64,000 bases of DNA, from sequence record KM672662.1. One strand, 5' to 3'. The DNA is from Acinetobacter phage YMC13/03/R2096. The translations under genes were made by a program, and so were the position numbers. The number at the start of each line of letters is the position of its first letter. Position 1 is the first letter of the stretch. A model generated the notes under the pieces. That model was not told the origin of the DNA. It ran no database searches and worked only from the letters and a program-made list of their open reading frames with translations. Shown here piece by piece: positions 1 to 64,000 of this stretch.

Positions 1-45
1 CAAGCCAAATATCTTTAGGTATATACATTATTTACTCCAAGAGTT

Positions 46-744
46 TTAATTTAAGTAAGTTTTTATTAGCTCTTCTGCGCTAACTACACACATACCATAA
101 CCGAAGCAACCACCATAGTCAATAAAAAGTTGGTTACCTCTTAAAATTTTTCTTCCTCTGGTTACAGAATGACCATGTATCATCAAATCTACACCAGAAA
201 TTGGTTGAATTTCCTCCAAAGATTGAATTGTTGAACGCTCCCACATTAAAATATCCTGTAGTTCTCGTCCACATACCTTATGTTTTGCCTTGAGGTGGTA
301 AACCCCCTCATGGTATTCATTGTAAGGGTAATCTGCATGAGTTACTACAAACCGTTTACCGTGCACATCTATCTCAATGATCAAAGGTAGCTCAGCAAAG
401 ACTTTAGCAATGTTATACATAGCTTGACCATCTAATTGGTAAAACCAAGCACCACCATTATCAATATGGCATCGTGCATAACTCTCATTGTATAAACCTT
501 GAATGGCTAAGTCTTCATGGTTACCCCTTACAGATTCAAACCAATCCTCTTTTAATAATTGGATAACCTCTAGGTTTTGCTTCCCACGATCCACCAAATC
601 ACCAGTACAAATTAAGAGGTCTTCCTCAAAATTAAAGCCTTTTGACTGAAGAACTCCCATTAAAAGGTCCAAACACCCATGAATATCCCCACAGAACCAC
701 ACCTTACCCTTGCGAGGTTTCACTACTTTAACCAAATCAACCAT
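46..744 (-). CDS. Ser/Thr protein phosphatase (calcineurin-like metallophosphoesterase)
   Basis: Translated motifs GDIHG, GDLVDRG, GNHE and VTHADYP match the PPP-family phosphoesterase signature. T5-like phages carry a homolog. Confidence 0.85.
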   Translation of the reverse strand: MVDLVKVVKPRKGKVWFCGDIHGCLDLLMGVLQSKGFNFEEDLLICTGDLVDRGKQNLEVIQLLKEDWFESVRGNHEDLAIQGLYNESYARCHIDNGGAWFYQLDGQAMYNIAKVFAELPLIIEIDVHGKRFVVTHADYPYNEYHEGVYHLKAKHKVCGRELQDILMWERSTIQSLEEIQPISGVDLMIHGHSVTRGRKILRGNQLFIDYGGCFGYGMCVVSAEELIKTYLN

Positions 745-1180
745 TCAAGAACTCCTGATTTACTCGTTCGTCTTCACTCTTATAAGTAATAACTTCAACA
801 TGGTCATAAAAACCCCATTGCATCATAGTTTCAAGTTGATATTCACCAAATCCCGAATAACTATCTTCAAAAGAAACTATGGCAGAAAGTCTTTCTTTAA
901 ATTTCTTAAAATTTTCATCCCAGCCTATTTTTTGACGTATCATAACAGTCCGTGCTGAGATATACTCCATAACATCTTTATATTTATGTCTCTCCTCTTC
1001 GAAGTCTTTCATCATAGCGCACTCCACTCTTCTGTAATCATGAGAGAATATCTCAATCTCTTTGATTATAGGTTCAAGTGCCTCTTTCACCTTCTCAGCA
1101 ACCTCTCGATCACTCACAATGACAACGCTGACAGTATCTGGACCACTTCCTGACAGTAAAACCTCATGAATTTCACTCAT
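737..1180 (-). CDS. hypothetical early protein
   Basis: Intact 147-aa ORF that overlaps the neighbouring gene by a few nt, as in compact operons. Confidence 0.5.
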   Translation of the reverse strand: MSEIHEVLLSGSGPDTVSVVIVSDREVAEKVKEALEPIIKEIEIFSHDYRRVECAMMKDFEEERHKYKDVMEYISARTVMIRQKIGWDENFKKFKERLSAIVSFEDSYSGFGEYQLETMMQWGFYDHVEVITYKSEDERVNQEFLNG

Positions 1181-1479
1181 TTTTCACCTCTTTTAAATTT
1201 GTTAAAGATAGCTTGTTTATTCTCTAGGAAGAAACACACTAGAAATATCATTAAAAATGCAATTATTGGAACTAAAACAACACCACGAGATGCAATTATA
1301 AGACCAATTATGGCTAAAACAAAAGTTACTCCAAAAAAACTAATCGCAAAAATTGCAAAAGCCTTACTTAAAGGACCTTCTACATCCATAAACACCTCCA
1401 AAACATAAAATTTAAGTAATAAAAAACCCTGAAGGATTACCTTCAGGGTTAATTTACCAGTTATCTTATTCAGAGTCAA
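1177..1479 (-). CDS. small membrane protein
   Basis: 100-aa ORF with two or three hydrophobic helices. Confidence 0.45.
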   Translation of the reverse strand: MTLNKITGKLTLKVILQGFLLLKFYVLEVFMDVEGPLSKAFAIFAISFFGVTFVLAIIGLIIASRGVVLVPIIAFLMIFLVCFFLENKQAIFNKFKRGEK

Positions 1480-1882
1480 CTGATTTTGCTTTAGAAGCTC
1501 GTTTTGGTTGAGATTTTGTAGCTACTTCTGCTGGTTTTTGTTTTTCAACTTCCACTTCAACTTCTTTAGGAATCTCAGCTTGTTTTACTGGTTCTTCTTT
1601 TGGTTGTTCACCAACTTTGAATGCAGCATAAGCTAATGGAAAGTGTTTACTTACAAGATCATCTGTACCATTAACAAAAACAATGAAACGTGCACTAGAA
1701 CCTAATGCGATATTTCCTTGTGTTCTTGAAAGCACAGTTTCAGACAATTCAAATCCCCACTTGCTAAGCACAAGAAGATTCTGATTACTCTTGTGAAAAG
1801 AGTTTGAATAGACACTTACTTCGATTTTACCATCTTCAAGTCGTCTAAGTTTTGGTGCAAATGTTGTATTTAATTCGGACAT
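1466..1882 (-). CDS. hypothetical protein with K/E-rich C-terminus
   Basis: 138-aa ORF tightly packed against its neighbours. Confidence 0.5.
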   Translation of the reverse strand: MSELNTTFAPKLRRLEDGKIEVSVYSNSFHKSNQNLLVLSKWGFELSETVLSRTQGNIALGSSARFIVFVNGTDDLVSKHFPLAYAAFKVGEQPKEEPVKQAEIPKEVEVEVEKQKPAEVATKSQPKRASKAKSVDSE

Positions 1883-1892
1883 TAAGAACTCC

Positions 1893-2081
1893 TTAACCTT
1901 CTAATCCTTCACGTTTATTACTTCGCTTACTTTTTCGATCTAAAGTACGGGCTTTATCATTAAGTTTTCTCTGAAGTTTATCGCCAAGACCATAACCATC
2001 AGACATCTCAACACTAAGACCAAGACCATAACCATCTTTATAAGCTTTGCGTTTAGCCACGAATACACTCCTATGTGACAA
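1893..2081 (-). CDS. small hypothetical protein
   Basis: 62-aa ORF in the same operon. Confidence 0.3.
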   Translation of the reverse strand: MSHRSVFVAKRKAYKDGYGLGLSVEMSDGYGLGDKLQRKLNDKARTLDRKSKRSNKREGLEG

Positions 2082-2137
2082 ATAAGTTACTTTACTACTT
2101 AAATAAGTTTACCACGTTTTAACAATGTGTCAACTAT

Positions 2138-2374
2138 TTATTCCTCTTCATCATCTCCACCGTATCCAAATCTTGAATTAAAGAAACATTCTACAAGTGT
2201 GCATATGATGTTGTATATGATAATTGAGAGAATTCCCACTGTCAAGATACTTTGATCAAATCCCCACCCAACGAAATCCAAGGCAAAGAGTAAGCACTTA
2301 GTTATAACAGCAGATAAAAATATAATACAAAAGTTTAAAACCAAATAGAGTAGTTGCAAACTAGACTCACTCAT
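2138..2374 (-). CDS. small membrane protein
   Basis: 78-aa hydrophobic ORF. Confidence 0.4.
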   Translation of the reverse strand: MSESSLQLLYLVLNFCIIFLSAVITKCLLFALDFVGWGFDQSILTVGILSIIIYNIICTLVECFFNSRFGYGGDDEEE

Positions 2375-2397
2375 AACACCTCCTTGTGAGGATAACC

Positions 2398-2634
2398 TCA
2401 GATCTCTTCCAAGTCATCATAGCCTGTTAGGAGTTTCTCAGATGGCATTTCTTCCACAGATAACTCCCCACATTTTGAACATTCTAAGGTTATTACAGGC
2501 ATCTCTATCCCAAATAACTCATTGAATTCCTTACCACTTTCCTTAAAAATCAAAACACCAGAACCTTTACAGGACCCATTGGTGTGTTTTACAGGTTTAT
2601 CTTTCATAAACACCATCCATGAAAAAGAGGGCAC
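2398..2634 (-). CDS. small hypothetical protein
   Basis: 78-aa ORF. Confidence 0.4.
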   Translation of the reverse strand: MPSFSWMVFMKDKPVKHTNGSCKGSGVLIFKESGKEFNELFGIEMPVITLECSKCGELSVEEMPSEKLLTGYDDLEEI

Positions 2635-2652
2635 TAAGCCCTCAATTTTTAA

Positions 2653-3075
2653 TTAAATATCATACCGAACTCTAATTATCTCACGCTTATCAAGATCTGT
2701 CAAGATACCATAAGCATAACAATTATTCTGTATGTAATTGTCAACAGTTTGAATATTGAAGGATACCCACCTTGGTGACTTACCCTCACTAATTGTACAC
2801 AATAAGCAACTACCATTTCGTATGTGTAGAACAGTCAACATTCCTTCAATACTAACCATCCAGTGTGTAGCAGATTCTAAGTGCTCTTTACGACCCACAA
2901 ATGTTCGAACAACAGATGAATGGACACTTTTCATCTGAATGGCACCTAGAAAGCTGTTGTGCATGACTAATCTAGGTTTCCCACACTGGTATTGACCATT
3001 GTTATAGCTAGTTACACCCTTTAAAGCCATCATCCACCCCAAATTGTTATACAAACCATAAGGACAGTATAACAA
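2653..3075 (-). CDS. hypothetical protein
   Basis: 140-aa ORF. Confidence 0.45.
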   Translation of the reverse strand: MLYCPYGLYNNLGWMMALKGVTSYNNGQYQCGKPRLVMHNSFLGAIQMKSVHSSVVRTFVGRKEHLESATHWMVSIEGMLTVLHIRNGSCLLCTISEGKSPRWVSFNIQTVDNYIQNNCYAYGILTDLDKREIIRVRYDI

Positions 3076-3230
3076 ACAATTCCTGTACAGACAACAAGAG
3101 CAGTATATTTATTCAAAATAAAAACCCCCACATTAGTTGAAGTAGTTTAAACCCAACAAAGGCAAAACCTCCCATAATAACCGATATCACAAGCATACCT
3201 ATAATCATCACAACTATTTTCCAGTTCATG

Positions 3231-3464
3231 TTAATCCCCTTTAGTTGTACCTACATTCTTACCACATAAGAATGCATAAAGCATGACAGGTGCCCAGAAG
3301 AACATAACAAATATGATTATCAGTGATAAAGCAAATGAATTAACAGCTTGTTTTTTCTGTGCTCGATCCAACTTAATCATAACTGCCAGCTTACCAGCAT
3401 TAAAGCAACCGTACATCAGATATAAAGAAACTAAAAAACTTAACGTGTCAGTATTGATCATCAA
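3231..3464 (-). CDS. small membrane protein
   Basis: 77-aa ORF with two TM helices. Confidence 0.4.
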   Translation of the reverse strand: MMINTDTLSFLVSLYLMYGCFNAGKLAVMIKLDRAQKKQAVNSFALSLIIIFVMFFWAPVMLYAFLCGKNVGTTKGD

Positions 3465-3478
3465 TTATCTCCAAAAGA

Positions 3479-3775
3479 TTAATGTTTATGTATGAAGTTT
3501 AAATCACCTAGATTTTTAATGCAAGCATCAATTGTAGCTTGTACACGCTTGTCTAAGGCTTCTAAATCATTTAAGTCACTAGATATTACCTCCATGAACT
3601 TAACACGCTCTAAACAAGCCTTAACAGTCGAGAAATAACCTATAGGTGTTCTTCGAATTTCACCCTCTTGCTTTCCACTTTTTGCAATACTTAAGCTGTA
3701 CAAGATGAAATTCATATCATCCGAACCTAAAGCATAACCTACTTGATCTTTTGTAGGTTCTTTTAACACCTTCAT
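3479..3775 (-). CDS. hypothetical protein
   Basis: 98-aa ORF. Confidence 0.45.
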   Translation of the reverse strand: MKVLKEPTKDQVGYALGSDDMNFILYSLSIAKSGKQEGEIRRTPIGYFSTVKACLERVKFMEVISSDLNDLEALDKRVQATIDACIKNLGDLNFIHKH

Positions 3776-3820
3776 CTTACTCTCCTTGTAAAAATCTTTC
3801 AGGCAGTTGATATGGAATCA

Positions 3821-4192
3821 TTATAAACCTCCAAGGTGTCCTGATTTATGAATTAATTCTGATACAAAACCTTTCAACTCTTCCGATACCTGACCAGACT
3901 CTAATCTCTTCTTATAAGAAACCTCAAGGTCAGAAATAGTGACTCTATGTAAATCTTTATACACTGTGTCATGTTCTCCATAATAACCATACCACAATCT
4001 ACAAGCATATACTATAAAGAAATCTACATCTGTTTTTTTAGATATCTCAACATTGTTTCCATCTCTTGGTTGCGCCCACTTCCAACCAAGACCATGAATT
4101 AATGCAAGTATGTAAAGCTTTTCACTAGGTTTCATACCCTGAACAACAATTAATTGATCATCATTCACACAACTTCTCCCAACAAGAATCAA
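3821..4192 (-). CDS. hypothetical protein
   Basis: 123-aa ORF. Confidence 0.45.
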   Translation of the reverse strand: MILVGRSCVNDDQLIVVQGMKPSEKLYILALIHGLGWKWAQPRDGNNVEISKKTDVDFFIVYACRLWYGYYGEHDTVYKDLHRVTISDLEVSYKKRLESGQVSEELKGFVSELIHKSGHLGGL

Positions 4193-4487
4193 ACCACTCA
4201 GACTTAGCTACAAAGTAACCTTTTCCATCATACATAATGTAATCACCCATATTAGCAATCTGTAATCCATACTCTGGATCAGTGAATTCAAACTCACGTA
4301 TATCACATGTGGTTATTGCCGAAGGCTTATATACACCACCAACTTCCATCCAAAGTGCTAGAGTAGCAATGTCGGTGGAGGAACCACCAAACATTACCGC
4401 AATAACAACCTTACCACTTACCTTGTTCTTACAACGTTTGGCAGTTCTCATTATTAAGCTCCAGATACTTGGTTTTCGGTGCACCAC
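4161..4487 (-). CDS. hypothetical protein
   Basis: 108-aa ORF. Confidence 0.45.
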   Translation of the reverse strand: MVHRKPSIWSLIMRTAKRCKNKVSGKVVIAVMFGGSSTDIATLALWMEVGGVYKPSAITTCDIREFEFTDPEYGLQIANMGDYIMYDGKGYFVAKSEWFDSCWEKLCE

Positions 4488-4726
4488 TCTTTCATGTCAG
4501 TTTTGGTAATAGTTGCACTATCCACATCAATCGTAATCAGGTCGTAACCTTCAGGCTCATTTCTGGTGTACTGTTCTTTGTAAACACCATCACGGAATAG
4601 TCGATTTAACTGTAGGGCATTTTTCAGTGCACCCAAAGAGGTCCAGCATTTACCATTTTTTGTCACAGTCATACCAGCAGCTAGGTACTTACCGTTCTTT
4701 TTACCACGAATCATGTAAATTTTCAT
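4454..4726 (-). CDS. hypothetical protein
   Basis: 90-aa ORF. Confidence 0.45.
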   Translation of the reverse strand: MKIYMIRGKKNGKYLAAGMTVTKNGKCWTSLGALKNALQLNRLFRDGVYKEQYTRNEPEGYDLITIDVDSATITKTDMKEWCTENQVSGA

Positions 4727-4741
4727 AATTACTCCAAAATA

Positions 4742-5206
4742 TCAATGAAAAATAACTGCTACTAACCCTATTACCAACAGAACTGACATACATATTGCAA
4801 AAATCTGGAATGCATCAGTTCTACAATAGTATCCTAACACACCCTTCCATCCACGAGCAAGAGCAACATCAAAGTTTTTAACTTGAAACTTGCACTTGTA
4901 TGCATCATTTCTACGAACCGTACATGAACCATAGCTATAATCGATGTCGTAATCTTTGAGAGGTGAATTTCCAACATCTCGATAGAGATCCCTCCCATCA
5001 TAACTTTCAAAGTCAAAACGAACATTCATCAGGTCTTCAAACTCAATGACATGCTTAATGAACTGCTTTTTAAGGAAAGCTTTTTTATCCTCTTCATCTT
5101 GCTGGACCTTTTTCTCAGTAGCTACCTTTTGCATGTGTTCATGATACCACTCAGGTTTTTGTTCCTCTTCTTTCATCTTTTTCTTCACAAGATTCTTGAT
5201 CATCAA
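4742..5206 (-). CDS. hypothetical protein with C-terminal TM anchor
   Basis: 154-aa ORF with a hydrophobic C-terminus. Confidence 0.45.
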   Translation of the reverse strand: MMIKNLVKKKMKEEEQKPEWYHEHMQKVATEKKVQQDEEDKKAFLKKQFIKHVIEFEDLMNVRFDFESYDGRDLYRDVGNSPLKDYDIDYSYGSCTVRRNDAYKCKFQVKNFDVALARGWKGVLGYYCRTDAFQIFAICMSVLLVIGLVAVIFH

Positions 5207-5341
5207 GTGCTTCCTCCAAATCCTGTCTTACAATACCCTCATCATAACCCAGCTTAACATCTTTCTTTTTATCCCGAAAGGTCTTAGGCTGGTTAAATTT
5301 GTGAAGATTTTTCGCTACAGGGTTCCTATAACCTTTAGCCA

Positions 5342-5554
5342 TTAGATTAAGTGCTCAAATCTAAGGTATTCATAAACCTTTTCACCATTTAGTGTAACTT
5401 CACCAACACTACCAACAATTTCAATCTGAAGGACATTATCACCTTTACTCAAGGTGTGCACCTCCATCTTACCACAACGTACAGACTGGATGTTGTCTGC
5501 ACTTTTAAACTCATCAATCAAACCGAAAAGTTTATATTCATCATAAGTTTGCAT
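5342..5554 (-). CDS. small hypothetical protein
   Basis: 70-aa ORF. Confidence 0.4.
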   Translation of the reverse strand: MQTYDEYKLFGLIDEFKSADNIQSVRCGKMEVHTLSKGDNVLQIEIVGSVGEVTLNGEKVYEYLRFEHLI

Positions 5555-5689
5555 AGATAGTTATTAACTCCAAAATAATAATAAAAATAAACATCATAAG
5601 TAAAAACTGTTTGAAATTCCTACTTACCATAATAGCCATACCAAAAAAGCAAGCATTTAAGGCCAACATCAATACAAAACCTAAAAGTG

Positions 5690-6178
5690 TCATTTCTTGT
5701 ATTCCTCTATAGCCTCCTGAAGTGTTGGGTATACAATGTAGTAAATATACTGAGAGAAACTTCTAAAGTCATCGTACCACTCTTGAAATGACTCTTCTTT
5801 ATAATTGAACCATTTATCAAGAACTCGCTTAGCTTCTAAACTAACATAAACACTTGACGATACCCCTGAAGTATCTAACAACTCCAAAACCTTCATGTCT
5901 TGCTCATACTTAACACGTTTAGCTTTAGCATATTGTCGAAACCGAGATTGTTGACCCGTGTAAATTTTCAAACGCTTCAAGGATTTCTTACCCCACTCAA
6001 TACCTAAGAAGCTATGTTGGTAAACAGCACATTCTTCATATGACAACTTTTCCATCACCTCAAAGAACTTTGCACGATCCTCAAGGTACTTCTTGAGGTT
6101 TTTTATCGCTTCTTTCTGCATGTAGCTAATACTAGTGCTTGTCAAATTGACAAACCCTACAGGATTAAATTCAGACAT
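5690..6178 (-). CDS. hypothetical protein
   Basis: 162-aa ORF. Confidence 0.5.
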   Translation of the reverse strand: MSEFNPVGFVNLTSTSISYMQKEAIKNLKKYLEDRAKFFEVMEKLSYEECAVYQHSFLGIEWGKKSLKRLKIYTGQQSRFRQYAKAKRVKYEQDMKVLELLDTSGVSSSVYVSLEAKRVLDKWFNYKEESFQEWYDDFRSFSQYIYYIVYPTLQEAIEEYKK

Positions 6179-6191
6179 CTAAACTCTCCTA

Positions 6192-6572
6192 TTATTTATA
6201 ATTAACTTTAGTTACTTCAACCTTTTCAATATCGCCACCAGCACCATGAGTGTAGAAATCACTAATGGTAACAGCGAGTTGCACAATATCCGAAAGTTTT
6301 CCTTGATATACACCAAGTTTTGGACGATGGTGATAACCACCAAAATCACAGTTTGGGTCCTCTCCATACACAGTCCACAAACCTTCTTCATCCAGAGAGT
6401 GCTTCTTTAACAACCTTTTCCCAGCATAACTACCAAGCCAACCTTTTGCTTTCTTGTCATGCTTATACTTCTCAGATTCCTCATATCTAAGAGCTTCTTC
6501 AGGCGTGCTAAACTCTTTACCATCATCTGCAACATAAATAGTTTTAACGTGCATTTTATCCTCACTAATCAA
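6192..6572 (-). CDS. hypothetical protein
   Basis: 126-aa ORF. Confidence 0.5.
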   Translation of the reverse strand: MISEDKMHVKTIYVADDGKEFSTPEEALRYEESEKYKHDKKAKGWLGSYAGKRLLKKHSLDEEGLWTVYGEDPNCDFGGYHHRPKLGVYQGKLSDIVQLAVTISDFYTHGAGGDIEKVEVTKVNYK

Positions 6573-6582
6573 TATCTTTCAA

Positions 6583-7809
6583 CTAATCTTTGTTTAACCA
6601 ATCTCTAAACAAACTATACATACGTTTTGATGCTATTGCAAGCACAATTTTCTCACCTTTACGTATTCTTGAACGCCAAACCCATTGAAGCATCTCCGAC
6701 AAGGCAAAAACCTCACGGGAAATCGGATATCCATAATCTTGGAGGTATGACTCCACACTAACCATCGGGTAACGATCATAACAGTGCACTAAAACTGACT
6801 TGTCAGCATAATCATTAGTTGCTCTTGTCTGAACAGGTAACCAACAGTAACTCCAAGAGCCATCGTTACTTCTTTTACGGTAATAACCTTTTGGTTTAAC
6901 TAAGTTTTTACTTCCAACATGTCTTTCTTTTGGTATTGTGTACATTAAATCATCTGGTGTGGCTTTATACTTCATGGCAACACTTCTAATGTATTTACCA
7001 ACCACATCAAGTTGAGCCTGACTAGCTCTTTTATACCAACTACTTGACAAACCAGTGGAAATTGACAAGTCAGCCCTAGGTTCAACCAATTCAATTAAAT
7101 CACGAATGGTGTCTTTAGATGTCTTCGTTACCTCAATTTCTCTAAAAGGTTTAGATTCAACACCCTTCAACCTTAAGAAACGATCTAAAATGTTACCTTC
7201 AAACATATAAGTGAGGATAACCACCCTTTTAGCCACTGTCATTAACCTGATAGGTAGTTGAGTCACCATCATTAAATTACTTCTCTTGGCAACATAAAGG
7301 CACTGACTATCACAATACTGCTTCAACATGTAATATTTATGAGCTTTCCCAACTGGCTGGTCGCACACCCAAGATAGCATACCATCATGTGGATCTACTG
7401 AAACTTTCTCATTCGAGTACAACCACTTATAATCATCTATGGAATACTTATCAAAACCTTCGATAACATTGATCTCCTCGTCAATCACAACGGTGTAGCC
7501 ATGATATTCAACAAGGTCTAAGTGCTCGTTGGTCAGGGACATGTACAGGCTATGCGTACAAGCAATATTTTCACCATTACTTAGAAGTTCAAGTAAGTGC
7601 TCCGATTTAGTATCATGATCTTCAGTGGTTGGGTAGGAGAATGATATACGGCTAACCGCTTGGGATAACCTTCCACCATCACCCACCTCAGAGAGTAAAG
7701 GAGAAACATAAATATATTTCTCTTCATGGTACTTTTCCATCCACTTAATAATTCCAGTGGTTTTATGTGAACCCATAATAGAATCAAGAACTTCAATTAC
7801 CTCAGCCAT
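6583..7809 (-). CDS. hypothetical protein with degenerate P-loop-like N-terminus
   Basis: 408-aa ORF. It carries a GSHKTTG segment followed by a hydrophobic-DEE segment (VVIDEE) that resemble deviant Walker A/B motifs. The nearby genes give no hint of its family. Confidence 0.5.
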   Translation of the reverse strand: MAEVIEVLDSIMGSHKTTGIIKWMEKYHEEKYIYVSPLLSEVGDGGRLSQAVSRISFSYPTTEDHDTKSEHLLELLSNGENIACTHSLYMSLTNEHLDLVEYHGYTVVIDEEINVIEGFDKYSIDDYKWLYSNEKVSVDPHDGMLSWVCDQPVGKAHKYYMLKQYCDSQCLYVAKRSNLMMVTQLPIRLMTVAKRVVILTYMFEGNILDRFLRLKGVESKPFREIEVTKTSKDTIRDLIELVEPRADLSISTGLSSSWYKRASQAQLDVVGKYIRSVAMKYKATPDDLMYTIPKERHVGSKNLVKPKGYYRKRSNDGSWSYCWLPVQTRATNDYADKSVLVHCYDRYPMVSVESYLQDYGYPISREVFALSEMLQWVWRSRIRKGEKIVLAIASKRMYSLFRDWLNKD

Positions 7810-8043
7810 TTAATCTCCAAAATATTCACGTAGTGTATCTATCCAATACTGATTATACTTCAAGTCATACTCTATTTCTGCAACCTCACGGGCAGTAAAC
7901 CACCAAACACCATTCTCATTACATGTGTTTTCTACAACAAAATCACCATCCGAGTTTTTATAACAAATAAAAATTAAATCTAAACCTTCGTGATAAAAGG
8001 CATGTTTCTTAGCTTTTTCCATCACACATCCTCCACTTTGCAA
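7810..8043 (-). CDS. small hypothetical protein
   Basis: 77-aa ORF. Confidence 0.4.
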   Translation of the reverse strand: MQSGGCVMEKAKKHAFYHEGLDLIFICYKNSDGDFVVENTCNENGVWWFTAREVAEIEYDLKYNQYWIDTLREYFGD

Positions 8044-8300
8044 TTCGGTGAAATGTGGTTTTCTAGTTTGTCTAGTGTTTCCAATTCGCCCAAATCCGAG
8101 GGTTTATCAATACAGCCAATGAGGTTTTCTGTGTTGGAATCGTCACTTATCAACTCTAAAAAGTTCTCATTAAGAACTTTTTCAAACTCTGGATGCAATT
8201 CTTGCAAACTCCCAATTGGCTTGGGCATAGTGGGCATGTCAATATCACTAAACTCACTCATGGCTGGCTCCTTCCAAACTTTCCAAGTTCTTTTCTTCAA
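8022..8300 (-). CDS. acidic hypothetical protein
   Basis: 92-aa ORF. Confidence 0.4.
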   Translation of the reverse strand: MKKRTWKVWKEPAMSEFSDIDMPTMPKPIGSLQELHPEFEKVLNENFLELISDDSNTENLIGCIDKPSDLGELETLDKLENHISPNCKVEDV

Positions 8301-8517
8301 CCCAGATTAGGCCTTCTCCAGTTTCAACCTGCCAAGAATCATCATTGTGTGGATGCGGTCTAACAGCAGTAACTACATTTCCTGCAAACTCTAATGTGCC
8401 GCGCGATTTAAGGACCTCATCGACTTCAACCAAGCGGTATTGCTTCATTGATTTGATTGATGAGCCGTCTTTGTCTTGTGCTAGCAAGTGAATTGTTTTA
8501 TGTGTATTTGATTTCAT
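8254..8517 (-). CDS. hypothetical protein
   Basis: 87-aa ORF. Confidence 0.4.
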   Translation of the reverse strand: MKSNTHKTIHLLAQDKDGSSIKSMKQYRLVEVDEVLKSRGTLEFAGNVVTAVRPHPHNDDSWQVETGEGLIWVEEKNLESLEGASHE

Positions 8518-8774
8518 TTTTTTATCGTCCGAATCATGATTGCAAAGGGAATTAGGAATGGAGCCACAATCAGGCAGATAATTCCAAGCACCCCAATCAG
8601 TAAAAGTTTTGTGGCGTATGCAAAGTCACGGAATGCTTGTTTATAGAACTGCCCCGCATTGCTAAACTCATGCCATTCATGTGTATAAAGCTCTTTAAAA
8701 TCCTTTAGTGTGGCTTTCACCTCATTCTTGAATTTACTCATCCCCGCCTCCGTATATTGATTCGTATGCTGCAA
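8514..8774 (-). CDS. small membrane protein
   Basis: 86-aa ORF with a C-terminal TM helix. Confidence 0.4.
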   Translation of the reverse strand: MQHTNQYTEAGMSKFKNEVKATLKDFKELYTHEWHEFSNAGQFYKQAFRDFAYATKLLLIGVLGIICLIVAPFLIPFAIMIRTIKK

Positions 8775-9114
8775 TAGCTGCTAGCAATGGCTGGTTATAT
8801 ACAAAACAATCTTTATGAGCTTCTGAACGTGCTGCTTTTAATCCACCTAAGCTATTTACTAAATCAACCGACTCCACCAGACGCTTGAGTTCGGAAAGTG
8901 GTTTAATTACCTCACTGGTAAATATCTGATATGGAACAACGCTTCTTCTCCAATGCTTATTGGTCCACACATAGCATTCAGTTTCAGAAACATTCTTTGT
9001 GTATCTAGTTCCGCAACTTAAATCCCTATAGTGAGTTGCATCTTCTGGCGCCATTTCTAAAATTTGCTTAGCCTCTGGCAACCCCTGCTCACGAATAAAC
9101 TGTTCTGGTTTCAT
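8734..9114 (-). CDS. hypothetical protein
   Basis: 126-aa ORF. Confidence 0.45.
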   Translation of the reverse strand: MKPEQFIREQGLPEAKQILEMAPEDATHYRDLSCGTRYTKNVSETECYVWTNKHWRRSVVPYQIFTSEVIKPLSELKRLVESVDLVNSLGGLKAARSEAHKDCFVYNQPLLAAIAAYESIYGGGDE

Positions 9115-9363
9115 TTAGGAACTCCTTTACTGATCATTGGACAGTATATCGCATGTTCTTTAATACTTCTACCACAAAATTGACATTTTACCATATTAGT
9201 TCTCCATGCACCATTTAAGTGCACATTCCAAGCTTTCTGCTTCAGCAACCTGCCGACCATCAATTTCAGAAATGTAAAATGCTAAAGCTCCCTCTTCAAT
9301 TTCATAACCATTGCATGAAATATAGTCACCATCAACTATCACAACAGCTTCTAAAGTCATGCA

Positions 9364-9570
9364 CTAACCCTCAAAAATGTTATTATCCATGATATCAGAA
9401 ATAACTTCATCAATCTCTAAATTTGTTTCTTCGATAAGTTTATCGTACTTTTCTTTTTCCGCAAATACATCCCTCTCAGTCTTCAACTTCTCAAGACGAA
9501 CATGAAGAGAGTGTAACTGAGTGTGAAGCCTTGCGAGATTACCTGTGGTTTCTAAGTCAAACATTGTCAT
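9364..9570 (-). CDS. small hypothetical protein
   Basis: 68-aa ORF. Confidence 0.4.
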   Translation of the reverse strand: MTMFDLETTGNLARLHTQLHSLHVRLEKLKTERDVFAEKEKYDKLIEETNLEIDEVISDIMDNNIFEG

Positions 9571-9871
9571 CCTCCATTAAATTGTAGGCAGAAATTAGGC
9601 TAGTTATCAACTGATCCAACTCACTCTTCGAGAGAATTCCAACTTTTTGACATGAAACTTCATCAAGCATATTTCTTCTTGTATCATAGAAGTTAATACT
9701 ATTATCTTCTTGCACACTGATTAAATCTTGCTCACACAGGAAGTTTGGTTTGAAGTCGTCACTTATAACAATTCTCAAACCATTAGCATCACCATCACTA
9801 TCAAGAAAAGTGTAGACAAACACCCCTTTCTCTTTACCGATACCTCTTTTATCATTGGTAGTTATTTTCAT
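9557..9871 (-). CDS. hypothetical protein
   Basis: 104-aa ORF. Confidence 0.45.
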   Translation of the reverse strand: MKITTNDKRGIGKEKGVFVYTFLDSDGDANGLRIVISDDFKPNFLCEQDLISVQEDNSINFYDTRRNMLDEVSCQKVGILSKSELDQLITSLISAYNLMEDDNV

Positions 9872-10142
9872 AAGATCTCTGACTCCCTAAATAACTTTCT
9901 AAAATAACATCATATAAATCATCTTGGTTATTTATGTAGTAGCTATTGTAAGGGCTTAGCACCAAGATTTCAGATGGTCTATATGCCCTACCTTCTTCAG
10001 TGACTATTGTGGATTTTTCACTGTTGTAATACTCACTATTAAGTTTCAGCTTACCAACCAAAACCCTACCACAATCTCTGGGTATAAACTGTACTAGATC
10101 ACCATCTCTGTATGAACTCACCCATTTTCCATAAATGATCAT
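9852..10142 (-). CDS. hypothetical protein
   Basis: 96-aa ORF. Confidence 0.45.
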   Translation of the reverse strand: MIIYGKWVSSYRDGDLVQFIPRDCGRVLVGKLKLNSEYYNSEKSTIVTEEGRAYRPSEILVLSPYNSYYINNQDDLYDVILESYLGSQRSYENNYQ

Positions 10143-10423
10143 TCTTCATCCCCCATAGAAACCAACCAAGATATATGAGTTTTCCCAGTAAGTACAAATG
10201 CTGTATAACCAGACTTCCTTAACTCCTCCAAGGTTCTTTTTGTAACTTTTTTGTCAAGCGATATACTGAACGCACCTGAACTTGCTGCACTCTTAATCTT
10301 TTTATAGCACTCTTCAAGATCTTCTTCTGTGTTACCCTCATCAAAACTATCAGCCATCTTTCTAGCTTCTTTTGCAGTTATCTTTTCCATTTTTATCTCC
10401 TTAAGATAATTCATTAAGTGCAT
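10139..10423 (-). CDS. hypothetical protein
   Basis: 94-aa ORF. Confidence 0.45.
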   Translation of the reverse strand: MHLMNYLKEIKMEKITAKEARKMADSFDEGNTEEDLEECYKKIKSAASSGAFSISLDKKVTKRTLEELRKSGYTAFVLTGKTHISWLVSMGDEE

Positions 10424-10607
10424 CTACAGCAAAGCGATGCGGGTTATTGAGAGTAAGCAAGCCAATAAAAAACATAAGGATGTACATTACCGGTGCAAAC
10501 AAGAACCAAATTACAAAAGCCATCCAAATCAGCTTTACTCTTTTTTCTGGATATTCTTTCCACTGGTGCTTAAATGACTTAAGCTGCCTAGTTGCATATT
10601 TTCTCAT
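10401..10607 (-). CDS. small membrane protein, first gene of the leftward early operon
   Basis: 68-aa ORF with a TM helix. It is the gene nearest the divergent promoter region. Confidence 0.45.
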   Translation of the reverse strand: MRKYATRQLKSFKHQWKEYPEKRVKLIWMAFVIWFLFAPVMYILMFFIGLLTLNNPHRFAVDALNELS

Positions 10608-10782
10608 AAAACCTCCTAAAAATTTTGTTTATTTTAGCACTAAAAATCACCAAATACAAGCACCATAAAAATCACCTTTGGAAACCTCACTTCCAGAAAT
10701 TAAAAAACGGCAAAAAATTTAACTTAAAAAACAAGAACTTGTAGCACTAAAATTTATCGTCCCTTGAGAAAAGAAACATCGA

Positions 10783-10950
10783 AAAGGATACCTTAAAAAG
10801 AAAATAAAAGAGCACATAAAAACTTACCTAAAAGGATAACCTAAAGGTTAAATTTGGTGGGTGGGTAATTTTTAAAACAAACAACCCAAACAAAGGAAAA
10901 ACCTAAAGGTTAAAACTTAAGAAGATCCCTAAAGGATACCTAAAGGTACA
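10783..10950. promoter_or_regulatory. cluster of operator-like inverted repeats in the divergent control region
   Basis: Four copies of TAACC/TACC-TAAA-GGTTA/GGTA at 10837-10850, 10900-10912, 10928-10935 and 10937-10948. AAAGGATACC half-sites lie at 10785 and 10931. Confidence 0.5.
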
Positions 10951-10965
10951 TCTTAAAGAAACAAC

Positions 10966-10993
10966 TTGACAAAGAGATAAACTGTGCTATTGT
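10966..10993 (+). promoter_or_regulatory. sigma70-like promoter (TTGACA, 16-nt spacer, TATTGT)
   Basis: Consensus -35 element plus a plausible -10 element lie 80 bp upstream of the first rightward gene. Confidence 0.5.
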
Positions 10994-11076
10994 AATTAGT
11001 ATAGGATAACCACAATAAGTAAACATATTGATCACTAGGATGTGATTGTCCCAATAACTTACAAGGAAGGTTTCAT

Positions 11077-11376
11077 ATGCGTAAAAGCAAAAAGAAATCT
11101 GGTAAAATTTCCTTCAGTATTGTTCCTAAAGAAGCTGTTCAAGCAAAACCTTTAAAAATAACATGTTCAGAGTGCTCCAGTCATAATGTAATTATCGATA
11201 CTGGTGTGTGCTCTTTACCTAAAGGAAATAATCCAGAAAAACAAGTAATCCACCAGACCATTTGTCTCGATTGCAGTCATGTTGGTGGGGTTTGTCTAAC
11301 CAGTGAACAAGTAGAACAACTCATTAGAGATGAAGAGGAGTTAGCTGAAGTAATGATTGTTGCTGGAAAACTTTAA
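11077..11376 (+). CDS. zinc-ribbon protein
   Basis: 99-aa ORF with two Cys pairs (CSECS...CSLP...CLDCSHV). Confidence 0.5.
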   Translation: MRKSKKKSGKISFSIVPKEAVQAKPLKITCSECSSHNVIIDTGVCSLPKGNNPEKQVIHQTICLDCSHVGGVCLTSEQVEQLIRDEEELAEVMIVAGKL

Positions 11377-11386
11377 CAGAATATAG

Positions 11387-12028
11387 GTGAATGGCATGTT
11401 AGTCTTTAAAACACTTGTCTTGGATTTCCTGACAGGTTTAGTTGGTTCTTTACTTAAAAACTGGAAGTTAGCCTTAATTAGTTTCTTGATTTTATTCTCA
11501 GTGCTTTATACCAGTCACCTTAAAGGTGAGTTAAAAGATGCTAAAACTGATTTGGATACTCAAAAGGCATATCACAGTGCATACGTACAGGCATATGAAA
11601 AGGAATTCCAGAAGAGATATGCAGAGGTCGTGCACATAAACAAACGATTAGTAAAAGATTTGGAGGAAGTCAATGGACAAATTGAAAGGAAAAATCAAGA
11701 AGTTGAAGCTACTTATGCCGATAACCGTGCTCTTCTTGATGAGCTTACTCGTAGGTTGTCAAAGCAGCAAGATTCAGGAACCAAAGGTGGGGGTTGGGTC
11801 ACTACCGATTCCAGTGTACCAGCTACCAAAGCTACAGAACCCGAATCCACAAGCAGATCATTCATCGAATGTGCACAAGAGCTTACAGAAATGGGTCGGG
11901 AAGCAGACTCCTTAGCAATTGACCTACAGGCAGTTATCCAAAGTCACAATAATTATTTAACTGAGATAGAGATTTTAAACTCAAGTAACTTAAATGGAAA
12001 TTCCAAGGAATTAGATAAGAGGGATTAA
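11387..12028 (+). CDS. membrane-anchored coiled-coil protein (Rz-like spanin or fibre-assembly candidate)
   Basis: 213-aa ORF with an N-terminal TM helix followed by heptad-rich sequence. Confidence 0.45.
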   Translation: MNGMLVFKTLVLDFLTGLVGSLLKNWKLALISFLILFSVLYTSHLKGELKDAKTDLDTQKAYHSAYVQAYEKEFQKRYAEVVHINKRLVKDLEEVNGQIERKNQEVEATYADNRALLDELTRRLSKQQDSGTKGGGWVTTDSSVPATKATEPESTSRSFIECAQELTEMGREADSLAIDLQAVIQSHNNYLTEIEILNSSNLNGNSKELDKRD

Positions 12029-12031
12029 GTA

Positions 12032-14794
12032 ATGGCTGATGTATTAGTCACAGGTATTAAAATTGGGGATATGCCCCTTAAAGGTACTGTTTCAGGAAAT
12101 GAAAAGCTACCTACTGGAGATGTAGGAGACTTAGCTGTTACTCCTAATCAAATTAAAGACTTCACGATTCAAGAAGGTAACCTTGTAAATCAAGAACAAC
12201 TTGATGATGCAATAGAGTCAGTAGAACAAACCTCTTCAGGGCTTGCTGGCAGGGTGCAGACACTAGAAAGTAGAACTTCTAATGTCGATAATACGGCTGA
12301 CCTAGATAAACCCATCAGCAATGCTACACAAGCTGCTTTAGATGCTAAGGCAGATAAGGTAGATGTAGACGCAAAATTAGATCTCAAAGCTGACAAAGAT
12401 AAAGTAGTTTCTTCTTTTAATGGTCAAACTGGTGCAGTTACACTGGATCAATCCGATCTTATTGATGTTGGTGGTGATTTCACTGCAACACCAATTTTTC
12501 AAAACGTACCTAAATTAACAAAACCTGATGGTAGCTCTATACCAGAGATTGATTCTCAAATTCAACCATTAGTAAATAGTATAGCAGTCCATAGACAAGG
12601 ATTAACCCCGACATTTGATCAAGCATTTGCTGAGGCAATTGGTGGCTACCCATTAAATGCCAGACTAATGCTCGATAATGGGGATATTGTTAAATCAACA
12701 ATTCCTAATAACGTTAACAATCCTAATGCAAATATGAATGGTTGGAGTGTTATTAAAAACTCCATTCCTTTTGTAGACTCTATCTCCGATCTATCAAGTA
12801 TTAATAATCCAAAACATGGAGAAATTATTGTTGTACGACACTTTGATAAACCTAGCAACCGCTTAAATGGTGGTGGTGAATTTTATTATGACTCTTCTAA
12901 ATCAAGTGTAAATGACGGTGTTTTGTGCTTCAACGGATGGGTTAGAGAAGTTCCATTTAATATCTATACACCCTATATGTCTGGTTGTTATGGAGATGGA
13001 GTTACTGATGACACACTTAATTTTGACAAGCTTATGTATGCATTGGAAGTCAATTCATTAAGTGGAACTGTTGTTTGTGATGGTGTTTTTTATTTTAACA
13101 GTCAATGTCCTCGAACTGGAAAAATGATTGACCCTGTTCAGTTCAATGAAAAAAATGCTATTCGTTTAGTATCAAATGTTGATCTGGTTATTCAACCAAA
13201 TTCAGTATTAAAATTTGGCTCATTTTACAGGGGTACTGCCGAACAACCAAAGTGCAACATTCTTAGTGCTATGTATCGAGAAGATTCAAATGATTGGTAT
13301 GGAAGAAGTAAACATAAAAACATTAATATCTATGGAGGGGGAAAATTAGACTTTTCTGAAACATCAAGTCCAGATGCTCCACAGGACGGCTACAGATGGG
13401 CTATAAAAGCATCAATTGATAATATGAAAGTTTACGGCTTGACTTTTGAAGGGGGTGATTTTGCAAATGCCTTTCAATCTTCAAAAACATCAACAAATAT
13501 TGAAATATTTGGAAATACATTTATCAATTTGATGTCTGATACATCATTATTTCATGATCATTCTACTATTTATTGTATCGGTAAGAATATAAAAGTGCAT
13601 GATAACGATTTTATATTTACAACAGTTAAAGGTAAATTAAACTCTTGCGCTTGTGAATTGCACGGATCAAACCAGTGGTTTTACAATAACCGCATAAATG
13701 GGTATCCAAATATGCTATTTAGTGCAATTTTACGGACAGATCAATCTTTAGATTCTAACGAAATAGTTTATGATCAAAAAGCGTACAACAATACTGCAAC
13801 CATATCAAGATCGGCTCTTGGATTCTGGTCGATACCAAATCAAACTGCAAAATTAAATGATCTTGAGTTTTATGATAATAATGTAACTTTTATTGAAGCG
13901 CCAACTTTACAAGAGTATACAAATTCAGGAGTTAGAGGATTAAGCTACCCATCCGATCTTAGCGCATCCGTATTTACCGTATGGCCTGAAGGAGATACTG
14001 TTCCTAACATTACTTATTCTGCTGAAGTTTTGGATCATATTTTAATTCGTGACAATACATTCAGCGCTACTGATGAAATTCTAAATAATCAGATTGTCAG
14101 TGCTGTTAGATTTGTTGGTAGTTATGTTCGTGAGAATCTTAAATTTCTAAACAACTCGATGAAATTGAATACGATTCTGAATCGTGACGTTAGCACAAGC
14201 ACTGCAAATGATTATTTTAAGGGGTGGGAGTTCTCTGGAAATGAGTATGACTTTTCTAAATTTATTAATCGGCGACACGGTATGTTGATGTATCTGGAAT
14301 ACATGCAAGACTGCTTGTTTGACTTCAATATCAACTCTAAATTTCCCGCAATTGATAAGACTTATAGCTTACTAAACTTTGTGTTTAGTGATGACTCTAA
14401 GGTATTAAATAATACCATTAAAATCAAACCAAACGGTTCATATCGTGTTTTTAATTCATGGCTTGGTGGTGACTTTAACACATACTCAGACGCCAATATT
14501 GGTGGAAAAGGAAATTATATCGAATCTGTTTCATATGTTTATATTCAAGAAAGCAGGAAAAGTGGCGGTACTGTTTCAAAAATGGGAGTGCAAAGTGGAT
14601 CAATTCCCTCTGCTGCAAAACTGGGCATGGTTTTAGAGTATACCGAAACCATGCTTTCTACTGTTATTTACTCTCCCTCGTATACTACTGATTATTCAGG
14701 AACATACAAACTTGTATCGCTAGGAATATCTGAAACACCTTTTTCAATCACAGATACATCTGACAGGTTTGCTTTTATGAAATATTCAACGTAA
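12032..14794 (+). CDS. tailspike protein with pectate-lyase-like beta-helix depolymerase domain
   Basis: 920 aa. The motif GCYGDGVTDDTLNFDKLMYAL matches the pectate_lyase_3 hallmark G-x-GDGxTDDT. The N-terminus MADVLV-GIKI is shared with the ORF at 45750. Confidence 0.7.
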   Translation: MADVLVTGIKIGDMPLKGTVSGNEKLPTGDVGDLAVTPNQIKDFTIQEGNLVNQEQLDDAIESVEQTSSGLAGRVQTLESRTSNVDNTADLDKPISNATQAALDAKADKVDVDAKLDLKADKDKVVSSFNGQTGAVTLDQSDLIDVGGDFTATPIFQNVPKLTKPDGSSIPEIDSQIQPLVNSIAVHRQGLTPTFDQAFAEAIGGYPLNARLMLDNGDIVKSTIPNNVNNPNANMNGWSVIKNSIPFVDSISDLSSINNPKHGEIIVVRHFDKPSNRLNGGGEFYYDSSKSSVNDGVLCFNGWVREVPFNIYTPYMSGCYGDGVTDDTLNFDKLMYALEVNSLSGTVVCDGVFYFNSQCPRTGKMIDPVQFNEKNAIRLVSNVDLVIQPNSVLKFGSFYRGTAEQPKCNILSAMYREDSNDWYGRSKHKNINIYGGGKLDFSETSSPDAPQDGYRWAIKASIDNMKVYGLTFEGGDFANAFQSSKTSTNIEIFGNTFINLMSDTSLFHDHSTIYCIGKNIKVHDNDFIFTTVKGKLNSCACELHGSNQWFYNNRINGYPNMLFSAILRTDQSLDSNEIVYDQKAYNNTATISRSALGFWSIPNQTAKLNDLEFYDNNVTFIEAPTLQEYTNSGVRGLSYPSDLSASVFTVWPEGDTVPNITYSAEVLDHILIRDNTFSATDEILNNQIVSAVRFVGSYVRENLKFLNNSMKLNTILNRDVSTSTANDYFKGWEFSGNEYDFSKFINRRHGMLMYLEYMQDCLFDFNINSKFPAIDKTYSLLNFVFSDDSKVLNNTIKIKPNGSYRVFNSWLGGDFNTYSDANIGGKGNYIESVSYVYIQESRKSGGTVSKMGVQSGSIPSAAKLGMVLEYTETMLSTVIYSPSYTTDYSGTYKLVSLGISETPFSITDTSDRFAFMKYST

Positions 14795-14902
14795 TAGAAT
14801 CATTAATGTTATCTTGTGTGCAGCACTTTCAACCCCAAAGGTTTTGTACCACTCCTCTAGACAATTTGACAAACTAACTTTCTGTGATAAAATGAATAGT
14901 TT

Positions 14903-15307
14903 TTGATCAAGGAGTTAGTTTTGTCTAGTTTAATGTGTATGGCATTGGTTATCTTTTCAGAAGCTCGTGGTGAGCCACTTAAAGGTAAACAAGCTGTTGC
15001 AGAAGTGGTAGCAACACGATCTATTGAATGGAACAAGGATGTATGTGGTGTGATTTACCAGAAAGGTCAATTTACAGGAATTAGAAATGTAAAGCCACCT
15101 AAAGAGGGGACACCAGCACGAAAAGAATGGGAAGATTGTCATGCAATTGCCAAAAAGTATGTTCATGATGAGAAAGCCGTTACTAAATATAAAGTAAAAA
15201 GACCTACAAACTTCACCAATAGGGCACTCTACTTCAATCGAGGCAGTAGTTGCTCTAACGGTAATTATAAGATAACCAAGATAGGAAATCATGTTTTTTG
15301 TAGGTGA
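14903..15307 (+). CDS. SleB/CwlJ-like cell-wall hydrolase
   Basis: Contains the hydrolase_2 signature FSEARGEP...AVAEVVATR. The true start may be the TTG/ATG at about 14921-14930, downstream of an AAGGAG site. Confidence 0.6.
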   Translation: MIKELVLSSLMCMALVIFSEARGEPLKGKQAVAEVVATRSIEWNKDVCGVIYQKGQFTGIRNVKPPKEGTPARKEWEDCHAIAKKYVHDEKAVTKYKVKRPTNFTNRALYFNRGSSCSNGNYKITKIGNHVFCR

Positions 15308-15331
15308 TTTTAATATTTAAAGGAGTTAAGT

Positions 15332-15847
15332 ATGTCACAGGAACGTGAAGACTTAGAAGTTTCTTCTCAAGATACTCCAATTGGCTCTGAGTTAATGACT
15401 AATGCTCAGAAAAAACTTAAAGAAGCCCAAAAGAAAAGAGTATCTTTAGAAAAAATTATTGCTTTAACAGACGATGCTATGATTGACTCTATTCAGTACA
15501 TGCACCAAACAGTAAATAATCCTAAAGTAAGTCCAAATGCTCGTGTTGTTTGTGCGAATAACTTGGTTGCAATCAACCTTAAAGCTAAAAAACAACTTAC
15601 AGAAGAGAAAATGGCTGAACAAATGTACAGACACAAGGAACTTGTTATCCGTGCTGAAGCTATGAAGATTGCCCAATTGTCTGGTATAGGTCAAGAAGGT
15701 GGAGGATATGCTTCAGAAAGAACTGGGACTTTACAGTTAGAGTATGTAGAGAATCCAGAATATGCCGATGTTCCTACAGACCCAACATTAGCTGATGGAT
15801 ACGTTCCTGAATCTGGTGAAGGTCTGGGTGAGTATGAGATAAATTAA
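15332..15847 (+). CDS. hypothetical acidic protein
   Basis: 171-aa ORF. The RBS is AAGGAG. Confidence 0.5.
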   Translation: MSQEREDLEVSSQDTPIGSELMTNAQKKLKEAQKKRVSLEKIIALTDDAMIDSIQYMHQTVNNPKVSPNARVVCANNLVAINLKAKKQLTEEKMAEQMYRHKELVIRAEAMKIAQLSGIGQEGGGYASERTGTLQLEYVENPEYADVPTDPTLADGYVPESGEGLGEYEIN

Positions 15848-15930
15848 CCTTATTTTGTACAATAAATATACAACTAAGTAATATTTTTATGGTTTTTATG
15901 AAAAATTTATGAAAATATCAAATTTAGGTG

Positions 15931-15959
15931 TTGACAATGTATAAAAATCTGGTAATCTT
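15931..15959 (+). promoter_or_regulatory. promoter upstream of tRNA cluster (TTGACA, 17-nt spacer, TAATCT)
   Basis: Sequence inspection only. Confidence 0.4.
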
Positions 15960-16050
15960 AAATACATAGCGCTGATAAACATATTGATTATTTGTTTTTC
16001 ATAGTTATGTCCTTATCGGTAACCAAGAGTAAAAGCCCTCTTGGTTATTT

Positions 16051-16136
16051 GGGTGATGTTGGGGTGTTGGTCAACCCCATCAGACTGTAAATCTGACGTG
16101 AAAGCTGTCTAGGTTCGAATCCTAGATCACCCACCA
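16051..16136 (+). tRNA. tRNA-Tyr (GTA)
   Basis: Acceptor GGGTGAT/ATCACCC. Anticodon loop is ctGTAaa. Long variable arm. T-arm is GGTTCGAATCC. CCA is encoded. Confidence 0.8.
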
Positions 16137-16139
16137 AAT

Positions 16140-16214
16140 AGTACCTTAGTTCAGGGGTAGAACGCAGAACTGATAATTCTGAGGTCGATGGTTCGAAACC
16201 ATCAGGTACTACCA
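16140..16214 (+). tRNA. tRNA-Ile (GAT)
   Basis: Acceptor AGTACCT/AGGTACT pairs perfectly. Loop is ctGATaa. CCA is encoded. Confidence 0.8.
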
Positions 16215-16243
16215 ATTTAAAAGTTTTTAAAAGTTTATTCAGG

Positions 16244-16315
16244 TCTAGTGTAGCACAACGGTAGTGCAGCAGACTGTTAATCTGTTGGTTGTTGGTTCGA
16301 ATCCAGCCTCTAGAG
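16244..16315 (+). tRNA. tRNA-Asn (GTT)
   Basis: Loop ctGTTaa, D-stem GCAC/GTGC and G73. The acceptor has one mismatch and no CCA is encoded. Confidence 0.55.
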
Positions 16316-17057
16316 CCTGAGTAAATTAAGAATTACCCTTCGGGGTATGGGTCGTGTATAACCCTTAGATAAACTGCAAAACAGTATAAAGTCGTAACGG
16401 CAGTTATGGCGCAGAGTAAAAATCTGTCAAGTACACACTCAAGGTATCATACTTATGTGGCGTAGAGCCAATCGGTGTAAACCATTTAAGTATGGGGGTG
16501 TAATGCTCCTGAGTCGATAGGCAATAAGAGAACTTGAAGGTATCTAGCGAAGTTGATTGTCAAGTCAAAACGCTGTTTACCATTGTGAGAGGTATATAGA
16601 GTTTAACAGGTGGTGCTGAATCTCGTAGTCCTAAACCAAGTGGACAATATATGCTTGAAACATCGTGCATGGTAAAGCACATTAGGTAGTGTGGTATTGA
16701 TGGGTTCAAAAGATCTGTTAGCCACAGAGAAACCACTATCTATGCAATACAAATTTCATTTTAGGAAAAAATTAAATTCAAAAGTGTTTCTCACGTTGGC
16801 ATGAAAGGTGCTTACATAGTAATGGGTTGTCCATTGCACATTTAACCTGAAAGGTTATTTGTATTTTCATGAAAGGATTATGTTTGGTAGGCATACTAGC
16901 ATAGTTTGAGTATTGGGAGAGTAGTTCCAACGTCTAAGAGTGGTTAGCTATACTGACCAGCACTGATCACTACTATATAAAGTATAGTGGATAATGAGGG
17001 AAAAGATAATCCTCTCAAGGTGGTCATTTAAACGTGTAATCTCAGCGTTTTACTTGT

Positions 17058-17132
17058 GGCTCTGTAGCATAGTGGATTATGCGCCTCCCTGTCTAGGAGA
17101 AAAACGCCAGTTCGAGTCTGGTCAGAGTCGCC
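17058..17132 (+). tRNA. tRNA-Asp (GTC)
   Basis: Acceptor GGCTCTG/CAGAGTC. Loop is ctGTCta. G73. CCA is encoded. Confidence 0.75.
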
Positions 17133-17136
17133 AGTA

Positions 17137-17211
17137 TTGTCGTATAGTGTAATGGTTAGCACAGAAGACTTTGACTCTTCTAGTTTAGGTTCGAGTCCTA
17201 ATTCGACTACC
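17137..17211 (+). tRNA. tRNA-Gln (TTG)
   Basis: Anticodon stem GAAGA/TCTTC pairs perfectly. Loop is ctTTGac. T-arm is TTAGG-TTCGAGT-CCTAA. The acceptor has one mismatch. Confidence 0.6.
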
Positions 17212-17214
17212 AAA

Positions 17215-17290
17215 TGGGTCACTAGCACAATGGTAGTGCAGTTGCTTTGCAAGCATCAGGTTAAGGGTTCGAGTCCCTTGTGTATCCACC
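17215..17290 (+). tRNA. tRNA-like element, anticodon probably TGC (Ala). Acceptor pairing is poor.
   Basis: D-stem GCAC/GTGC, loop ttTGCaa, T-arm AAGGG-TTCGAGT-CCCTT and a CCA end. Only 5 of 7 acceptor base pairs could be formed by hand. Confidence 0.35.
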
Positions 17291-17292
17291 AA

Positions 17293-17368
17293 TATTCCAT
17301 TCGACTAGCGGTTAGGTCGCTTCCCTTTCAAGGAAGTAGCACGAGTTCGAATCTCGTATGGAATACCA
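17293..17368 (+). tRNA. tRNA-Glu (TTC)
   Basis: Acceptor ATTCCAT/ATGGAAT pairs perfectly. Stem CTTCC/GGAAG. Loop ctTTCaa. CCA is encoded. Confidence 0.8.
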
Positions 17369-17370
17369 AT

Positions 17371-17447
17371 AGGACGTTAGCTCAGTTGGTTAGAGCAAGA
17401 GCCTTTTAAGTTCGAGGTCATAGGTTCAAATCCTATACGTCCTACCA
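17371..17447 (+). tRNA. tRNA-Lys (TTT)
   Basis: Acceptor AGGACGT/ACGTCCT pairs perfectly. D-arm is GCTCAGTTGGTTAGAGC. Loop ctTTTaa. CCA is encoded. Confidence 0.8.
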
Positions 17448-17452
17448 ACAAT

Positions 17453-17526
17453 GGTGACTTTGGTGTAATGGTTTGCATCACTCCCTGTGAAGGAGAAGGT
17501 CAGGGTTCAAATCCCGAAGTCACACC
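17453..17526 (+). tRNA. tRNA-His (GTG) with G-1
   Basis: Loop ctGTGaa. Acceptor GTGACTT/AAGTCAC is preceded by an extra G. CCA is encoded. Confidence 0.65.
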
Positions 17527-18225
17527 AAGAATTTTAAGAATTTCAAACGAGTAGAGGTACAGTCCTGAAAGTTTGAAAGTGGGGCGACACCTGCCTGAAG
17601 TAGTAGCTAATAATGGCCTGTTAGTGAATCTAAGTGGTGTGACTTAACTGACTTGGAGAGAAAGGTCGGGGCAGAGCACAAGTAGCTGAGATGGATTAGC
17701 GCTACCCTGAAGAGGTTGAGAGGTTGGATCGTTACCAACATTGTGCACCAAATTTTTAAAAGAAGAATTATTTTAGGATTACCATAACCTAAAGGCTCGA
17801 AGGGGCGGTCTGCAACATCGTTGTTGGTGAGTTGAAGTCTCACATGGTAATCCAAAGTGATTTTTATAGAGGTTAAACCAGATAGGTTCTGGGACACCCT
17901 GCTAAGGTGATCGTGTTAGAAATAGCATTCGGATCGAGACCGATGGCCTCTGCCAAATTTGTTGTGCGCTCCACAGGTTGATCCTGTTACGGTTATCCTC
18001 AAGACCAGACCGCAACAAAGCAACATCAATGGCTTGTCTAAAGTAACGCTGTTGATGGGGCAAATGCAGACACCGATTCGCCTCTGACCTAGTTAAGCAC
18101 ACTAATCGGTTTTTTCTTAGGGCTATTGGACAGGTAATTACCCCTCCTTTAGTTACGACAAGATATCTTCGTGGCTCGCTACCTTGAAGGCATCCCAGTT
18201 AGGGTTCTGGTTAAAAACTCACTAC

Positions 18226-18300
18226 AGTCCCTTAGCTCAATCGGGAGAGCAACACTCTTACAAGGTGAAGGTAGTAGGTTCGAAACCTACAGGGACTACC
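18226..18300 (+). tRNA. tRNA-Val (TAC)
   Basis: Acceptor AGTCCCT/AGGGACT pairs perfectly. Loop ctTACaa. T-arm is GTAGG-TTCGAAA-CCTAC. CCA is encoded. Confidence 0.75.
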
Positions 18301-18301
18301 A

Positions 18302-18391
18302 AGGTGGGTAGCGTCAAGGTGACAAAGCGGGCTTGAACCCCGTGCCAATTGTGATGAGCAGTTGAGAGTTCGATTCTTTTACCCATCGCCA
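18302..18391 (+). tRNA. tRNA-Ser (TGA), class II
   Basis: Acceptor GGTGGGT/ACCCATC. Stem GCGGG/CCCGT. Loop ctTGAac. Long variable arm. G73 and CCA. Confidence 0.6.
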
Positions 18392-18392
18392 A

Positions 18393-18466
18393 GCGTTTAT
18401 AGTGTAGTGGTAACACCCTGTACTTCCAATTCAGTATCTTCGGTTCGAATCCGAATAGACGCTCCA
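18393..18466 (+). tRNA. tRNA-Gly (TCC)
   Basis: Acceptor GCGTTTA/TAGACGC. Loop ctTCCaa. T-arm is TTCGG-TTCGAAT-CCGAA. U73 and CCA. Confidence 0.75.
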
Positions 18467-18477
18467 GATTATGTTTA

Positions 18478-18600
18478 TGGACACTTCCTAAGGTTCTTTC
18501 TACAGGTTCGAAACTGTTTTAAGAATTGCTGGTGCTAGGTTTAGCGTCAAGAATCATTCGAAGGGTTCTTGGGGTGGTGAGTTCGATTCTCACAGTGTTC
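18478..18600 (+). ncRNA. aberrant 123-nt tRNA-like element
   Basis: GGACACT pairs with AGTGTTC on 7 of 7 positions, enclosing about 110 nt. Inside are two T-arm-like hairpins (ACAGG-TTCGAAA-CTGT and GTGAG-TTCGATT-CTCAC) and a 6-bp stem CAAGAA/TTCTTG. There is no canonical anticodon arm and no CCA. Confidence 0.3.
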
Positions 18601-18619
18601 CCCCTATTTTAAAGTTTAT

Positions 18620-18696
18620 CTCTGTGTAGCTCAGTTTGGTAGAGCACTCGCTTTGGGAGTGAGGGGTCGTAAGTTCAATTCTTACTACAGAGACCA
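18620..18696 (+). tRNA. tRNA-Pro (TGG)
   Basis: Acceptor CTCTGTG/TACAGAG. Stem CTCGC/GTGAG. Loop ttTGGga. T-arm is GTAAG-TTCAATT-CTTAC. CCA is encoded. Confidence 0.7.
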
Positions 18697-18783
18697 GTTA
18701 TGAAGTGTTTGTACAGCTATCAGCTCACCGTTTAAAGGATACGGACAAGTCGGCTCGACTAAAGACTCACTTCATATGTTTTT

Positions 18784-18860
18784 GGGTAGTTGAAGGGAAT
18801 GGCATACCTTTCACGCTTAGAACGTGAAGTTTCTGAGTTCGAGTCTCAGACTACCTACCA
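18784..18860 (+). tRNA. class-I tRNA with anticodon TAG, presumably Leu (CUA/CUG)
   Basis: Acceptor GGGTAGT/ACTACCT. Stem TCACG/CGTGA pairs perfectly. Loop ctTAGaa. Variable loop is 5 nt. A73 and CCA. Confidence 0.6.
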
Positions 18861-18866
18861 AATTCT

Positions 18867-18942
18867 GGGGATATAGCCCAACGGCAGAGGCAAGAGGTTT
18901 AAACCCTCTCAAGTTTCAGTTCGAATCTGAATATCCCTACCA
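18867..18942 (+). tRNA. class-I tRNA with anticodon TAA, presumably Leu (UUA/UUG)
   Basis: Acceptor GGGGATA/TATCCCT. Stem AGAGG/CCTCT pairs perfectly. Loop ttTAAac. Variable loop is 5 nt. T-arm is TTCAG-TTCGAAT-CTGAA. A73 and CCA. Confidence 0.6.
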
Positions 18943-18957
18943 GTTTAGGAGTGCTAC

Positions 18958-19239
18958 ATGGAAGTATTACTTGTTAGTGATTGTAGATGCCAAGAGCGTT
19001 ATGACTTTGCAGATATTGTAAAGGATGCTCAAGAACAAGGTATCAAAATTAAGTACACATTAGTTCCTAAGAAGATATCCTATGAAGATAGAACTTACAC
19101 ATTTGTTAATGTTGAAGATCTCACTAAGGATAAAAGTTGTATTGTTGGTAAGAAGTTTGATGATGTCTATTTGACACCAGAAGCTAAAGATGCTATACCT
19201 TTAGGGTTGCTATCATTTATACTTACAAGAATACGTTAA
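18958..19239 (+). CDS. small hypothetical protein embedded in tRNA cluster
   Basis: 93-aa ORF. An AGGAG site lies 8 nt upstream of the ATG. Confidence 0.5.
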   Translation: MEVLLVSDCRCQERYDFADIVKDAQEQGIKIKYTLVPKKISYEDRTYTFVNVEDLTKDKSCIVGKKFDDVYLTPEAKDAIPLGLLSFILTRIR

Positions 19240-19246
19240 GTTTTAA

Positions 19247-19334
19247 GTCCCTACACCCTCCAAGAGCCTTCTAAGCTCTCGACATTAAATAGGGGGAAGG
19301 TAGTCAGAGTGTTCGATTCACTGTGGGGACTCCA
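19247..19334 (+). tRNA. atypical tRNA-like element, anticodon TCT (Arg?). It has a rudimentary D-arm and a 27-nt variable region.
   Basis: Acceptor GTCCCTA/TGGGGAC and stem AGAGC/GCTCT pair perfectly. Loop ctTCTaa. T-arm is GAGTG-TTCGATT-CACTG. CCA is encoded. Confidence 0.4.
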
Positions 19335-19335
19335 A

Positions 19336-19411
19336 GCCGAATTAGCTCAGTTGGTAGAGCAGCGCACTTGTAATGCGAAGGTCGTAGACTCGGATTCTAC
19401 ATTCGGCACCA
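19336..19411 (+). tRNA. tRNA-Thr (TGT)
   Basis: Acceptor GCCGAAT/ATTCGGC pairs perfectly. D-arm is GCTCAGTTGGTAGAGC. Loop ctTGTaa. T-loop is CTCGGAT. CCA is encoded. Confidence 0.75.
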
Positions 19412-19417
19412 TATTTA

Positions 19418-19507
19418 GGTCGTGTAGCTTAAAGAAAGCAAGAGGATTTATAAACCTTTTCACTAGATAAGTGCTTGATGTGGGGGCAGTACCCACCACG
19501 ACTACCA
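19418..19507 (+). tRNA. class-II tRNA-like element with a 9-nt anticodon loop (AUUUAUAAA); identity unresolved
   Basis: Acceptor GGTCGTG/CACGACT. D-stem GCTT/AAGC. Stem AGAGG/CCTTT encloses the 9-nt loop. Long variable arm. T-arm is GTGGG-GGCAGTA-CCCAC. A73 and CCA. Confidence 0.4.
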
Positions 19508-19509
19508 AT

Positions 19510-19579
19510 AAGTCCCCCTCTGGGAGGGAAGAGGTCTCCAAAACCACTTAGCTGTGTTCGATTCACAGGGGATTTGCCA
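19510..19579 (+). tRNA. tRNA-Trp (CCA), short 70-nt form
   Basis: Acceptor AAGTCCC/GGGATTT. Loop ctCCAaa. T-arm is CTGTG-TTCGATT-CACAG. G73 and CCA. The D-arm is compact. Confidence 0.55.
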
Positions 19580-19729
19580 AATTAGATTAAGATGTTGGTG
19601 CGTGACAACCTTAATCGGCATGATTTTAGTTTATGTCGATGTGATAAACATGGCTAGATAGATATGTCGATAAAAACTAGAAATTAAAACACGTAGTATT
19701 GAAATGTTAAAAATAATTAAACAAAACAC

Positions 19730-19758
19730 TTGACAAATAGATTTTTAGTGTTATATAT
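19730..19758 (+). promoter_or_regulatory. promoter (TTGACA, 16-17-nt spacer, TATATA/TATAAT) upstream of tRNA-Met and thioredoxin
   Basis: Near-consensus -35 and -10 elements. Confidence 0.5.
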
Positions 19759-19783
19759 AATATATAAGCAATTAAGTTTTCAT

Positions 19784-19858
19784 AGCGAGGTAGTGTAACG
19801 GTTTGCACAGGGGACTCATAATCCTCTGGTTTGGGTTCGAATCCCAACTTCGCTTCCA
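19784..19858 (+). tRNA. tRNA-Met/fMet or Ile2 (CAT)
   Basis: Acceptor AGCGAGG/CTTCGCT. Stem GGGGA/TCCTC. Loop ctCATaa. T-arm is TTGGG-TTCGAAT-CCCAA. CCA is encoded. Confidence 0.7.
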
Positions 19859-19878
19859 GTTTCGGAGGATCAATTATC

Positions 19879-20193
19879 GTGTATTTAGAACTAGTAGAAA
19901 ATGAAGCATTTAGCCAGATTGGTACAAACCGAAAGGTTATCTTCAAATTTGGTGCAAAATGGTGCTCTGGTTGTAAAGCGATAACTCCAGTCCTCAAAAA
20001 ATTATCTGAACAAAATCCTGATATTGTCTTTGTAGATATCGATATTGAGCAATCGAAAGGACTAGCTGAAAGATTTAATGTTCAGACCTTACCAACTTTC
20101 ATATCTTTCCAAGAGTCCTTAAAGAAGGATACCATTGTAGGTACTCCTAAAATTACTCAGTTGAAAGAAATGATCACAAATATGCAAAAATAA
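19879..20193 (+). CDS. trx: thioredoxin
   Basis: Active site WCSGCK within a Trx fold. GTG start at 19879 lies 8 nt after GGAGGA. The track ORF starts earlier and overlaps the tRNA. Confidence 0.75.
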   Translation: MYLELVENEAFSQIGTNRKVIFKFGAKWCSGCKAITPVLKKLSEQNPDIVFVDIDIEQSKGLAERFNVQTLPTFISFQESLKKDTIVGTPKITQLKEMITNMQK

Positions 20194-20215
20194 TAAAGAT
20201 AAGCAAACACGTTTC

Positions 20216-20240
20216 TAAAACCTTTAGTTTAAGGTTTTTC
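20216..20240 (+). terminator. rho-independent terminator after trx
   Basis: Hairpin AAACCTTT-agttt-AAGGTTT followed by TTTCTCC. Confidence 0.45.
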
Positions 20241-20408
20241 TCCAACCCCACTAACCAAATAACTGTTATGGATGACACAAGTCAATAATAGGGAATAATT
20301 AAGGTTAGTGGGTTTTCTTATTTATAATGACATTTCGTGTAGATTTAAGAGGTGGTGCTTACTTGTCCTAGGCATCACCCCTTAAGTTATCAACATAGAG
20401 GACAAGCT

Positions 20409-20903
20409 ATGGAAGAAATTTGGAAGCCTGTTGAAGGTTTTGGTGGCTATGAAGTTAGTGATTTGGGTCGTGTACGTAAGGTTGACGGAACTATTGTTAA
20501 TCTATTCAACCATCCGCAAGGATACCTAAAAGTAGCCCTTAAGGTTGCTGGCCAAAAGGTTAGTAAGAAGTACGTGCATAGGCTTGTAGCTGCTGCATTT
20601 ATACCTAACCCAGACAACCTTCCTTATGTAAATCATAAGAATGGCAAGCAGTGGTGTAATGAGGTTGATAACCTTGAGTGGATATCCTCTAAAGATAACC
20701 ATACACATGCTCGTGAGACTGGTCTTATTGACTATTACAAGTCACACCGAGTAGTTTCTGTCGAGGATGTACGATACATACGTAAGCATATAAAACCTTA
20801 CGATAAAGAATTCGGTAATGGTGCTATTGCAAAGCGATTGGGCTTAAGCCGAGACCAAGTTACTGACATTGCCCTGTACCGGAATTACAAAGACGTGATA
20901 TAG
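20409..20903 (+). CDS. free-standing HNH homing endonuclease
   Basis: EVSDLGRVR..., a NUMOD4-like N-terminus, and YVNHKNGKQWCNEVDNLEWISSKDNHTHA (HNH_3). ATG at 20409 follows AGAGGA. It sits immediately upstream of the intron-containing terminase gene. Confidence 0.7.
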   Translation: MEEIWKPVEGFGGYEVSDLGRVRKVDGTIVNLFNHPQGYLKVALKVAGQKVSKKYVHRLVAAAFIPNPDNLPYVNHKNGKQWCNEVDNLEWISSKDNHTHARETGLIDYYKSHRVVSVEDVRYIRKHIKPYDKEFGNGAIAKRLGLSRDQVTDIALYRNYKDVI

Positions 20904-20912
20904 GAGGTATTA

Positions 20913-20990
20913 ATGTCGAATATATTTGCACCGTGTAGTCCAGTGCAAGCAAAGTTACTGCAAAGTGATGCAACAATTACAGTTTATGGT
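20913..20990 (+). CDS. terL: terminase large subunit, exon 1 (MSNIFAPCSPVQAKLLQSDATITVYG)
   Basis: ATG follows AGGAGG. The frame hits TGA right after ..VYGG and a group I intron follows. The exon end is approximate, 20990 or 20994. Confidence 0.6.
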
Positions 20991-21312
20991 GGGTGAATAT
21001 AGGCTCCTTTAAGTAGTAATACTTATCGAATAACCTTGTGAAATGCTGGAAACCCCTTAGAGCCTTGAGTACCGAAGTGTAACAACCTTAAGGATTGGGC
21101 AATCAGCAGGGAAGCCTCTTATTAGAGGAACCCTCAACGACTATCGAAAGGGTAACGAACCGAGTAGAGTAGGGGCAAGTGTCCCGAAGTGCAAGGCACC
21201 TCAAGTAGGTGAAGATATAGTCTGGACTCATGGGAAACCTTGAGCATGCAATTGGCTAATGTGCTGTTGCATGGGTTGGCTCTAACGAAGCCTTCTTAAC
21301 ACAATCACTATG
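20991..21312 (+). ncRNA. group I intron 1 in terL (ORF-less, about 320 nt)
   Basis: Contains conserved group I core elements: an R-like element CAACGACTAT and an S-like element GAAGATATAGTCTG. It also has the blocks CCTTTAAGT..ACTTATCGAATAACC, GAAATGCTGGAAACCCC and CAATCAGCAG, which are shared with intron 2 and with the nrdB intron. It ends ..CACTATG (omega-G). Confidence 0.65.
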
Positions 21313-21382
21313 GGGTCTGCGAAAACCTATGGAGGTCTACTAAGACACCTTCAATATGTAAATAGTCCTCATTATGTTGGGT
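21313..21382 (+). CDS. terL: terminase large subunit, exon 2 (GSAKTYGGLLRHLQYVNSPHYVG, P-loop region)
   Basis: A 23-codon open frame lies between the two introns. GSAKT preceded by exon-1 YG gives a Walker-A-like segment. Confidence 0.55.
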
Positions 21383-21631
21383 GAAAATACATGCCCCTTT
21401 AAGTGGTGACACTTATCGAATAACCCCTCTAATTGCTGGGAACCCTCTTTGAGGCAATCAGCAGCCAAGCCCAGCAGGGAAGGTTCAACGACTATTCCGA
21501 CAGGAAGTACACTCAAGTGAGTGGAAACGGGGGGCATCTCGCAGAGATGATGATATAGTCTGATCTACATGGTGACATGTAGCAAGGTTAAAACCTTGGA
21601 GTTAGCTTAACGAGCTAACACTAACAAAATG
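21383..21631 (+). ncRNA. group I intron 2 in terL (ORF-less, about 250 nt)
   Basis: Begins GAAAATACATGCCCCTTTAAGTGG..ACTTATCGAATAACC. Contains GCTGGGAACCC, CAATCAGCAG, CAACGACTAT (R) and GATGATATAGTCTG (S). A terminal hairpin is followed by ..AACAAAATG (omega-G at 21631). Confidence 0.65.
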
Positions 21632-22905
21632 ATGTTATCCGTAAAAATGAAGTAGTTCTGAGGGCTGGTGGTGGTGCTTTTGAAGAAGCCAAAGCTTTAT
21701 ACAAGGCATTTGAGCCGAGAGTTAAAATCACAGAGAAACCTATGAGGTTTCGCTTTCCTTCTGGTGCTGTAATTAACTTTGCAGGTGCTGAAGATGAGAA
21801 AGCTATGGAAAAATATCGTGGTCTTAACTTGACTGGCGTGATGGTCGATGAAGGTACACAGTTATCAGAAAGACAAATTTGGTTCTTGATCTCTCGTTTG
21901 CGTAACGGTAAAGATCCAAACATTATGCCAAATATATGGATTACATGTAACCCTGACCCTGATAGTTATTTGTTTGAATGGGTTAAGTGGTATTTATATC
22001 CTGTAGGGCATCCTCTTGCTGGAAGACCTGATAAAGATAAGAATGGATTAAAAAGATATTTCGTATCGACTCCAGAAGGTTTAGTTTGGAGTGATAATGA
22101 ACAGGAATTACTTGATAAGTATCCGCATTTATTTACAAAAGGGACTAGACCACTAAGCTTTAGATTTATTGGTGGTACAGTTTACGATAACCCACCTCTT
22201 CTTAAGAACTCACCTCAATATCTTCAAAACCTACTCCAACAGAAAGACCGAGTAGTGCGAGAACGTGAGTTGTACGGCAACTGGTTTGCACGTAGGGAAG
22301 ATTCAAGTTACTTCAACAGGTCTTGGTGTGAGATAGTTGATAAGCCTCCTGAAAGGGTCCGTAAAAGGGTTCGTTCTTGGGACTTGGCTTTCACATTACC
22401 AACTGAGACAAACCCAAACCCCGATTATACCTGTGGTGTTCGTCTGAGTAAAGATGATGAAGGTACAATCTATGTTGAAGACATGGTTCTTGAAAGGGTT
22501 GGTTCTGGGCAAATTATTGAGTTAATTGCAAAGACTGGTCTAGAAGATGCTGAGATGTTTGGTGTTGTTGAAACAACAATCCCTCAAGATGCTGGTGGTA
22601 TGGCTAAATTTGCAGCTAGGGATATGGCCTCTAAGCTAAGAGAGCATGGTGTATCTCCTATTGTAGTTCCTGTAGGTAATAAAGGCAAGCTCGTTCGTTT
22701 TATTCCATTCTCAGGTGCAGCACAAAATAAACATGTGAAGATTGTACGTGGTGATTGGAATGCAGCCTTCTTTCATCAGTTAGAAGCTTTTGGAAGTGGA
22801 AATAAGGCTGTGCACGATGATGCTGTCGATGCTGTTGCTGATGCTTATAAAAGAGTAGCAGAAAATAGAACGATTGACTATGCCATCGACTTAGCAGTTT
22901 TATAA
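21632..22905 (+). CDS. terL: terminase large subunit, exon 3 (ATPase Walker B and nuclease domain)
   Basis: ..VIRKNEVVLRAGGGAFEE..LTGVMVDEG (Walker B), plus a C-terminal RNaseH-like nuclease region. The frame is open only from 21625. The spliced product would be about 473 aa. Confidence 0.75.
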
Positions 22906-22916
22906 AGGAGTAGTCA

Positions 22917-23009
22917 TGGCTATAAATGAAGTACAAACAGTTTCTGGTTTCAGTGATACTGGGATGGTTGTTAAAAAACGTGTTAGAAGAAAAAACTCGA
23001 CCCATTAAA
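22917..23009 (+). CDS. small ORF (30 aa) between terL and portal
   Basis: AAGGAG RBS, then an ATG. Very short. Confidence 0.25.
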
Positions 23010-23055
23010 CGTTGAGTTAGGTGTTCATGGTAATACCTTCAAGGATTTAACTGAA

Positions 23056-24417
23056 ATGAATTGGGATGCTCTAACATACCCAACAAGCCTTGAAACATAC
23101 AAATTAATGGGCAAACATTTAGTTATCTCTTCAGCACTTAATCTAATTTCAACCATGATGGCTAGGGTTCCTTGGAGAATTGAAGCTTACGAGCCTAAAG
23201 AGGCTGATATGAAGAATGCTAAATTTATCACTGAAGTGTTTAATGACATGGATGAAGGTTGGCAGACTTTTATTTCAGAAGTATCAACAATGAACCAATA
23301 TGGACATTCTGTTCATGAGATTGTTTTAAGATACAGAAGATTTGAGGAAGGTTCACGATACAATGATGGTAAGATTGGCCTAAAATATTTACCAATCAGA
23401 TCACAACACAGTATTGCTGAATGGGTTTATGACCCTAATGGTAGAACCTTGCTAGGTATCACTCAGAAGATTCCTCAAACTAAAAAATATATGGGTTATA
23501 AAGAAAAAGAGATCTTTATTCCTATTGAAAGTCTCTTAATTTTCAGAGTCAATCCTCAAGATGGTAGCCCTATTGGGACAAGCCCTTTAGATGGATGTTA
23601 TAGTGCTTGGAGATACTTGGTAACTTATCAAGAAATTGAAGGTACAACTGTTAGTAAAAACCTTAACGGTGTGGGTATTTTTAAAATCCCATCTAAGTAT
23701 ATGGCTGAGCATGCCACTCCAGCAGACCGAAAGGTTTATGAGAATGCAAAACGTATTGTTTCTAATGTGAACAATGGCGAGCAAGCTGGTATGGTTATCC
23801 CTTCAGATTTTGATGAACTTAGTGGTAAGCCTTACTTTGGTTTTGAAGTTATTAACTCTACAGCATCTAATACATCTGTTACAGGTGAGATTGTTAAAAG
23901 ATACACCAATGAAATTCTTCAATGCTTGAGTGCAGATTTATTACAACTTGGTTCTACCAATACTGGTTCTTACTCTCTTGCCGATAGTAAAACTTCTCTA
24001 GTAGAAACTGTAGTTGAATCTCGTATGATGGTTATTAAAGAATTAATGAATAGGAAGTTAATTCCAATCATTGCAGAAGCTAATGGTATGGATTTAGAAA
24101 GACTACCTAAATTTGAATTTGGTGATATCTCTAGACCAGACCTTGAGACTTTCGCTAAGGCAATCCAACAACTTACTGCTGTTAATATGGTATATCGCTC
24201 AGCACGTAATGTCAACAGAATTGCAGAGATTCTAAGTCTTCCTGACATGGTTGACCCTGATATCTCTAAAGAGGAACTTGACAAGTTACTTGGTGTTGAC
24301 CAAGAAATGCAAAGTAAGAGTGGTAAAGGTTACGCTTCTGATACTGGTGGACTTAATGGAACATCAAATAAAGTAGCTAAGAAGGATAACTCAGCAAATA
24401 ATTTACAAAATAAGTGA
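23056..24417 (+). CDS. portal protein
   Basis: 453 aa. It lies directly after terL and before the protease. Call rests on position and size. Confidence 0.6.
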   Translation: MNWDALTYPTSLETYKLMGKHLVISSALNLISTMMARVPWRIEAYEPKEADMKNAKFITEVFNDMDEGWQTFISEVSTMNQYGHSVHEIVLRYRRFEEGSRYNDGKIGLKYLPIRSQHSIAEWVYDPNGRTLLGITQKIPQTKKYMGYKEKEIFIPIESLLIFRVNPQDGSPIGTSPLDGCYSAWRYLVTYQEIEGTTVSKNLNGVGIFKIPSKYMAEHATPADRKVYENAKRIVSNVNNGEQAGMVIPSDFDELSGKPYFGFEVINSTASNTSVTGEIVKRYTNEILQCLSADLLQLGSTNTGSYSLADSKTSLVETVVESRMMVIKELMNRKLIPIIAEANGMDLERLPKFEFGDISRPDLETFAKAIQQLTAVNMVYRSARNVNRIAEILSLPDMVDPDISKEELDKLLGVDQEMQSKSGKGYASDTGGLNGTSNKVAKKDNSANNLQNK

Positions 24418-24424
24418 GGTACTA

Positions 24425-25999
24425 ATGTCAAGAGCACACAGTATTATGCGCTTGAGTGAATCTGTTTTCAATACCCCACAATACATGCTTCCAGAGCACT
24501 TTGAAAAGCTTACCAGTTATATGATTGATCGTAACACTGGTAAGTTAGCTTGGCAAGTAGATATTGGTGCTGAAAAAGAAAGAGCAGCAAAAGAAAAAGC
24601 TGAAAAGGATAAAGATAAGGTTTTAGCCTTAGATCCAGTTAAAGCAAATTCATTCAAACGACCTGACTTCTCACAGTATCCTGAAGATGTTCGTGAGCAA
24701 GCTCGACAAGATTATTATGACTTCATTCAATATGACCCTAAGAATAAATTAGGTGTTTTAAATATTGAAGGTACGACTGTTTACAGAAGTACCCCCTTCG
24801 AGGCTATGTGTGGGATGACCTCTTACCAAAGACTCGAACGTACTATCAAGGCACAAATAGCAGAGGGTGCTAAAACCATCCTCATGTATGTTGATAGTGG
24901 AGGTGGTGAAGCATTCGGAAATATTGAAACAGCAGTTAACTTGAGAAATATTGCAGATGCATCTGGGGCTAAATTAATAGCCTATATTGATGGTAAATCT
25001 GCTTCAGCAGCTTATGCTTTATCAGCAGTTGCTCATACAGTGGTAGCAAATCCAGACTCAGAAGTGGGTTCAATTGGGGTTGTTGCTTCACTGATTGAGG
25101 ATACCTCAAAAGAAGAAGGTATACAAACAATCACACTATTTAGAGGTGATAACAAAGTAGCAACTGATGATGAAGGACGTTTTAAAGAAGGCTTCATTCA
25201 AAGAATCAACAACACACTTGATCGTTTATATGGTGTATTCACAGGCCACGTTGCCAAATACAGAAATATGGATGTCAAGGATGTTGTAGGAACACAAGCT
25301 TCTATGTATACCGCAGAGAAAGCCCTAGAGGTTGGCTTGGTGGATGTATTAATGACTCGTGCAGATTTCTTTGGTGATTACCTTCCAAGACAAACCCAAA
25401 GAGTTAACTCTTTAAGTTTCAGTCCGTTTGCTGAAACTGCCAAGTTCAAAACAACATGTGAGGATGTAAAACAAATGGACGTAAAAGATTTAGATTTAAA
25501 CCAAAAAGATAATCCAGAAGTGGTAACCCTGCAAAAATCTGAATATGAAGATTTGATGACTAAGGTTTCTGCTACTGATGAACAAATTAAATTGGCTATT
25601 GATGCTGCATTGGCTGAACAAGCTGATACACACCAACAAGCACTTCAAGCATTACAAGCTGATATTGCACAAAAAGAAGTTGACTTACAAGCTTTAACTG
25701 AACGTGCACAACTAGCTGAACAAAGTTTAATTGATCTAAAACATGAAACTTTAATGGCTGACCGCAGAGAAAAACTTGAGAAAGTTCTTGCAGTTGACCA
25801 AGTAGAAGGTGCAATGCAACTGGCTGCTACATTTAGTGATGAGCAATTCGAAGCTTATCATGCAACACTTTCAAGTGTTTACCAAAAATCAAAAGACAGT
25901 CTTAAAGAGAAGGGTACAAAGGCAAATGATGAAGAGCCTACCAAAGATTATTCTTCTATTTTAGGTGCTGCAATTCAAAAACACAATCAATCTCGATAA
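24425..25999 (+). CDS. prohead protease (S49/ClpP-like) fused to a scaffold-like coiled-coil
   Basis: ILMYVDSGGGEAFGNIE..YIDGKSASAAYALSA is a ClpP/SppA serine protease fold. The C-terminal 200 aa is an alanine- and glutamine-rich coiled coil. Confidence 0.7.
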   Translation: MSRAHSIMRLSESVFNTPQYMLPEHFEKLTSYMIDRNTGKLAWQVDIGAEKERAAKEKAEKDKDKVLALDPVKANSFKRPDFSQYPEDVREQARQDYYDFIQYDPKNKLGVLNIEGTTVYRSTPFEAMCGMTSYQRLERTIKAQIAEGAKTILMYVDSGGGEAFGNIETAVNLRNIADASGAKLIAYIDGKSASAAYALSAVAHTVVANPDSEVGSIGVVASLIEDTSKEEGIQTITLFRGDNKVATDDEGRFKEGFIQRINNTLDRLYGVFTGHVAKYRNMDVKDVVGTQASMYTAEKALEVGLVDVLMTRADFFGDYLPRQTQRVNSLSFSPFAETAKFKTTCEDVKQMDVKDLDLNQKDNPEVVTLQKSEYEDLMTKVSATDEQIKLAIDAALAEQADTHQQALQALQADIAQKEVDLQALTERAQLAEQSLIDLKHETLMADRREKLEKVLAVDQVEGAMQLAATFSDEQFEAYHATLSSVYQKSKDSLKEKGTKANDEEPTKDYSSILGAAIQKHNQSR

Positions 26000-26017
26000 T
26001 TAGAGGAAGTTCAACAT

Positions 26018-26482
26018 ATGGCAACTTTAGATTTAAATGCATTGTTTAATCTTGGTCACACCGAGTTTTCTGATGTTTTCCAGACTGAAGCTGGTACAAC
26101 TATTGGTTATGTTCGTAAGAACATCACAGTAACAGGTACGGCTGGTACAACTTTACAAATCGGTCACATCTTACAAGATAATGGAGATGGTACTGCCACA
26201 ATCCCTGCAACTACAGCTTCAATTACAAACCCTGTAATTTACTGTGGTGATGACCCTTACAAACAACAAGCTGATGGTAAGCGTGACTGGAATTCAAATA
26301 CAACTGTATTCACAGCAGATAACCTTACACAAGATGTTGTAGTTGTTTATCGTGGTCGTGTTGGTGTAGGTACATCTTACCTAGTATTCCCTGCCGATGT
26401 AACTCCAACTACTCGTGCAGCAGTTTACAAAGCTCTTGACGACAAAGGCTTCAAGATCATCAGACAAATCGCTAAATACTAA
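26018..26482 (+). CDS. putative head decoration or structural protein
   Basis: 154 aa. It sits between the protease and the capsid gene. Confidence 0.4.
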   Translation: MATLDLNALFNLGHTEFSDVFQTEAGTTIGYVRKNITVTGTAGTTLQIGHILQDNGDGTATIPATTASITNPVIYCGDDPYKQQADGKRDWNSNTTVFTADNLTQDVVVVYRGRVGVGTSYLVFPADVTPTTRAAVYKALDDKGFKIIRQIAKY

Positions 26483-26587
26483 TTTTAAGATATTTACGAA
26501 AAATAGTCAAAAGGAATTGATGGTGGGTGGGATGAATTTGTTTCGCCACTCATCCCATAACACTTTCAAATATGAGGAATTTATAAT

Positions 26588-27658
26588 ATGCCAACTATTC
26601 GCAATCCATTAGATTTCAGCACTACTCTTGATCTTACTGATGCTATTAATGAGATCGTACCAGAGTATGGTGCTTTTAACAACTCTGGATTATTTAATAA
26701 ACGTGGTACAACTCAGGAAGCTGTACTTTACGAAATCAACCAAGGCGCTCGTAGCTCAATGGTTGGTACAACTTCTCGTAGAGAACGTAACACTGTTAAA
26801 GACGCTCGTGGGCGTGTTAAACAACAAGCTCTCTACATTCCTTACATCAAACACAGCGCACAAATCGCTCGTGAAGATGTAGCGTATGTTGTACGTGACT
26901 GGAAAGAGCTTACTGTTGAATCAGTAACAGAGTTATACGTAGACAAGCTTGCAAGCTTACGTAGAAACTTAGAGCAATCTCATGAATATATGGCTGTAAC
27001 AGCTACACAAGGTATCACTCGTGATCCTCTAGATGGTTCTGTGATTGTTGACATGTTCGCTATCAATGGCGTTACACAAACAGTTCATACTTGGAACTTC
27101 ACTGACCCTAACTTCGACCTTATTGGTGCGATTCGTAAGTTAAAAACTGACTTAACTCGTGCCAACCTTTGGGGTGGTGTGATTCAGTCAGTGGACGTAC
27201 CAGTAGGTGAAGCGTTGTTTAATGCTATCGTAACACACCCTCAATTAGCTGAACTTTATGTTCTTGCTATGACTGGTCGTGGTCAAGAAGCAATCAACAA
27301 CTCTCGTCCTTGGGCAACAGAAACAATGACTCGTTACGGTATTGCTTCTACGTTTACATTTGATGGTGTACGTTTCATGACTTACCCTTCAACATTCCGT
27401 ACAGAGCAAGGTGACTTGATTGAACCTATCGCTAATAACGAAGGTCATACAATTGTACGTGGTTTATCTGGTATGTATGAAGCTCGCTTCGCTCCAGACA
27501 ACAACCTTGACACAATTGGTCAAGTAGGTCAAGAGATTTTCGCATGGCGTACTCCATTGATCGAACGTCACCACTTCGAAATCATCACTGAAACAAGCCC
27601 AATCTACTTCGCTACACATCCTGAATTAATCTTCAAGATCGTAGGTACATTGGCTTAA
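26588..27658 (+). CDS. major capsid protein
   Basis: 356 aa. It follows the protease-scaffold, has a strong RBS, and is followed by a hairpin. Confidence 0.6.
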   Translation: MPTIRNPLDFSTTLDLTDAINEIVPEYGAFNNSGLFNKRGTTQEAVLYEINQGARSSMVGTTSRRERNTVKDARGRVKQQALYIPYIKHSAQIAREDVAYVVRDWKELTVESVTELYVDKLASLRRNLEQSHEYMAVTATQGITRDPLDGSVIVDMFAINGVTQTVHTWNFTDPNFDLIGAIRKLKTDLTRANLWGGVIQSVDVPVGEALFNAIVTHPQLAELYVLAMTGRGQEAINNSRPWATETMTRYGIASTFTFDGVRFMTYPSTFRTEQGDLIEPIANNEGHTIVRGLSGMYEARFAPDNNLDTIGQVGQEIFAWRTPLIERHHFEIITETSPIYFATHPELIFKIVGTLA

Positions 27659-27671
27659 TCAGTCAAATGAA

Positions 27672-27700
27672 TAACCTTCTAGGCTATCTTTCTAGGTAGC
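27672..27700 (+). terminator. hairpin after capsid gene (CTAGGCTA...TAGCCTAG)
   Basis: 8-bp perfect stem. The downstream sequence is not T-rich. Confidence 0.3.
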
Positions 27701-27775
27701 CTAGATAACTTTATCTAAAGGCATTTCATAAGGTTTAGAGATGTTTTTACATAAAGTTATTTCTAGGAGAATGTA

Positions 27776-28324
27776 ATGACATTTACATATACAGGCGATC
27801 CATCAAACAACAAAATCGATGAGCTTAGATTACTCTTAGGTGACTTAGATGAAAGACAACCAATCTACCAAGATGAAGAGATTCAATACTTTTTAAATCA
27901 AGCTGATGGTAACGTAAAGGTAGCCTTCTACTTAGCTATTGGCGCTATGATTCCAAAGTTTACTCGAATGGCAAGAGAAAGGGCTGGACAAATCGAAGTC
28001 TATGCTGGTGATTACTTCAACCACTACTTACAGTGGATTAAAATGTTAATGAAGCCTACTTCACCATCATTCCAGTTAAGAGAAGACGCTCTTTTCTATG
28101 GTGGTATTGAGAAGGCTCAGTCACAACAATACTTCCTAGACCCTTCTATTGTTGCACAACCATTCTATAGAGGCCAATTCTTCAGAATGCCAACTATGAT
28201 GGGATATCGTAGATTAACCCCTACAGGATTCGCTGAGGTTGATGAAAGTGGAAGACTTTTAGGTTTTGTGAGAGATGTGGCACTACCAGCAGTTATTGAT
28301 GACTCTGATGTGCCAAATCCTTAA
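27776..28324 (+). CDS. head completion or adaptor protein candidate
   Basis: 182 aa. Call is by position. Confidence 0.35.
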   Translation: MTFTYTGDPSNNKIDELRLLLGDLDERQPIYQDEEIQYFLNQADGNVKVAFYLAIGAMIPKFTRMARERAGQIEVYAGDYFNHYLQWIKMLMKPTSPSFQLREDALFYGGIEKAQSQQYFLDPSIVAQPFYRGQFFRMPTMMGYRRLTPTGFAEVDESGRLLGFVRDVALPAVIDDSDVPNP

Positions 28325-28333
28325 GGAGTAAGT

Positions 28334-28939
28334 ATGGCTAGGGGTGGATTACCTGAATGGCAAAAGGCCAGATATAGAACAACATATGCTGGAAAGAAAG
28401 CCTATACGGTTAGACATAAGAACCTAACCATGCATGTGAATACTGAAAAGTTAGAAGCCTTGAAAGGTGAACTTGTTAACCTATCTCTTCAACATGTACG
28501 TTATGGTATTGTAGATGACAATAGATATCCTACAAGTGACCCTAGAGGTAGAGGTGGGATGTATGTAGCAACCATTTGGAAGCGTCTTGAGTTTGGTTCA
28601 GTGGATGAGATCAATGGTAAAGCCAGAGTTATTCCACCACGACCAACATTTACACAACATGTGCACACTGGTGGTAAAGGTACAGCAAAACTTGTAATGA
28701 TGGATATCATGCACGATGTCTTTACAGGTAAATCTGTTAGGGATAAAGCATGGGTGAAGTTAGGTTTAGCAATGCAATCTCGTCTTAAATTCGATGTAAT
28801 GACTCAGAAAGGTTTTGTTCCATTGAAGTTACCTAGTTGGTCCGATAGATCCCCAACAGACTTCTATAATGATACAGGTCATTTAATTAGAAGTATTTCT
28901 TATCGAATTATGCCTATAGGTTTAGATTTTAGCAAGTGA
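28334..28939 (+). CDS. structural protein
   Basis: 201 aa. Confidence 0.35.
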   Translation: MARGGLPEWQKARYRTTYAGKKAYTVRHKNLTMHVNTEKLEALKGELVNLSLQHVRYGIVDDNRYPTSDPRGRGGMYVATIWKRLEFGSVDEINGKARVIPPRPTFTQHVHTGGKGTAKLVMMDIMHDVFTGKSVRDKAWVKLGLAMQSRLKFDVMTQKGFVPLKLPSWSDRSPTDFYNDTGHLIRSISYRIMPIGLDFSK

Positions 28940-28957
28940 TTTAGTGGAGATTAAAAT

Positions 28958-29368
28958 ATGGAAATTATGCCACTATCATCACCTACGGGGCGTGTCAATT
29001 TAAAAGTATTGAGACATGTTGGTGGGTATTACGATGAAGATGGGATGTGGGTTGGTGGTCAATATCAAGAGATCTCTGTTATTGCCAATGTTCAACCAGC
29101 TAACAGATGGAACGTACAACAACAATTAAAAGAAGGGGACAGACAGAAAGATACAATCTTAGTTCTCTGTTACGACAATCTTGTCAAGGCAGATGATAGG
29201 GCTGATCCTTCAGGGAATCCTCAAGTTAAAACCAAAGCTGATATTGTTGTCTGGAAAGATAAATACTATGAGGTAAAAACAGCAGAACCTTATGAAATGG
29301 GTGTGCTCAATCACTGTGAATGTATTTGTGTAAGGCTAGATGATGAATCACCATTTATTGGAGGTTAA
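28958..29368 (+). CDS. head-tail joining protein candidate
   Basis: 136 aa. Confidence 0.35.
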   Translation: MEIMPLSSPTGRVNLKVLRHVGGYYDEDGMWVGGQYQEISVIANVQPANRWNVQQQLKEGDRQKDTILVLCYDNLVKADDRADPSGNPQVKTKADIVVWKDKYYEVKTAEPYEMGVLNHCECICVRLDDESPFIGG

Positions 29369-29370
29369 TC

Positions 29371-29937
29371 ATGCAAGACAGAAGACAATTCTCAAGAGCA
29401 TTTAGAGAGTTGATGCCAGATGTACAGTTCTACTGGTCTGGACAAGAAGGTGTAAAACTAACTCCACCAATGGTTCTATTTGATGTTTTAGCCGATGAAA
29501 TTGTTGGTATGGGTGAAAAACCAACCTCAACCGCACCAAGAGATGTAGCTGGTGATACTGACTATGTTGGACGTTATGGGGAAACTAGAGAGGTAGTCGT
29601 TCGGGTTTCCTTTATAGGTAAATTTACTGATAGCACATATGCTAATTCCAGAAAGTTTATGGCAATCGTAAAAAGTTTTCAAGGAAGAAGTGCATTTTAC
29701 CGACAGGGATTGTCTTTAGCAGGTGTCTCTCCGATGAGGCCAGTTGATGTTTCTACAGAGACTACAGCCTATACAAACAACTATGTGGATCTTACCCTTA
29801 GATATAAATCAATCTTTGAATTTAATTTAGAGCCTATTGAAGAAGTAGAAGTGAGCCATGTTCTCACTATTGACGAAGATTTAGGGACTCCAGAACCTGA
29901 CTACACAATAACAGGTACAAACACTATCACCAGATAA
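29371..29937 (+). CDS. tail completion or structural protein
   Basis: 188 aa. Confidence 0.35.
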   Translation: MQDRRQFSRAFRELMPDVQFYWSGQEGVKLTPPMVLFDVLADEIVGMGEKPTSTAPRDVAGDTDYVGRYGETREVVVRVSFIGKFTDSTYANSRKFMAIVKSFQGRSAFYRQGLSLAGVSPMRPVDVSTETTAYTNNYVDLTLRYKSIFEFNLEPIEEVEVSHVLTIDEDLGTPEPDYTITGTNTITR

Positions 29938-29950
29938 AAGAGGAAGAAAA

Positions 29951-30979
29951 ATGGCTTCAAAACTTTCTGAAGTAGTGAATGTTGTTATTAGAAGAGAGAC
30001 TAGTTTCATCCGTGAAGCTGATTTAAACACAATGGCTATTGTCTCAAATAACACAACATTTACAGATGCATACCGCATCTACACTAATATTGATCAAATT
30101 TTAGATGATGGCTTTGATACAGATTCTTATGTTTATAAAGCAGCAGCAATGGCTTTTGGACAAGAAATTAAACCAGCTAAGATTGTTGTTACAGGTGGTG
30201 CTGTTGCAACTGGCGAGTATGTTACAAAGCTTACAAGTACATTAAGTGCATATAACCAATTTTTATTCGTTGTCACAGATGCTACAGCAGATGCAGATAT
30301 TCTTGCAATTGCAGCTTATGTGGAAACACAAGAGTTATTTTATGGAGTTACTATGACTGATATTACAGCACAAGGCAACTTGATGACTCAGCTAAAAACT
30401 CTTGGCTACGATCGTACACTTGTTTTATTCAATGAAAATACTACAGGAACTATCCCAGAAGCTGGATGGATTGCTAGATTCGGTTCTGAGCAAGCTGGAA
30501 GTATCACTTGGGTTCTTAAACCAGTTAAAGGTCTTTTACCATCAAAACTTTCTGAAACACAGAAAACATTCTTAGAGACCAACAACGTTTCATGGCTAGA
30601 CAGTTATGAAGACGATGCAGTTATCTCTAATCGTGGTGGTAAGGTTGCTTCTGGTGAGTGGATTGATGTAATGCTTGGGGTTCAGTGGATTATCACTCGC
30701 TTGAGAGAAGCAGTTTACAACGTTCTAAGAAACCAACGTAAAGTAGGTATGAGTAATGAAGGGGTTGCTTTAATTGAGGCACCGATTCGTAGAGTTTTAG
30801 AACAAGCTATCCTGTTTGGTATCTTGGCAAGAGAACCACAATATTCTCTTATCATGCCTGATGTTCTAGCATTGACACCAGCAGAACGTAACTCTCGTAA
30901 ACTTAAAGGCATCACTTTCAGAGCTAGACTTGAAGGTGCTATTCACTATGTTGACATTGAAGGCACTGTTTACCCTTAA
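29951..30979 (+). CDS. major tail protein (sheath-like candidate)
   Basis: 342 aa. It sits upstream of the tube-like paralogs. Confidence 0.4.
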   Translation: MASKLSEVVNVVIRRETSFIREADLNTMAIVSNNTTFTDAYRIYTNIDQILDDGFDTDSYVYKAAAMAFGQEIKPAKIVVTGGAVATGEYVTKLTSTLSAYNQFLFVVTDATADADILAIAAYVETQELFYGVTMTDITAQGNLMTQLKTLGYDRTLVLFNENTTGTIPEAGWIARFGSEQAGSITWVLKPVKGLLPSKLSETQKTFLETNNVSWLDSYEDDAVISNRGGKVASGEWIDVMLGVQWIITRLREAVYNVLRNQRKVGMSNEGVALIEAPIRRVLEQAILFGILAREPQYSLIMPDVLALTPAERNSRKLKGITFRARLEGAIHYVDIEGTVYP

Positions 30980-31016
30980 TCTGAGGGTAAACTTACTTAA
31001 AATAAGGAGAGTTTAG

Positions 31017-31544
31017 ATGGCTGAACAAAACTTAGGTACATACAGTGCTGAAGAAGTTCAAGTAATTTTAGAGCAAGAAAGTACAGGTCTAGTTTATAGG
31101 GTTGTAGGTTTCATGGAAGATTCTATGGTTACTATAACACCTTCAGTAGATACATACACACCATACAATGGTGCAGATAATACTGGTGCCCGTATTCATA
31201 ATGGTAACAGAAGTGCAAACGTGGTTTTATCTCTACAACAAACTTCACCTTCGAACGATGTCTTAACAAGACTACTTCAAAAGGATGTTCGTTCACGTAG
31301 AAATGAAGGTCTCTTCTCAGTAATGATTAAGGATGCTTCTGGACGTACTGTTGCGACAGCACGACAAGCATACATTACAAGACTACCAGAAATCACTTAC
31401 ACAAACAACATGTCAGTGCGTGAATGGAATATTTATGCATACAACTCAGAAATCTTCGTTGGTGGTAACGCTATGTTAGAACCAGAAGTTGTAGATGCTT
31501 TAACAACACTTGAAGCACCTATCGACAACACTTGGGTTGACTAA
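31017..31544 (+). CDS. tail tube-like protein, paralog 1 (LSLQQTSP family)
   Basis: 175 aa. Motif VVLSLQQTSPSNDVL. A strong terminator follows. Confidence 0.45.
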   Translation: MAEQNLGTYSAEEVQVILEQESTGLVYRVVGFMEDSMVTITPSVDTYTPYNGADNTGARIHNGNRSANVVLSLQQTSPSNDVLTRLLQKDVRSRRNEGLFSVMIKDASGRTVATARQAYITRLPEITYTNNMSVREWNIYAYNSEIFVGGNAMLEPEVVDALTTLEAPIDNTWVD

Positions 31545-31549
31545 TGCTT

Positions 31550-31588
31550 GGGAGGGTTGGGTTTTCCTTCCCTCCCTTTTTGTTTCTT
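31550..31588 (+). terminator. rho-independent terminator (GGGAGGG...CCCTCCC then T-run)
   Basis: 7-bp GC stem followed by TTTTTGTTTCTTT. Confidence 0.6.
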
Positions 31589-31600
31589 TGAGAGGATATT

Positions 31601-32167
31601 ATGATCAATGAATTGATGTATTACTCACCAATGGATGTGCAATTCACCATTCTTGGAAAAACCATTTCAGGTTATGCTGAAGACAACTTCATTGTGATTG
31701 AGCCTCAAAATGACACATCAACCATGAAGGATTCTCTTGATGGTAGAGTGCAAATAACACATAAACCTAATGCAATGTATACTGTAACTCTTTCATTGCA
31801 GCAGACATCACCAGATAACACCTTATTGAGTGCACTACATACAATCTACAAGAGATTTGGTTCAACACTAAAACTACCATTGATTATTAAAGATCATAAC
31901 ACAGGGACCACAATGTATGCAACTGATGTTTTCTTTAGAAGGGAACCTACAGTTACTTTTGGCTCAGGTATGAATGTACTTAATTGGGAGTTTAATGTAA
32001 AGAATCCTTCTTTTGTCATTAGTGGTAACCCTATAGGTGATAATGATGATATTGAAAGAATGATCAACCAAGCTATTCAAATAGCTGGTTATTTAGATAT
32101 TGACCTATCTTCAATTTTAGGAACTGTTAATAATCTTTTTGAAGATGTTAGAGACATATTTGTCTAG
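31601..32167 (+). CDS. tail tube-like protein, paralog 2
   Basis: 188 aa. Motif VTLSLQQTSPDNTLL. Confidence 0.45.
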   Translation: MINELMYYSPMDVQFTILGKTISGYAEDNFIVIEPQNDTSTMKDSLDGRVQITHKPNAMYTVTLSLQQTSPDNTLLSALHTIYKRFGSTLKLPLIIKDHNTGTTMYATDVFFRREPTVTFGSGMNVLNWEFNVKNPSFVISGNPIGDNDDIERMINQAIQIAGYLDIDLSSILGTVNNLFEDVRDIFV

Positions 32168-32170
32168 GGA

Positions 32171-32785
32171 GTGAATTATATGGCTGATCTTGATTTTGAT
32201 CAATACATCAAAGAAAACCCCGACATCTTAGGTCAAACAGTTGATAGAGATTCCTTACTAGGTCCACAAGCTACAAATACTGTTTTAAAGTCATCAACAA
32301 AGGCTTCTGAGAGCTTTGGTAACTTTGTTAAGCAAACCCAAAGTGTTCTTAACAGCAGAGTTTTTACAACCCTTAAGAGGATTGCTGGAAAGATTATCTC
32401 TAATGGTGAGGGTTCTTATGACCCTTCAAAGCATATCTTTTATGTTGGTGATTTAAAATTAGAGGGTGTTGTTGAATGTAGAATCAACTACCCCGATGTT
32501 TTCAAAACTTACGAAAGTATGGCAATTGGTGGAAACCCTGTAACCAGAAAAAGAAATGGTGTCATTACTATGGAGATTGTACTACAAAGAACCTCTCCTA
32601 GTTGTAATGCACTTAATCAAGCATGGGATATCATGTATAGAACTGGTAGGGGAAAACTTAAAATCCACATTGTCGATAATGGTGGTATTGGCCTAGATGG
32701 TGATGCCATTATTGTTAAAAAACCAGACAATACAATGGATATTGATGGTGCAGATTTTACATATACCTTTCAATTATTTAGATAA
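32171..32785 (+). CDS. tail tube-like protein, paralog 3
   Basis: 204 aa. Motif IVLQRTSPSCNAL. Confidence 0.4.
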   Translation: MNYMADLDFDQYIKENPDILGQTVDRDSLLGPQATNTVLKSSTKASESFGNFVKQTQSVLNSRVFTTLKRIAGKIISNGEGSYDPSKHIFYVGDLKLEGVVECRINYPDVFKTYESMAIGGNPVTRKRNGVITMEIVLQRTSPSCNALNQAWDIMYRTGRGKLKIHIVDNGGIGLDGDAIIVKKPDNTMDIDGADFTYTFQLFR

Positions 32786-32804
32786 TATCTTTGTTATATA
32801 AGGA

Positions 32805-33236
32805 GTGAATATGACACAAGAACTACAACGAGTTGTTACTGTTAACGACAAAGAATACACAATTCAAATCTTCAAGGGTGAAACCTCAATGGTTATCTTC
32901 CATGAGTTAAGCCGTGTAATCATCCCCTTCATTAAGGATTTACAGGATGCCTTCACAACTGAAGATGAAGCAGAAAAAAGTAAAATGATTTTAAGTGCTC
33001 TAGAGAAAGTATTCACTACAGTGGATTATAACACAGCACTCAAACTCTTAAAAACTCTGGTAAGTCAAGTATATGGTGCCAATGGCCGTGTAATTGTTCC
33101 TAATGATGAATTCGCTAAGAACATTACTTCATGGTACTTGTTAGCTTGGGAAGTTATCTCATTCAACTACGCTGATGTTTTTTCCTTTCTCGGTTCAGGA
33201 GAGACAGCAGCAGACCTGAAACGAGACTTAATCTAA
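32805..33236 (+). CDS. tail assembly chaperone (G-like)
   Basis: 143-aa acidic protein immediately upstream of the tape measure gene. Confidence 0.5.
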   Translation: MNMTQELQRVVTVNDKEYTIQIFKGETSMVIFHELSRVIIPFIKDLQDAFTTEDEAEKSKMILSALEKVFTTVDYNTALKLLKTLVSQVYGANGRVIVPNDEFAKNITSWYLLAWEVISFNYADVFSFLGSGETAADLKRDLI

Positions 33237-33447
33237 AATTAAGGGCTGAACTTGACAAATTAGATGAAGAGTTCAGCATGCCTCATGAATGGCTGCAAAT
33301 ACTTAGTGCTAAAAAACCTTTGGTTACCTATATGGAATTAAGGAATATGACATGCTCTGAAGTATACGATATTCTTGAGTTGCAAGATAGTTTAGACCTC
33401 TACAGGGATGTTGCTGAATATATCCAAGAGCAAAATAAAAAATAATT
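33176..33447 (+). CDS. -1 frame extension of the chaperone (GT-like product via programmed frameshift)
   Basis: The -1 frame is open from 33176 to 33447 with no credible own start. The overlap contains GTTTTTTCC (33177-33185). Confidence 0.4.
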
Positions 33448-33460
33448 GTGAGGTAATATA

Positions 33461-35584
33461 ATGGAAATTGCTAAGCTGTTTGCCTCTGTCGGCTTCCGAG
33501 TTGACACAACAAACCTTGAAAAGTTCGAAAGCAAATTGGGCCAAGTACAGACTAAGTTTGTAGGTTTTAGCCAAACAATTAGTGCTGTTGGTACACAAGC
33601 ATCTACAGCAATTGTCCCTGTAAATAACTTACTTAAAGCTTTAGATTTTAAAGGTAAAAGTACAGGTATTACCCCTTTAGTTACTGCTTTAGGGAGATTA
33701 TCTACCACAGTAAATGCAATGAATACTTCTGAGTTCCACTCAAAGATTCAAAAAATTACATTAGCACTAGAAGAATCTAGACCTAGTATTTGGAAAAGTA
33801 AAAATGCTTGGGAAGCATACGCTAAAGCTGTAGCAGAAGCAAGGGCTGCCTTAACAGGAAACTGGGGAAGAATGCCCCCTAGCCCAAGAACTGCTGCTAG
33901 TGGTGCTGCTGGGGTAGCTGGAGGTATGGCTTTAGGGTCAACTATGAGAGGAGGTGGTGGTTATGTATCATCACCTCACTACACACCAGCAAGTAGACTT
34001 TTAGCACCAATGGTTGGCTCTCACTTAGCTTATTTAGGTTCTGGTGGCGTTATGGCTGGGGTTGGTGCTATCTATGCCACTAAAGCCACTCTAGATAGAG
34101 CACAAGAGAACGTAACCGCAGAGAACTTTGTAAAGATGGCCTCTAAAGATGATGCCGAGTTCAAACAAAACCGAGATTGGTTGTGGGAAAGATCACAGTA
34201 CTATGGTACTGACATCAATGCCAACATGGAAGGTTTTGGTAAAATCTACATGAACACCATTGATTCTCTAGGAAGAAAAGCTTCTTTAAATGTTATTGAA
34301 GACATTATGAAGTATAACACTGCTATGCACACTTCTAGGGAAGCTCAGAAGTTTATTAACAAGTCATTGTACCAAATGGCAGGTACAGCCCAAGTAAACG
34401 CTCAAGACTATAACCAATGGGAAGAACACGTAGCTGGTGGTAACAAAGTGGCTTCTGCTGCTCTTGATATCTTAGCACGACAAGGTAAAATCCAAAAAGA
34501 TTGGAGAGAATTAGGAACCGCCAAAAAAGCTATTTCCGAATTAAAACTCCAAGGTAAGGATTTAGTACCAGCCTTGACACAAGCTATGGCTAATGCTTCT
34601 GCTAAAGGTCTAGAAACTGGTCGTACTGGTTACCAAGCCCAACAAACAAGATTCCAAAACCAAGTAACACAATTTGCTAGGGATCTTGCTGATGGTGGCT
34701 TGTTCGATATGGCTAAGAATTTCTTTAAGTTACTATCAACCATTATGGATGTCATGAAGGCAATGATGCCAATATGGACTGGTTTAGCTAAGGTTATGGG
34801 ATTCTTCTTTGAGAATTTCGCTTTAGGCATTGAAGCCATTAAGGAATTTTTGAAGTATGGTCTAGATTTTATATCATTCTTATATGAAACACGTACTGGT
34901 GCTCTTATTGCCAATGCTGGTATTGCTTTACTTCTTATTGGACTTTGGAGATTCTTCAATGGCTTCAAGAAGTTTATGACTGCTGTTAAATTATTAATGG
35001 CTTCAAACCCAATCCTATTAGCATTAATGGCAATCATTACTATTCTAGGTTTCCTATATGGTCAATGGAAAGCACAACAAGAAGGTTTAGATAACTGGTT
35101 AGATGTCTTTACGGATGTTCTAACAATTGCCAAATATTCATTCTTAGAGTTTGTCTACAATGTACAATCATACTTCTTTATGATGATTTCGTCAATTGTC
35201 TCTAAAGGCATGGAAATCAAAACTTGGTTGTCTGATGTAATTGAAGAAATGAGGGAGATGAGTAAAGTTGTTGACTTGATTGTTACTGGTTTTGAGAAAG
35301 TTGAAGAGTTGAGACAAAGAAACAAAAAGAACCGAGAGGAACTTGATGGAGTATTTGAAAAATATGGAATCAACAGAAATAGTTTCTGGTCACCAATGGC
35401 TAAACCTATTCAACAACCAACTACACCAAGTCCTTCTAAGAATGCTTTTGGTAATGGCTTAAGTGGCTTTACTGGTGCTGACTTCAGAATCAAAACTGAA
35501 GGTCAATTCACACTGGTTGACCAAAAAGGAAAACCTCTGGGTAATGCTGAGAATATTAATTCTCAAGTTGCTTATGGTGTTTAG
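33461..35584 (+). CDS. tail tape measure protein
   Basis: 707 aa. Alanine-rich helical N-terminus with central TM segments. It lies downstream of the chaperone pair. Confidence 0.75.
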   Translation: MEIAKLFASVGFRVDTTNLEKFESKLGQVQTKFVGFSQTISAVGTQASTAIVPVNNLLKALDFKGKSTGITPLVTALGRLSTTVNAMNTSEFHSKIQKITLALEESRPSIWKSKNAWEAYAKAVAEARAALTGNWGRMPPSPRTAASGAAGVAGGMALGSTMRGGGGYVSSPHYTPASRLLAPMVGSHLAYLGSGGVMAGVGAIYATKATLDRAQENVTAENFVKMASKDDAEFKQNRDWLWERSQYYGTDINANMEGFGKIYMNTIDSLGRKASLNVIEDIMKYNTAMHTSREAQKFINKSLYQMAGTAQVNAQDYNQWEEHVAGGNKVASAALDILARQGKIQKDWRELGTAKKAISELKLQGKDLVPALTQAMANASAKGLETGRTGYQAQQTRFQNQVTQFARDLADGGLFDMAKNFFKLLSTIMDVMKAMMPIWTGLAKVMGFFFENFALGIEAIKEFLKYGLDFISFLYETRTGALIANAGIALLLIGLWRFFNGFKKFMTAVKLLMASNPILLALMAIITILGFLYGQWKAQQEGLDNWLDVFTDVLTIAKYSFLEFVYNVQSYFFMMISSIVSKGMEIKTWLSDVIEEMREMSKVVDLIVTGFEKVEELRQRNKKNREELDGVFEKYGINRNSFWSPMAKPIQQPTTPSPSKNAFGNGLSGFTGADFRIKTEGQFTLVDQKGKPLGNAENINSQVAYGV

Positions 35585-35621
35585 GTAGCAGAATACAGGA
35601 GAATAAAATGAGGGATCATGA

Positions 35622-36515
35622 ATGAGATATCACCTATATTCAATCAACACGGGAGAGGTAATCTCTCTCGATGCTACCACAAGCTTTAGTGAAAGCCATA
35701 AGGCCAATGTCACAGAGCATCCTGTGGAAATGGGCACACCAATTAGTGACCATGTGTTCTTATCCAACCCAACACTTAACCTGAAGGGTATCGTGACAGA
35801 TTATGATGTAGTTAATAGTGAATATATTGACTTGTCAAGCTTCTCGGTATCCTCAATAGTTCAAGATGTAATTAGTCTTTTTAAGGACCCTACAGATGTT
35901 GATAATATTTCAACACAGGATGACACTAAGTTAGACTTTAGGTCAATTGCTGTTGCAAACGCCTTAAAGAAAGCTTTCTATGATCGCCATGTTTTCTCTT
36001 TGTTTGTTTTAGATGACACAGAAGATGCACCACCTATTGATCACTACAACACAGTGGTAATCGATGGTCTAACCTTCACTAGAAGTGCTGACAATGGTGG
36101 TGAAATGATTGAGGTTGATATTGCACTCAAGCAAATACGATTAGCCAAAATCAGAAGATCTGAAGTGACAAAAGCCGAGAAGGATGCCTTAGATAAAGCT
36201 GTTTCTCAGACAGCTAAATCAAACGCTACTAAAGATAGTACTAGTGGTTCATCTAAGAGTACTAAAGATGGTAAAGGGACTAAAACAAGTGGTGATGGTG
36301 CCTTTTCAGATCCTTCAGATATTAGCAAACAATTTGATGTTGGTGCTAAAGAAGGTGAAGGTGCTGGAAGTTTAGTTGGTAAGGTTAGATCCAAGACAGC
36401 AGCTATGGCTAAACAAAAGATGGTAGATGCAGAAGATGCTAGAAAGTTAGCCGAAAGAAACCGAGCAGGTATCTCTGAAGGTAAAACTTACGGAACTACT
36501 TATGGTGGTAGATAA
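35622..36515 (+). CDS. distal tail or baseplate protein
   Basis: 297 aa. Confidence 0.4.
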   Translation: MRYHLYSINTGEVISLDATTSFSESHKANVTEHPVEMGTPISDHVFLSNPTLNLKGIVTDYDVVNSEYIDLSSFSVSSIVQDVISLFKDPTDVDNISTQDDTKLDFRSIAVANALKKAFYDRHVFSLFVLDDTEDAPPIDHYNTVVIDGLTFTRSADNGGEMIEVDIALKQIRLAKIRRSEVTKAEKDALDKAVSQTAKSNATKDSTSGSSKSTKDGKGTKTSGDGAFSDPSDISKQFDVGAKEGEGAGSLVGKVRSKTAAMAKQKMVDAEDARKLAERNRAGISEGKTYGTTYGGR

Positions 36516-36529
36516 TTTAAGGAGTATGT

Positions 36530-36877
36530 ATGGAGCAATTAAAATATTATGGTTGTAGGGTAGCACTTTATAACGATAAAAACTACACATGCTTTATCAA
36601 GCTCTCAGATTTTACTTACCACTTAGCCTTTAGGTACAACACCTTTGCTGGTGCATATATGTTAACTGTATATGATGCCAATGGTAATACTCTGATATCA
36701 AACAAAATGGTCAAACCTGACAGGATGTTTGATATTAGACCTAGAGAGAATTCTGTAGAATCTTTGAACTTGGTATTTAATAAAATATTCCCAAATGCTG
36801 ATGTAAATTATGACAAATGGGATGACAACATGATGTGCACAGCCTATCTTACACGATGGGAGAATGTAGAGCAATAG
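36530..36877 (+). CDS. baseplate-associated small protein
   Basis: 115 aa. Confidence 0.35.
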   Translation: MEQLKYYGCRVALYNDKNYTCFIKLSDFTYHLAFRYNTFAGAYMLTVYDANGNTLISNKMVKPDRMFDIRPRENSVESLNLVFNKIFPNADVNYDKWDDNMMCTAYLTRWENVEQ

Positions 36878-36889
36878 GAAGGAGGGTTT

Positions 36890-38086
36890 ATGTCTGAATA
36901 TTTATGGGACAGGAAGATCAGGGTTACAGTTTACAAACAAGGCTTGACAACTGATGAAATCACCCAAATCCTTGCAAGCACAGATGATGGCCTTGAAGAG
37001 GGTTTCGATAGAAGCCCAACTCAGACAGGTATTTTAAAGTTTGAAATTGATCAAGAGTTACCTATTGAGTTTGAGATTACGAAAACTCTAGACAATAGTG
37101 GAAAGAATAACTCTGCAAGTTTAAGAATATACAATATTAGTGAAGATACTGCAAAAACTATGGGCCACCAAATGCTCACAGTTAAAATTGAAGTAGCTTA
37201 TAGAGGTATGCCTCTTACACCAATCTTCTTAGGGGATGTTATTAGTGCATCCTACAAAAGAGGTAAAGAAGGAAACTATGCTGACTTTGAAATGAGTCAA
37301 TCATACCTAATACAAAATACAGGAATCAAGTTCTCTGCTACATTCCCTGCTGGGATGACCTATGCGGAAGCTGTGTTTTTTGTTTTAGATTTTTACAGTT
37401 TTGCTGGTGAGTTTTACTCTGCCAAAGAAGATGAAATTGCCATGTTCCAAAAGCCATTACCTTATGGGTTAAGCTTAGAGGGAAACATGGCTGAATGTTT
37501 AGCAAAGCTTTTAAAGCCTATAGGTATGAATTGGCACATTACTCAAGCTAACACTATTCAAATTTTTACTGATAGGGTTTTTGAGGAAGGTGGCACTAGT
37601 GGAACAATCTCAAAACAAGGTCTAGTTCCCAATAAAACACAATCAAGTGATGTTACAACAAGCACTGGTTTAACAATATACTCATTCGATGCTGATAGTG
37701 GTTTGATTGAAAAACCATACCTAAAAACTGAGACAGTTACGAAAAGAATGGGTGAGGTCGCTAACAACGAAACATTCATTGCAGTAAAACCTACAAAGTC
37801 AAAAGCTAAATCTACAAGTGAAGCGGTTGGTACAAATAAAAAGAAAACCAAAAAAGCTGTAAAGACACCAAACAAACCGAAGATCACTGTAGCTCGACAA
37901 GTTGTTGAGTTTAAAACCTTACTATTACCTCAGATAGAACCAAAAACGGTTGTTGATATTGTTTCCAAAACACAGGAAAACATTAGTGGTCGTTACGGAA
38001 TCTTAGAGGTTAAATATACAGGTGCCAGCTATGATGATAAATGGTACTGTGAATGCATCGGAGTTGCAACCAGTAAGATAGATTAA
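36890..38086 (+). CDS. baseplate hub-like protein
   Basis: 398 aa. Confidence 0.4.
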   Translation: MSEYLWDRKIRVTVYKQGLTTDEITQILASTDDGLEEGFDRSPTQTGILKFEIDQELPIEFEITKTLDNSGKNNSASLRIYNISEDTAKTMGHQMLTVKIEVAYRGMPLTPIFLGDVISASYKRGKEGNYADFEMSQSYLIQNTGIKFSATFPAGMTYAEAVFFVLDFYSFAGEFYSAKEDEIAMFQKPLPYGLSLEGNMAECLAKLLKPIGMNWHITQANTIQIFTDRVFEEGGTSGTISKQGLVPNKTQSSDVTTSTGLTIYSFDADSGLIEKPYLKTETVTKRMGEVANNETFIAVKPTKSKAKSTSEAVGTNKKKTKKAVKTPNKPKITVARQVVEFKTLLLPQIEPKTVVDIVSKTQENISGRYGILEVKYTGASYDDKWYCECIGVATSKID

Positions 38087-38090
38087 AGGA

Positions 38091-38840
38091 GTGAACATGA
38101 ATACAGATTTTATCACAGCACTAAAGAAAGGTGCACAAACCCAGACTGAGAACAGGTACTATTGTTTACCAGCCGAGGTTGTTGGTGTTGCCAATCTTGA
38201 TAAGGGTGTAATTGATGTAAAACCAATTATTGAACGAGTGTATGATGATGGATCTGTAAATGAAGTTCCTACCATATTATCTGTGCCAATAGCACACCCA
38301 CACACAAGAAATAGTGCCATAATGTTGCCAGTAAATCAAGGTGACAGTGTACTTTTAGTTTTCTCTCAAAGGGATATTTCTGCATTTAAAGGTGGAGCAA
38401 GAAGTTCTCATGAACCAGAAACAAGAAGAGTTCATGATTTAAATGATGCCTTTGCCATTCTTGGAATTAGTCCCCTAGAGGAAAGCCCTTATGCATCACA
38501 GCAGCATTCCTTGCCACACTCCACAAGTGATGTTGTTGTGGTGCATAATTTAGGTTCTTCAAATGAAAATGAAGTAAGACTAAAACGCAATGGAGACATT
38601 GAGTTAACTACACCAAATAATTTCGTAGTTAATGCAAAAACAGCACAATTTAATGTTGACAAATTGATAAATACGGGTGATAATATTGTAGAGGGAGACT
38701 CTACTGTAAATAGCAACCAGACAGTTAATGGAATGACTAATCTTGTTGGTGGTGGTGTTGCCAAGGGAATCTCTCTAGAACAACATAGACACCATTACAC
38801 CGATGATGGTAATGATATGATTACAGACCCTCCACAATAG
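38091..38840 (+). CDS. baseplate spike-like protein
   Basis: 249 aa. Confidence 0.4.
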   Translation: MNMNTDFITALKKGAQTQTENRYYCLPAEVVGVANLDKGVIDVKPIIERVYDDGSVNEVPTILSVPIAHPHTRNSAIMLPVNQGDSVLLVFSQRDISAFKGGARSSHEPETRRVHDLNDAFAILGISPLEESPYASQQHSLPHSTSDVVVVHNLGSSNENEVRLKRNGDIELTTPNNFVVNAKTAQFNVDKLINTGDNIVEGDSTVNSNQTVNGMTNLVGGGVAKGISLEQHRHHYTDDGNDMITDPPQ

Positions 38841-38860
38841 TGAGGGTTTATTTTTAAGGG

Positions 38861-39277
38861 GTGTATATGGACATACTATTAGTAAATGGGAAGGTTTCCA
38901 TTACAGGAAATCAACTCCATCCAACAACAGACCTTGCCAGTAAAGTTTCCCAAAGAATCTACGTAAGACTTAAAAGCAACAAAGGTTACTGGTTTCTTGA
39001 TACTACCTTTGGGGTTGCTTGGCTTGATGAAATCTTTGGAAAAAGAAGAACTAAAGCTGCAATTGATACTCGACTTCAACAAGAAGTCTTGAAAGACACT
39101 TATATTGAAAGAATTAGTTCTTGGTCATCTAACATTGATGGCCGTTCCTATAGTTGTCAATTTACCATACAGGTTATAAGAAGTCAAGATGAGGATAACA
39201 CAATTACCATGAGGTTAGTTGGTAACGAATCTGGTCTTATCCTTCAAGATAGTCTAGGTAATGTATATGAAATATAG
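38861..39277 (+). CDS. gp25/GPW-like baseplate wedge protein
   Basis: 138 aa. Its size and sequence pattern fit the GPW/gp25 family. Confidence 0.5.
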   Translation: MYMDILLVNGKVSITGNQLHPTTDLASKVSQRIYVRLKSNKGYWFLDTTFGVAWLDEIFGKRRTKAAIDTRLQQEVLKDTYIERISSWSSNIDGRSYSCQFTIQVIRSQDEDNTITMRLVGNESGLILQDSLGNVYEI

Positions 39278-39286
39278 GAGGCTTAA

Positions 39287-40750
39287 ATGGCTAGAACTGT
39301 AAATGGAGTTTTACAAAGAGATTCTTTATCAGATATTAGAACAAAGCTAAGAACCAAAGCTGTTGAGATTTTCCAAGAAGTTACACCTTATGGTCAATCA
39401 GTTGATACAGACCCAGCTTCTATTTTAGGTAGATGGATTGATATTAATGCTGAAGCAAAATACGACCTTGAAGAAATAACTGAGTATCTTATTAATATGG
39501 CTGACTTAGACACAGCCGAAGGTAACAAACTTGAAGACATTACCAGTTTAGGTGGTATTGATAGACTACAGTCAACAGCTTCTCAGGTTTTACTTGTTGT
39601 TGTAGCTAAACCATATACAGTTATCCCAGCAGGTTCATTCATTAAGAGTGCTTACACTAACGACACTTTCTCAACCGACTATGAAATTCAAATCCAATCG
39701 ACACAAGGAGAAGGCGGTGTTTTTGGTTATGACCTCAATGTTGCTGACTCTAGTGATCCAAACTTTAACTACGTCTTCACATGGCAACGAGATTCATCTC
39801 CGAGCACAAACATTAATGTTAATGTACAACGTGGCACTGGTTCTTTTGACTCTTTTCTACAACTACTTGTAGATACAATCAATCAAACAACCAATGATGT
39901 ATTTGCTGAGATATCTTCAGATGGCTATCTTAAGATCACTACAACAGATTACAATGAGACAATATCATTGAGATTAACAGCAAGTCAAGTTGTTAATGTT
40001 TACCAAGGTGTTGAAGCAACCTGTACTAACTTAGGTGCTGTATCGGCTGATGCTGGTACTTTAACTTCAATTCAAAGTCCTGTTAATGGTTGGTTGTCAG
40101 TTAATAACCCTTTTGATGCTTCTATTGGTTCAGAAATTCAAACCGATGAAGAATTGAGAGATTACTATAAATCAGCTAAAAACTTTGGTGGGTCAAGTAC
40201 TTTGAATGCTCTTCAAGCTTCCTTGTACAGAGTCTCAGGAGTTAAATACGTCTATATCAGTGAGAACACCTCTAACATTACCACAACAATGCCTTCACAC
40301 TCATTCAGTGCTGTAGTTCTTGGCGGAAGAAGAGATGATATCGCACAGGTTATCTTCGAAAATAAACCTCTAGGTATTAACTCTTTTGGTTCTTCTGAAG
40401 GTAATGCTGTTGATATCAACGGAAACAACTACACTGTTAATTTTAGTCGGCCTGAGTTTGTTCCTATTGCTATCAGAATCAGTCTTACACAACAAGCTGG
40501 TTTCGAAAATAGTAACTACGATCAAATTAGACAGAATATTATCAACTATCTAAACAGTATGCAATATGGTGGAGGGGTTGTTTCAATATCAAGACTTTAT
40601 ACACCAATTAATGCGGTGCCAAACCACTATATTAATAGTTTGGAAATTGGTCGAATAGTGAATGGTGTACCTGAATATGGAACATCAAACATTACCCTTC
40701 AATATAATGAGATACCAACAATCAATCCAGAAAACATCCAATTCTACTAG
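39287..40750 (+). CDS. baseplate J-like protein
   Basis: 487 aa. It lies directly after the gp25-like gene. Confidence 0.5.
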   Translation: MARTVNGVLQRDSLSDIRTKLRTKAVEIFQEVTPYGQSVDTDPASILGRWIDINAEAKYDLEEITEYLINMADLDTAEGNKLEDITSLGGIDRLQSTASQVLLVVVAKPYTVIPAGSFIKSAYTNDTFSTDYEIQIQSTQGEGGVFGYDLNVADSSDPNFNYVFTWQRDSSPSTNINVNVQRGTGSFDSFLQLLVDTINQTTNDVFAEISSDGYLKITTTDYNETISLRLTASQVVNVYQGVEATCTNLGAVSADAGTLTSIQSPVNGWLSVNNPFDASIGSEIQTDEELRDYYKSAKNFGGSSTLNALQASLYRVSGVKYVYISENTSNITTTMPSHSFSAVVLGGRRDDIAQVIFENKPLGINSFGSSEGNAVDINGNNYTVNFSRPEFVPIAIRISLTQQAGFENSNYDQIRQNIINYLNSMQYGGGVVSISRLYTPINAVPNHYINSLEIGRIVNGVPEYGTSNITLQYNEIPTINPENIQFY

Positions 40751-40758
40751 GAGGTTAT

Positions 40759-41385
40759 ATGATAGATCATAGCTTCACAGAAAAAGCTCGATCAAGATAT
40801 ACAGGAACCTTTAAGGGTGATGGTGTTTTTGATTGTGCAGTTAGAACTGGTATTGCATATGAACAAGATTGCTTAGATCAGTTTGATGACTTTGTTGATA
40901 AGCTTTTCAACATTGACAAATCTTCTGGTTTGATGTTGGACCTTATAGGTAAAATTGTAGGTCAGGATAGGGTTTTAATTTCTTACACTGACCAGACAAA
41001 CTTTGGTTTCTTAGGTCACCCCTTGGCAGAATCCTTTGGTACAAAAGCAAATCCAAATATTGGTGGTTATTGGAAGAGTTCTTCGTCTTCCAGCACTATT
41101 TATAGAAAGATGGCTGATGACACTTACAGGACTGTCTTAAAGGCAAGAATTGCATCAAACATCTCTAGAGGAACTATCAATGACTTCCTCAGAGTTATAA
41201 ATATTCTTACTGGTCACACTAGATCTCAAATTATTGAGGGTCCTGAAAGTGGTAGTGTCACTTTGGTAATCCCTTCAGGTAATGCAACATTAGTTCAATA
41301 TTATTATACACGTATAGGACAGCCAGATCAAATTCTGCCAATTCCTGTAGGTGTTAGTTTAAAAGTTATTATTGTAGAGGAATAA
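40759..41385 (+). CDS. baseplate or tail fibre-associated protein
   Basis: 208 aa. Confidence 0.4.
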   Translation: MIDHSFTEKARSRYTGTFKGDGVFDCAVRTGIAYEQDCLDQFDDFVDKLFNIDKSSGLMLDLIGKIVGQDRVLISYTDQTNFGFLGHPLAESFGTKANPNIGGYWKSSSSSSTIYRKMADDTYRTVLKARIASNISRGTINDFLRVINILTGHTRSQIIEGPESGSVTLVIPSGNATLVQYYYTRIGQPDQILPIPVGVSLKVIIVEE

Positions 41386-41386
41386 A

Positions 41387-42466
41387 ATGGCAAGAATTAA
41401 CAAGCCCAACGACTACAATGTTATTTGGGCACAATCAGGTGGTAAATCTGATATTACAGCTAAGATTCCTGAAGGTTGGGTTGTTGAGATTCCTGACTTT
41501 GAAGATATGAATGCCCTTCAGTACAGACAAGATAGAGCCATTGCTTATCTTCTACAAGCTGGTGTTCCTGAGTGGGATTCTAGTAGTGTTTACTATGTAA
41601 ACCAAATTACAAACAGAAGTGGTGTATTGTACAGAGCTATTCAAGAAAACCAAGGAAGAGACCCTTCGACCTCAGTTGCTAATGGTTATTGGGAAAAATT
41701 ATCACCTTCTTATGCTGAGTTCATAACACTTCAAAATAGGATAAACTCAACAGATCCCTTCTCACAGTATATTCTTAAAACTCAACCAGTAGTTTCTGTA
41801 TCTATGGGTGCCACTGGTTATCGGTCTAACATTGAGCCGACCACAGGTATGTTCTTTAACGGTACTGAGATGGAGTTTAGAAAATCAGGTGCAACTACAG
41901 CAGTTATCCCTCCAGAAACATTGAGTATTGAGGATAATAGCAAATATTTAGCAACAACTGCTTGGGTAAAATCTTTAATTGCAGACGAGATTGCTAAAGT
42001 TACAACTAAGTTCCAAATTGGGATTGGTGAATCAATTATCAGTAACAACCCACAAAATCCAGCTACAACTAAAGGGTATGGTGTTTGGGCTTTAGATTGC
42101 CAAGGTAGAACCATTGTTGGTGTTTCACAAAATACAACAGATCCTACTTGGACGAAAACTGTAAATAGTTTGTTTGGTGCTTATACACATACATTGAGTA
42201 CCGCAGAAATGCCTAGCCACAACCACTATACTGATCAAAGGTTCAATAAGTTATCTGCGATGGCAGAAGATGTTTATGATGATCCTGCTATTAGGACTTC
42301 TACTCCAAGCGGATTCGACTACAACAATATGTGGGAAGAGTTAGGTACTGGACGGATCACAGCTCAGGCTAAAGTCCTCATGCAGATCAAAGATGTTGGT
42401 GGTAACCAAGCACATAATAACGTACAGCCATCACAAACCAAGTATATCTGGACAAGAATCGCTTAA
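41387..42466 (+). CDS. tail fibre-like protein
   Basis: 359 aa. Confidence 0.45.
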   Translation: MARINKPNDYNVIWAQSGGKSDITAKIPEGWVVEIPDFEDMNALQYRQDRAIAYLLQAGVPEWDSSSVYYVNQITNRSGVLYRAIQENQGRDPSTSVANGYWEKLSPSYAEFITLQNRINSTDPFSQYILKTQPVVSVSMGATGYRSNIEPTTGMFFNGTEMEFRKSGATTAVIPPETLSIEDNSKYLATTAWVKSLIADEIAKVTTKFQIGIGESIISNNPQNPATTKGYGVWALDCQGRTIVGVSQNTTDPTWTKTVNSLFGAYTHTLSTAEMPSHNHYTDQRFNKLSAMAEDVYDDPAIRTSTPSGFDYNNMWEELGTGRITAQAKVLMQIKDVGGNQAHNNVQPSQTKYIWTRIA

Positions 42467-42478
42467 TTAGGAGTAGGA

Positions 42479-42865
42479 GTGATGGAGATATTTTCAATTA
42501 GTACAGCTATTGCCTTCATCAAACCTATAATTCCAAATATCATCGGTGGTGCTTTATCCATTAAGGATGAGATAACAAGTGGTGCTAAAGAACAATCTTT
42601 CAAGAGGTATTTTGTTCTTTTCACCATGTTTATCTTGGCAGTATCTTTTGGGTACTACCTTGGTGGCTTTATTATTGAGTATTTGAAGATAGAGAAATGG
42701 AGTGGTGACTTGCCCACATTCTCTTATGCAATGATCATGATATTAGCCACAGCATCAAGTCTAAGGTTTATTAAGAAATTCACAAGCCGTATCGAAGAAA
42801 TATTGGATTTAATCTTTGATGGTTTTATCGGCTTGATCAAAACCATATTTAAGATGGATAAGTGA
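42479..42865 (+). CDS. membrane protein
   Basis: 128 aa with two or three TM helices. Confidence 0.4.
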   Translation: MMEIFSISTAIAFIKPIIPNIIGGALSIKDEITSGAKEQSFKRYFVLFTMFILAVSFGYYLGGFIIEYLKIEKWSGDLPTFSYAMIMILATASSLRFIKKFTSRIEEILDLIFDGFIGLIKTIFKMDK

Positions 42866-42886
42866 TAGCCATGAAGGAGTTATCGA

Positions 42887-43213
42887 ATGAATAACATTAT
42901 CGACAGTATTACTGCATCTTTTGTTGGAATAGCTTTGTTGCTAACCCCAACAGTTGTATTCCAAGGGGTGATGGTTGCACTTGTCGCCTTTTTCATTTGG
43001 ATTGAGTATTTCTCAAAGAAATTTGATAAGAATGGTTTTATGTATGTGATGTTCACATTTATAGGAATGTCAGCATCCATACTCTATTACTATGCCCCTA
43101 GTATTCAGACCGATTTTGGTTGGACTATAGCGTTAATTACATTTAGTTTATACACAATATACTTCTTAAAGTATATCTGGAGAATGAGAAAAGATAATCG
43201 CACAGGAGATTAG
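42887..43213 (+). CDS. membrane protein (holin-like candidate)
   Basis: 108 aa with three TM helices and a charged C-terminus. Confidence 0.35.
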   Translation: MNNIIDSITASFVGIALLLTPTVVFQGVMVALVAFFIWIEYFSKKFDKNGFMYVMFTFIGMSASILYYYAPSIQTDFGWTIALITFSLYTIYFLKYIWRMRKDNRTGD

Positions 43214-43214
43214 A

Positions 43215-44459
43215 ATGGAACAACTTGTTTTAAATATTAATAAAGTCCCTGTTGTGGAAGCATCTCAATTTAAATACTCAGACCATATTTTTGTTTCAGT
43301 TAATGGTCAATTTAAAAGAATGAAAAGAACCGATCTCATTACCTTATTGAGTGCTGATGTTAAAGGTGAAAAAGGTGATAGAGGTCCGATTGGTTTACAA
43401 GGTAGGACTGGAGCTACAGGTGCAACTGGTGCCACAGGAGCTACAGGTGCAACTGGAGATAAAGGCGATAAGGGAGATCGTGGAGATCGTGGTTTCCGAG
43501 GATGGTCACCAGTCTTCAAATCAGTGGCTGAAGATGGTTCTATTTACCTATACTTAAGTGATTGGGTTGGTGGTGAAAATACAAAACCTAATGTTCTGGG
43601 TTATATCTCACCTACAGGGATTGTAAACTATATCACTGAGGGCGCAACTGCAATCAACACTGACTTTGCACCACAGATCAATGACCTTCAAGCAAATAAA
43701 CTAGACGTTGGCTCTACAACTAGTGCTATCCCTGAAGGTTCAAACCTATATTATACAGATGAACGAGTTCGTGCTGCAACCCTTACAGGTCTTTCTACAG
43801 CGACCTCTACAGCTATTGTAGCGACCGATACTGTATTAAGTGCATTTGGCAAGGCACAGGCTCAACTTAACCTTAAACAGAACAGTGCAAGTTTAGGAAC
43901 AGATGTACAAGCTACAGTTCTATCTACTTACACCGTTGGTGGTAATACAGCAATTGCCAACACTGATACCATAGCAGCAGCTTTTGGTAAAGCTCAAGGG
44001 CAAATTAATGCTAGACAACTTTCAGCCAATCTTTCATCTGATGTTCAGGCGTTAGTACTTTCAAGTTATGTTGTTGGTTCTAACACAGCTTTAGCCAATA
44101 CAGATACTTTCATTGCTGCTCTTGGCAAGTTGCAAGGTCAGATCAATGCTAGAGAGGTAGCTGCTAATGTACCAGCAGATGTTAGGGCAACAGTTCTTAC
44201 AGGTCTTTCTACAGCGAGTTCTACAGCAATTACTGCTACAGATACTGTCTTGTCAGCCTTCGGGAAATTACAAGCCCAAGTCAACTTGAAACAAGACTCA
44301 TCTACTCTAGCTGCAAGTGTAAGATCAACAACCCTTACAGGTTTCTCTGCAACACCAAACTCAGCAGTAGTGGCAGCAGATACACTATTGGCAGCAATAG
44401 GAAAATTACAGGCTCAAGTTGATAGTTTATCTTCTAGAGTAACAGCACTAGGAGGATAA
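43215..44459 (+). CDS. collagen-like tail fibre protein with tandem 35-aa repeats
   Basis: A Gly-X-Y tract (GEKGDRGPIGLQGRTGATGATGATGATGATGDKGDKGDRGDRGFRG) is followed by four repeats of the form TLTGLSTA.STAI.ATDTVLSAFGK.QAQ.NLKQ.S. Confidence 0.7.
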   Translation: MEQLVLNINKVPVVEASQFKYSDHIFVSVNGQFKRMKRTDLITLLSADVKGEKGDRGPIGLQGRTGATGATGATGATGATGDKGDKGDRGDRGFRGWSPVFKSVAEDGSIYLYLSDWVGGENTKPNVLGYISPTGIVNYITEGATAINTDFAPQINDLQANKLDVGSTTSAIPEGSNLYYTDERVRAATLTGLSTATSTAIVATDTVLSAFGKAQAQLNLKQNSASLGTDVQATVLSTYTVGGNTAIANTDTIAAAFGKAQGQINARQLSANLSSDVQALVLSSYVVGSNTALANTDTFIAALGKLQGQINAREVAANVPADVRATVLTGLSTASSTAITATDTVLSAFGKLQAQVNLKQDSSTLAASVRSTTLTGFSATPNSAVVAADTLLAAIGKLQAQVDSLSSRVTALGG

Positions 44460-44460
44460 T

Positions 44461-45027
44461 ATGGCAACAACTTTTCTAGAGGAAACTGTAGAAGTTTCAA
44501 TTTCTCGTGAAGAGGCACCAACAACCTCTTCAGGGGTTGACCTAAGAAATATTTTAATTGTTAGCAACAACCCTAGATATTCAGATAGTCATCGAACTTA
44601 CTCATCTGTTTCTGAAATGAAAATGGATGGTTTTACCAGTGATGACTTCGCTTTAAAATTTGCTGCTCTTTACTTCCCAAACACAGCAATACCCTACGAT
44701 AGACCAAAGCTTATTGTATCTGGTGGTGCTCTTCTAACGGATTACCATGAGTATGTTAACAAGATATCTCAAGTATTGCAATCAACAGATAACTTTGGAT
44801 TGATTGTTACTGATGGTTTATATAGAGGCTTGACTGAGGAACAAGGTGCCAACTTTGTAATTAATGTTGCCCAGTATGTTGAAACTACTGAGAAGTTTTA
44901 TGCAGTTTTTCTCGACAATAGATTTATGCCTGAATACAAACAATTCATCCATGCAGCTAGTGACAATGTTGTACTAACAGAATCACCTGAAGGATTATTG
45001 ACAGAGAGTTCCTTTGTCAAAGAGTAA
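44461..45027 (+). CDS. hypothetical protein (fibre-associated?)
   Basis: 188 aa. Confidence 0.45.
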   Translation: MATTFLEETVEVSISREEAPTTSSGVDLRNILIVSNNPRYSDSHRTYSSVSEMKMDGFTSDDFALKFAALYFPNTAIPYDRPKLIVSGGALLTDYHEYVNKISQVLQSTDNFGLIVTDGLYRGLTEEQGANFVINVAQYVETTEKFYAVFLDNRFMPEYKQFIHAASDNVVLTESPEGLLTESSFVKE

Positions 45028-45053
45028 TTCAAGGCAGTTAAAAGGAGTTTAAC

Positions 45054-45728
45054 ATGGACATTTTAAAATTTAACTCTCGTGGTGATTTAGTAGTTCACCT
45101 ACAGAAAAAACTTGCATCATTAGGCTATAAGTTAAACCCAGATGGCATCTTTGGAAAGGACACTCAAGAAGCTGTTATTCATTTCCAAAGACAAAATGGC
45201 TTAACTTCTGATGGTATCGTTGGCAAGTTAACTTGGTCTATGTTGGACTCTAAAACTTCATCAATAGGTAAAACTAGAACAATTAGCCAAAACGGTATTG
45301 ACTTTATAAAAAGTTTTGAGGGTTTAAGGCTACGTGCTTATGACGATGGTGTTGGGGTTATAACTATTGGTTATGGCACAACTCGTTATCCAAATGGTCA
45401 TAAAGTTCAATTAGGCGATACCTGCACTGAAAAACAGGCAGAACAGTACTTAGCCAATGATTTAGTCAAGTTTGAAAAGGCTGTTAATGAACTAGTAAAA
45501 GTCCCAGTCAATCAAAATCAATATGATGCACTTGTTAGCTTCACATACAATGTTGGAGTAGGTGCATTATCAACAAGTAAGGCTTTAAAGCTTTTAAATG
45601 CTGGTGATTACACTGGTTGTGCTAAAGCTATGCTTTCTTGGAATAAAGGTCGTGTTGGTGGAAAACTTGTTGAAATCGGTGGTCTAACCAGAAGAAGAAA
45701 TGCAGAAAAAGATTTATTTTTAAAATAA
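45054..45728 (+). CDS. endolysin: N-terminal peptidoglycan-binding domain plus GH24 (T4-type) lysozyme
   Basis: The N-terminus is a PG_binding_1 repeat (LQKKLASLGY..DGIFG..T..AV..FQ). The catalytic part FIKSFEGLRLRAYDD..ITIGYGTT carries the catalytic Glu and the GH24 signature. Confidence 0.85.
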   Translation: MDILKFNSRGDLVVHLQKKLASLGYKLNPDGIFGKDTQEAVIHFQRQNGLTSDGIVGKLTWSMLDSKTSSIGKTRTISQNGIDFIKSFEGLRLRAYDDGVGVITIGYGTTRYPNGHKVQLGDTCTEKQAEQYLANDLVKFEKAVNELVKVPVNQNQYDALVSFTYNVGVGALSTSKALKLLNAGDYTGCAKAMLSWNKGRVGGKLVEIGGLTRRRNAEKDLFLK

Positions 45729-45749
45729 AAAGGATACAAGGAGAGATTT

Positions 45750-46031
45750 ATGGCTGATGTTTTAGTATCAGGTATCAAAATTTCAGAAATGGAATTAGTT
45801 AACGATGTAACAGGAGCTGAGAAAGTACCTACAGATCAAACAGGTGATAAAGCTATTAATATTGACCAGATATTAGCTTATGTTAATAGCAAGGTGAAAC
45901 CTGTTTGGGGAAACATTCAAGGTGATATTGATCAGCAAACTGACTTGATTGACATCATAACTGCTCAAAATGCCACATTGATAAATGAAATTGAACAGCT
46001 TAAACTTAGAGTTACACAACTAGAAACTTAA
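45750..46031 (+). CDS. small protein sharing the N-terminal module of the tailspike, with a coiled-coil C-terminus
   Basis: MADVLVSGIKISEMEL... matches MADVLVTGIKIGDMPL... of the 12032 product. The RBS is AAGGAGAG. Confidence 0.5.
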   Translation: MADVLVSGIKISEMELVNDVTGAEKVPTDQTGDKAINIDQILAYVNSKVKPVWGNIQGDIDQQTDLIDIITAQNATLINEIEQLKLRVTQLET

Positions 46032-46036
46032 AAAGA

Positions 46037-46086
46037 AACCCCTGAAGGAATTCCTTCCCCTGAAGGAATTCCTTCAGGGGTTTTTC
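46037..46086. terminator. bidirectional rho-independent terminator (24-bp perfect palindrome with EcoRI core, plus T-run)
   Basis: AAACCCCTGAAGGAATTCCTTC is partly duplicated, then CCCTGAAGGAATTCCTTCAGGGG followed by TTTTTC. Confidence 0.6.
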
Positions 46087-46106
46087 TATGGCTAAAAATT
46101 TATGAT

Positions 46107-48878
46107 TTATTGACAGTTATCACATTCTTCATGTCGCTTAATATCACCAGATCCCCTCATAGAGTAGATGTAATATAAAGCTAAGATACCTGCATTTTCC
46201 AAAGCATATTTGTGAACCTTCATAATATACTCTGGAGTGTCATTACTTGTAAAATACAAGTTGATTGACTGTTGCTGATCAATATATTGTTGTCGTTGTG
46301 CACACAAATCCAAATGTTTGATCATGTCAATCTCAAAGGCAGTTCTAAAGACATCCTTCTCATGCTGAGTCAACCAGTGAACATGTTGTACAGAACCTTT
46401 ATGCTTATTGATGTCATTGATTACGTCTTCATTGTAAACACCACGTTCCTTCATGATCTCTAGAAGGACCTTATTAACCCTCCAGATATCCCCTCCAGCA
46501 CTCTGCTTAACGAACACCATTGCAACATCCAGACCAATACCTTCAGAAGCACCAGCCATAATCTCTGCTGTTGACTTTGTAGGTGGCATCATCATGGTAG
46601 TGGCATTACGGATTCCTAAATGAGCACACCCTTCAGGCATACCAACTTCACGAGCTAGCCACTTAGAAGCAGCTAAGGTTTGGTCTCTCATACCCTTAAA
46701 GATTTCTTCATTTAACCAGAAGCTCTCAAGGCTACCTACCACAATTCTACGTTTTTGTAGTAGTGTGTGGAAACCTAGTACACCTGTACCAACTGCACGG
46801 AATCTCTTGGTGAAGGCTAAGATTTTTCTAAATGCCAAGGCATCCTCTTTATCTTGAGCCATTCTCGTTTCCATGAACTCAATGTAGTCACTCACATTAC
46901 AGTCTTGCATAACATGCGCAATAAATGCTAAGTGAGGACATCTTGATTTCCACTCATCGTATAAGTCAAGGTTCAAGTTTAGAATTACACAAGAGAATGT
47001 ATGCTTCTCATCACTACCAAGTAACACTTCTTGGCAATTCATTGTATTCAAACCATTGAACATCAACATGTTACGTTTTGGCTCAAGTGCACAATATGTA
47101 TCATCAAATCTTCCTTGGTCGATCACTTCATCAACACATACAAATCTTTCAGCAGAACGTTGAGGTTTTCTTTCACTCCATTTTAGGCGGTGTGTTTTTA
47201 AACCTAACTGACTCAACTTAAAGAGACCTGTACTCGATACAAGAAGACGATAAGCATCTTGGCATTCATACAGTCCTTTATCACCTGTACCATTATTGAG
47301 AGGTAATTCTTTTAGACCACCTACATCCCTCAAGACAACCTTTGAAGAAACACCAAGTGTTTGTAACATCAATTGCACATCTTGTAAGAATGTCTTGTGA
47401 ATGCTTACCACTTGGATAGATTCATTTTCACCATTACGAGCAATAGTTCCATCTGAATCTAGGAGTCCAGCAAACCATTCCAATCGGCTTTCAACAGTGT
47501 ACTCAGATGTTGGTACAAAGAATTTATCCTTAAGCCCTTCACTGTGAGTAAGCTTAATACGATCACCACCTTGAAGTCCTGACACTGAAGAAACGCAAGT
47601 TATATTTTCAAGTAACTCCTTCTTCTTACCATACAAGTATGTGTGTTTTTTACCTTTGTATTCAAAACCATCACCAGTGAAGAATCCATTAGTGTAAGCA
47701 TGTCCGAGGGTCTTGTCACCTAAAATAACTGGTAGATCAAATTTAGATAGTCGATCACCAGACTTCAACTCGTAGGCACGTTTAATGACCTCATTGCCAT
47801 CCTCACCAACAACCTTAAAGCGGTGATACTCTGTGCAATCTAATTCATACCCTGAATCAGTTACCACTTTAACTAACTTCTGATTTTCACCAGTTTTGAT
47901 AATTGTCACTTCAGACCATTCAAAACCATTCCACACCTCGACCTGTTGTCCCTCAAGGTCAGAAATCGTTTGATATCCACCTTTAGTTAAGATTAATGTC
48001 TCAGGTGCAACACACAAATTAGAAGCTTTCGCTGTCATACCTGCATCTTTAAATGCCTGAGCTAAGTGGCGGTTCATTTCATCAATCTTAGTGAAGTAAC
48101 CCTTACCACGCTGCATCTTGATAGCAATAGCTTTAGCTAATAGGGCAACTGCTTCTGGGTCATCCTTGACTAACTTCTCAATGTACTCGTCCTTACATAA
48201 CCATGCTGGGTTATTACTTTCAGGTCGTTTGAATAGGTACTTTAAAACTTCCTCAAACTCAGGATGTTCAATACTAACAGCATAAGATAAACTACCTCTA
48301 CGGCTACCTTGAACAACCTCATCCATACAATTAATCAAGTCACGAATGACAGGCATCACCCCACCACCATAACCACCTCTAGGCAGTTTCTTACCTTTAT
48401 AGGCCCAGTCATCAACTGAGTAAGATGTACCATGCGAGTGCTTAGTCAAGATACCTGCTTCAGTCACACAATCGTAACGAGAGAACAAGTTGTCACCAAC
48501 ATAACCACCAGCACAACTTACTGTTGACCCCCTTTCAGGTAAACCACTGTTCGCCAATAAAGGAGTTGAACAAGACACATAACCATCCCAAAGTACGTCA
48601 AAAAACACTTCCTCCCAAGTTTTACCAGCCGTATAAGTATCCACATTCCACCAAGAAGGGTACTTATCTGGTGCATGTTTAGCTAAAGTCTTAGCAATCA
48701 TTTTATAGCGAGATTTTACAGTCTCACCATTCCAAGAATATTTTTCAAAGAACAATTGAGTACCACCAGTGGTAAACCATTTAGGGATCTCTCCATGTTC
48801 TTGTAGTTTTTTTCTGAGTTGACTGTAACTATCAACCCCGTATAATTCCAATGTTTCTAAATAAGATAAAACAGCCAC
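46107..48878 (-). CDS. nrdA: ribonucleotide reductase large subunit (class I NrdA/NrdE-like) containing an intein
   Basis: N-terminal ATP-cone-like region. The active-site motif ASNLC is interrupted after the Cys and resumes as CQEVLL. The C-terminus carries the CxxC tail ECDNCQ. Confidence 0.85.
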   Translation of the reverse strand: MAVLSYLETLELYGVDSYSQLRKKLQEHGEIPKWFTTGGTQLFFEKYSWNGETVKSRYKMIAKTLAKHAPDKYPSWWNVDTYTAGKTWEEVFFDVLWDGYVSCSTPLLANSGLPERGSTVSCAGGYVGDNLFSRYDCVTEAGILTKHSHGTSYSVDDWAYKGKKLPRGGYGGGVMPVIRDLINCMDEVVQGSRRGSLSYAVSIEHPEFEEVLKYLFKRPESNNPAWLCKDEYIEKLVKDDPEAVALLAKAIAIKMQRGKGYFTKIDEMNRHLAQAFKDAGMTAKASNLCVAPETLILTKGGYQTISDLEGQQVEVWNGFEWSEVTIIKTGENQKLVKVVTDSGYELDCTEYHRFKVVGEDGNEVIKRAYELKSGDRLSKFDLPVILGDKTLGHAYTNGFFTGDGFEYKGKKHTYLYGKKKELLENITCVSSVSGLQGGDRIKLTHSEGLKDKFFVPTSEYTVESRLEWFAGLLDSDGTIARNGENESIQVVSIHKTFLQDVQLMLQTLGVSSKVVLRDVGGLKELPLNNGTGDKGLYECQDAYRLLVSSTGLFKLSQLGLKTHRLKWSERKPQRSAERFVCVDEVIDQGRFDDTYCALEPKRNMLMFNGLNTMNCQEVLLGSDEKHTFSCVILNLNLDLYDEWKSRCPHLAFIAHVMQDCNVSDYIEFMETRMAQDKEDALAFRKILAFTKRFRAVGTGVLGFHTLLQKRRIVVGSLESFWLNEEIFKGMRDQTLAASKWLAREVGMPEGCAHLGIRNATTMMMPPTKSTAEIMAGASEGIGLDVAMVFVKQSAGGDIWRVNKVLLEIMKERGVYNEDVINDINKHKGSVQHVHWLTQHEKDVFRTAFEIDMIKHLDLCAQRQQYIDQQQSINLYFTSNDTPEYIMKVHKYALENAGILALYYIYSMRGSGDIKRHEECDNCQ
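47037..48014 (-). other. intein (326 aa) with LAGLIDADG homing-endonuclease domain inside nrdA
   Basis: Starts with Cys289 (CVAPETLILT). Two dodecapeptide motifs: YTNGFFTGDGF and EWFAGLLDSDGT. Ends ..LMFNGLNTMN, with Cys as the +1 residue. The joined extein reads ASNL-CQEVLL. Confidence 0.75.
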
Positions 48879-48888
48879 AAATACCTCC

Positions 48889-49395
48889 TTACTTACTTCC
48901 TTGTAATCCTTTATTATCTTCTGAATCTTCCATGATCAGATTCAAGAGTTCTTCTTGTTCCTCTTGTTCTTTCTTCCTCATATTATTCCAAGCTTCTACA
49001 AACATAGCCTCAGACCAGTTACTTTCATACTCTCGGTTTTGACCCTTAGTGAAGAAATCTGGCATCTGGTAACCGTATGTATTTAAGTTAAACATCTTAG
49101 CCACTTTAGAATCCTTCTGAGTAACTTGGAACTCTTTAGGGATTTTATCTACAGGAACCTGCAAACGAGTCAAGAAAGTAAAGATTCGGAAGCGCACAAA
49201 ATCAATGTACTCGGCTGTTGTATACCCATTGAGTGAACCTGAAGGGATTGCCATATCAATGATTCGCTTCTCATGCTCTAACACGTAGTGGCAAGCTTGT
49301 AGTAACTTTCCAAACATTTCTTCATGCTCATGTAGAGGTTTTCCTACTTCATGGAAATAGGTGTTAAAATGTTCTGCGGCGTAAATTCCATGCAA
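48889..49395 (-). CDS. nrdB: ribonucleotide reductase small subunit, exon 2
   Basis: LHGIYAAEHFNTYFHEV...GSLNGYTTAEYIDFVRFRIFTFLTRLQVP aligns with the C-terminal half of R2. It supplies H241-equivalent and the acidic C-terminus. The exon starts after omega-G of ..CCCATG. Confidence 0.65.
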   Translation of the reverse strand: MHGIYAAEHFNTYFHEVGKPLHEHEEMFGKLLQACHYVLEHEKRIIDMAIPSGSLNGYTTAEYIDFVRFRIFTFLTRLQVPVDKIPKEFQVTQKDSKVAKMFNLNTYGYQMPDFFTKGQNREYESNWSEAMFVEAWNNMRKKEQEEQEELLNLIMEDSEDNKGLQGSK

Positions 49396-50251
49396 CATGG
49401 GTTGTTCAGGTGTGCTCGTTACACACACCCCGTAGAGTACTTCACCACTCAAGTACTCACAGCTTACACTTTCATGTAAGATCAGACTATATCATCACCA
49501 CAAGGTTTTACTTGTTGTGGTGCTTCCCACTTCGGTCTTACTTAAGACCTACTCCCCGAAGGGATAGTCGTTGAGGATTCTAAACCTAATTCCAACCACA
49601 AAGCTTTCCAACGTTTTTTATGCCTAATTAACGAAACATATCTACTGTGTATTCCAAAAACTCTAGAGATCTGTTTGTTAGTAAAACCTGCTAAGCACAT
49701 ACGAATAACCTTTTCAGCATCATCCTTTGTCAGTTTAACAGTCGAGTTCCTATATCTAGCACCACTTAACGAGACATTTTTATTGGGATTTTCCCAAAAA
49801 TTACGATAGTGGTGATGCACATTATCCTCTTGTTTTACAACCTCTAAATTTTCTATACAATTGTTTAGCTTGTTAGCATCAATATGATTTATTACAAATC
49901 CCTTTGGTATAACACCTTTGATGCACTCCCAAACGAATCTGTGACCATTTTCAGTCACACCATTGAATTCATATTGCCGATAACCTGTAGTTGATAAACA
50001 GCCTCTCATAAGCTGTCCTCTCTTTCCATACACATTTCCAAATACATCGCAACTGTATCCAGAAAATTTTGGATGTTTAAATTTTTCCATAATTACCTCC
50101 ATAATAAGAGGTTGGAATTAGGTTTAGCTTTCCTGCTGATTGCCCAATACTTTAGATTTTTACTCAGTGTTTAAATTTTTCAACACTTCAGTACTAAAGT
50201 CTCTAAGGGGTTTCCAGCATTTCAAGAAGTTTATTGAGGACTTGCAAATTA
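49396..50251 (-). ncRNA. group I intron in nrdB (about 856 nt) carrying an HNH homing endonuclease ORF
   Basis: On the - strand it begins TAATTTGC.. right after exon codon GAT. It contains GAAATGCTGGAAACCCCTTAGAG and GGGCAATCAGCAGG. After the ORF come CAACGACTAT (R), GATGATATAGTCTGATCTTACATG (S) and 3' hairpins. Confidence 0.65.
49542..50102 (-). CDS. intron-encoded HNH homing endonuclease
   Basis: 186 aa. Contains ..GYRQYEFNGVTENGHRFVWECIKGVIPKGFVINHIDANKLNNCIENL, an HNH motif with N and H residues, plus a C-terminal helix-turn-helix-like region. It lies between intron core elements. Confidence 0.7.
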   Translation of the reverse strand: MEVIMEKFKHPKFSGYSCDVFGNVYGKRGQLMRGCLSTTGYRQYEFNGVTENGHRFVWECIKGVIPKGFVINHIDANKLNNCIENLEVVKQEDNVHHHYRNFWENPNKNVSLSGARYRNSTVKLTKDDAEKVIRMCLAGFTNKQISRVFGIHSRYVSLIRHKKRWKALWLELGLESSTTIPSGSRS

Positions 50252-51016
50252 ATCCTCATCTAGTGCACTCTGATTAGCAATTTGGGCAATAACTTTAATT
50301 AAGTTAAAACCGTTTGTCTGGAAGCTCTTAAGGATAGCAAAGCTAGAGAATAACAAAGCTGTCTCTGTTAAAGAGAAGCACAAGCATGCAAGCATCTTGT
50401 TTTCATCTCGCATTAACCCATCTAACCATTCCATACGTTCATTGAGCACAGGGTCATCAATGTATGATGTGTAGTAATCATCGGTATCTAGTCCAAGTAC
50501 AATGTTAATCTCATTGTATGTTCGTGCATGGACCATCAACTCAATCATTGCTAAGGCAGAAGCACCAGCACGGGATTCATGTCGAGGGAATACTTTAATG
50601 AATAATCCATTCCAGAATTCATCACCAACAATTAATTCATACTGTAAGAATAAGTGTAGAACTGTTTTTACTGCATGTAGTTGCTCTTTAGTTAGCACAT
50701 ACTCAAGTTCCATCTGGTCATTCTTGACTTCCATTTCACTCTTAAACCACATCTGCTCTTCAAGCTGCTGGTCAGCAATCTCAAGAATCTTTGGGTACTT
50801 AATCTCATAGCCACTATTGGGTGATGTAATACGGGTTTGCACTAACCCAGTTTTCTCTGAATTTAGTGTTTTGTTTATTGTCACATAAACGAATTTCCCT
50901 TCAGGGTTTTTCTCATCCTTGACATTGATGATTACCTTTCCAGTTGGTGGTGGTAAAAATCCAATCTTCTCAACCTGACCTTCGGTTAAATCTACCTCAA
51001 TATTAATTTTAGACAT
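50252..51016 (-). CDS. nrdB: ribonucleotide reductase small subunit, exon 1
   Basis: VGDEFW.., ALAMIELMVHARTY (E115/H118 equivalents), SLTETALLF (E204 equivalent) and ..SALDED. Splicing to exon 2 recreates DED-LH (the E238-x-x-H241 pattern). About 100 aa of the N-terminus is non-homologous. Confidence 0.65.
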
Positions 51017-51042
51017 CTTAACTCCTTTTAATTTATAAAATT

Positions 51043-51066
51043 ATAAATCATAAACTCCATGTAAAA
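51043..51066 (-). terminator. hairpin terminator (GGCCAC-TCAATG-GTGGCC) between upstream gene and nrdB
   Basis: Perfect 6-bp GC stem. A T-rich tract follows on the - strand. Confidence 0.45.
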
Positions 51067-51095
51067 GTAAGGCCACTCAATGGTGGCCCCTTCTG

Positions 51096-51572
51096 TTATT
51101 TACGTTTAATTCTTGCACTGGTAATTCGAGGTTTGTCTGAAGAGCGATGATACTCAATTTCAAAACCCAAATCATTTAAGATGTCTGAAAATTCACGAGA
51201 GGTTAAATTGGAGTCAAACAATGGTACATCCTCACCATAATTCTTGACAACTTTAATACCTTGAATTTCCTTACGAGATACCTTTTCCAAGATTTCTTCA
51301 CAAAATAACTTAGCGAATAAGTCACACAGTGTTTGTACTGCTGGTCGTTTCTCTGGGGTTCGAAAACCGTTCTGGTCCTCTAATGAGTGCCAACCCCACC
51401 AACGACCTTCACCAATGTCAGTCTGTGCAAATAAACTTCGAGTATTTCTTTTGTGATCCTGATAATGCCCAAGTCGAACAATAAAGTTATCTAGAGTATT
51501 CCCTGTCATGTCTACATAATTAGGACGTTTGGTAGGGTCTTTCTCTTGGACTTGGTTTACTGTTTCAATCAT
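51096..51572 (-). CDS. hypothetical protein
   Basis: 158 aa. First gene of the leftward nrd operon. Confidence 0.5.
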   Translation of the reverse strand: MIETVNQVQEKDPTKRPNYVDMTGNTLDNFIVRLGHYQDHKRNTRSLFAQTDIGEGRWWGWHSLEDQNGFRTPEKRPAVQTLCDLFAKLFCEEILEKVSRKEIQGIKVVKNYGEDVPLFDSNLTSREFSDILNDLGFEIEYHRSSDKPRITSARIKRK

Positions 51573-51970
51573 ATAGTCTCCTTATGAATTGTTTACATAA
51601 TATGTAGGGATGATTTCTGGCACCACTACAAGTTGCAGGTATTGTAGTATGAATTAAATTTATAAAACACCCCACACCTTTAGAAATTCTTAAAAGTTTA
51701 CCTTGTTTGGTTGTTTGTTATACACAACACAAAGTTAAGGTATCCTCTTGATAAAACTTTTAGAGAATAAAAAAGGGCACCACCTTGAAGTAGTGCCCTA
51801 AAAGTTACCCTAGGAAATATTACTATAATAACCCCTGAGGCAAATTTTTTAAGTTTCCCTTATATTTATAGTACCCCAAAAAGCAATTTTGTCAATATGT
51901 AAACCACAAATATACTGATTGGAAATTTCGATTAAAAATTAAATATTAGTAAATTCTGTAAAAAATACAT

Positions 51971-52053
51971 CAGACTGATTTGATCAAATGCATTTTTTAA
52001 AAGTGAACATAACCAGTTCAAAATGGTTTTAACCAGACCGATTTGATCATATG
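51971..52053. repeat. direct repeat CAGAC(T/C)GATTTGATCA(A/T)ATG x2 containing TGATCA palindromes, plus AACCAG repeats
   Basis: Copies at 51971-51990 and 52034-52053. They sit in a 560-bp AT-rich intergenic region with divergent promoters. Confidence 0.45.
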
Positions 52054-52100
52054 TTCTAATAAGGTAATAAATAGGGTTTTAAATATGTTTCTTTTTTAAG

Positions 52101-52127
52101 TTGACAGAGAAAAAAATTTTTTATAAA
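52101..52127 (+). promoter_or_regulatory. promoter (TTGACA, 15-nt spacer, TATAAA)
   Basis: Upstream of 52177. Confidence 0.4.
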
Positions 52128-52176
52128 GTTATCCACATCCAAAGATGGTTGATTGGTATAAGTAAGGAGAATTTTC

Positions 52177-52911
52177 ATGTTTAAAGGTTTTTTAACAGAT
52201 GTGGCAAAAGAAGCTGGTGTTGGTCCTGCAATTCTTTTAAATCAGTTGCACCAATGGGTTAAGTCTACTGGAAACCAGAAGATTTATAGATCAAACGCCC
52301 AACTACATGAAGACCTTGATGGAGTTCTTTCAGTAGCAGCTATTCAACGTCATAAGGTAAAACTTATCGAATGTGGATACATTATCGTTTCTCACGATAA
52401 AGGAACTATTCGTACTACTACTTACCAATTAACTGAGAAGGCTTTGAAATCTTTAGGTGCTTTCTTTGACAAAGCTAAAGACAAAGTTAAACAAGCCTTC
52501 CAACCTAAGAAGCCTAAAGAAAATAAACAACCTAAACAACAAGTTCCAGCACAACTTAAAGAGGAACCAGTAAAGCAAAGCACTGAGAAACCAACCTCTA
52601 TGGAAGAAGAGTTTAAGAAAGCTGGTCAAGAACGTAAGGACCGCCCTAGAGGTTGCCCTAAAGAACTTCTTAAAGGTATCTTTATGGGTGCTAAGAAAGA
52701 AGAGGAAAAACAAGAAGATGTTGTTTATGAAGACAATTCTGAAGAACTCTTTGGAAATAAATTTGAAGATCAAGACTTGAGTGATGAAGAGATCTTTGAT
52801 AAAATGAGTAAAACTCTTGGTGGTTTATTTAAGACTATCCCTAATGTGGATAAAAGAAATTCAAACCTTCAATCTATGACTAACTTTGGTAACTTCAGAG
52901 AAGAGTACTAA
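52177..52911 (+). CDS. hypothetical K/E-rich protein (possible DNA-binding or replication organiser)
   Basis: 244 aa. Strong RBS AAGGAGA. Confidence 0.5.
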   Translation: MFKGFLTDVAKEAGVGPAILLNQLHQWVKSTGNQKIYRSNAQLHEDLDGVLSVAAIQRHKVKLIECGYIIVSHDKGTIRTTTYQLTEKALKSLGAFFDKAKDKVKQAFQPKKPKENKQPKQQVPAQLKEEPVKQSTEKPTSMEEEFKKAGQERKDRPRGCPKELLKGIFMGAKKEEEKQEDVVYEDNSEELFGNKFEDQDLSDEEIFDKMSKTLGGLFKTIPNVDKRNSNLQSMTNFGNFREEY

Positions 52912-52937
52912 GGCTTGTTGATTAATAATCGGAGAAA

Positions 52938-53567
52938 TTGATAATGACTAAACATAAAATCGGAAAACCTGATTTCTGTCAGAATTATCCTGAATTAAAT
53001 AAAGCTTTTGATGAAGAGCTTCAGAGTCTATGCCGTGAAGAAGACGAAAAGACTGTGAACATTAGGAAAGCTTTCGAAAATTTCAAACCATTCCTAACAC
53101 AAGCTATTTATGGGACCACTGAGTGTGTAGACCCTAGAGTCCGTGTGTTGGCACAGGCTGGATATGGTTTTGGTACTAAGAATTGGCGTTTTTATTATGA
53201 AGATATTTTAGAAAATGCTCTTGAGTATGCCAGTGAAAAACTGAGTGCTGATGAGTATGAAGATGTTCGTGCAATGAAGGAAACTTTCTTAGGTGAGGAC
53301 TTGATAGAGCAGCACTGTCAAGATATGCTAAGAGAATTTTACGGATATGATTACAAAGTTTATTGTTCAGAGTTTTACCGCTACTTTATACGAGATATGA
53401 GTTTAGTTGAAGAGGCTTATTTCTTTACTTTTGCAAATGTTGCTGGTTGGGGTGTTTGGTTTATTGTTAAATTACTTATTGGTATTCCTTGGGCAATTCT
53501 AGTTTTTGTACTTTATGTAGTTTTTGGAGGCTTGGAAAGAATTTATAATATTATTTTTAAAAAGTAG
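52938..53567 (+). CDS. hypothetical protein with C-terminal TM helices
   Basis: 209 aa. Confidence 0.5.
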   Translation: MIMTKHKIGKPDFCQNYPELNKAFDEELQSLCREEDEKTVNIRKAFENFKPFLTQAIYGTTECVDPRVRVLAQAGYGFGTKNWRFYYEDILENALEYASEKLSADEYEDVRAMKETFLGEDLIEQHCQDMLREFYGYDYKVYCSEFYRYFIRDMSLVEEAYFFTFANVAGWGVWFIVKLLIGIPWAILVFVLYVVFGGLERIYNIIFKK

Positions 53568-53596
53568 TTGACATTGTTTTCTACCTTATCTAATAT
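53568..53596 (+). promoter_or_regulatory. promoter with conserved AAAGTAGTTGACAT motif (TTGACA, 17-nt spacer, TAATAT)
   Basis: Near-consensus elements. The motif is shared with the promoters at 59398 and 61258. Confidence 0.55.
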
Positions 53597-53658
53597 ACAC
53601 ACATCAGGTAGAGATACCTACCTAATTAATAAACAAGATATCCTAAGAGGAAACTTAA

Positions 53659-54150
53659 ATGAAAGCGATTGTTAGTTCATCTTTAAAAGCACAAGAAGTT
53701 CGTTCTAAGCGTGAAAACTTAGAGTTTAAATCAAATGGGACTAAGTTGTATCGTTCACTTGAAAAAATGTTTAAGGTTCGTGATGCACTTGCTGATGCTA
53801 AAGCAACTATTGCTGAAGTAACTGGTGAGAAATACATGATCGTTACAGCCGATGAAGCGATCCGTATTTATGAAAATAACAAATCATCATTTACAAGTTT
53901 TACTTTTGTCAAAATTTCTGATTGCACATTGCGTACAATTTCTACTCGACAAACTGATATTGGTGTGTCTGGCACTGCTTGTCCAAGTAAAAACAAAGAT
54001 CAATATAATGTCTTTGATACAAATTTGGCTAAGAAAATGATCAAAGAAGGTCGTAAAGAAGAAGTTGAAAGTGGTGGTGCATGGCGTTCATTTAACAAGA
54101 AATCACTTGTTAGTATGCGACACAATGGTACAACTTATTTGATTGCTTGA
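53659..54150 (+). CDS. hypothetical protein
   Basis: 163 aa. RBS AGAGGAAAC. Confidence 0.5.
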   Translation: MKAIVSSSLKAQEVRSKRENLEFKSNGTKLYRSLEKMFKVRDALADAKATIAEVTGEKYMIVTADEAIRIYENNKSSFTSFTFVKISDCTLRTISTRQTDIGVSGTACPSKNKDQYNVFDTNLAKKMIKEGRKEEVESGGAWRSFNKKSLVSMRHNGTTYLIA

Positions 54151-54157
54151 GGTATTT

Positions 54158-54427
54158 ATGGACTATTCAAACACTAAGTTTCAACTTGCAAAAGAAATAG
54201 TGCAAAAATTTAACCTGAATGGTAAAGATTCCGTATTTGTTTGTAACTCAATACAGAAACATATGGATTTGTATTTTTCAGAAATGCCACAAGTAAAGAA
54301 GTTTTCAAGTATGACTGGTTGTCAAGATGTTAGGCAAGCAGTTTATTGCTTAGATATGCACTCTTGGAATACTGGAATGGCCGTAAAATACTTTCAGGAG
54401 AATGCTGTAAAGGTAAATTTACAATAG
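54158..54427 (+). CDS. hypothetical protein
   Basis: ATG at 54158 lies after GAGG. The track ORF starts at 54143. Confidence 0.4.
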   Translation: MDYSNTKFQLAKEIVQKFNLNGKDSVFVCNSIQKHMDLYFSEMPQVKKFSSMTGCQDVRQAVYCLDMHSWNTGMAVKYFQENAVKVNLQ

Positions 54428-54497
54428 TAATTAAAACTTATAAATTAATTTAACAAGAGTCATCCAATAGGGTGCTCTTGTTTTTCGTCTTTATAAA

Positions 54498-54797
54498 ATG
54501 GAGAAAAAGATGGTATTTGAAATTGGAATTCTTAGAGAAGCTTTGCAAGGTATCAGGAAGGCAAAAATGAAAGTGAGACTTGACCCGTATATTGGCGAGG
54601 AAGAGTGCATCGAAATTCTTGAGGAACTTAATCTTGCAGAGATGGTGCACATGTCTCTCATTGCAACAATGTATGAGCAGCAACAAGTTGTGTCTGGAAA
54701 AGGAATTATAAAAGGGACTAAGACACCAAAAGAAATTTTAGATCAACTTCGAGAGAAATCACCAGAGGATTCTAAAGTAATTTTACCAGATAATTAA
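54498..54797 (+). CDS. hypothetical protein
   Basis: 99 aa. Confidence 0.45.
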   Translation: MEKKMVFEIGILREALQGIRKAKMKVRLDPYIGEEECIEILEELNLAEMVHMSLIATMYEQQQVVSGKGIIKGTKTPKEILDQLREKSPEDSKVILPDN

Positions 54798-54810
54798 AAG
54801 GAGGAAAACT

Positions 54811-56847
54811 GTGCAATATGAAGGATTCAAAATAAAAGGTGGAACTTACCAAAATTTTGATGTGAGTGATTTAGATTTTAGCCATGAACACAAAACAACC
54901 TGCCCTAAATGTGAATCTAAAGGTAAGGACCGTTCTGGAAATAACTTTCATATTTACTCTCCAGATGAATTAGGTAGACCTAGTGGTGGTAAGTGTTGGG
55001 CTGCTGGTTGTGGATTCCGTATCTTAAGCGCTGAAATTATCGGTGAGCTAGAGGCTACAGGAAATGGTCATGGTAAATATGAGTTAACAGAAGAGGAAAA
55101 AGCTGAATTAAAGACACAACAGCTTTTAAGGAAATCTCAAAGGAATAAGGAGAAGGCATTGGAAAAGGCATTATCTAGGGAAGATTTTTTGTCGATTTGG
55201 CAAAGCACTGGATCTGACCCTAAAGGTTGGAGAGGTTTGACAAAAGAAACCTGTGATGATTTAAAAATCCGATTCCGATATAATGAGGATGATGGTAAGC
55301 CAAACTCAATGTTGGTCCCAACCTTTATGCCTATGGAGGATGGCGCTAAGGCTGTACCAGTGGGTTATAAGATTCGAGTATTCCCTAAAGACTTCTCTCA
55401 TTCAGTTGGTGCTTTTGGTAAAGCTACTGATTTGATTGGTATGGCAAAATTCCACAGCCATAACAAAACTTTAGTGATTACTGCTGGTGAAGTTGACTGG
55501 GCTTCAGCTTATCAGATGTACAAGGCTAAGAAACCTGAACGTTATATTCCAGCTATTGTAACCTCACCACTGGGTGAAGAGGGAACCTTACAGCACTTCT
55601 TGGAGAACCCTAGAAACTACGAGTTCTTCATGCAATTTGATAAGGTTATCTTGTGCTTAGACTCTGATGATGCTGGATTAAAGGCTATGGAATCATTTGC
55701 CGAGAAGATGCCTAGAGAGAAACTTTGGAAGGTTCAACTACGCTACAAAGATGTAAATGAGTATCTTGTACAAGGTAAATACCAAGAATTTGTCGATGAT
55801 GTTGAGTTTAAGGCCAAACCATGTCATGATTCCTTGATCATTGGTTCTGGTGGTTGGCAAGTTGCCATTAAGCGTGAAATTAGTGTGGAGAAGTTGCAAT
55901 TACCTCCAATGTTGTGTAGACTAGAGAAATCTATAAAAGGTGGTTTCCCAATGGGTCGTATTGTAACCATTGGTGCAGCAAGTTCTGCTGGTAAAACCAC
56001 CTTAGTAAACTCAATGATTTATTACTGGTTGGGTTTAAGAACACATAAAATCGGTATTGTATCTTTGGAGTTAACCTTTGGTCAATACTGTATGGATATG
56101 CTGTCACGACATGTTGGTAGAAAAATTGATGCATTTGAGACAGTTAAGGAACAACAAGATTTCTTAAATCGTCCAGATGTGATCGATGCTGCAAATGATT
56201 TCTTCTACAATGAAGATGGAAGTGATAGATTCTGGGTGGTTGATAACCGAGATTCAAACATTGCAGAGATTCAACGCCTGTGTGAACAGATGGTTATCCA
56301 ACATGGAATTAATGTTCTTATCTTAGACCCAGTTTCAGACTTAACACAAAAACTTGATAAGGAAAAACAAGTTGAGTTTGCTTCTTGGCAAAAGAGCTTT
56401 GTTAAGAAACATAATGTCTTGATGATTCAAATTTCACACGTTCGTAAAACAGGAAATGGTCAAAAGAGTTATGCTGAAGGTGCTGTCCCTACAGAAGATG
56501 ACTTGATCGGTTCATATGCTGTTGGTTCATCTAGTGCGTGTACCATTATGCTTGCACGTAATAAGATGAGTGATAACCCACGTGTACGTAATACTACAGG
56601 TGTTTATGTTCCGAAGTGTCGTTGGAGTCCAGTTACAGGTCACTTAGATGATATTTACTACGATCTAGAGACACACCGATTGCACAATCTAGAGCAATGG
56701 GATTTAGGTATTGTCGATACTGGACAGAAGCTCTTGTTAGATGAAGACTTAGATACAAAAGGTGATGATCAAGATCATGTTTGTGCTGATGAACAGGAAT
56801 CTGTATATGCATCATCAAGTGACGTAACTCAATTGTTTAGTGAGTAG
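54811..56847 (+). CDS. bifunctional DNA primase-helicase (T7 gp4-like)
   Basis: Zn-ribbon CPKCES...CWAAGC, a TOPRIM segment LCLDSDDAG, and a DnaB-like helicase with Walker A GAASSAGKTT. GTG start lies after AAAGGAGG. Confidence 0.85.
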   Translation: MQYEGFKIKGGTYQNFDVSDLDFSHEHKTTCPKCESKGKDRSGNNFHIYSPDELGRPSGGKCWAAGCGFRILSAEIIGELEATGNGHGKYELTEEEKAELKTQQLLRKSQRNKEKALEKALSREDFLSIWQSTGSDPKGWRGLTKETCDDLKIRFRYNEDDGKPNSMLVPTFMPMEDGAKAVPVGYKIRVFPKDFSHSVGAFGKATDLIGMAKFHSHNKTLVITAGEVDWASAYQMYKAKKPERYIPAIVTSPLGEEGTLQHFLENPRNYEFFMQFDKVILCLDSDDAGLKAMESFAEKMPREKLWKVQLRYKDVNEYLVQGKYQEFVDDVEFKAKPCHDSLIIGSGGWQVAIKREISVEKLQLPPMLCRLEKSIKGGFPMGRIVTIGAASSAGKTTLVNSMIYYWLGLRTHKIGIVSLELTFGQYCMDMLSRHVGRKIDAFETVKEQQDFLNRPDVIDAANDFFYNEDGSDRFWVVDNRDSNIAEIQRLCEQMVIQHGINVLILDPVSDLTQKLDKEKQVEFASWQKSFVKKHNVLMIQISHVRKTGNGQKSYAEGAVPTEDDLIGSYAVGSSSACTIMLARNKMSDNPRVRNTTGVYVPKCRWSPVTGHLDDIYYDLETHRLHNLEQWDLGIVDTGQKLLLDEDLDTKGDDQDHVCADEQESVYASSSDVTQLFSE

Positions 56848-56887
56848 TTAAATGCATATTTATTAAAGGATTAATTAGGAGGTAATT

Positions 56888-59392
56888 TTGACAGACCAAA
56901 AGAAATATCACGTTTTTGCAGCCGACTTGGAAAGTACAGGTTTGCTTCATCATCTTGAAGAGCAGGGTGAGAATGCCCGATTACACAACTTTGGTCTGTT
57001 ATCTACCAAAAGTGATTCTTATGCCATTCTACATCCAATGGAACAAGGTGACCGTGAGAAACTTCAAAAGGTTTTAGATCGTGAAGATACTGTTTTGGTT
57101 ATCCATAATGGTATCTGCTATGATATAGAAGCTTTAAAACATTTTAAATTTGATACTTCAAAAGTTAAAGTAATTGATACTTTATATCTTGCTTGGTACT
57201 TAGATTTCTTTAAGGAAGGTCGTTATGGCTTAGAGGCTTATGGTGAGTTGTTAGGCTTTCCTAAGCCACCTATTGAAGACTGGGAGAATCTAACTCAAGA
57301 GGATTATGACCACCGTGTTTATGGGGATATTAAAATCCAGAAAGCACTTTGGTTAAAGCTTTGTAAGCAGTTTGCAGAACTGTACAACATTCCAAATGAT
57401 GAGTACATGGAGTCCCGTGTCATTGATCATTATGCAATGAAGTACATTATGTGGAAGGGTGAACAGATGCGTATTCAACAAGAGAATATGTGGAAGTTCG
57501 ACTATGAAAAAGCTGCACCAATGCTTAAGAAGATTGAGTTTCAAATCAATGAAAAGATTGAAGCTCTCACAAGTGTAATGCCGAAGGTTCCAGTCTATGC
57601 AACAAGAAAGCGTCCAGCTAAACCTTTCAAGCAAAATGGGGAGTTGAGTGCTACTGGTTTAAAATGGAAGGAACTCACAGAGGAAATGAACCTGCCTTTT
57701 GAACATGCTGATGAAATCCGAATGATTACTAAGTATAATCCACCAAACCCAGCTTCACCAGCACAGGTTAAGGATTGGCTGTTTGATTTAGGGTGGGTGC
57801 CACAAACCTACGAGTTTAAGAAAGATGATAGTGGTGAAAGGAAAATCCCTCAGATTTATGTAAAAGGATCTGGTGGTGAGGTTTGCCCATCTGTACAAGA
57901 GCTTGCAGAGCGATACCCAGAGGTTGGTCACTTGGTTGGCCTTGGTGTGTTAAAGCACCGAAAAGGAATGGTAGCTAACTGGCTCAACAACCATAGAAAT
58001 GGATACCTAACAGCCCGTGCTGCTGGGTTCACTAACACCTTACGCTTGAAGCATGCAGAGTTGGTAAATATCCCTTCAGGTCGTGTTTTCTTGGGTTCGC
58101 AAGTACGTGCACTATTAACGGTGCGTGATGATGCTAACATTTTGTTAGGTTCAGACTTGAGTTCTTTAGAAAACCGATTGAAGTTCCACTTCCAGATGCC
58201 TCTTGACCCTGACTATGTTAAGGCCCAGATGTCTAAAGACTTCGATCCTCACTTATCCCTAGCTCTTCTTGCTGGACTACTCACAGAGGATGAAGTCAAC
58301 TTCTACAAGATAGAAGAAAAAGGCTTTGACATGCCTGATGAAGTGTACACTGATGATCTCAAGGAGATGCTTGCTAAGAGTGATGATTGGAAGCATACTG
58401 AATTAGCTCGTATTGAGAAGATACGTGGTATGGGTAAAGCTGGTAACTATGCTTGTTTGCCAATGGATACTCAAGTTGCAATTATTGATACAAATAATTT
58501 TGGTTATGTGAAGTACGTCACATTTGATGATTTAAAAGATACGGACCGAATTGTTCAGTATTGGTCTGATTCTGGAGAATATACAGCAAGTCCTTATAAG
58601 TACAAACACTTCTATAAGGATGCAGAGGTTGTGACTGTAAAAATTAAACCTGATGGGATTGTGACATTTAAATGCACTATGAACCACCGTTGGTTGGTGA
58701 GGTTTGATAATGGTCGTGAAGGTTTTGCTGAACTTTCAGATATCATTTCAAATAACTACGAAATGAATTATGCTGGCGTGTGGGTAAAGGGTTCCGACTT
58801 AGAAATTATAGAAGTTACAAAAGAGGACGTTTTTTGTTTAACTACTGAAAGTTCATCATTCTTGATTAAACAGGGTAGGTATTATTCGATTACTGGTAAC
58901 TGTCAGTATGGCGCTGGAGCTAAAACTGTGGCACGTACAGCGAAGGTATCTTTAGATGTTGGTCAACAGATTGTTGAAGGTTATCGAATGATGAATTGGT
59001 CCATTGATGTTATTGCTTCTAATACATCAATTAAAAAGACATCCTTTGGTGATTTCCAGTTAAACCCAATCAATAAGATGTACTATCCTCTCAAGACAGC
59101 TAAGGATAGATTCTCAACATTAATTCAAGGTAGTGGTGCCTATGTACTTGATCTTTGGTTGATGTTTATTTTTAAACGCTTGAAGTTAGCTCATCAAGTT
59201 GGTATTATGAAGGATGTTAAACTTCTAGGACAATTTCATGATGAAATAATCTTAGAATTCAATGAGTTACAGAAAGCAGAAGTTGAAAAGTTGGTTAATG
59301 ACGCTATGGGTGATGTTAATAACGCTTTAAAACTTCATGTAGATTTAGCATGTGATATCAAGTTTGGTAAAAACTATTCAGATATTCACTAA
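56888..59392 (+). CDS. family A DNA polymerase with 3'-5' exonuclease domain, containing a mini-intein
   Basis: Exo I FAADLESTG. Motif A is DLSSLENR. Motif B R..GKAGNYA/CQYGAGAKT is split by the intein. Motif C is GQFHDEIILE. TTG start lies after AGGAGG. Confidence 0.85.
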   Translation: MTDQKKYHVFAADLESTGLLHHLEEQGENARLHNFGLLSTKSDSYAILHPMEQGDREKLQKVLDREDTVLVIHNGICYDIEALKHFKFDTSKVKVIDTLYLAWYLDFFKEGRYGLEAYGELLGFPKPPIEDWENLTQEDYDHRVYGDIKIQKALWLKLCKQFAELYNIPNDEYMESRVIDHYAMKYIMWKGEQMRIQQENMWKFDYEKAAPMLKKIEFQINEKIEALTSVMPKVPVYATRKRPAKPFKQNGELSATGLKWKELTEEMNLPFEHADEIRMITKYNPPNPASPAQVKDWLFDLGWVPQTYEFKKDDSGERKIPQIYVKGSGGEVCPSVQELAERYPEVGHLVGLGVLKHRKGMVANWLNNHRNGYLTARAAGFTNTLRLKHAELVNIPSGRVFLGSQVRALLTVRDDANILLGSDLSSLENRLKFHFQMPLDPDYVKAQMSKDFDPHLSLALLAGLLTEDEVNFYKIEEKGFDMPDEVYTDDLKEMLAKSDDWKHTELARIEKIRGMGKAGNYACLPMDTQVAIIDTNNFGYVKYVTFDDLKDTDRIVQYWSDSGEYTASPYKYKHFYKDAEVVTVKIKPDGIVTFKCTMNHRWLVRFDNGREGFAELSDIISNNYEMNYAGVWVKGSDLEIIEVTKEDVFCLTTESSSFLIKQGRYYSITGNCQYGAGAKTVARTAKVSLDVGQQIVEGYRMMNWSIDVIASNTSIKKTSFGDFQLNPINKMYYPLKTAKDRFSTLIQGSGAYVLDLWLMFIFKRLKLAHQVGIMKDVKLLGQFHDEIILEFNELQKAEVEKLVNDAMGDVNNALKLHVDLACDIKFGKNYSDIH
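58454..58900 (+). other. mini-intein (149 aa, no endonuclease domain) in DNA polymerase motif B
   Basis: Begins CLPMDTQVAIID (block A). Has TMNHRWLV (block B, TxxH). Ends ..GRYYSITGN, followed by Cys +1. The joined exteins give KAGNYACQYGAGAKT. Confidence 0.7.
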
Positions 59393-59397
59393 AGTTG

Positions 59398-59426
59398 TTG
59401 ACATGGTGTTATTGTTGTTATACATT
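59398..59426 (+). promoter_or_regulatory. promoter with AAAGTTGTTGACATGGTGTT motif and downstream ATTAGCACCATAA box
   Basis: Shares both extended blocks with the promoter at 61258. Confidence 0.5.
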
Positions 59427-59463
59427 AGCACCATAACTTAGTTAAAGCTTAAAAGGAGCTTAT

Positions 59464-60723
59464 ATGTATAACGTAAGTGGTAATACTTATCGTCCGTGTA
59501 ACACCAGTGTTCAGCAAGAAAAATTAGAGATTGCAACTTATAAGATTGGATTGGATGATTTTGGTTACAAGCTTATACGTGTTGAAAACATGAAGTTACC
59601 TGAAAAGGTTTATGGAAGTAACACGGAGATTAGTGAAAAGATTATTCGTCTTTTTGAAGATAATGTTGGTGAGACAAGTGGTGTAATGCTTAGTGGTTTC
59701 AAAGGAACTGGTAAGACATTGACAGCAATTGAGTCATGTCAACTTGCGATTTCTAAAGGTTATCCAGTGTTGTTGCTTCAAGATAAACAATATGGCCCAA
59801 ATTTCAACTCGTTTTTAGAAAGTATTAAACAGCCTTGTGTTGTATTTATCGATGAATTTGAAAAGCTTTTTGATGACAATGAATCTATGAAGTCAACTAT
59901 TATGTTGCTTGATGGTGCAATTAAGTCTCATAAACTTTTCTTGTTGACTTCAAATACTGCTCTTGGAAACCGTAGTAACTTAGAGTTTTTGCACAACCGA
60001 CCAAGCCGTGTATTTTATTGCTTTGAATATGGTGGTCTTGAAGATGAAGTTGTGGTTGAATACTGTGAGGATAAGCTGGAAGAAAAATCCTACTTGTCTG
60101 AAATCTTAGCATTCAAGCGCTGCTTCAAAACCTTCTCTATTGATATCTTGAAGGCAATTGTTTCAGAGTTGAATCGATACAAAGGTCAACCTTTTTATTT
60201 GGTTATGCAACACCTGAATGTAACACCTGACCGTACAGTTAAAGATTATGACTTTAATGTTGAATTAAATGTATTTGGACAGAAGTTTGACGCACGTAAA
60301 GTTGTTCAACGTGATTATTCATATCGATTAGGTTCTTACCAGTTGAATGAAATTTTGAATGATGGTGATAGTACAGTAATTAGATTTACAATCCCTACTG
60401 ATGGCATTGATGGGAAGGCTTTGGAAGATGCTTTACGATCTTGTGGTCATTTATTTGATGAAAATGAAACACCAATCTCTAAAGAAGAGCAAGAAGAATT
60501 AACTCGACAAGGTGTTGAGTGGATGAAATCACGAGAGCTTCGTATGAAGGTGACAGATTATGATCTCACTATTAATTTGCGATTGGATTCTCATTCAGAG
60601 GTTTCTAATGTAACACAAGATGAAAAAACTCGTGCAATTACATTCCAGCTTGCTGATGGTGTGACACTGACATATACACCAATTTTAGTCGGTATGAAAT
60701 CGGTTCAGAAGTTCTACATCTAA
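59464..60723 (+). CDS. P-loop ATPase (AAA-like), replication-associated
   Basis: Walker A GFKGTGKT. Walker B VVFIDEFEK. Confidence 0.55.
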   Translation: MYNVSGNTYRPCNTSVQQEKLEIATYKIGLDDFGYKLIRVENMKLPEKVYGSNTEISEKIIRLFEDNVGETSGVMLSGFKGTGKTLTAIESCQLAISKGYPVLLLQDKQYGPNFNSFLESIKQPCVVFIDEFEKLFDDNESMKSTIMLLDGAIKSHKLFLLTSNTALGNRSNLEFLHNRPSRVFYCFEYGGLEDEVVVEYCEDKLEEKSYLSEILAFKRCFKTFSIDILKAIVSELNRYKGQPFYLVMQHLNVTPDRTVKDYDFNVELNVFGQKFDARKVVQRDYSYRLGSYQLNEILNDGDSTVIRFTIPTDGIDGKALEDALRSCGHLFDENETPISKEEQEELTRQGVEWMKSRELRMKVTDYDLTINLRLDSHSEVSNVTQDEKTRAITFQLADGVTLTYTPILVGMKSVQKFYI

Positions 60724-60765
60724 TTTTTAAAGAGACCTTTATGGGTCTCACTTTTTGGAGGTTGT

Positions 60766-61002
60766 ATGAGAGATTTTTTAGGTGATACTTTAGAGGTTGG
60801 TGATAATGTTGTTTTTCTCAAAACACCTATTGTTGGTGAACACACTTTCTGCATAGGAAAAGTTGCAAAGATTTCTAAAAAGAAAGTCTTTGTTGAATTT
60901 AAAAGAGATTGGGGTGATAAAGAAGTTTTTTGGGATTGTTGGCGATACCCTGAACAACTTATCAAAACAAATGTGGAGTTTATTGAAGATGAAAAGCATT
61001 AA
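60766..61002 (+). CDS. small protein, tandem paralog A
   Basis: 78 aa. Pattern LEVGDNVVF...GKVAKISKKKVFVE. Confidence 0.45.
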   Translation: MRDFLGDTLEVGDNVVFLKTPIVGEHTFCIGKVAKISKKKVFVEFKRDWGDKEVFWDCWRYPEQLIKTNVEFIEDEKH

Positions 61003-61228
61003 TGGTTATGAACTGAAGGTTGGTCAATTGGTTATCTGTGCAGAACAGAAGACAGCAGATTTCTTTCATGGTAAAATTACACAGATCAACGAAAAGACTG
61101 TTATTGTGGAAACACATAGGGAAAACTACAAGTACCACAAATACTCTAAACCAGTGACTGGCTATGTAACTCACCCAAGACGACCTGAACAAGTATTTGT
61201 TTTAGGAAGCCCTAAAGAATTGAATTAA
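60987..61228 (+). CDS. small protein, tandem paralog B
   Basis: ATG overlaps the upstream stop (ATTAATGG). Pattern LKVGQLVIC...GKITQINEKTVIVE. Confidence 0.45.
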
Positions 61229-61257
61229 AAATTCTTTAAAATATTTTATAAAAGTAG

Positions 61258-61290
61258 TTGACATGGTGTTTTAATTATGATTTAATTAGC
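61258..61290 (+). promoter_or_regulatory. promoter with AAAGTAGTTGACATGGTGTT motif and ATTAGCACCATAA box
   Basis: Same two blocks as at 59398. Confidence 0.5.
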
Positions 61291-61484
61291 ACCATAAATT
61301 AATAATCAATATATTACCTACCTTAGATGTGCAACACATCATATTTTTAGGAAGCCTCTAGGCAAGCCAGAAAGAAAAATGGAGAAGACAAGTTTTATTT
61401 AAGTCAGGACGACTATAATTAAGCGACTTTACGTCTTTTTCGCAAAACATATCTTAAAAGTATTTACTAAAAGGAGTTTACTAA

Positions 61485-62144
61485 ATGGCTAATACAAGTC
61501 TAGTTGATGGTGTTGTTTTATTTAATTCTTTAAAAAACCCAAAGTTTAAATTCGAAAGTCAAACTCGCCGAGAGTTTACAATTGATTTAGTTGTGAGTAA
61601 GAAAGATGCTATTGCTTGGAATAAACGTTTCAAGAAACAGCAAGCTGAAATTATTGACAACCAAGACTTTGTGGCAAAGTTTGAGATGGAAGTACCGTTC
61701 CCTGAACAAGATGAACAGTACAAAATCAAAGTAAAACGCCCAGCAGACTATGAAGAAAAAGATCCAACAACCCTTCAGAAAACTGGTCGAATCTTACCAA
61801 TTCCAGATAAGTATCGCCCTCGTGTTCTACAGTTGGTTGACCCAGAAACACGTAAATGTGTTGATATCACCTTCAAGGATTTTGGTGTAGGTCGTGGATC
61901 TAAAGTAACCGTTCAGTATGAAGAACGTGATAATGGTTCTTTTGGGACTACAGCACGTTTATCTAACGTTCGTGTTAACGAGTTGGTGAAGTTTGAGACA
62001 GGAAACTCATTTGATCAACTTGGTGAGGTGGAAGAGGTTATGGAAAACCCTTACGCACAAAAAGCAACTCCAGCGCCAGCAGCTAATGAAGGCGGTGCCA
62101 CTGGTGGTGACCCAAGCCAATCAGAAGTTGAAGATCTCTTTTAA
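61485..62144 (+). CDS. single-stranded DNA-binding protein candidate (T7 gp2.5-like)
   Basis: 219 aa with an OB-fold-like body and an acidic C-terminal tail (..SEVEDLF) typical of phage SSBs. Confidence 0.45.
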   Translation: MANTSLVDGVVLFNSLKNPKFKFESQTRREFTIDLVVSKKDAIAWNKRFKKQQAEIIDNQDFVAKFEMEVPFPEQDEQYKIKVKRPADYEEKDPTTLQKTGRILPIPDKYRPRVLQLVDPETRKCVDITFKDFGVGRGSKVTVQYEERDNGSFGTTARLSNVRVNELVKFETGNSFDQLGEVEEVMENPYAQKATPAPAANEGGATGGDPSQSEVEDLF

Positions 62145-62158
62145 TTGGTGAGGTAGAT

Positions 62159-62704
62159 ATGAGTGCAAGAAATCCGAAAAGGAAAGTTTATAAAACAAAC
62201 CCAAAAATAACAATTTCTGTAGAGAAGGACCTTCGTTGGAGAGATGTTAAGGATATGGTTTTTGATTCGATAGAACAGGGAGTTCCTTCGGATTTTGAAT
62301 CTAAAAAACTTGCACAACTATCTATCAAGTTACTAGCTGAGAAACAAGGATGTTCTCAGTTAAACTTGAGTTTTTATCCAGTTGTTCGTAGTACCCTTGA
62401 ACATTTAACCCCTGATGAACTTAGAAAGATAGCCATTCAGTGTATTGTGAAATGTACTGAGACAGAAGAAACCAGTGAGAACATTGTACCTATTGCTAAT
62501 AAGGTTGGTGTTATTTATGGTCGATTCTTTGATTATCGCTATAAGGGCAAACCTTATGTGGTATCTAAGCAAGCTGATCTTTTAGAAGAAGAAGTGGGTG
62601 TTGCTAATTTACCTAAAGATGGTGATCTGGAAGAAAACCAACTGGAGGAAGATGAGCAGTATGACATCATGGGGGCATTAGGACATATCCCTATAGATTT
62701 GTAG
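62159..62704 (+). CDS. hypothetical acidic protein
   Basis: 181 aa. Confidence 0.45.
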   Translation: MSARNPKRKVYKTNPKITISVEKDLRWRDVKDMVFDSIEQGVPSDFESKKLAQLSIKLLAEKQGCSQLNLSFYPVVRSTLEHLTPDELRKIAIQCIVKCTETEETSENIVPIANKVGVIYGRFFDYRYKGKPYVVSKQADLLEEEVGVANLPKDGDLEENQLEEDEQYDIMGALGHIPIDL

Positions 62705-62744
62705 TTCATAGGTTTTTACAAGGAATTTGCATAAGGAGTTGTGC

Positions 62745-63980
62745 ATGAGTAAGTATGATGGAATTGGTGAGAAGTTGCCAATTGTCACGGACTTAGGTGT
62801 TATTGAATATGAATTACCAGTTTATAGCTCTAAGGATGTTGTTGCAGTTTTTGACTTAGACTTTATTGTGTACTCTTCTGCATGTATGGCTGATCACACA
62901 TCAATTAAGGTGACATCGAAAAAGAAAGGTGTTGTCAAGTACTTCAAAAGTAGGACTGAATTTAATGAATTGCTGAGAGGGTTTAATGAAAAAAACCCTG
63001 ATGGTAAACTCACTAAAGCGGATTTTATTATTGAAGATATTGTTGTTCCCCAGCCTGTATCACATGCCTTAAGAAGTATTAAAGCACGAATTCAAGGTAT
63101 TATGGAAGTACTTGGTGCAAATAAAGCTGAGTATTATGTTGGTGGTGAGAATAATTTCAGGATGAGATTGCCATTGCCAGTACCATACAAAGGTAACCGA
63201 AAGGAAATGCGGAAGCCTACTCATTTAGCAGAAAGTAAAAAGTATGCTATTGAGGTTATTGGTGCCAAGAGTGTCTATGGTAGGGAAGCTGACGATGTGG
63301 TAACACAACGGGCCGTTCAGATTAGAAAGCAAGGAGCTAAAGCTATTCTGATTGGCGAGGATAAAGATGCTTATGGCACATTTAATATCTACACTTATAA
63401 CCCTAAAAAGGATTTTGAGCCTTTCTTCATAGGTGAATCCCCTTCTGTTTGGAGCACAAGTTTCATTGGTCACATAGACACAATTGAAAAGGTATCCATA
63501 GATAAGAATACAGGGAAAGAAAAAGTCACTTATGATTATAAAGGTTGTGGCCTAGCATGGAAATGCTATCAGATTGCCACAGGGGATGATGCAGATGGTT
63601 ACCACTTTTTAGATATTGCCAAGAGATTGTATTGTGATAAACATGGAGTCAGTCTGATGGCAGCAGCTAAGAAGATTCAACTCGATAGGGTAGGTTTAGT
63701 GGAAAAACTAAACAATGCCAAGGAAGAAAAAGAGTTGTGGGAAATTCTCTTAGAGCATTCAAAAAAATATTATGGGGAAGAACCTTTCGAATATACAGAC
63801 CACAATGGTATTAAACACACAACAGATTATATAGGTGTTCTTAACTTATACTATCACTGTGTGCATATGCGGTTGTCAGTCGCTGATGACAATACCTTCT
63901 ACACCATCTTGAGAAAACATGGATTGTATGATGGTGCGTTTAATCCAGAAGTTGAGTATTGTTATTTGTTCGAAAAGTAA
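62745..63980 (+). CDS. 5'-3' exonuclease / flap endonuclease (T5 D15-like, FEN family)
   Basis: VFDLDFIVYSS (N-terminal acidic pocket), YGREADDVV and LIGEDKDAYG (EADD and GDKD motifs). ATG at 62745 lies after AAGGAG. The track ORF starts at 62727. Confidence 0.65.
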   Translation: MSKYDGIGEKLPIVTDLGVIEYELPVYSSKDVVAVFDLDFIVYSSACMADHTSIKVTSKKKGVVKYFKSRTEFNELLRGFNEKNPDGKLTKADFIIEDIVVPQPVSHALRSIKARIQGIMEVLGANKAEYYVGGENNFRMRLPLPVPYKGNRKEMRKPTHLAESKKYAIEVIGAKSVYGREADDVVTQRAVQIRKQGAKAILIGEDKDAYGTFNIYTYNPKKDFEPFFIGESPSVWSTSFIGHIDTIEKVSIDKNTGKEKVTYDYKGCGLAWKCYQIATGDDADGYHFLDIAKRLYCDKHGVSLMAAAKKIQLDRVGLVEKLNNAKEEKELWEILLEHSKKYYGEEPFEYTDHNGIKHTTDYIGVLNLYYHCVHMRLSVADDNTFYTILRKHGLYDGAFNPEVEYCYLFEK

Positions 63981-64000
63981 TCTTTCAGTAATTATTCAGT

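Follow-up and report, generated by a model that had tools for sequence, protein, structure and literature searches.

Phage genes interrupted by more than one group I intron have been described in several systems. The terL genes of the Bastillevirinae carry two or three such introns and undergo exon skipping (PMC11878797); orf142 of Staphylococcus phage Twort holds three introns in one gene, again with exon skipping, and Silviavirus HM01 holds four such introns in tandem. In Bacillus phage SPbeta, the ribonucleotide reductase R2 gene (bnrdF) contains a group I intron that carries an HNH gene, yosQ, and bnrdE contains an intein. Pseudomonas phage vB_PsyM_KIL1 (Flaumdravirus, NC_030934), a myophage of ~90 kb related to the phage studied here, has split terL, portal and nrdB genes that are annotated as such. 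Since phage terminase and ribonucleotide reductase genes with several group I introns are so well documented, the basic finding that we report is an ordinary one. Regarding mobility, mobE of T4 acts in trans to mobilise an nrdB intron that is itself defunct (PMC2790892), and collaborative-homing and HEG life-cycle models have been reviewed, in which homing and co-conversion would be expected to leave patterns such as those described below (PMC3984707).

The stretch of DNA that we analysed (the window, 64,000 nucleotides) holds three group I introns, two in terL (I1 and I2) and one in nrdB (I3). It comes from an AM24/Herod-like Acinetobacter myophage: in a BLAST search of 50,697 phage records it was ~98% identical to the A. 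baumannii myophages Herod, AM24, Ab15, Bestia and Mithridates (~97 kb each), and identical to none of them. Uninterrupted alleles exist for terL in AM24 and Ab15 and for nrdB in AM24, and intron boundaries were set by alignment to these intronless genes. No annotation of the introns was found in the related public records that we inspected (Herod and Ab15), in which each interrupted gene is recorded either as a truncated gene or as a pair of separate genes, and a literature search found no paper describing introns of AM24-like phages. A sequence-only reading of the window had proposed three related group I introns, and Rfam matches, helices and restored proteins agree that all three are real; it had also placed I2 at 21383-21631 and the nrdB intron at 49396-50251 on the minus strand, exactly as we find them, with an HNH ORF in the latter between the CAATCAGCAG block and the R element and with no ORF in either terL copy, all of which is borne out. 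Our explanation, which we hold to be probable, is that these are three separate, optional, self-splicing introns belonging to one widespread IA2-like phage subfamily, and that they are independent mobile units and not recent intragenomic copies. The features on which the argument turns are the following:

20409-20903, plus strand: free-standing homing-endonuclease gene, 164 aa, with NUMOD4 and HNH_3 domains (Pfam, 9.8e-10 and 4.7e-07)
20913-20994, plus strand: terL exon 1, 27 codons plus 1 nt, ending GGGU (alignment to AM24 and Herod)
20995-21307, plus strand: intron I1, 313 nt, no ORF, last base A (Rfam, helices P1-P10, AM24 TerL restored)
21308-21382, plus strand: terL exon 2, 75 nt, the rest of the Walker A loop (SMGSAKT...HYVG; AM24 alignment)
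21383-21631, plus strand: intron I2, 249 nt, no ORF, ending in G (Rfam, 96.6 bits)
21632-22905, plus strand: terL exon 3 (98-99% identical to AM24, Ab15 and Herod)
48889-49395, minus strand: nrdB exon 2, beginning UUG CAU GGA (L-H-G; AM24 alignment, splicing)
49396-50251, minus strand: intron I3, 856 nt, ending in G, without P2 (Rfam, helices, NrdB restored at 423/423 residues)
49542-50090, minus strand: intron-encoded homing endonuclease, HNH_3 plus HTH, 182 aa (Pfam HNH_3, 1.8e-12)
49580-49597, minus strand: 3' arm of an 18-bp helix extending P6 (complementary to 50110-50127)
50110-50127, minus strand: 5' arm of this perfect 18-bp helix, which extends P6 and closes the ORF-containing loop (CTAAACCTAATTCCAACC, exact reverse complement of 49580-49597)
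50252-51016, minus strand: nrdB exon 1, ending GAU GAG GAU (D-E-D of the ExxH iron-ligand motif; AM24 alignment, splicing)

Several lines of evidence identify the three as group I introns. Both terL introns pass the Rfam gathering score for Intron_gpI (RF00028), which is 50 bits: 20975-21244 scores 78.8 bits (I1) and 21360-21582 scores 96.6 bits (I2), each over model positions 1-253. With its ORF in place I3 scores only 43.6 bits, because the ORF splits the intron; the ORF-less allele of Herod reaches 82.4 bits. The R element CAACGACTAT and the S element GATATAGTCTG each occur three times in the 64 kb, against 0.03 expected by chance, and since each occurs exactly three times, there are three introns and no fourth. 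Splicing yields a TerL with 475/476 residues identical to AM24, with Pfam Terminase_6N and Terminase_6C domains, and an NrdB identical to that of AM24 at 423/423. Helices P1, P3 to P9, P10, P7.2 and P9.1/P9.2 were located by hand in each of the three introns, with a U.G wobble at the splice site in every P1; P7.1 was found in I2 and I3, and P2 in the two terL introns only. I1, I2 and I3 have different helix sequences yet keep the complementarity, and P7 (GACUAU/AUAGUC, including the G-binding G-C pair) is identical in all three. The P1 and P10 pairings are GGGU/GCUC and CUAU/AUAG in I1 (guide sequence AUAG-GCUC at 20999-21006), GGGU/GCCC and AUGU/ACAU in I2 (guide sequence ACAU-GCCC at 21389-21396), and GAGGAU/GUCCUC and UUGCA/UGCAA in I3. 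For I2, eight orthologues could be compared: 77 pairs were 99.7% paired and seven of them showed changes in both partners, where shuffles gave ~1 and slid controls 0-1, with most of the signal coming from one diverged contig (L049). The minimum-free-energy (MFE) z-score was significant for I2 (-3.17); MFE folding cannot represent the P3/P7 pseudoknot. IA2-like features (P7.2, P9.1, P9.2) are present throughout, and the three introns are of one structural subtype, IA2-like (P7.1/7.2, P9.1/9.2), an assignment that we take from resemblance to the Twort and T4 phage introns, without a formal classifier. From their sequences all three are predicted to be self-splicing with a guanosine cofactor, and the junctions expected on splicing are GGGU joined to CUAUGGGG and GGGU joined to AUGUUAUC in terL, and GAGGAU joined to UUGCAU in nrdB.

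The introns lie in codons for catalytic motifs: I1 and I2 bracket the Walker A loop of the large terminase, and I3 splits the ExxH iron-ligand motif of ribonucleotide reductase R2. The ribozyme would remove each of them from the mRNA, and the essential proteins would therefore be made intact. As in Twort, ORF-less IA2-type introns are clustered in an essential gene; one of the HM01 introns shares with I2 a 26-nt exact run (P7.1/7.2), the longest found for I2, and the longest for I1 is one of 35 nt with Erwinia phage MIF8 (P7.1), matches that bring out the modular make-up of these introns. The likeness may extend to exon skipping, as omission of terL exon 2 would keep the frame. However, Twort and the Bastillevirinae represent other hosts, families and insertion sites, and splicing has been shown experimentally there, whereas the window is known from sequence. 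SPbeta resembles the window in that its R2 gene has a group I intron carrying an HNH protein of the same family (yosQ, 41% identical to the I3 HNH over residues 50-176), although it is a temperate phage of Gram-positive bacteria; the comparison covered the HNH protein and the interrupted gene. The R1 gene adjoining nrdB in the window carries an intein with a LAGLIDADG domain, which may be likened to the intein of SPbeta bnrdE. The nrdB intron of KIL1 is orthologous to I3: it occupies the identical site (after GAUGAGGAU, before U), with the same P1, the same P5 extension and a remnant of a homologous HNH ORF, and the KIL1 portal intron is the best overall match to both I1 and I3. Where KIL1 differs is in its terL intron, which lies at another codon (~237), in the decay of its HNH ORF and in having no intron pair around the P-loop.

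One feature of I1 is atypical. The terminal G (omega-G) is present in I2 (G21631) and I3 (G49396), but I1 ends in A21307 and does not have the final G needed by the standard mechanism, which is a point against our explanation. The sequence-only reading had given I1 a 3' end in ATG; the true end is 5 nt earlier, at CAATCA, and the CTATG that follows belongs to the terL codons Ser28 and Met29. Protein and DNA together fix this junction, as exon 1 ends GGGT and exon 2 begins CTATG, giving G-S-M as in AM24. An end at G21312 was considered and rejected: it shifts the frame if the 5' site follows GGGU and loses three P-loop residues if it follows GGU, whilst GGGT plus CTATG (9 nt) reproduces the AM24 exon, and P9.0 and P10 flank A21307. 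A manual listing of every other I1 junction bounded by U and G yielded none that kept the nine-residue Walker A/P-loop, and the P-loop of KIL1 TerL has this same length. All eight distinct I1 sequences, which come from two lineages, have the A. In the I1 alignment just two pairs have changed on both sides, and they bracket the splice bond at A21307: the P10 pair (intron position 7/exon +2), A-U to C-G in L054 and L055, and the P9.0 pair (intron positions 232/311), A-U to U-A in L050-52. With just these two double changes the alignment-wide covariation statistics for I1 are weak, and the P9.0 comparison is limited to I1 orthologues, the KIL1 nrdB and L026 introns being inconsistent or without established junctions. 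As the P7 G-binding pair is unchanged in I1, the standard second splicing step is not obviously open to it. The hexacoral mitochondrial ND5-717 intron also lacks the terminal G, and its exons are correctly ligated in vivo (PMC6545197); given this documented natural exception, we still file I1 as a group I intron, albeit an atypical one. ND5-717 is, however, a giant organellar intron of strictly vertical inheritance, and I1 a compact, optional phage intron. We lean towards the view that I1 is functional, with a terminal A in place of G, the canonical G-binding site kept and the 3' site set by P9.0 and P10 alone. If so, I1 would to our knowledge be the first of its kind among bacterial and phage introns; our literature search yielded no example of a phage intron without a terminal G, and ND5-717 as the only precedent.

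How these introns are distributed among relatives is informative as to their mobility. The population comparison covered 25 related sequences, made up of GenBank relatives and contigs; a look-up of the exact 387-aa terL exon-3 product led to 10 more assemblies, and contigs of a diverged lineage (exon 3 ~77% identical) were reached via cluster representatives of HNH proteins. The counts of haplotypes favour intron carriers, since the ORF that led to the extra contigs is present only in split terL genes. TerL relatives in IMG/VR included none close enough to inform, an exact look-up of the upstream HNH protein of the window returned no record, and I2 occurs in none of the 50,697 phage records searched. 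Two exact-pattern scans, of viral contigs for the tail of I1 and of metagenomes for its 5' end, gave 0 matches each, and a J7/9-P9 match (L026), considered as a further copy of I1, turned out to be an unrelated intron pair.

AM24, Bestia, Mithridates and Ab15 lack all three terL elements (upstream HNH gene, I1, I2), and Herod has the HNH gene and I1 without I2. The arrangement of the window, with all three, recurs in 10 other contigs; a 266-aa NUMOD4/HNH_3 gene accompanies I2 without I1 in four contigs (three assemblies and L049), and a third HNH gene (167 aa, 51% identical) stands before I1, a further intron (Ix) and I2 in L054 and L055. The exon-3 look-up contributed six assemblies with the window arrangement, the three with the 266-aa HNH gene, I2 and no I1, and a short fragment (L048) that covers exon 3 and no more of I2 than its 3' part. 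The diverged lineage comprises L049 (266-aa HNH, I2 only), L050-53 (166-aa HNH, I1 and I2) and L054-L055. All four combinations of presence and absence of I1 and I2 therefore exist, and the two are independent units; that they assort independently among the 25 related sequences speaks against the spread within one genome that had been read from the window.

The upstream HNH gene, found in Herod but not in AM24 or Ab15, is inserted between the thioredoxin gene and terL, with its stop 10 nt upstream of the terL ATG; in relatives this locus is taken by three alternative HNH genes. A gene of the HNH164 family accompanies I1 in 14/14 I1-bearing sequences (Herod, the window and 12 contigs), and the four genomes without the gene lack I1, a linkage that may reflect proximity alone, the two being only ~90 nt apart in a biased sample. 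The homologues found with I1 are 93% identical to that of the window in nucleotides or 51% identical in amino acids. Exon 1 of terL occurs as three alleles with 15-18% nucleotide divergence and the same amino acids except for one N-terminal residue, each tied to different upstream content, within flanking DNA that is 98-99% identical. That of the window is 100% identical to Herod and ~83% identical to AM24 (63/74 nt in the BLAST alignment), and as the protein is the same at 27/27 residues, all of the differences are synonymous; the codons immediately 3' of the I1 site likewise hold a cluster of synonymous differences.

This pattern for I1 and the upstream HNH gene appears to fit collaborative homing: most likely I1 moves with the free-standing gene, whose enzyme would cut intron-less terL, with repair copying the HNH gene, exon 1 and I1 together. 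As in collaborative homing (PMC3984707) and T4 mobE, a free-standing HNH gene adjoins a gene with an ORF-less intron and is inherited together with a strongly diverged exon tract; the difference is that relatives of the window have three alternative HNH genes at the locus, and that target cleavage is here something we infer. The suggestion that the ORF-less copies might be mobilised in trans is thus plausible as regards I1 and the upstream HNH, which always co-occur, whilst nothing supports an action of the nrdB-intron HNH on terL, given unrelated target sequences and an identity of only 22% between the two HNH proteins. I2, which occurs with three different upstream HNH genes, would have no dedicated enzyme and probably hitch-hikes on recombination started by whichever of them is present. 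Since exon 2 of the window is identical over 73/73 aligned nt to that of contigs with I2 but without I1, the window looks like a recombinant, in which a Herod-like 5' block (HNH gene, exon 1, I1) would have been joined to an I2-bearing allele (exon 2, I2).

I3, on the other hand, is probably a classical mobile intron driven by its own HNH endonuclease. Its ORF is intact and placed in P6, with its RBS (GGAGG) in the 3' strand of the P6a hairpin and its last ~20 codons overlapping P6', P7 and P7.1; both the intron-encoded and the free-standing HNH protein score above the Pfam cut-offs for HNH_3. Exact copies of the ORF occur in three other assemblies, and relatives provide a series of states: intact in the window, shortened in Ab15 by a ~400-nt internal deletion, missing from Herod and reduced to a decayed remnant in KIL1. 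The whole nrdB intron is missing in AM24, Bestia and Mithridates. Compared with AM24, nrdB exon 2 has 11 synonymous differences within ~35 nt of the junction. In Herod, P6 of the ORF-less nrdB intron equals P6 of I1 over a 52-nt exact run that includes both sides of the pair AGGG/CCCU, where ORF-bearing alleles of the nrdB intron have AGGA/UCCU instead. As the run carries both sides of the differing pair, it represents a real exchange between the nrdB intron and I1 in Herod, and because KIL1 also has the helix-closed ORF architecture, the ORF-less state of Herod is the derived one. The simplest single event is that I1 converted the nrdB intron (gene conversion), deleting the endonuclease gene. 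Cross-talk between these introns is therefore real, but in Herod and not in the window.

What, then, is the relationship among the three introns of the window? The sequence-only reading had gathered them into one family on the basis of long, nearly identical blocks. Sequence beyond the universal core is indeed shared, but two of the "family" blocks occur in only two copies each and the rest are core. The P2 and J2/3 block (CCTTTAAGT.GT.A.ACTTATCGAATAACC) stands in both terL introns but not in the nrdB intron, which has no P2; GAAATGCTGGAAACCCCTTAGAG is exact in I1 and I3, but I2 reads TAATTGCTGGGAACCCTCTTTGAG; and GATGATATAGTCTGATCT is common to I2 and I3, but I1 reads GAAGATATAGTCTGGACT. The near-identity of the two terL 5' splice sites, which follow TTATGGTGGGT and TTATGTTGGGT, is real, and the intronless allele already reads TTATGGTGGAT and TTATGTTGGTT. 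These 5' exon ends match at 10/11 positions, more than a 4-bp P1 requires, which counts against our explanation; an extended P1 was considered as the cause, and no extended pairing was found. By pairwise BLAST, I1 and I2 align at 78% over 68 nt (52.7 bits; guide sequence, P2 and J2/3), I1 and I3 at 87-89% over 90 nt (P3 to P5a) with a 24-nt exact run and short core matches besides, and I2 and I3 in core matches only.

Spread within this genome is contradicted by the presence of the same extra blocks in unrelated phages at equal or higher identity. Non-core modules are also found in introns of Pseudomonas, Erwinia, Staphylococcus, Vibrio and marine phages, and the P2 block is exact in six metagenome contigs and four viral contigs. 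The best foreign matches of I2 beat I1 and I3, for example Vibrio phage D181 (78.6% over 186 nt, 143 bits), with others in Staphylococcus and Bacillus phages. When summed similarity was ranked against a handful of fetched foreign introns, I1 had the KIL1 portal and nrdB introns first, then I3, with I2 eighth; the DNA-polymerase intron of Acinetobacter phage nACB1, D181 and Staphylococcus phage HM01 came out on top for I2, and the KIL1 introns for I3. A neighbour-joining tree of ~18 introns over 227 well-aligned core columns, with weak bootstrap overall (38-80%), places I2 with D181 and nACB1 (54-68) and I3 with the KIL1 nrdB intron (80), and I1 loosely joins the I3 group. Across core columns, identity is 63% for I1-I2, 65% for I1-I3 and 54% for I2-I3, as against 72-73% for I2 and its foreign partners nACB1, D181 and HM01. 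The three introns are thus no closer to one another than to introns outside the window, and their extra similarity, as judged from these comparisons, points to a widespread phage subfamily and not to multiplication in this genome.

The idea of spread within a gene does hold for one pair only, Ix and I2 in the sister contigs L054 and L055. There the order is I1, an 8-nt micro-exon (CGAUGGGU), Ix (249 nt; Rfam, 88.6 bits), a 67-nt exon and I2, and Ix is 82.4% identical over 245 nt to the I2 of the same contig, better than to any foreign intron compared. The 5' exons of I1, Ix and I2 all end in GGGU because the conserved guide GCYC, which abuts the conserved P2 module, pairs with GGGU, and two metagenomic introns with the same P2 module also follow GGGU. 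Several GGGU sites for such a guide are on offer in the glycine-rich P-loop. This preference could stem from RNA-guided insertion or from plain selection for splice-competent sites; that introns with the GCYC guide colonised successive P-loop GGGU sites by reverse-splicing-type insertion is the less likely possibility.

Could I1, I2 and I3 nonetheless derive from one another by transposition, one family having multiplied in this genome through GCYC-guided reverse splicing or an HNH enzyme acting in trans? I1 and I2 do share their guide sequence, P2, J2/3 and the near-identical 5' exon ends, P3 to P5a are 87-89% identical in I1 and I3, the 52-nt P6 run in Herod demonstrates exchange, and Ix, 82% identical to I2, is a third terL intron that follows GGGU. 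We nevertheless regard such multiplication as unlikely, as I2 is closer to the nACB1, D181 and HM01 introns than to either of its neighbours, I1 resembles the KIL1 introns as much as it does I3, unrelated phages and metagenomes commonly contain the shared modules, and core-column identity is only 54-65%. Moreover, I1 and I2 are found independently of each other, the nrdB target site is unlike the terL sites, and no reverse transcriptase is evident. At the other extreme, the three might share the universal group I core alone and have no special relationship, a view to which the match of the R, S and P4/P5' blocks to the Rfam consensus lends itself. This we find scarcely credible: the shared blocks are not only universal core but include non-core elements, namely P2/J2-3 (30 nt, in which only three wildcard positions differ), the P5 extension, the UAACGA loop of P9.2 and an ACA-rich 3' tail. 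Three independent, optional introns of one widespread subfamily remain the explanation that we prefer.

A further alternative concerns I1 alone, namely that it is decaying or non-functional, its terminal A a defect, and that TerL is made without accurate splicing, for instance from Met29. Such a reading would account for a last base A despite the canonical G-binding pair in P7, the Herod record does start terL at the ATG of Met29, and the MFE z-score of I1 is not significant (-0.69). However, exon 1 keeps 27/27 amino acids despite ~17% nucleotide divergence, from which it follows that it is translated as part of TerL, and there is no Shine-Dalgarno sequence before Met29. A defect would hardly be kept in eight distinct sequences of two lineages, nor would the sole two compensatory double changes be expected to fall in P9.0 and P10, the pairs flanking the site. 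The core helices are all intact, and Herod, in which I1 is identical, has been isolated as a phage and its A. baumannii host strain is named. We therefore consider a defective I1 very improbable, and favour, with the reserve expressed above, a functional intron that ends in A.

To conclude, these ~25 nearly identical sequences capture every stage of the gain, decay and loss of introns and endonucleases, and make this group of phages a natural system for testing both collaborative homing and intron-to-intron gene conversion. Should the splicing of I1 without a terminal G be confirmed, the intron would offer a compact and tractable ribozyme for studying an omega-G-free second step.

Two contigs of sister phages, L054 (from Logan SRR29668600) and L055 (from ENA ERZ1030151), carry three introns inside the first 52 codons of terL (L054:3086-3971 and L055:2954-3839), arranged in the order:

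I1, the first of the two ORF-less group I introns also found in the window's terL
a micro-exon of 8 nt (CGAUGGGU)
Ix, a third terL intron, of 249 nt
an exon of 67 nt
I2, the second of the window's terL introns

In these contigs Ix shows 82% identity to I2, and the HNH gene upstream of terL is of a third type, encoding 167 aa. A 266-aa NUMOD4/HNH_3 gene is an alternative occupant upstream of terL in other comparison contigs (L039:2181-2981, L047 and L049:2501-3301), in which I2 is present and I1 is absent; over the first 38 nt it matches the window's HNH gene exactly. As it occupies the same site, three different endonuclease genes are found at one locus among relatives. Upstream of the terL region, the window also holds a full-length GOLLD RNA (16682-17048, plus strand; Rfam RF02032, 217.6 bits), which lies within the tRNA array at 16052-19855, among 17 tRNA genes. 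In the portal gene (22916-24417), a run of six A at about 22989-22994, as against seven in the related myophages AM24, Herod and Ab15, shifts the frame after 30 codons; the shorter run could reflect an error in sequencing or assembly, or else true variation in homopolymer length.

The last base of I1 (21307) is A rather than the near-universal terminal G, as it is in the comparison sequences L001, L040-L045 and L050-L055, and it is unchanged across eight distinct sequences. Despite this terminal A, the G-binding pair in P7 is canonical, and compensatory changes are seen in the P9.0 and P10 pairs on either side of the 3' end. I1 also shares an exact run of 52 nt (21094-21145), spanning P5' to P7 with P6 included, with the ORF-less nrdB intron of Herod (L005:1650-1971), and a compensated pair within this region differs in the ORF-bearing nrdB intron alleles. 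Comparison of these sequences suggests gene conversion between introns that removed the homing endonuclease gene from the Herod nrdB intron.

The nrdA (R1) gene of the window (46107-48878, minus strand) contains an intein that includes an endonuclease domain of the LAGLIDADG type, with the Pfam families Intein_splicing and LAGLIDADG_3 matched at about residues 296-520. Intein and intron thus stand side by side in the window's two RNR genes, similar to SPbeta, where the RNR gene pair also has an intein next to an intron.

The P2/J2-3 module of the window's terL introns occurs, too, in group I introns of four marine metagenome and viral contigs (L028, L031, L032 and L036). These introns appear to split a tRNA-like gene in its T-arm region, between ...GGTCATCGGT and TCGATT...; if so, the location would be unusual for a tRNA intron.

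Finally, a splice from the 5' site of I1 directly to the 3' site of I2 (20913-20994 followed by 21632 onward) would leave terL in frame (..VYGG/YVIRKNE..). Such exon skipping has been reported for the TerL of phage SIOphi (PMC11878797), and the predicted product of skipping exon 2 would be a TerL without its Walker A loop.

Follow-up and report, generated by a model that had tools for sequence, protein, structure and literature searches.

The nrdA gene of Acinetobacter phage YMC13/03/R2096 carries an in-frame insert that is very probably a bifunctional intein in which a Hint protein-splicing domain is split by a LAGLIDADG homing endonuclease, and for which we infer both splicing and homing. 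The insert lies between Leu288 and the catalytic cysteine of the N-x-C-x-E motif of a short class I ribonucleotide reductase (RNR) alpha subunit without an ATP cone; the phage is an Acinetobacter baumannii myophage and groups with AM24, Herod, Bestia and Mithridates. The active-site motifs of RNRs are well-known targets of inteins and introns, and the element is an ordinary one, a member of a widespread RNR intein family already known from other phages and viruses. Established directly are the insert with its exact boundaries, an empty allele, the fold, the family membership and a low divergence of the intein compared with its host gene.

In the window, meaning the whole 64,000-nucleotide stretch that was analysed (record KM672662.1), the nrdA precursor is an open reading frame of 923 aa with a GTG start on the minus strand (46107..48878), and its product matches Pfam Ribonuc_red_lgC (E 1e-49) and lgN as well as NCBIfam NrdE-prime/PRK09102. 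At the SNLC motif, which begins at residue 286, a 326-aa insert runs from Cys289 to Asn614 (47037..48014, minus strand), after which the protein resumes as CQEVLL; with insertion points marked by a slash, the junctions read SNL/C...TMN/CQEV. The length, coordinates and junctions given in the original prediction all proved exact on re-reading the sequence. The excess of about 320 aa over the typical length that it gave is correct for alpha subunits of this short kind, whose insert-free orthologues comprise 574–597 codons, and the sizes it expected for precursor and product, about 105 and 68 kDa, agree with calculated masses of 104.5 and 67.8 kDa, the insert having 36.6 kDa. The N-extein (residues 1–288, ending ...AKASNL; 48015..48878, minus strand) is colinear with nucleotides 1–864 of the nrdA gene of phage Mithridates and aligns with the alpha chains of PDB entries 6dqw and 6dqx up to the SNL of SNLCxE, while the C-extein (residues 615–923 and the stop codon; 46107..47036, minus strand) is colinear with nucleotides 865–1794. 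The first residue of the C-extein, Cys+1 (codon 47034–47036), is the cysteine of the conserved SNLCxE active-site motif, the junction ASNLCqEvlL aligning with ASNLCsEImL of 6dqw, which bears out the placement of the insert at the catalytic cysteine.

The intein-free allele found in Mithridates is 1794 nt long, 97% identical at the nucleotide level and devoid of exactly the 978 nt of the insert; its coding sequence differs from the exteins in the window at 52 of 1794 nt and at three amino acids. Its empty junction reads ...AAT TTG/TGT CAG... and its empty site is GCTTCTAATTTG/TGTCAGGAAGTG, other forms of the target being a reconstructed site with TGCCAA and an N-flank variant, TCAAACTTA. That so similar an allele is without exactly this segment shows that the insert is no chance feature. 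Removing it restores SNLCxE and yields a 597-aa sequence that aligns without interruption with the solved chains 6dqw and 6dqx; in tblastn searches this spliced sequence matched Mithridates (99.3%), Ab1-TPeters (70.6%) and Pseudomonas phages (~59%) in one piece, and only Herod, Bestia, Ab15 and AM24 in two. A native extra domain kept in the mature RNR, in favour of which there is nothing beyond the continuity of the open reading frame, is ruled out, since one allele is empty and the orthologues are uninterrupted; the solved structures, too, are continuous at SNLCxE, the segment has the fold of an intein endonuclease, and the active-site Asn and Cys would stand 326 residues apart. We give this reading practically no credence.

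Profile searches identified both halves of the proposed architecture. Intein_Nterm (TIGR01445) scored 35.7 against a cut-off of 24.5, with a match beginning at insert residue 1, and LAGLIDADG_3 (PF14528) scored 44 against a cut-off of 22.5. Against our reading, Pfam Intein_splicing (PF14890) stayed under its gathering score (27.6 against 35.8), and TIGR01443, the model for intein C-termini, gave no match; we attribute both results to atypical blocks F and G in a Hint domain that is present. A search of PDB sequences with the insert alone gave, at best, a weak match to PI-PfuI (E 1.5e-4), so that a fold comparison was needed for a clear answer. The AlphaFold (AF2) model of the intein has a pLDDT of 94.2 and a pTM of 0.91, and with this model Foldseek retrieved TliVMA (E 7e-14), followed by PI-SceI, PI-PfuI, PI-TkoII, I-DmoI and the Ssp DnaB mini-intein. 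Hint and LAGLIDADG domains are thus recognised by profile and by fold alike, which, together with the empty allele and the uninterrupted orthologues, supports the LAGLIDADG intein that had been proposed from the letters alone.

Numbered from Cys1 to Met325-Asn326, the intein begins with the N-terminal part of the Hint domain (residues ~1–102; 47709..48014, minus strand), which is matched by TIGR01445 over residues 1–66, is all-beta in the model and contains block B as Thr61-x-x-His64 (47823–47834, minus strand). The endonuclease domain (residues ~103–285; 47160..47708, minus strand) is defined by the PF14528 match (44 bits), the AF2 secondary structure and Foldseek matches to I-DmoI (E about 1e-5, over the endonuclease part); in the model it is a pseudo-dimer of two alpha-beta-beta-alpha-beta-beta halves, an order of elements that fits the LAGLIDADG fold. 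It contains the two dodecapeptide motifs noticed earlier, GFFTGDGF (protein residues 398–405; 47664..47687, minus strand) and FAGLLDSDGT (469–478; 47445..47474, minus strand), which, as TNGFFTGDG with Asp115 and FAGLLDSDG with Asp188, each have an acidic residue followed by Gly, as in single-chain LAGLIDADG enzymes. The C-terminal part of the Hint domain, placed by family alignments (blocks F and G, residues 286–326; 47037..47159, minus strand), forms beta strands at 293–308, 316–319 and 322–325 in the AF2 model and includes Cys308 (F:4), Asn315 at the usual His position, Thr324, Met325 and Asn326.

The element belongs to the allelic RNR SNL/C intein family (ICP1, phiCbK, SPbeta and CIV RIR1 type), which at this site numbers 519 cluster representatives when the cut-off is E ≤ 1e-30. 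The junctions are shared by nine members from phages and seven from metagenomes, and the N-flank is SNL in 123 of 163 relatives. Closest among the named systems is the NrdA intein of Vibrio phage ICP1 (gp203 LAGLIDADG endonuclease), which shares the insertion point SNL/C.../CxE and the two-domain architecture; ICP1 records annotate it, and two papers deal with it (PMC3037004 and PMC10448857), the second describing this ICP1 homologue as spliced out of NrdA. ICP1-type relatives occur in Vibrio, Rheinheimera, Aeromonas, Pectobacterium and Staphylococcus phages and are 326–337 aa long and 48–55% identical to the window intein over the full length, but they end in Gly-Gln rather than Met-Asn, have GDGC instead of GDGF at the end of motif 1, and reside in longer class I alpha subunits of other lineages. 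Much more distant is the intein of phiCbK-like Caulobacter phages (30–31% identity over the full length, 30% for phiCbK-type members; E 4e-23), which occupies the same site with Cys1 and Cys+1 and likewise lacks a penultimate His. The phiCbK paper annotates this intein and names a protein of IIV-6 as its only relative then known (PMC3556154), and it is through this paper, not by direct sequence comparison, that the RIR1 intein of Chilo iridescent virus (CIV, IIV-6) is tied to the family. The bnrdE intein of SPbeta (Bacillus subtilis), compared via the SPbeta-like phage Goe11, has the same SNL/C...GN/CSEV site in a class Ib alpha subunit, a Gly-Asn end and a LAGLIDADG domain; however, it is only 26% identical to the window intein and, at 385 aa, has extra insertions.

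Among solved intein endonucleases, PI-SceI, PI-PfuI (the Pyrococcus RNR intein), TliVMA and PI-TkoII have a Hint domain split by a LAGLIDADG pseudo-dimer, as here, with Foldseek E-values of 7e-14 to 9e-8, query-normalised TM-scores of about 0.53–0.64 and 12–17% identity. They are 360–540 aa long, some with extra DNA-recognition regions that the compact window intein of 326 aa lacks, and they end in His-Asn, unlike its Met-Asn.

The features expected of an intein are present: an in-frame insertion missing from orthologues, an N-terminal nucleophile, Thr-x-x-His, a C-terminal Asn, Cys+1 and the Hint fold; the penultimate His, typical but not obligatory, is replaced by Met325. Judging from the conserved residues, splicing would follow the class 1 route. 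In the 104.5-kDa precursor, an N-S acyl shift at Cys1, helped by Thr61 and His64, would be followed by transfer of the N-extein onto the thiol of Cys+1; cyclisation of Asn326 would then free the 36.6-kDa intein, and an S-N shift would remake ...SNL-CQEV... in the 67.8-kDa enzyme, whose radical-bearing cysteine would be the former +1 nucleophile. The residues involved in the early steps are nearly invariant in the family, with Cys1 in 163 of 164 relatives, Thr (B:7) in 164 of 164, His (B:10) in 163 of 164 and Cys at +1 in 162 of 163.

The C-terminal residues speak against this route, since the penultimate His is missing (Met325) and so is the block F His (Asn315), which can stand in for it according to an idea taken from PMC5050341. 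The Met-Asn terminus with Cys at +1, present in the sequence as first read, had been called non-canonical, which stands against the general intein consensus but not against the element's own family, where the penultimate residue (G:6) is Gly in 137, Met in five, Ser in four, Ala in two, Leu in two and Phe in one of the 151 members surveyed, and His in none. Neither is the terminus unique, as three distant representatives, 44–45% identical to the window intein, share the Met-Asn end, and another has Met-Gln. Met at G:6 is paired with Leu at position 317 in four of five members, the block F His is missing in 65 of 151, and the C-terminal residue is Gln in 89 relatives and Asn in 61. The family being non-canonical as a whole, Met-Asn is one of its rare variants. 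Among functional inteins in general, about 5% have no penultimate His, and splicing with the native C-terminal Gln has been shown for the CIV RNR intein (PMC4031507).

The loss of both helper histidines could also mean that the insert no longer splices, that nrdA is dead and the phages rely on the host RNR, and that the frame is open only because the insertion is recent. The ICP1 paper (PMC3037004) notes that phage T4 can do without nrdA, and the occupied alleles are at most 1.1% divergent, so their intact frame is weak evidence of selection. Nevertheless, the three nucleophiles and Thr-x-x-His are intact, the frame is open in five isolates from Russia and the USA, and the family is large and conserved despite 65 of 151 relatives being without the block F His and none having His at G:6; the recurrence of Met-Asn at 44–45% identity and the pairing of Met with Leu317 argue for compensated, maintained variants. 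We consider a dead nrdA very unlikely. Purifying selection on the exteins was discounted as evidence of splicing, most extein divergence being older than the young intein.

Block F raises a separate question about the chemistry. Splicing might be class 3-like or otherwise depend on the block F cysteine. Cys308 would then take part in a branched thioester, or pair with Cys1 or Cys+1 in a regulatory disulfide, either replacing or supplementing the standard Cys1 pathway. All 151 aligned relatives have Cys at F:4 and 137 of them have Thr at G:5; at B:12, 43 relatives have Trp and 121 have Phe, so that about 40 members combine the full Trp-Cys-Thr triplet that defines class 3 with a retained Cys1. 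According to Tori et al. (PMC2807308), standard inteins usually have Asp at F:4 where WCT inteins have Cys, and three WCT inteins have Ser1 or Cys1, their class being open at the time. The window intein itself does not have the combination of an absent N-terminal nucleophile with the WCT triplet that marks class 3, as it has Cys1 and, at B:12, Phe66 instead of Trp, although Cys308 and Thr324 are present. Furthermore, Cys1 (163 of 164) and the invariant Thr (B:7) and His (B:10) are as in class 1, the +1 residue is almost always Ser or Thr in class 3 inteins (PMC2807308) but Cys in this family, and at F:4 the SPbeta-like (Goe11) member, which occupies the same site, has Asp in place of Cys. We therefore regard such a route as improbable for the window intein. 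It is equally doubtful that the whole SNL/C family departs from plain class 1, with Cys308 an obligatory second nucleophile or a disulfide partner of Cys1 or of the future thiyl-radical cysteine; were the disulfide real, maturation of the phage RNR would be governed by redox conditions in the infected cell. What prompts this reading is that the family unites the class 3 hallmark (an invariant block F Cys and a G:5 Thr, with Trp at B:12 in about a quarter of members) with invariant Cys1 and Cys+1 and with the absence of the penultimate His throughout.

Alongside class 1 splicing, our preferred reading includes homing. During co-infection, the excised intein would cut intein-free nrdA near the SNL/C codons, and repair off the occupied allele would copy the intein together with about 56 nt of downstream flank. 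Comparison of the five occupied alleles (window, Herod, Bestia, Ab15 and AM24) showed, in all 10 pairs, a divergence of 0.2–1.1% in the intein and 1.8–7.6% in the exteins (Fisher p 0.019 to 3e-17), the intein being 3–9 times less diverged than its host gene, and the block of low diversity begins at the N-junction and ends 56 nt downstream of the intein. Low divergence of the intein relative to the exteins is the pattern expected from recent horizontal spread and, with the presence/absence polymorphism, gives homing indirect support, although general phage recombination without an endonuclease could also spread a young segment.

An intein that splices while its endonuclease is inactive or being lost, with its presence in five phages and absence from one due to ordinary homologous recombination during co-infection or to vertical descent with one precise loss, is the alternative that we take most seriously, though we think it unlikely. 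Between the five near-identical occupied alleles, non-synonymous changes make up about half of the altered codons in the intein, compared with about 15% in the exteins; pairwise ratios of non-synonymous to synonymous changes are roughly equal in the intein (e.g. 7:4, 6:2 and 4:3) and about 1:6 in the exteins, which suggests weak constraint and would be compatible with decay of the element as well. Mosaicism is also seen in the nrdA flanks, the window N-extein being nearest to AM24 and Bestia and the C-extein nearest to Herod, and the family includes nine mini-inteins as well as members with degenerate motifs, such as that of Caulobacter phage Magneto (FAGFD and LDAAGE). On the other hand, the two catalytic Asp residues and the two Gly-rich motifs are preserved, the 10 variable intein residues all lie outside the catalytic and motif positions, the AF2 model gives the endonuclease domain a high-confidence fold, and the low-diversity block matches the extent of the intein together with a short tract downstream, which is what co-conversion predicts. 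Across the family, the acidic column is Asp or Glu in 152 of 153 aligned relatives for motif 1 and Asp in 147 of 152 for motif 2, both acidic residues being kept in the window intein and in 147 of 164 relatives.

The four closest GenBank records, those of Herod, Bestia, Ab15 and AM24, label the 923-aa product simply as ribonucleotide reductase, leaving the intein unannotated; the predicted mature enzyme of 597 aa and a LAGLIDADG endonuclease go unreported in them. Among the papers searched, none mentions an intein in the AM24 group. With respect to intein chemistry, the Met-Asn terminus and the Asn at the block F His position are added to an already non-consensus family, and the window intein may help in studying C-terminal cyclisation catalysed without either histidine, while the general picture is unaltered by it. 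The six near-identical A. baumannii phages, which are therapeutic candidates and include one empty allele, offer a convenient natural system in which homing of inteins and introns, and co-conversion, can be measured in lytic phages.

A polymorphic nrdB intron adjoins nrdA in these phages. The copy in the window scored 43.6 bits with Rfam, under the gathering threshold, and its identification was settled by the ORF-less Herod copy, which scored 82.4 bits.

The nrdA precursor is a 923-aa open reading frame at 46107–48878 (−), in which the SNLC motif starts at residue 286 and is interrupted by a 326-aa segment (Cys289 to Asn614; window positions 47037–48014 (−)), after which the protein resumes as CQEVLL. 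The original prediction had described such an insert in NrdA, with two LAGLIDADG dodecapeptide motifs, and this observation was correct and well described: all parts were found where it had placed them, and both GFFTGDGF (47664–47687 (−)) and FAGLLDSDGT (47445–47474 (−)) were located inside the insert. By calculation, the precursor has a mass of 104.5 kDa, the spliced protein 67.8 kDa and the insert 36.6 kDa.

By megablast, five Acinetobacter baumannii myophages match the gene at 96–98% identity; the whole 2772 nt are covered in Herod, Bestia, Ab15 and AM24, and 65% of the query is covered, as two pieces, in Mithridates, whose annotated nrdA is 1794 nt long. The comparison with intein-free alleles that the original prediction had proposed is available within the group, and base by base it showed that the 978-nt insert, no more and no less, is missing from Mithridates nrdA. 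The empty junction reads TCT AAT TTG/TGT CAG GAA, and in the window the 978 nt lie between TCT AAT TTG and TGC CAA GAA; outside the insert, the two genes differ at 52 of 1794 positions, resulting in three amino acid differences. A conceptually spliced 597-aa protein used as tblastn query gave one uninterrupted match in Mithridates (99.3%), Ab1-TPeters (70.6%) and many Pseudomonas phages (~59%), and matched in two pieces only in the four relatives carrying the insert. In the PDB, the short alpha chains 6dqw and 6dqx align with the spliced protein end to end (E ~1e-69), with ASNLCqEvlL of the window opposite ASNLCsEImL, and the Cys following the insert is therefore that of the conserved N-x-C-x-E motif; we take it to be the thiyl-radical cysteine, the counterpart of Cys439 in E. 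coli NrdA. The alternative that the insert is a native ribonucleotide reductase (RNR) domain is ruled out by these uninterrupted alignments, in which homologous enzymes do not contain the segment.

Profile searches identified the insert as an intein with a LAGLIDADG endonuclease, as had been predicted. NCBIfam intein_Nterm (TIGR01445) matched from insert residue 1 at 35.7 bits (cut-off 24.5) and Pfam LAGLIDADG_3 (PF14528) at 44 bits (cut-off 22.5); Pfam Intein_splicing (PF14890), at 27.6 bits, did not reach its gathering score of 35.8, and no C-terminal intein model matched the insert. An AlphaFold2 model, calculated from an alignment of 29 sequences (mean pLDDT 94.2, pTM 0.91), has an all-beta N-terminal part, a centre arranged as alpha-beta-beta-alpha-beta-beta followed by alpha-beta-beta-alpha-beta-beta-beta-beta-alpha, and a C-terminal beta hairpin region. 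A Foldseek search of the PDB placed the endonuclease-containing inteins TliVMA (7e-14), PI-SceI, PI-PfuI and PI-TkoII at the top; lower down, the central part matched I-DmoI and the splicing part matched the Ssp DnaB mini-intein. The insert has the two-domain fold, and all nucleophiles and both endonuclease acidic residues are conserved: the splicing residues are Cys1, Thr61-x-x-His64 in block B, Cys308 at position 4 of block F, Thr324-Met325-Asn326 in block G and Cys+1, and Asp115 and Asp188 each belong to one LAGLIDADG motif. Four-step class 1 splicing would restore SNL-CQEV and, since the Cys destined to carry the radical serves as +1 nucleophile, would thereby create the RNR active site. 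During co-infection, the intein endonuclease would cleave empty alleles, and repair of the cut alleles would copy the intein in.

We surveyed 164 family sequences with both junctions locatable, 151 of which align over blocks F and G. The Met-Asn terminus had been called non-canonical, which holds against the general intein consensus; within this family the missing penultimate His is normal, since position G:6, the penultimate intein residue, is Gly in 137 of the 151 aligned members, Met in five, Ser in four, Ala in two, Leu in two, Phe in one and His in none, and penultimate His is missing in ~5% of functional inteins (PMC4031507). The intein ends with Gln in 89 members and with Asn in 61, and three representatives share the Met-Asn end yet are only 44–45% identical to the window's intein. 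Met at G:6, found in five members, is paired in four of them with Leu at window intein position 317, where Gly stands in 109/151; the usual pair at residues 317 and 325 (47064–47066 and 47040–47042 (−)) is Gly/Gly, suggesting that the Leu and Met of the variant pair compensate each other in the packing of the C-terminal hairpin. Asn315 sits where relatives mostly have His; with His in 86 members, Asn in 43 and Gly in 20 at this block F position, it represents a common state.

The alignment of the 164 relatives also showed family oddities at sites corresponding to 47037–47099 and 47817–47834 (−). All 151 aligned members have Cys at block F position 4, and 137 have Thr at G:5. At B:12, 121 members have Phe and 43 have Trp, so that in about a quarter of the family Trp completes the 'WCT' signature of class 3 inteins (Trp-Cys-Thr), in which Cys1/Ser1 is absent and the first nucleophile is the block F Cys (PMC2807308, PMC4031507). 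These residues lend some weight to a block-F-Cys-dependent or redox-sensitive splicing route, to which we assign a low probability, because in the SNL/C family Cys1, which class 3 inteins lack, is always present, as are the Thr-x-x-His of class 1 and a +1 Cys, and the window's intein has Phe at B:12. By sequence, we therefore file the window's intein as class 1.

A tblastn search with the intein found relatives in 334 phage records, including 115 from Rheinheimera, 92 from Vibrio and 39 from Caulobacter phiCbK-like phages, along with Bacillus SPbeta-like, Corynebacterium, Staphylococcus and Pectobacterium phiTE relatives. The records of ICP1, among the Vibrio matches, read 'intein-containing', and in the phiCbK-like phages the intein is annotated as a mature peptide. 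Nine translated loci have junctions all alike, SNL/C...(G/S)(Q/N)/CxE, or TNP/C in a class II-type enzyme. IMG/VR contigs add, at the same site, class II hosts (NP/C; L015–L021, together with a giant-virus MAG) and mini-inteins of 130–137 aa; those on L022–L024 (match at 1501–1911) lie at SNL/C, lack the endonuclease domain and share 47–52% identity with the window intein in its splicing parts. Across 1.84 billion cluster representatives, phmmer gave 2197 matches at E<=1e-3, of which 519 reach E<=1e-30. Published descriptions cover the intein in ICP1 NrdA and gp203, its LAGLIDADG endonuclease (PMC3037004, PMC10448857), and an iridovirus IIV-6 protein has been linked to the phiCbK NrdA intein (PMC3556154). 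Shared junctions, family matches and these published relatives place the window's intein, as judged from sequence, within a known allelic family as a new member. No mention of the AM24-group intein was found in the literature searched, and it is unannotated in the GenBank records of Herod, Bestia, Ab15 and AM24. The element is ordinary, an unannotated member of a large, known RNR active-site intein family; its Met-Asn terminus is rare but recurs, and at the population level there are clear signs that it spread recently.

Over all ten pairs of the five occupied alleles, nucleotide divergence is 0.2–1.1% in the intein and 1.8–7.6% in the exteins (Fisher p 0.019 to 3e-17), and mean pairwise diversity in 126-nt windows is 0.000–0.017 inside the intein and 0.013–0.073 outside. 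The low-diversity block starts at the N-terminal junction, with differences already at −1, −4 and −7 in some pairs, and reaches +56 nt downstream of the intein. The intein is young relative to its host gene, and this pattern is expected from a recent insertion into nrdA genes that had diverged beforehand, accompanied by co-conversion of a short tract, although general recombination rather than homing could also lie behind the low-diversity picture. About half of codon changes are non-synonymous in the intein and ~15% in the exteins, as is typical of selfish elements that are weakly constrained, and early decay would fit too; none of the ten variable intein residues hits a catalytic or motif position. 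Synonymous differences cluster at the insertion site (47025–47036 and 48015–48023 (−)): the +1/+2 codons are TGC CAA in every occupied allele and TGT CAG in Mithridates, and two N-flank versions, TCT AAT TTG and TCA AAC TTA, occur among occupied alleles. Such differences could be traces of co-conversion, or variants of the target that resist cleavage.

In the adjoining nrdB (48889–51016 (−)) lies a group I intron of 856 nt (49396–50251 (−)), which contains an HNH_3 plus helix-turn-helix homing endonuclease ORF (49542–50102 (−)). Exon 1 (50252–51016 (−)) and exon 2 (48889–49395 (−)) together make 1272 nt, the length of intact nrdB in Mithridates, AM24 and Bestia. The intron splits LDED/LHG, aligned with the IDEQIH stretch of solved beta subunits and probably the second ExxH metal-ligand motif. 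It scores 43.6 bits against Rfam Intron_gpI, below gathering because the ORF interrupts the core; the ORF-less 322-nt intron of Herod scores 82.4 bits, and the Ab15 version is 448 nt. Given the presence and absence of intein and intron, this phage group is polymorphic for two independent homing elements, one per RNR gene.

The alpha subunit best matches 6dqw/6dqx and the beta subunit 8dq4/6cwo/6cwq, the same set of short structures, which are presumably minimal, ATP-cone-less class Id enzymes; the label of these genes in GenBank relatives is 'class Ia'. Upstream of the nrd cluster, Herod and Bestia carry an additional free-standing gene for an 'HNH homing endonuclease/DNA-binding protein' (2846–3454 in the Herod locus L003 and 3159–3767 in the Bestia locus L004); in its place, the ~600 nt at 51573–52176 of the window contain no ORF of at least 80 aa, and Mithridates and AM24 are alike. 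Elsewhere in the window, a tail-fibre-like ORF (43215–44459 (+)) contains the collagen-like run GATGATGATGATGATGDKGDKGDRGDRG; after it, a ~33-aa unit that ends in AFGKAQAQLNLKQ or ALGKLQGQINAR occurs in about seven tandem copies.

Follow-up and report, generated by a model that had tools for sequence, protein, structure and literature searches.

A probably mobile group IA intron with an HNH endonuclease gene in nrdB of an Acinetobacter phage

In the 64,000-nt stretch of Acinetobacter phage YMC13/03/R2096 (KM672662.1) that we analysed as a whole, here called the window, nrdB is interrupted by what is very probably a mobile group IA intron with an I-HmuI-type HNH gene in its P6 loop, for which the splicing and homing steps proposed below are deduced from the sequence. 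We established the exact boundaries of this element, a fold backed by covariation, a presence/absence polymorphism, a signature in the exon flanks and purifying selection on the endonuclease; actual splicing is modelled on this basis, and translational control of the endonuclease is predicted. The three parts of the locus are the following:

50252..51016, minus strand: nrdB exon 1, 255 codons, 3' end coding for ...SALDED; metal-ligand equivalents E127, E159, H163, E218 and E254, plus Tyr167
49396..50251, minus strand: group I intron of 856 nt that the AM24, Mithridates and Bestia alleles lack
48889..49395, minus strand: nrdB exon 2, 168 codons plus stop, opening with LHGIYAAEH; contributes H257, the equivalent of E. 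coli H241

An earlier note on this DNA had read two adjacent minus-strand ORFs (50249..51016, 255 aa, and 48889..49452) as the N- and C-terminal halves of the ribonucleotide reductase small subunit (R2). Joining 50252 to 49395 in silico yields a 423-aa protein with the predicted junction GATGAGGAT/TTGCATGG, and its comparison with the R2 family, as suggested in that note, bears out this reading: a single match to PF00268 (Ribonuc_red_sm; residues 70-335, E 4e-31, 108.8 bits) spans the junction. Alignment to E. coli R2 recovers the full ligand set E127/E159/H163/E218/E254/H257 as well as Y167. Equivalents of the E. coli ligands D84, E115, H118 and E204 had been placed in the first half, where all are present, although the residue at the D84 position (E127) is a Glu and not an Asp; the last ligand was correctly assigned to the second half. 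As exon 1 holds E254 and exon 2 holds H257, the second E-x-x-H motif of R2 is split by the intron, the cut falling between D255 and L256 (E254-D255/L256-H257), and the proposed fusion of SALDED to LHGIYAAEH restores it in the 423-aa product. The best solved relatives of the spliced NrdB are the 6CWO/8DQ4 group, not the E. coli-type Ia proteins.

The boundaries follow from three 98%-identical Acinetobacter phages, AM24, Mithridates and Bestia. Their nrdB is an uninterrupted gene of 1272 nt corresponding exactly to exon 1 plus exon 2, and the segment they miss is precisely the 856-nt intervening sequence, so that the previously given end of exon 1 (50252) and start of exon 2 (49395) are exact to the base. 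The first three nucleotides of the intron, UAA, form an in-frame stop adjoining the 5' splice site, and its last nucleotide is G49396, the terminal omega-G (junction ...CCCAUG/UUGCAU). Between the exons of the window and those of AM24 we counted 26 changes, 26 of them synonymous and 0 non-synonymous; the host gene, by this measure, remains under selection.

By its fold, the intervening sequence is a group I intron in a class I ribonucleotide reductase small-subunit gene. The R and S elements (TCAACGACTA and GATATAGTC) had been described as common to this intron and the terminase introns, and they are indeed identical in all three (the terminase introns lie at 20975-21244 and 21360-21582). The structure places the intron in subgroup IA, with P7.1/P7.2 and P9.1/P9.2 extensions; the two extra helices tested as the hallmark of this subgroup, P7.1 and P7.2, are present between P7 and P3'. 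In the Michel-Westhof scheme it would probably be IA2-like. The predicted elements are listed in 5' to 3' order of the intron strand:

50252..50257, minus strand: P1, exon strand GAGGAU; U50252 makes the U.G wobble at the 5' splice site
50242..50246, minus strand: P10, intron strand UGCAA; partner UUGCA, bases 1-5 of exon 2 (49395..49391)
50236..50241, minus strand: P1, internal guide sequence GUCCUC, pairing with GAGGAU
50223..50229, minus strand: P3 5' strand CUUCUUG; partner UGGGAAG (49529..49523)
50134..50219, minus strand: P4, UGCUGG (50219-50214) with UCAGCA (50139-50134); encloses P5, P5a and the P5 extension
50112..50127, minus strand: P6a 5' strand; 16-bp helix with 49595..49580, closing the endonuclease-gene loop
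49485..49595, minus strand: 3' catalytic core, the whole block from P6a' through S element/P7', comprising the next seven elements
49595-49580, minus strand: P6a'
49574-49565, minus strand: R element/P7
49564-49553, minus strand: P7.1, UCCC/GGGA
49549-49534, minus strand: P7.2, GGUCUUA/UAAGACC; 5 of 5 counted pairs covary
49529-49523, minus strand: P3'
49522-49496, minus strand: P8
49493-49485, minus strand: S element/P7'
49409..49479, minus strand: P9 (49479-49464, GAAA loop), P9.1 (49458-49435) and P9.2 (49429-49409)

Covariation was assessed on six same-site sequences, representing at most five independent lineages; the terminase introns were left out of the structural alignment (MAFFT with them included misregistered P8 and P9.x), and the helices were additionally verified strand by strand. 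Standard pairs make up 97.7% of the proposed pair cells, compared to 36-47% when partners are slid, a paired percentage that is inflated relative to these controls since the tested structure was partly derived from the same sequences. Less affected by this circumstance are the counts of compensatory changes: both sides have changed in 28 of 81 pairs, versus at most 7 in the slid controls. None of 500 shuffles matched the observed pairing or covariation values. P1 forms all six pairs, including the U.G wobble, in 6/6 homologues (100% paired), and a G-C to G-U change in the homologue L137 keeps the pairing. P10 comprises five of five pairs, with a compensatory exon-guide exchange of C-G for U-A in KIL1 and L137. 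No core helix of the window intron is disrupted.

At its curated gathering cut-off of 50 bits, Rfam model RF00028 matched both terminase introns in the whole window, and not the nrdB intron. The latter reaches 43.6 bits (E 1.4e-9) with its 3' half only, next to an 11-bit 5' fragment; it stays below the cut-off because the 555-nt ORF insert, which splits the core, breaks the covariance model. The model ends at 49463, and the intron runs for another 67 nt up to G49396. As a control, the ORF-containing td and nrdB introns of T4 were likewise missed at the gathering threshold. The ORF-less intron of phage Herod scores 82.4 bits (E 8e-20), with its first 120 nt and last 181 nt (301 nt) identical base for base to the window intron, and the introns of phages Ab15 and KIL1 score 54.9 and 54.0 bits. 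Covariance search, by which the earlier note had wanted the group I fold to be judged, thus gives a divided answer: the window sequence as such fails the cut-off, whereas the otherwise identical allele lacking the ORF passes it.

The P6 loop holds the endonuclease gene and its upstream hairpin:

49542..50090, minus strand: HNH homing endonuclease gene, 182 aa from the ATG at 50090, or 186 aa when read from the in-frame ATG further upstream at 50102
50096..50111, minus strand: hairpin CCUCUUAUUAUGGAGG, predicted to sequester the endonuclease Shine-Dalgarno GGAGG; an equivalent hairpin of different sequence is found in 5/5 homologues

The gene had been described as a 186-aa HNH ORF inside the intron. 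The ORF 49542..50102 has this length and matches Pfam HNH_3 (PF13392; E 1.9e-12, 47.1 bits versus a cut-off of 24.8), yet the second ATG (50090) is the more probable start codon: it follows GGAGG at a distance of 5 nt and agrees with the database protein and all homologues. Of the two Pfam families expected, only HNH was found: no NUMOD family matched the ORF, which showed in addition a weak HTH match. PHROG 59 ('HNH endonuclease') was hit with E 9e-28, and the sole solved relative of the family profile is I-HmuI (1U3E, E 7e-14). The protein is 100% identical to the 'putative HNH endonuclease' of Acinetobacter phage P577. Residues H69, N77, N81 and N90, which do not vary among 25 homologues, fall into a block (...VVDHKDGNKDNNLSTNLRWVTQKINV...) aligned to the HNH region of I-HmuI; going by what we take to be the catalytic residues of that enzyme, they presumably represent the HNH His and Asn residues. 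Intact homologues with 78, 71 and 54% identity occupy the same nrdB site in other phage contigs of ~93-98 kb. Over four lineages, dN/dS amounts to 0.13-0.16 (about 0.15; pS 0.66-0.79 versus pN 0.14-0.31), which indicates purifying selection on the endonuclease. According to these data we propose an I-HmuI-type HNH homing enzyme, with cleavage activity and a cut site as would be expected of this family. The last ~18 codons (LELGLESSTTIPSGSRS) overlap P6a', P6', P7, P7.1 and the start of P7.2. A promoter scan gave nothing above chance. Close paralogy to the other HNH gene of the window (20352-20903) was ruled out at 21% identity.

Among phages that are ~98% identical, the nrdB site occurs in four allelic states, given here together with the exon tract that sets intron-plus apart from intron-minus alleles:

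No intron: AM24, Mithridates, Bestia
ORF-less intron: Herod
Intron whose endonuclease gene carries a 408-nt deletion: Ab15
Intron with intact endonuclease gene: P577-like phages (window)
49378..50270, minus strand: co-conversion tract, exon parts 50270-50252 and 49395-49378

Intron-plus and intron-minus alleles show fixed differences at eight synonymous sites (-19, -4, -1, +1, +3, +9, +15 and +18), and nowhere in the gene outside -19..+18 does a further site separate the two. The flank, GAGGAT/TTGCATGGA, bears the signature that co-conversion during homing would leave, implying a DNA-level transfer in the recent history of the cluster. At four central positions (-4, -1, +1 and +3) the intron-less alleles differ from the homing-site consensus and are therefore possibly poor substrates for the endonuclease. 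Presence/absence polymorphism and the co-conversion signature, as expected of a mobile intron, are both seen; the intron may still be moving within the cluster.

The endonuclease gene may have been lost in two ways. In the Herod intron, 555 nt of the window sequence (50131..49577) are replaced by 21 nt; taken with the shared flanks, these 21 nt are identical over 52 nt to terminase intron I1, itself present in Herod. Ab15 is without terminase introns, and its gene was lost via the 408-nt internal deletion. We see about an even chance that the homing-endonuclease life cycle is preserved in this cluster as a live snapshot, with precise excision of the homing endonuclease gene (HEG) by gene conversion between paralogous introns as one route of loss. 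The exchange could also have run in reverse, an ORF-less intron having gained the endonuclease cassette. We know of no documented case in which a HEG was lost through gene conversion between two paralogous introns of the same genome.

According to our model, P1 would arise from base-pairing of the exon 1 end (GAGGAU) to GUCCUC, the guide, which places the U.G wobble at the splice site; guanosine attack would release exon 1. The start of exon 2 (UUGCA) would then form P10 with the UGCAA adjoining the guide, G49396 would be exchanged and the exons ligated, giving an mRNA for an intact R2 of 423 aa. The UAA at intron positions 1-3 would halt ribosomes at the splice site, the Shine-Dalgarno of the endonuclease (182 aa, with a putative C-terminal helix-turn-helix) would be locked in its hairpin, and the last ~18 endonuclease codons would double as ribozyme core. 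During co-infection, the enzyme may, by analogy with its family, nick or cut an intron-less nrdB near the insertion site, and in such a homing event the repair would transfer the intron to the recipient together with about 20 nt of adjoining exon sequence. I-HmuI nicks one strand.

Could the halves of R2 instead be translated separately and assemble non-covalently, the intervening DNA being an endonuclease cassette and the gene split without splicing? GenBank records and gene callers give two R2 CDSs in Herod, Ab15 and P577-like contigs, the window has an in-frame ATG (49398-49396) directly ahead of exon 2, and there is a precedent for a functional split enzyme without an intron in the mobE-interrupted NrdA of Aeromonas phage Aeh1 (PMC3653736). 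However, that ATG has no Shine-Dalgarno (upstream sequence AACAACCC), lies just 3' of P9.2, and its G is the terminal G of the intron. KIL1 and L137 have GG at this position instead, and therefore no start codon there for the fragment with the His ligand. Moreover, the break falls inside the E-x-x-H motif, and in a gene split in this way nothing would call for keeping a full ribozyme with 28 compensatory pairs. We regard such a split gene as extremely improbable. Only slightly less so is a decayed, splicing-defective relic in a nrdB pseudogene, with the phage depending on host ribonucleotide reductase. Folding could be disturbed by its long ORF insert and by translation that extends into P6a'-P7-P7.1, and the RF00028 score of the window intron is below the cut-off; on the other hand, all core helices are intact, the core is identical to that of the high-scoring ORF-less allele, the exons differ from intron-less alleles by synonymous changes exclusively, and the arrangement has been retained in phages whose endonucleases are down to 54% identical.

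It is unlikely, though by a less severe verdict, that the intron splices while the HNH protein has ceased to act in homing (inactive, a splicing helper or in some other role), the intron now being inherited only vertically in the cluster. The four central target differences could mean that the sites of intron-less relatives are resistant, two sister phages have already lost the gene, and T4 I-TevIII is a defective remnant according to the RefSeq note. This reading has to contend with an ORF that is intact and constrained across four lineages, with the four invariant His/Asn residues, and with the co-conversion signature and the recent transfer it implies. We retain the mobile, endonuclease-encoding group IA intron as our reading.

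In the GenBank records of the cluster (Herod, Ab15 and P577-like contigs), R2 appears as two fragments, accompanied by an isolated HNH or hypothetical gene; one joined nrdB CDS with an intron and a homing endonuclease would be the better annotation. Correct gene models matter here because phages of this cluster are under development against Acinetobacter baumannii. Four natural alleles in culturable, ~98%-identical phages offer a system to study homing, tract length, target resistance and endonuclease loss by co-infection. The current understanding of group I introns is unchanged by the nrdB intron; what is added is a Gram-negative member of an endonuclease lineage (YosQ and relatives in Vibrio and Pectobacterium phages), and the YosQ-type lineage sits repeatedly in DNA encoding the E-x-x-H motif of R2.

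The comparison with known systems begins with the T4 nrdB intron and its I-TevIII, which the earlier note had drawn as a parallel. It is an element of the same type: self-splicing, of group IA, housed in a phage R2 gene and encoding an H-N-H endonuclease (RefSeq note; PMC3653736). The parallel is one of analogy, not homology: the T4 site (YVSFAC/TFNF) lies about 28 alignment columns upstream, and homology of the endonucleases was rejected as the window protein has no significant similarity to the T4 remnant. The T4 copy is defective (RefSeq note), the window ORF intact. In the Bacillus cereus group, splicing and cleavage have been demonstrated experimentally for the nrdF intron IVS6 with I-BthII (Nord and Sjoberg 2008, PMC2248736). 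IVS6 is likewise a group IA intron in an R2 gene, polymorphic among close relatives and with full-length and remnant endonuclease genes (PMC2248736); unlike the window intron it is bacterial chromosomal, and I-BthII is a GIY-YIG and not an HNH enzyme.

Closer in its endonuclease is the bnrdF intron of Bacillus prophage SPbeta, a group I intron in an R2 gene inside the same E-x-x-H-coding stretch. Its YosQ is 41% identical to the window endonuclease (residues 50-176, E 5e-19) and reads through the R element in the same frame (...ERSTTIA then stop, versus ...ESSTTIPSGSRS then stop in the window), and in both phages the large-subunit gene beside R2 carries an intein. The predicted SPbeta insertion point lies 12 nt or more further upstream, ahead of the R in IRDEAIH, and the gene is a class Ib nrdF of a temperate Gram-positive phage. 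With I-HmuI, from the DNA polymerase intron of phage SPO1, the profile match covers the N-terminal DNA-binding region and the HNH motif. Both enzymes are intron-encoded in lytic phages, but target gene and intron differ and the single-sequence match is weak (E 0.0013).

Searching IMG/VR with the spliced NrdB found no relatives, and a pattern scan (GAGGATTAAN{4,8}GTCCTC) gave mostly chance matches, with KIL1 as the only same-site R2 intron. At four other loci, unrelated genes are interrupted by group I introns that share this guide sequence; these loci were left out of the analysis. A literature search found no paper on the nrdB introns of the Pseudomonas phages vB_PsyM_KIL1-KIL5 (Flaumdravirus; KU130126), which share the identical insertion site (SAIDED/LHG) in a homologous R2 gene. 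Guide GUCCUC, helix architecture and endonuclease position in P6 are all as in the window. The host genus differs, about 74% identity is detected in the 5' 131 nt only, and the endonuclease is reduced to a 19-codon remnant (MRKFHPIFTRYSTDIDGNV then stop), whereas the window gene is intact. In GenBank, the KIL1 nrdB CDS is annotated as a join. The true relatives are the same-site intron of KIL1 and, for the endonuclease, YosQ and I-HmuI.

Three minus-strand ORFs were found within 48889-51016, as an earlier note on this DNA had described:

50249..51016, minus strand, ORF of 255 aa (ORF call)
49542..50102, minus strand, ORF of 186 aa (ORF call)
48889..49452, minus strand, ORF (ORF call)

With base 50252 joined to 49395, 856 nt are removed and a 423-aa protein results, in which a single Pfam Ribonuc_red_sm match (residues 70-335, E 4e-31) spans the junction, in line with the proposed interrupted nrdB. 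Five Acinetobacter baumannii myophages share about 98% identity with the region, and in AM24, Mithridates and Bestia nrdB is uninterrupted, its 1272 nt corresponding exactly to exon 1 (765 nt) plus exon 2 (507 nt). In a four-way alignment the AM24 junction reads ...GATGAAGAC|CTTCATGGT..., whereas the window has ...GATGAGGAT(856 nt)TTGCATGGA...; Herod and Ab15 carry inserts of 322 and 448 nt at the same point. Since the intron-less alleles match exon 1 plus exon 2 precisely, the boundaries placed from the sequence alone (exon 1 ending at 50252, exon 2 starting at 49395) are exact. In GenBank, the nrdB halves are separate CDSs in Herod and Ab15 and a joined CDS in Pseudomonas phage KIL1. A terminator-like hairpin (51069-51090, minus strand, 8-bp stem with 5 G-C pairs) separates the 158-aa ORF upstream (51096-51572) from the start of nrdB.

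The intervening sequence is a group I intron, although a covariance search bore this out only in part. At the gathering threshold, the Rfam scan of the whole window reported none at nrdB, but two in the terminase region:

20975-21244, plus strand, ORF-less group I intron, terminase large-subunit region (Rfam, 78.8 bits)
21360-21582, plus strand, ORF-less group I intron, terminase large-subunit region (Rfam, 96.6 bits)

With permissive filters, RF00028 matched the 3' half of the nrdB intron below that threshold (49463-49693, 43.6 bits, E 1.4e-9) and a separate 5' fragment covering P4-P5 (50134-50219). This shortfall is due to the ORF within the intron, because the ORF-less intron of Herod, which is identical to that of the window over the first 120 nt and the last 181 nt, scores 82.4 bits (E 8e-20); the Ab15 intron scores 54.9 bits. 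As a control, the ORF-containing td and nrdB introns of T4 (T4 134000-146000) were likewise unreported by RF00028 at the gathering threshold; group I introns that bear an endonuclease will therefore systematically escape scans at this level. The Rfam model ends at P9 (49463), whereas the true 3' end, G49396, lies 67 nt beyond, past P9.1 and P9.2. Inspection of the window intron revealed the full expected helix set:

P1, GAGGAU/GUCCUC, with U.G at the splice site (inspection)
P10, UGCAA/UUGCA (inspection)
P3, P4, P5, P5a, P6 and P6a (16 bp) (inspection)
P7, P7.1, P7.2, P8, P9, P9.1 and P9.2 (inspection)

Four IMG/VR contigs (L024, L026, L045 and L104) have group I introns in unrelated genes that start with UAA and share this P1; at least two of them carry ORFs in different loops.

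Homologues with the intron at the same site were obtained from KIL1 and from metagenomic phage contigs reached via the endonuclease protein. In an alignment of six sequences with trimmed ORF loops, 97.7% of the pairs in an 81-pair model are standard, versus 36-47% in controls in which the 3' partners were slid by 1-3 columns; as the model was built from the same six sequences, this percentage is flattered. The compensatory-pair counts are the stronger evidence: both sides changed in 28 pairs, compared with at most seven in the slid controls, and none of 500 shuffles matched any observed measure. Covariation is heavy in P7.2, P9, P9.2, P5a and P6a. One P10 pair of exon 2 with the guide has changed in a compensatory manner, from C-G to U-A, and the variant guide GUUCUC of the metagenomic homologue L137 still pairs with the exon by G.U.

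Among six nrdB alleles of the cluster there are 66 variable sites, only eight of which (-19, -4, -1, +1, +3, +9, +15 and +18, all synonymous) separate the intron-plus alleles (window, Ab15, Herod) from the intron-minus ones (AM24, Mithridates, Bestia). This pattern is the co-conversion footprint expected of homing. It is also required for function, because the intron-less GAAGAC|CUU would break P1, including its U.G wobble, and P10. Separate translation of two R2 fragments, as an alternative to splicing, is unlikely, because the ATG before exon 2 lacks a Shine-Dalgarno sequence, its G is the terminal G of the intron, and in KIL1 and L137 no start codon at all precedes exon 2. That the intron is dead and nrdB pseudogenised is highly improbable in view of the intact intron core and the purely synonymous divergence of the exons: none of the 26 changes between window and AM24 is non-synonymous, and nrdB is therefore still under selection in intron carriers. 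We give somewhat more weight, while still considering it unlikely, to the idea that the endonuclease is no longer mobile.

For the 186-aa ORF of this intron, Pfam confirmed the predicted HNH domain (HNH_3, 47.1 bits versus a cut-off of 24.8) and gave a weak helix-turn-helix match, but the NUMOD families also envisaged did not match. A database protein, "putative HNH endonuclease [Acinetobacter phage P577]", is 100% identical over its 182 aa and starts at the second ATG (50090), 5 nt past GGAGG. The sole solved relative of the family profile is I-HmuI (1U3E, E 7e-14), and 25 homologues all keep H69, N77, N81 and N90. The same nrdB intron houses closer homologues, at 78, 71 and 54% identity, in phage contigs of ~93-98 kb; here pN (0.14-0.31) is far below pS (0.66-0.79, synonymous sites saturated) and dN/dS, where computable, is 0.13-0.16, so the protein is under selection. 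The Shine-Dalgarno sequence GGAGG is paired in a small hairpin in all five homologues, with differing hairpin sequences, and the last ~18 codons (LELGLESSTTIPSGS...) double as P6a', P6', P7 and P7.1 of the ribozyme; likewise, in YosQ of SPbeta, S-T-T-I is read through the R element. From this conserved hairpin and overlap we infer that translation of the endonuclease is probably restrained and would conflict with ribozyme folding.

The Herod intron (4011-4332 of its nrdB locus, L003) differs from that of the window solely by replacement of 555 nt by 21 nt in P6. These 21 nt and shared flanks form a 52-nt exact match to the first terminase intron (L139 and window 20975-21244 compared), which the Herod genome also carries. 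The ORF-less nrdB intron of Herod is thus a chimera, and the match to an intron of the same genome suggests gene conversion between paralogous introns as a route to loss, or gain, of the endonuclease gene. Ab15 lost this gene otherwise, by a 408-nt internal deletion (window 50056..49649). The presence of the two terminase introns, about 115 nt apart, varies within the cluster: both are missing from AM24, Mithridates, Bestia and Ab15, and Herod possesses the first alone. A free-standing HNH gene (20352-20903, plus strand, PHROG 59, E 1e-47) lies a short way upstream of the terminase gene that holds these introns; at just 21% identity, it was rejected as close kin of the nrdB intron endonuclease. 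Elsewhere in the window, a full-length GOLLD RNA (16682-17048, plus strand, RF02032, 217.6 bits versus a cut-off of 150) is embedded in a tRNA array (16052-19855, 16 tRNA genes by Rfam) of this Acinetobacter phage.

Alignment to E. coli R2 supported the proposed iron ligands, with E127 (for D84), E159, H163, E218, E254 and H257 as equivalents and Y167 as the radical tyrosine, except that the D84 equivalent is Glu rather than Asp; in the first motif three residues separate E and H, E-x-x-x-H (ELMVH). D255 and L256 flank the intron, which falls within the second E-x-x-H motif, as had been claimed. In relatives this R2 is labelled "class Ia", yet among solved structures the R2 of the window matches best the 6CWO/6CWP/6CWQ/8DQ4 group (E about 1e-19) and not E. 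coli-type R2; 6CWO is probably a Flavobacterium class Id protein. The neighbouring NrdA (923 aa, 46107-48878, minus strand) contains an intein with a LAGLIDADG domain (Pfam Intein_splicing, LAGLIDADG_3). As the NrdA CDS of Mithridates spans just 1794 nt (597 aa), and 600-aa NrdA proteins without a listed intein Pfam match occur in several metagenomic relatives, this intein may be polymorphic too, judging from lengths and Pfam listings.

The review cited for phage context does not mention introns, and a related paper describes, for TaPaz, no more than a terminase intein and HNH genes. In KIL1 and the homologues L133, L136 and L137 the insertion site is identical to that of the window. The T4 nrdB intron, by contrast, is inserted at YVSFAC|TFNF, about 28 alignment columns upstream, and its I-TevIII remnant has no significant similarity to the window endonuclease. 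The nearest full-length relatives of the latter in annotated phages (37-42% identity) are all inside R2 genes, namely in Vibrio phages, Pectobacterium phage CB7 and SPbeta (YosQ). The insertions in SPbeta bnrdF, CB7 and Vibrio phage 1.161.O fall into the same short stretch, 9-16 nt upstream of that in the window, with junctions inferred from ORF ends and the R2 consensus; these HNH genes, in unrelated phages, lie a few codons upstream, where the same RDExxH segment is encoded. The exon-1 ORF of CB7 (549 aa) is far above the size of an R2 N-terminal half, suggesting an additional insertion. That phage RNR genes can harbour introns with homing endonucleases is textbook knowledge (PMC3653736; PMC2248736), and the nrdB intron described here therefore belongs to an already known kind of element.
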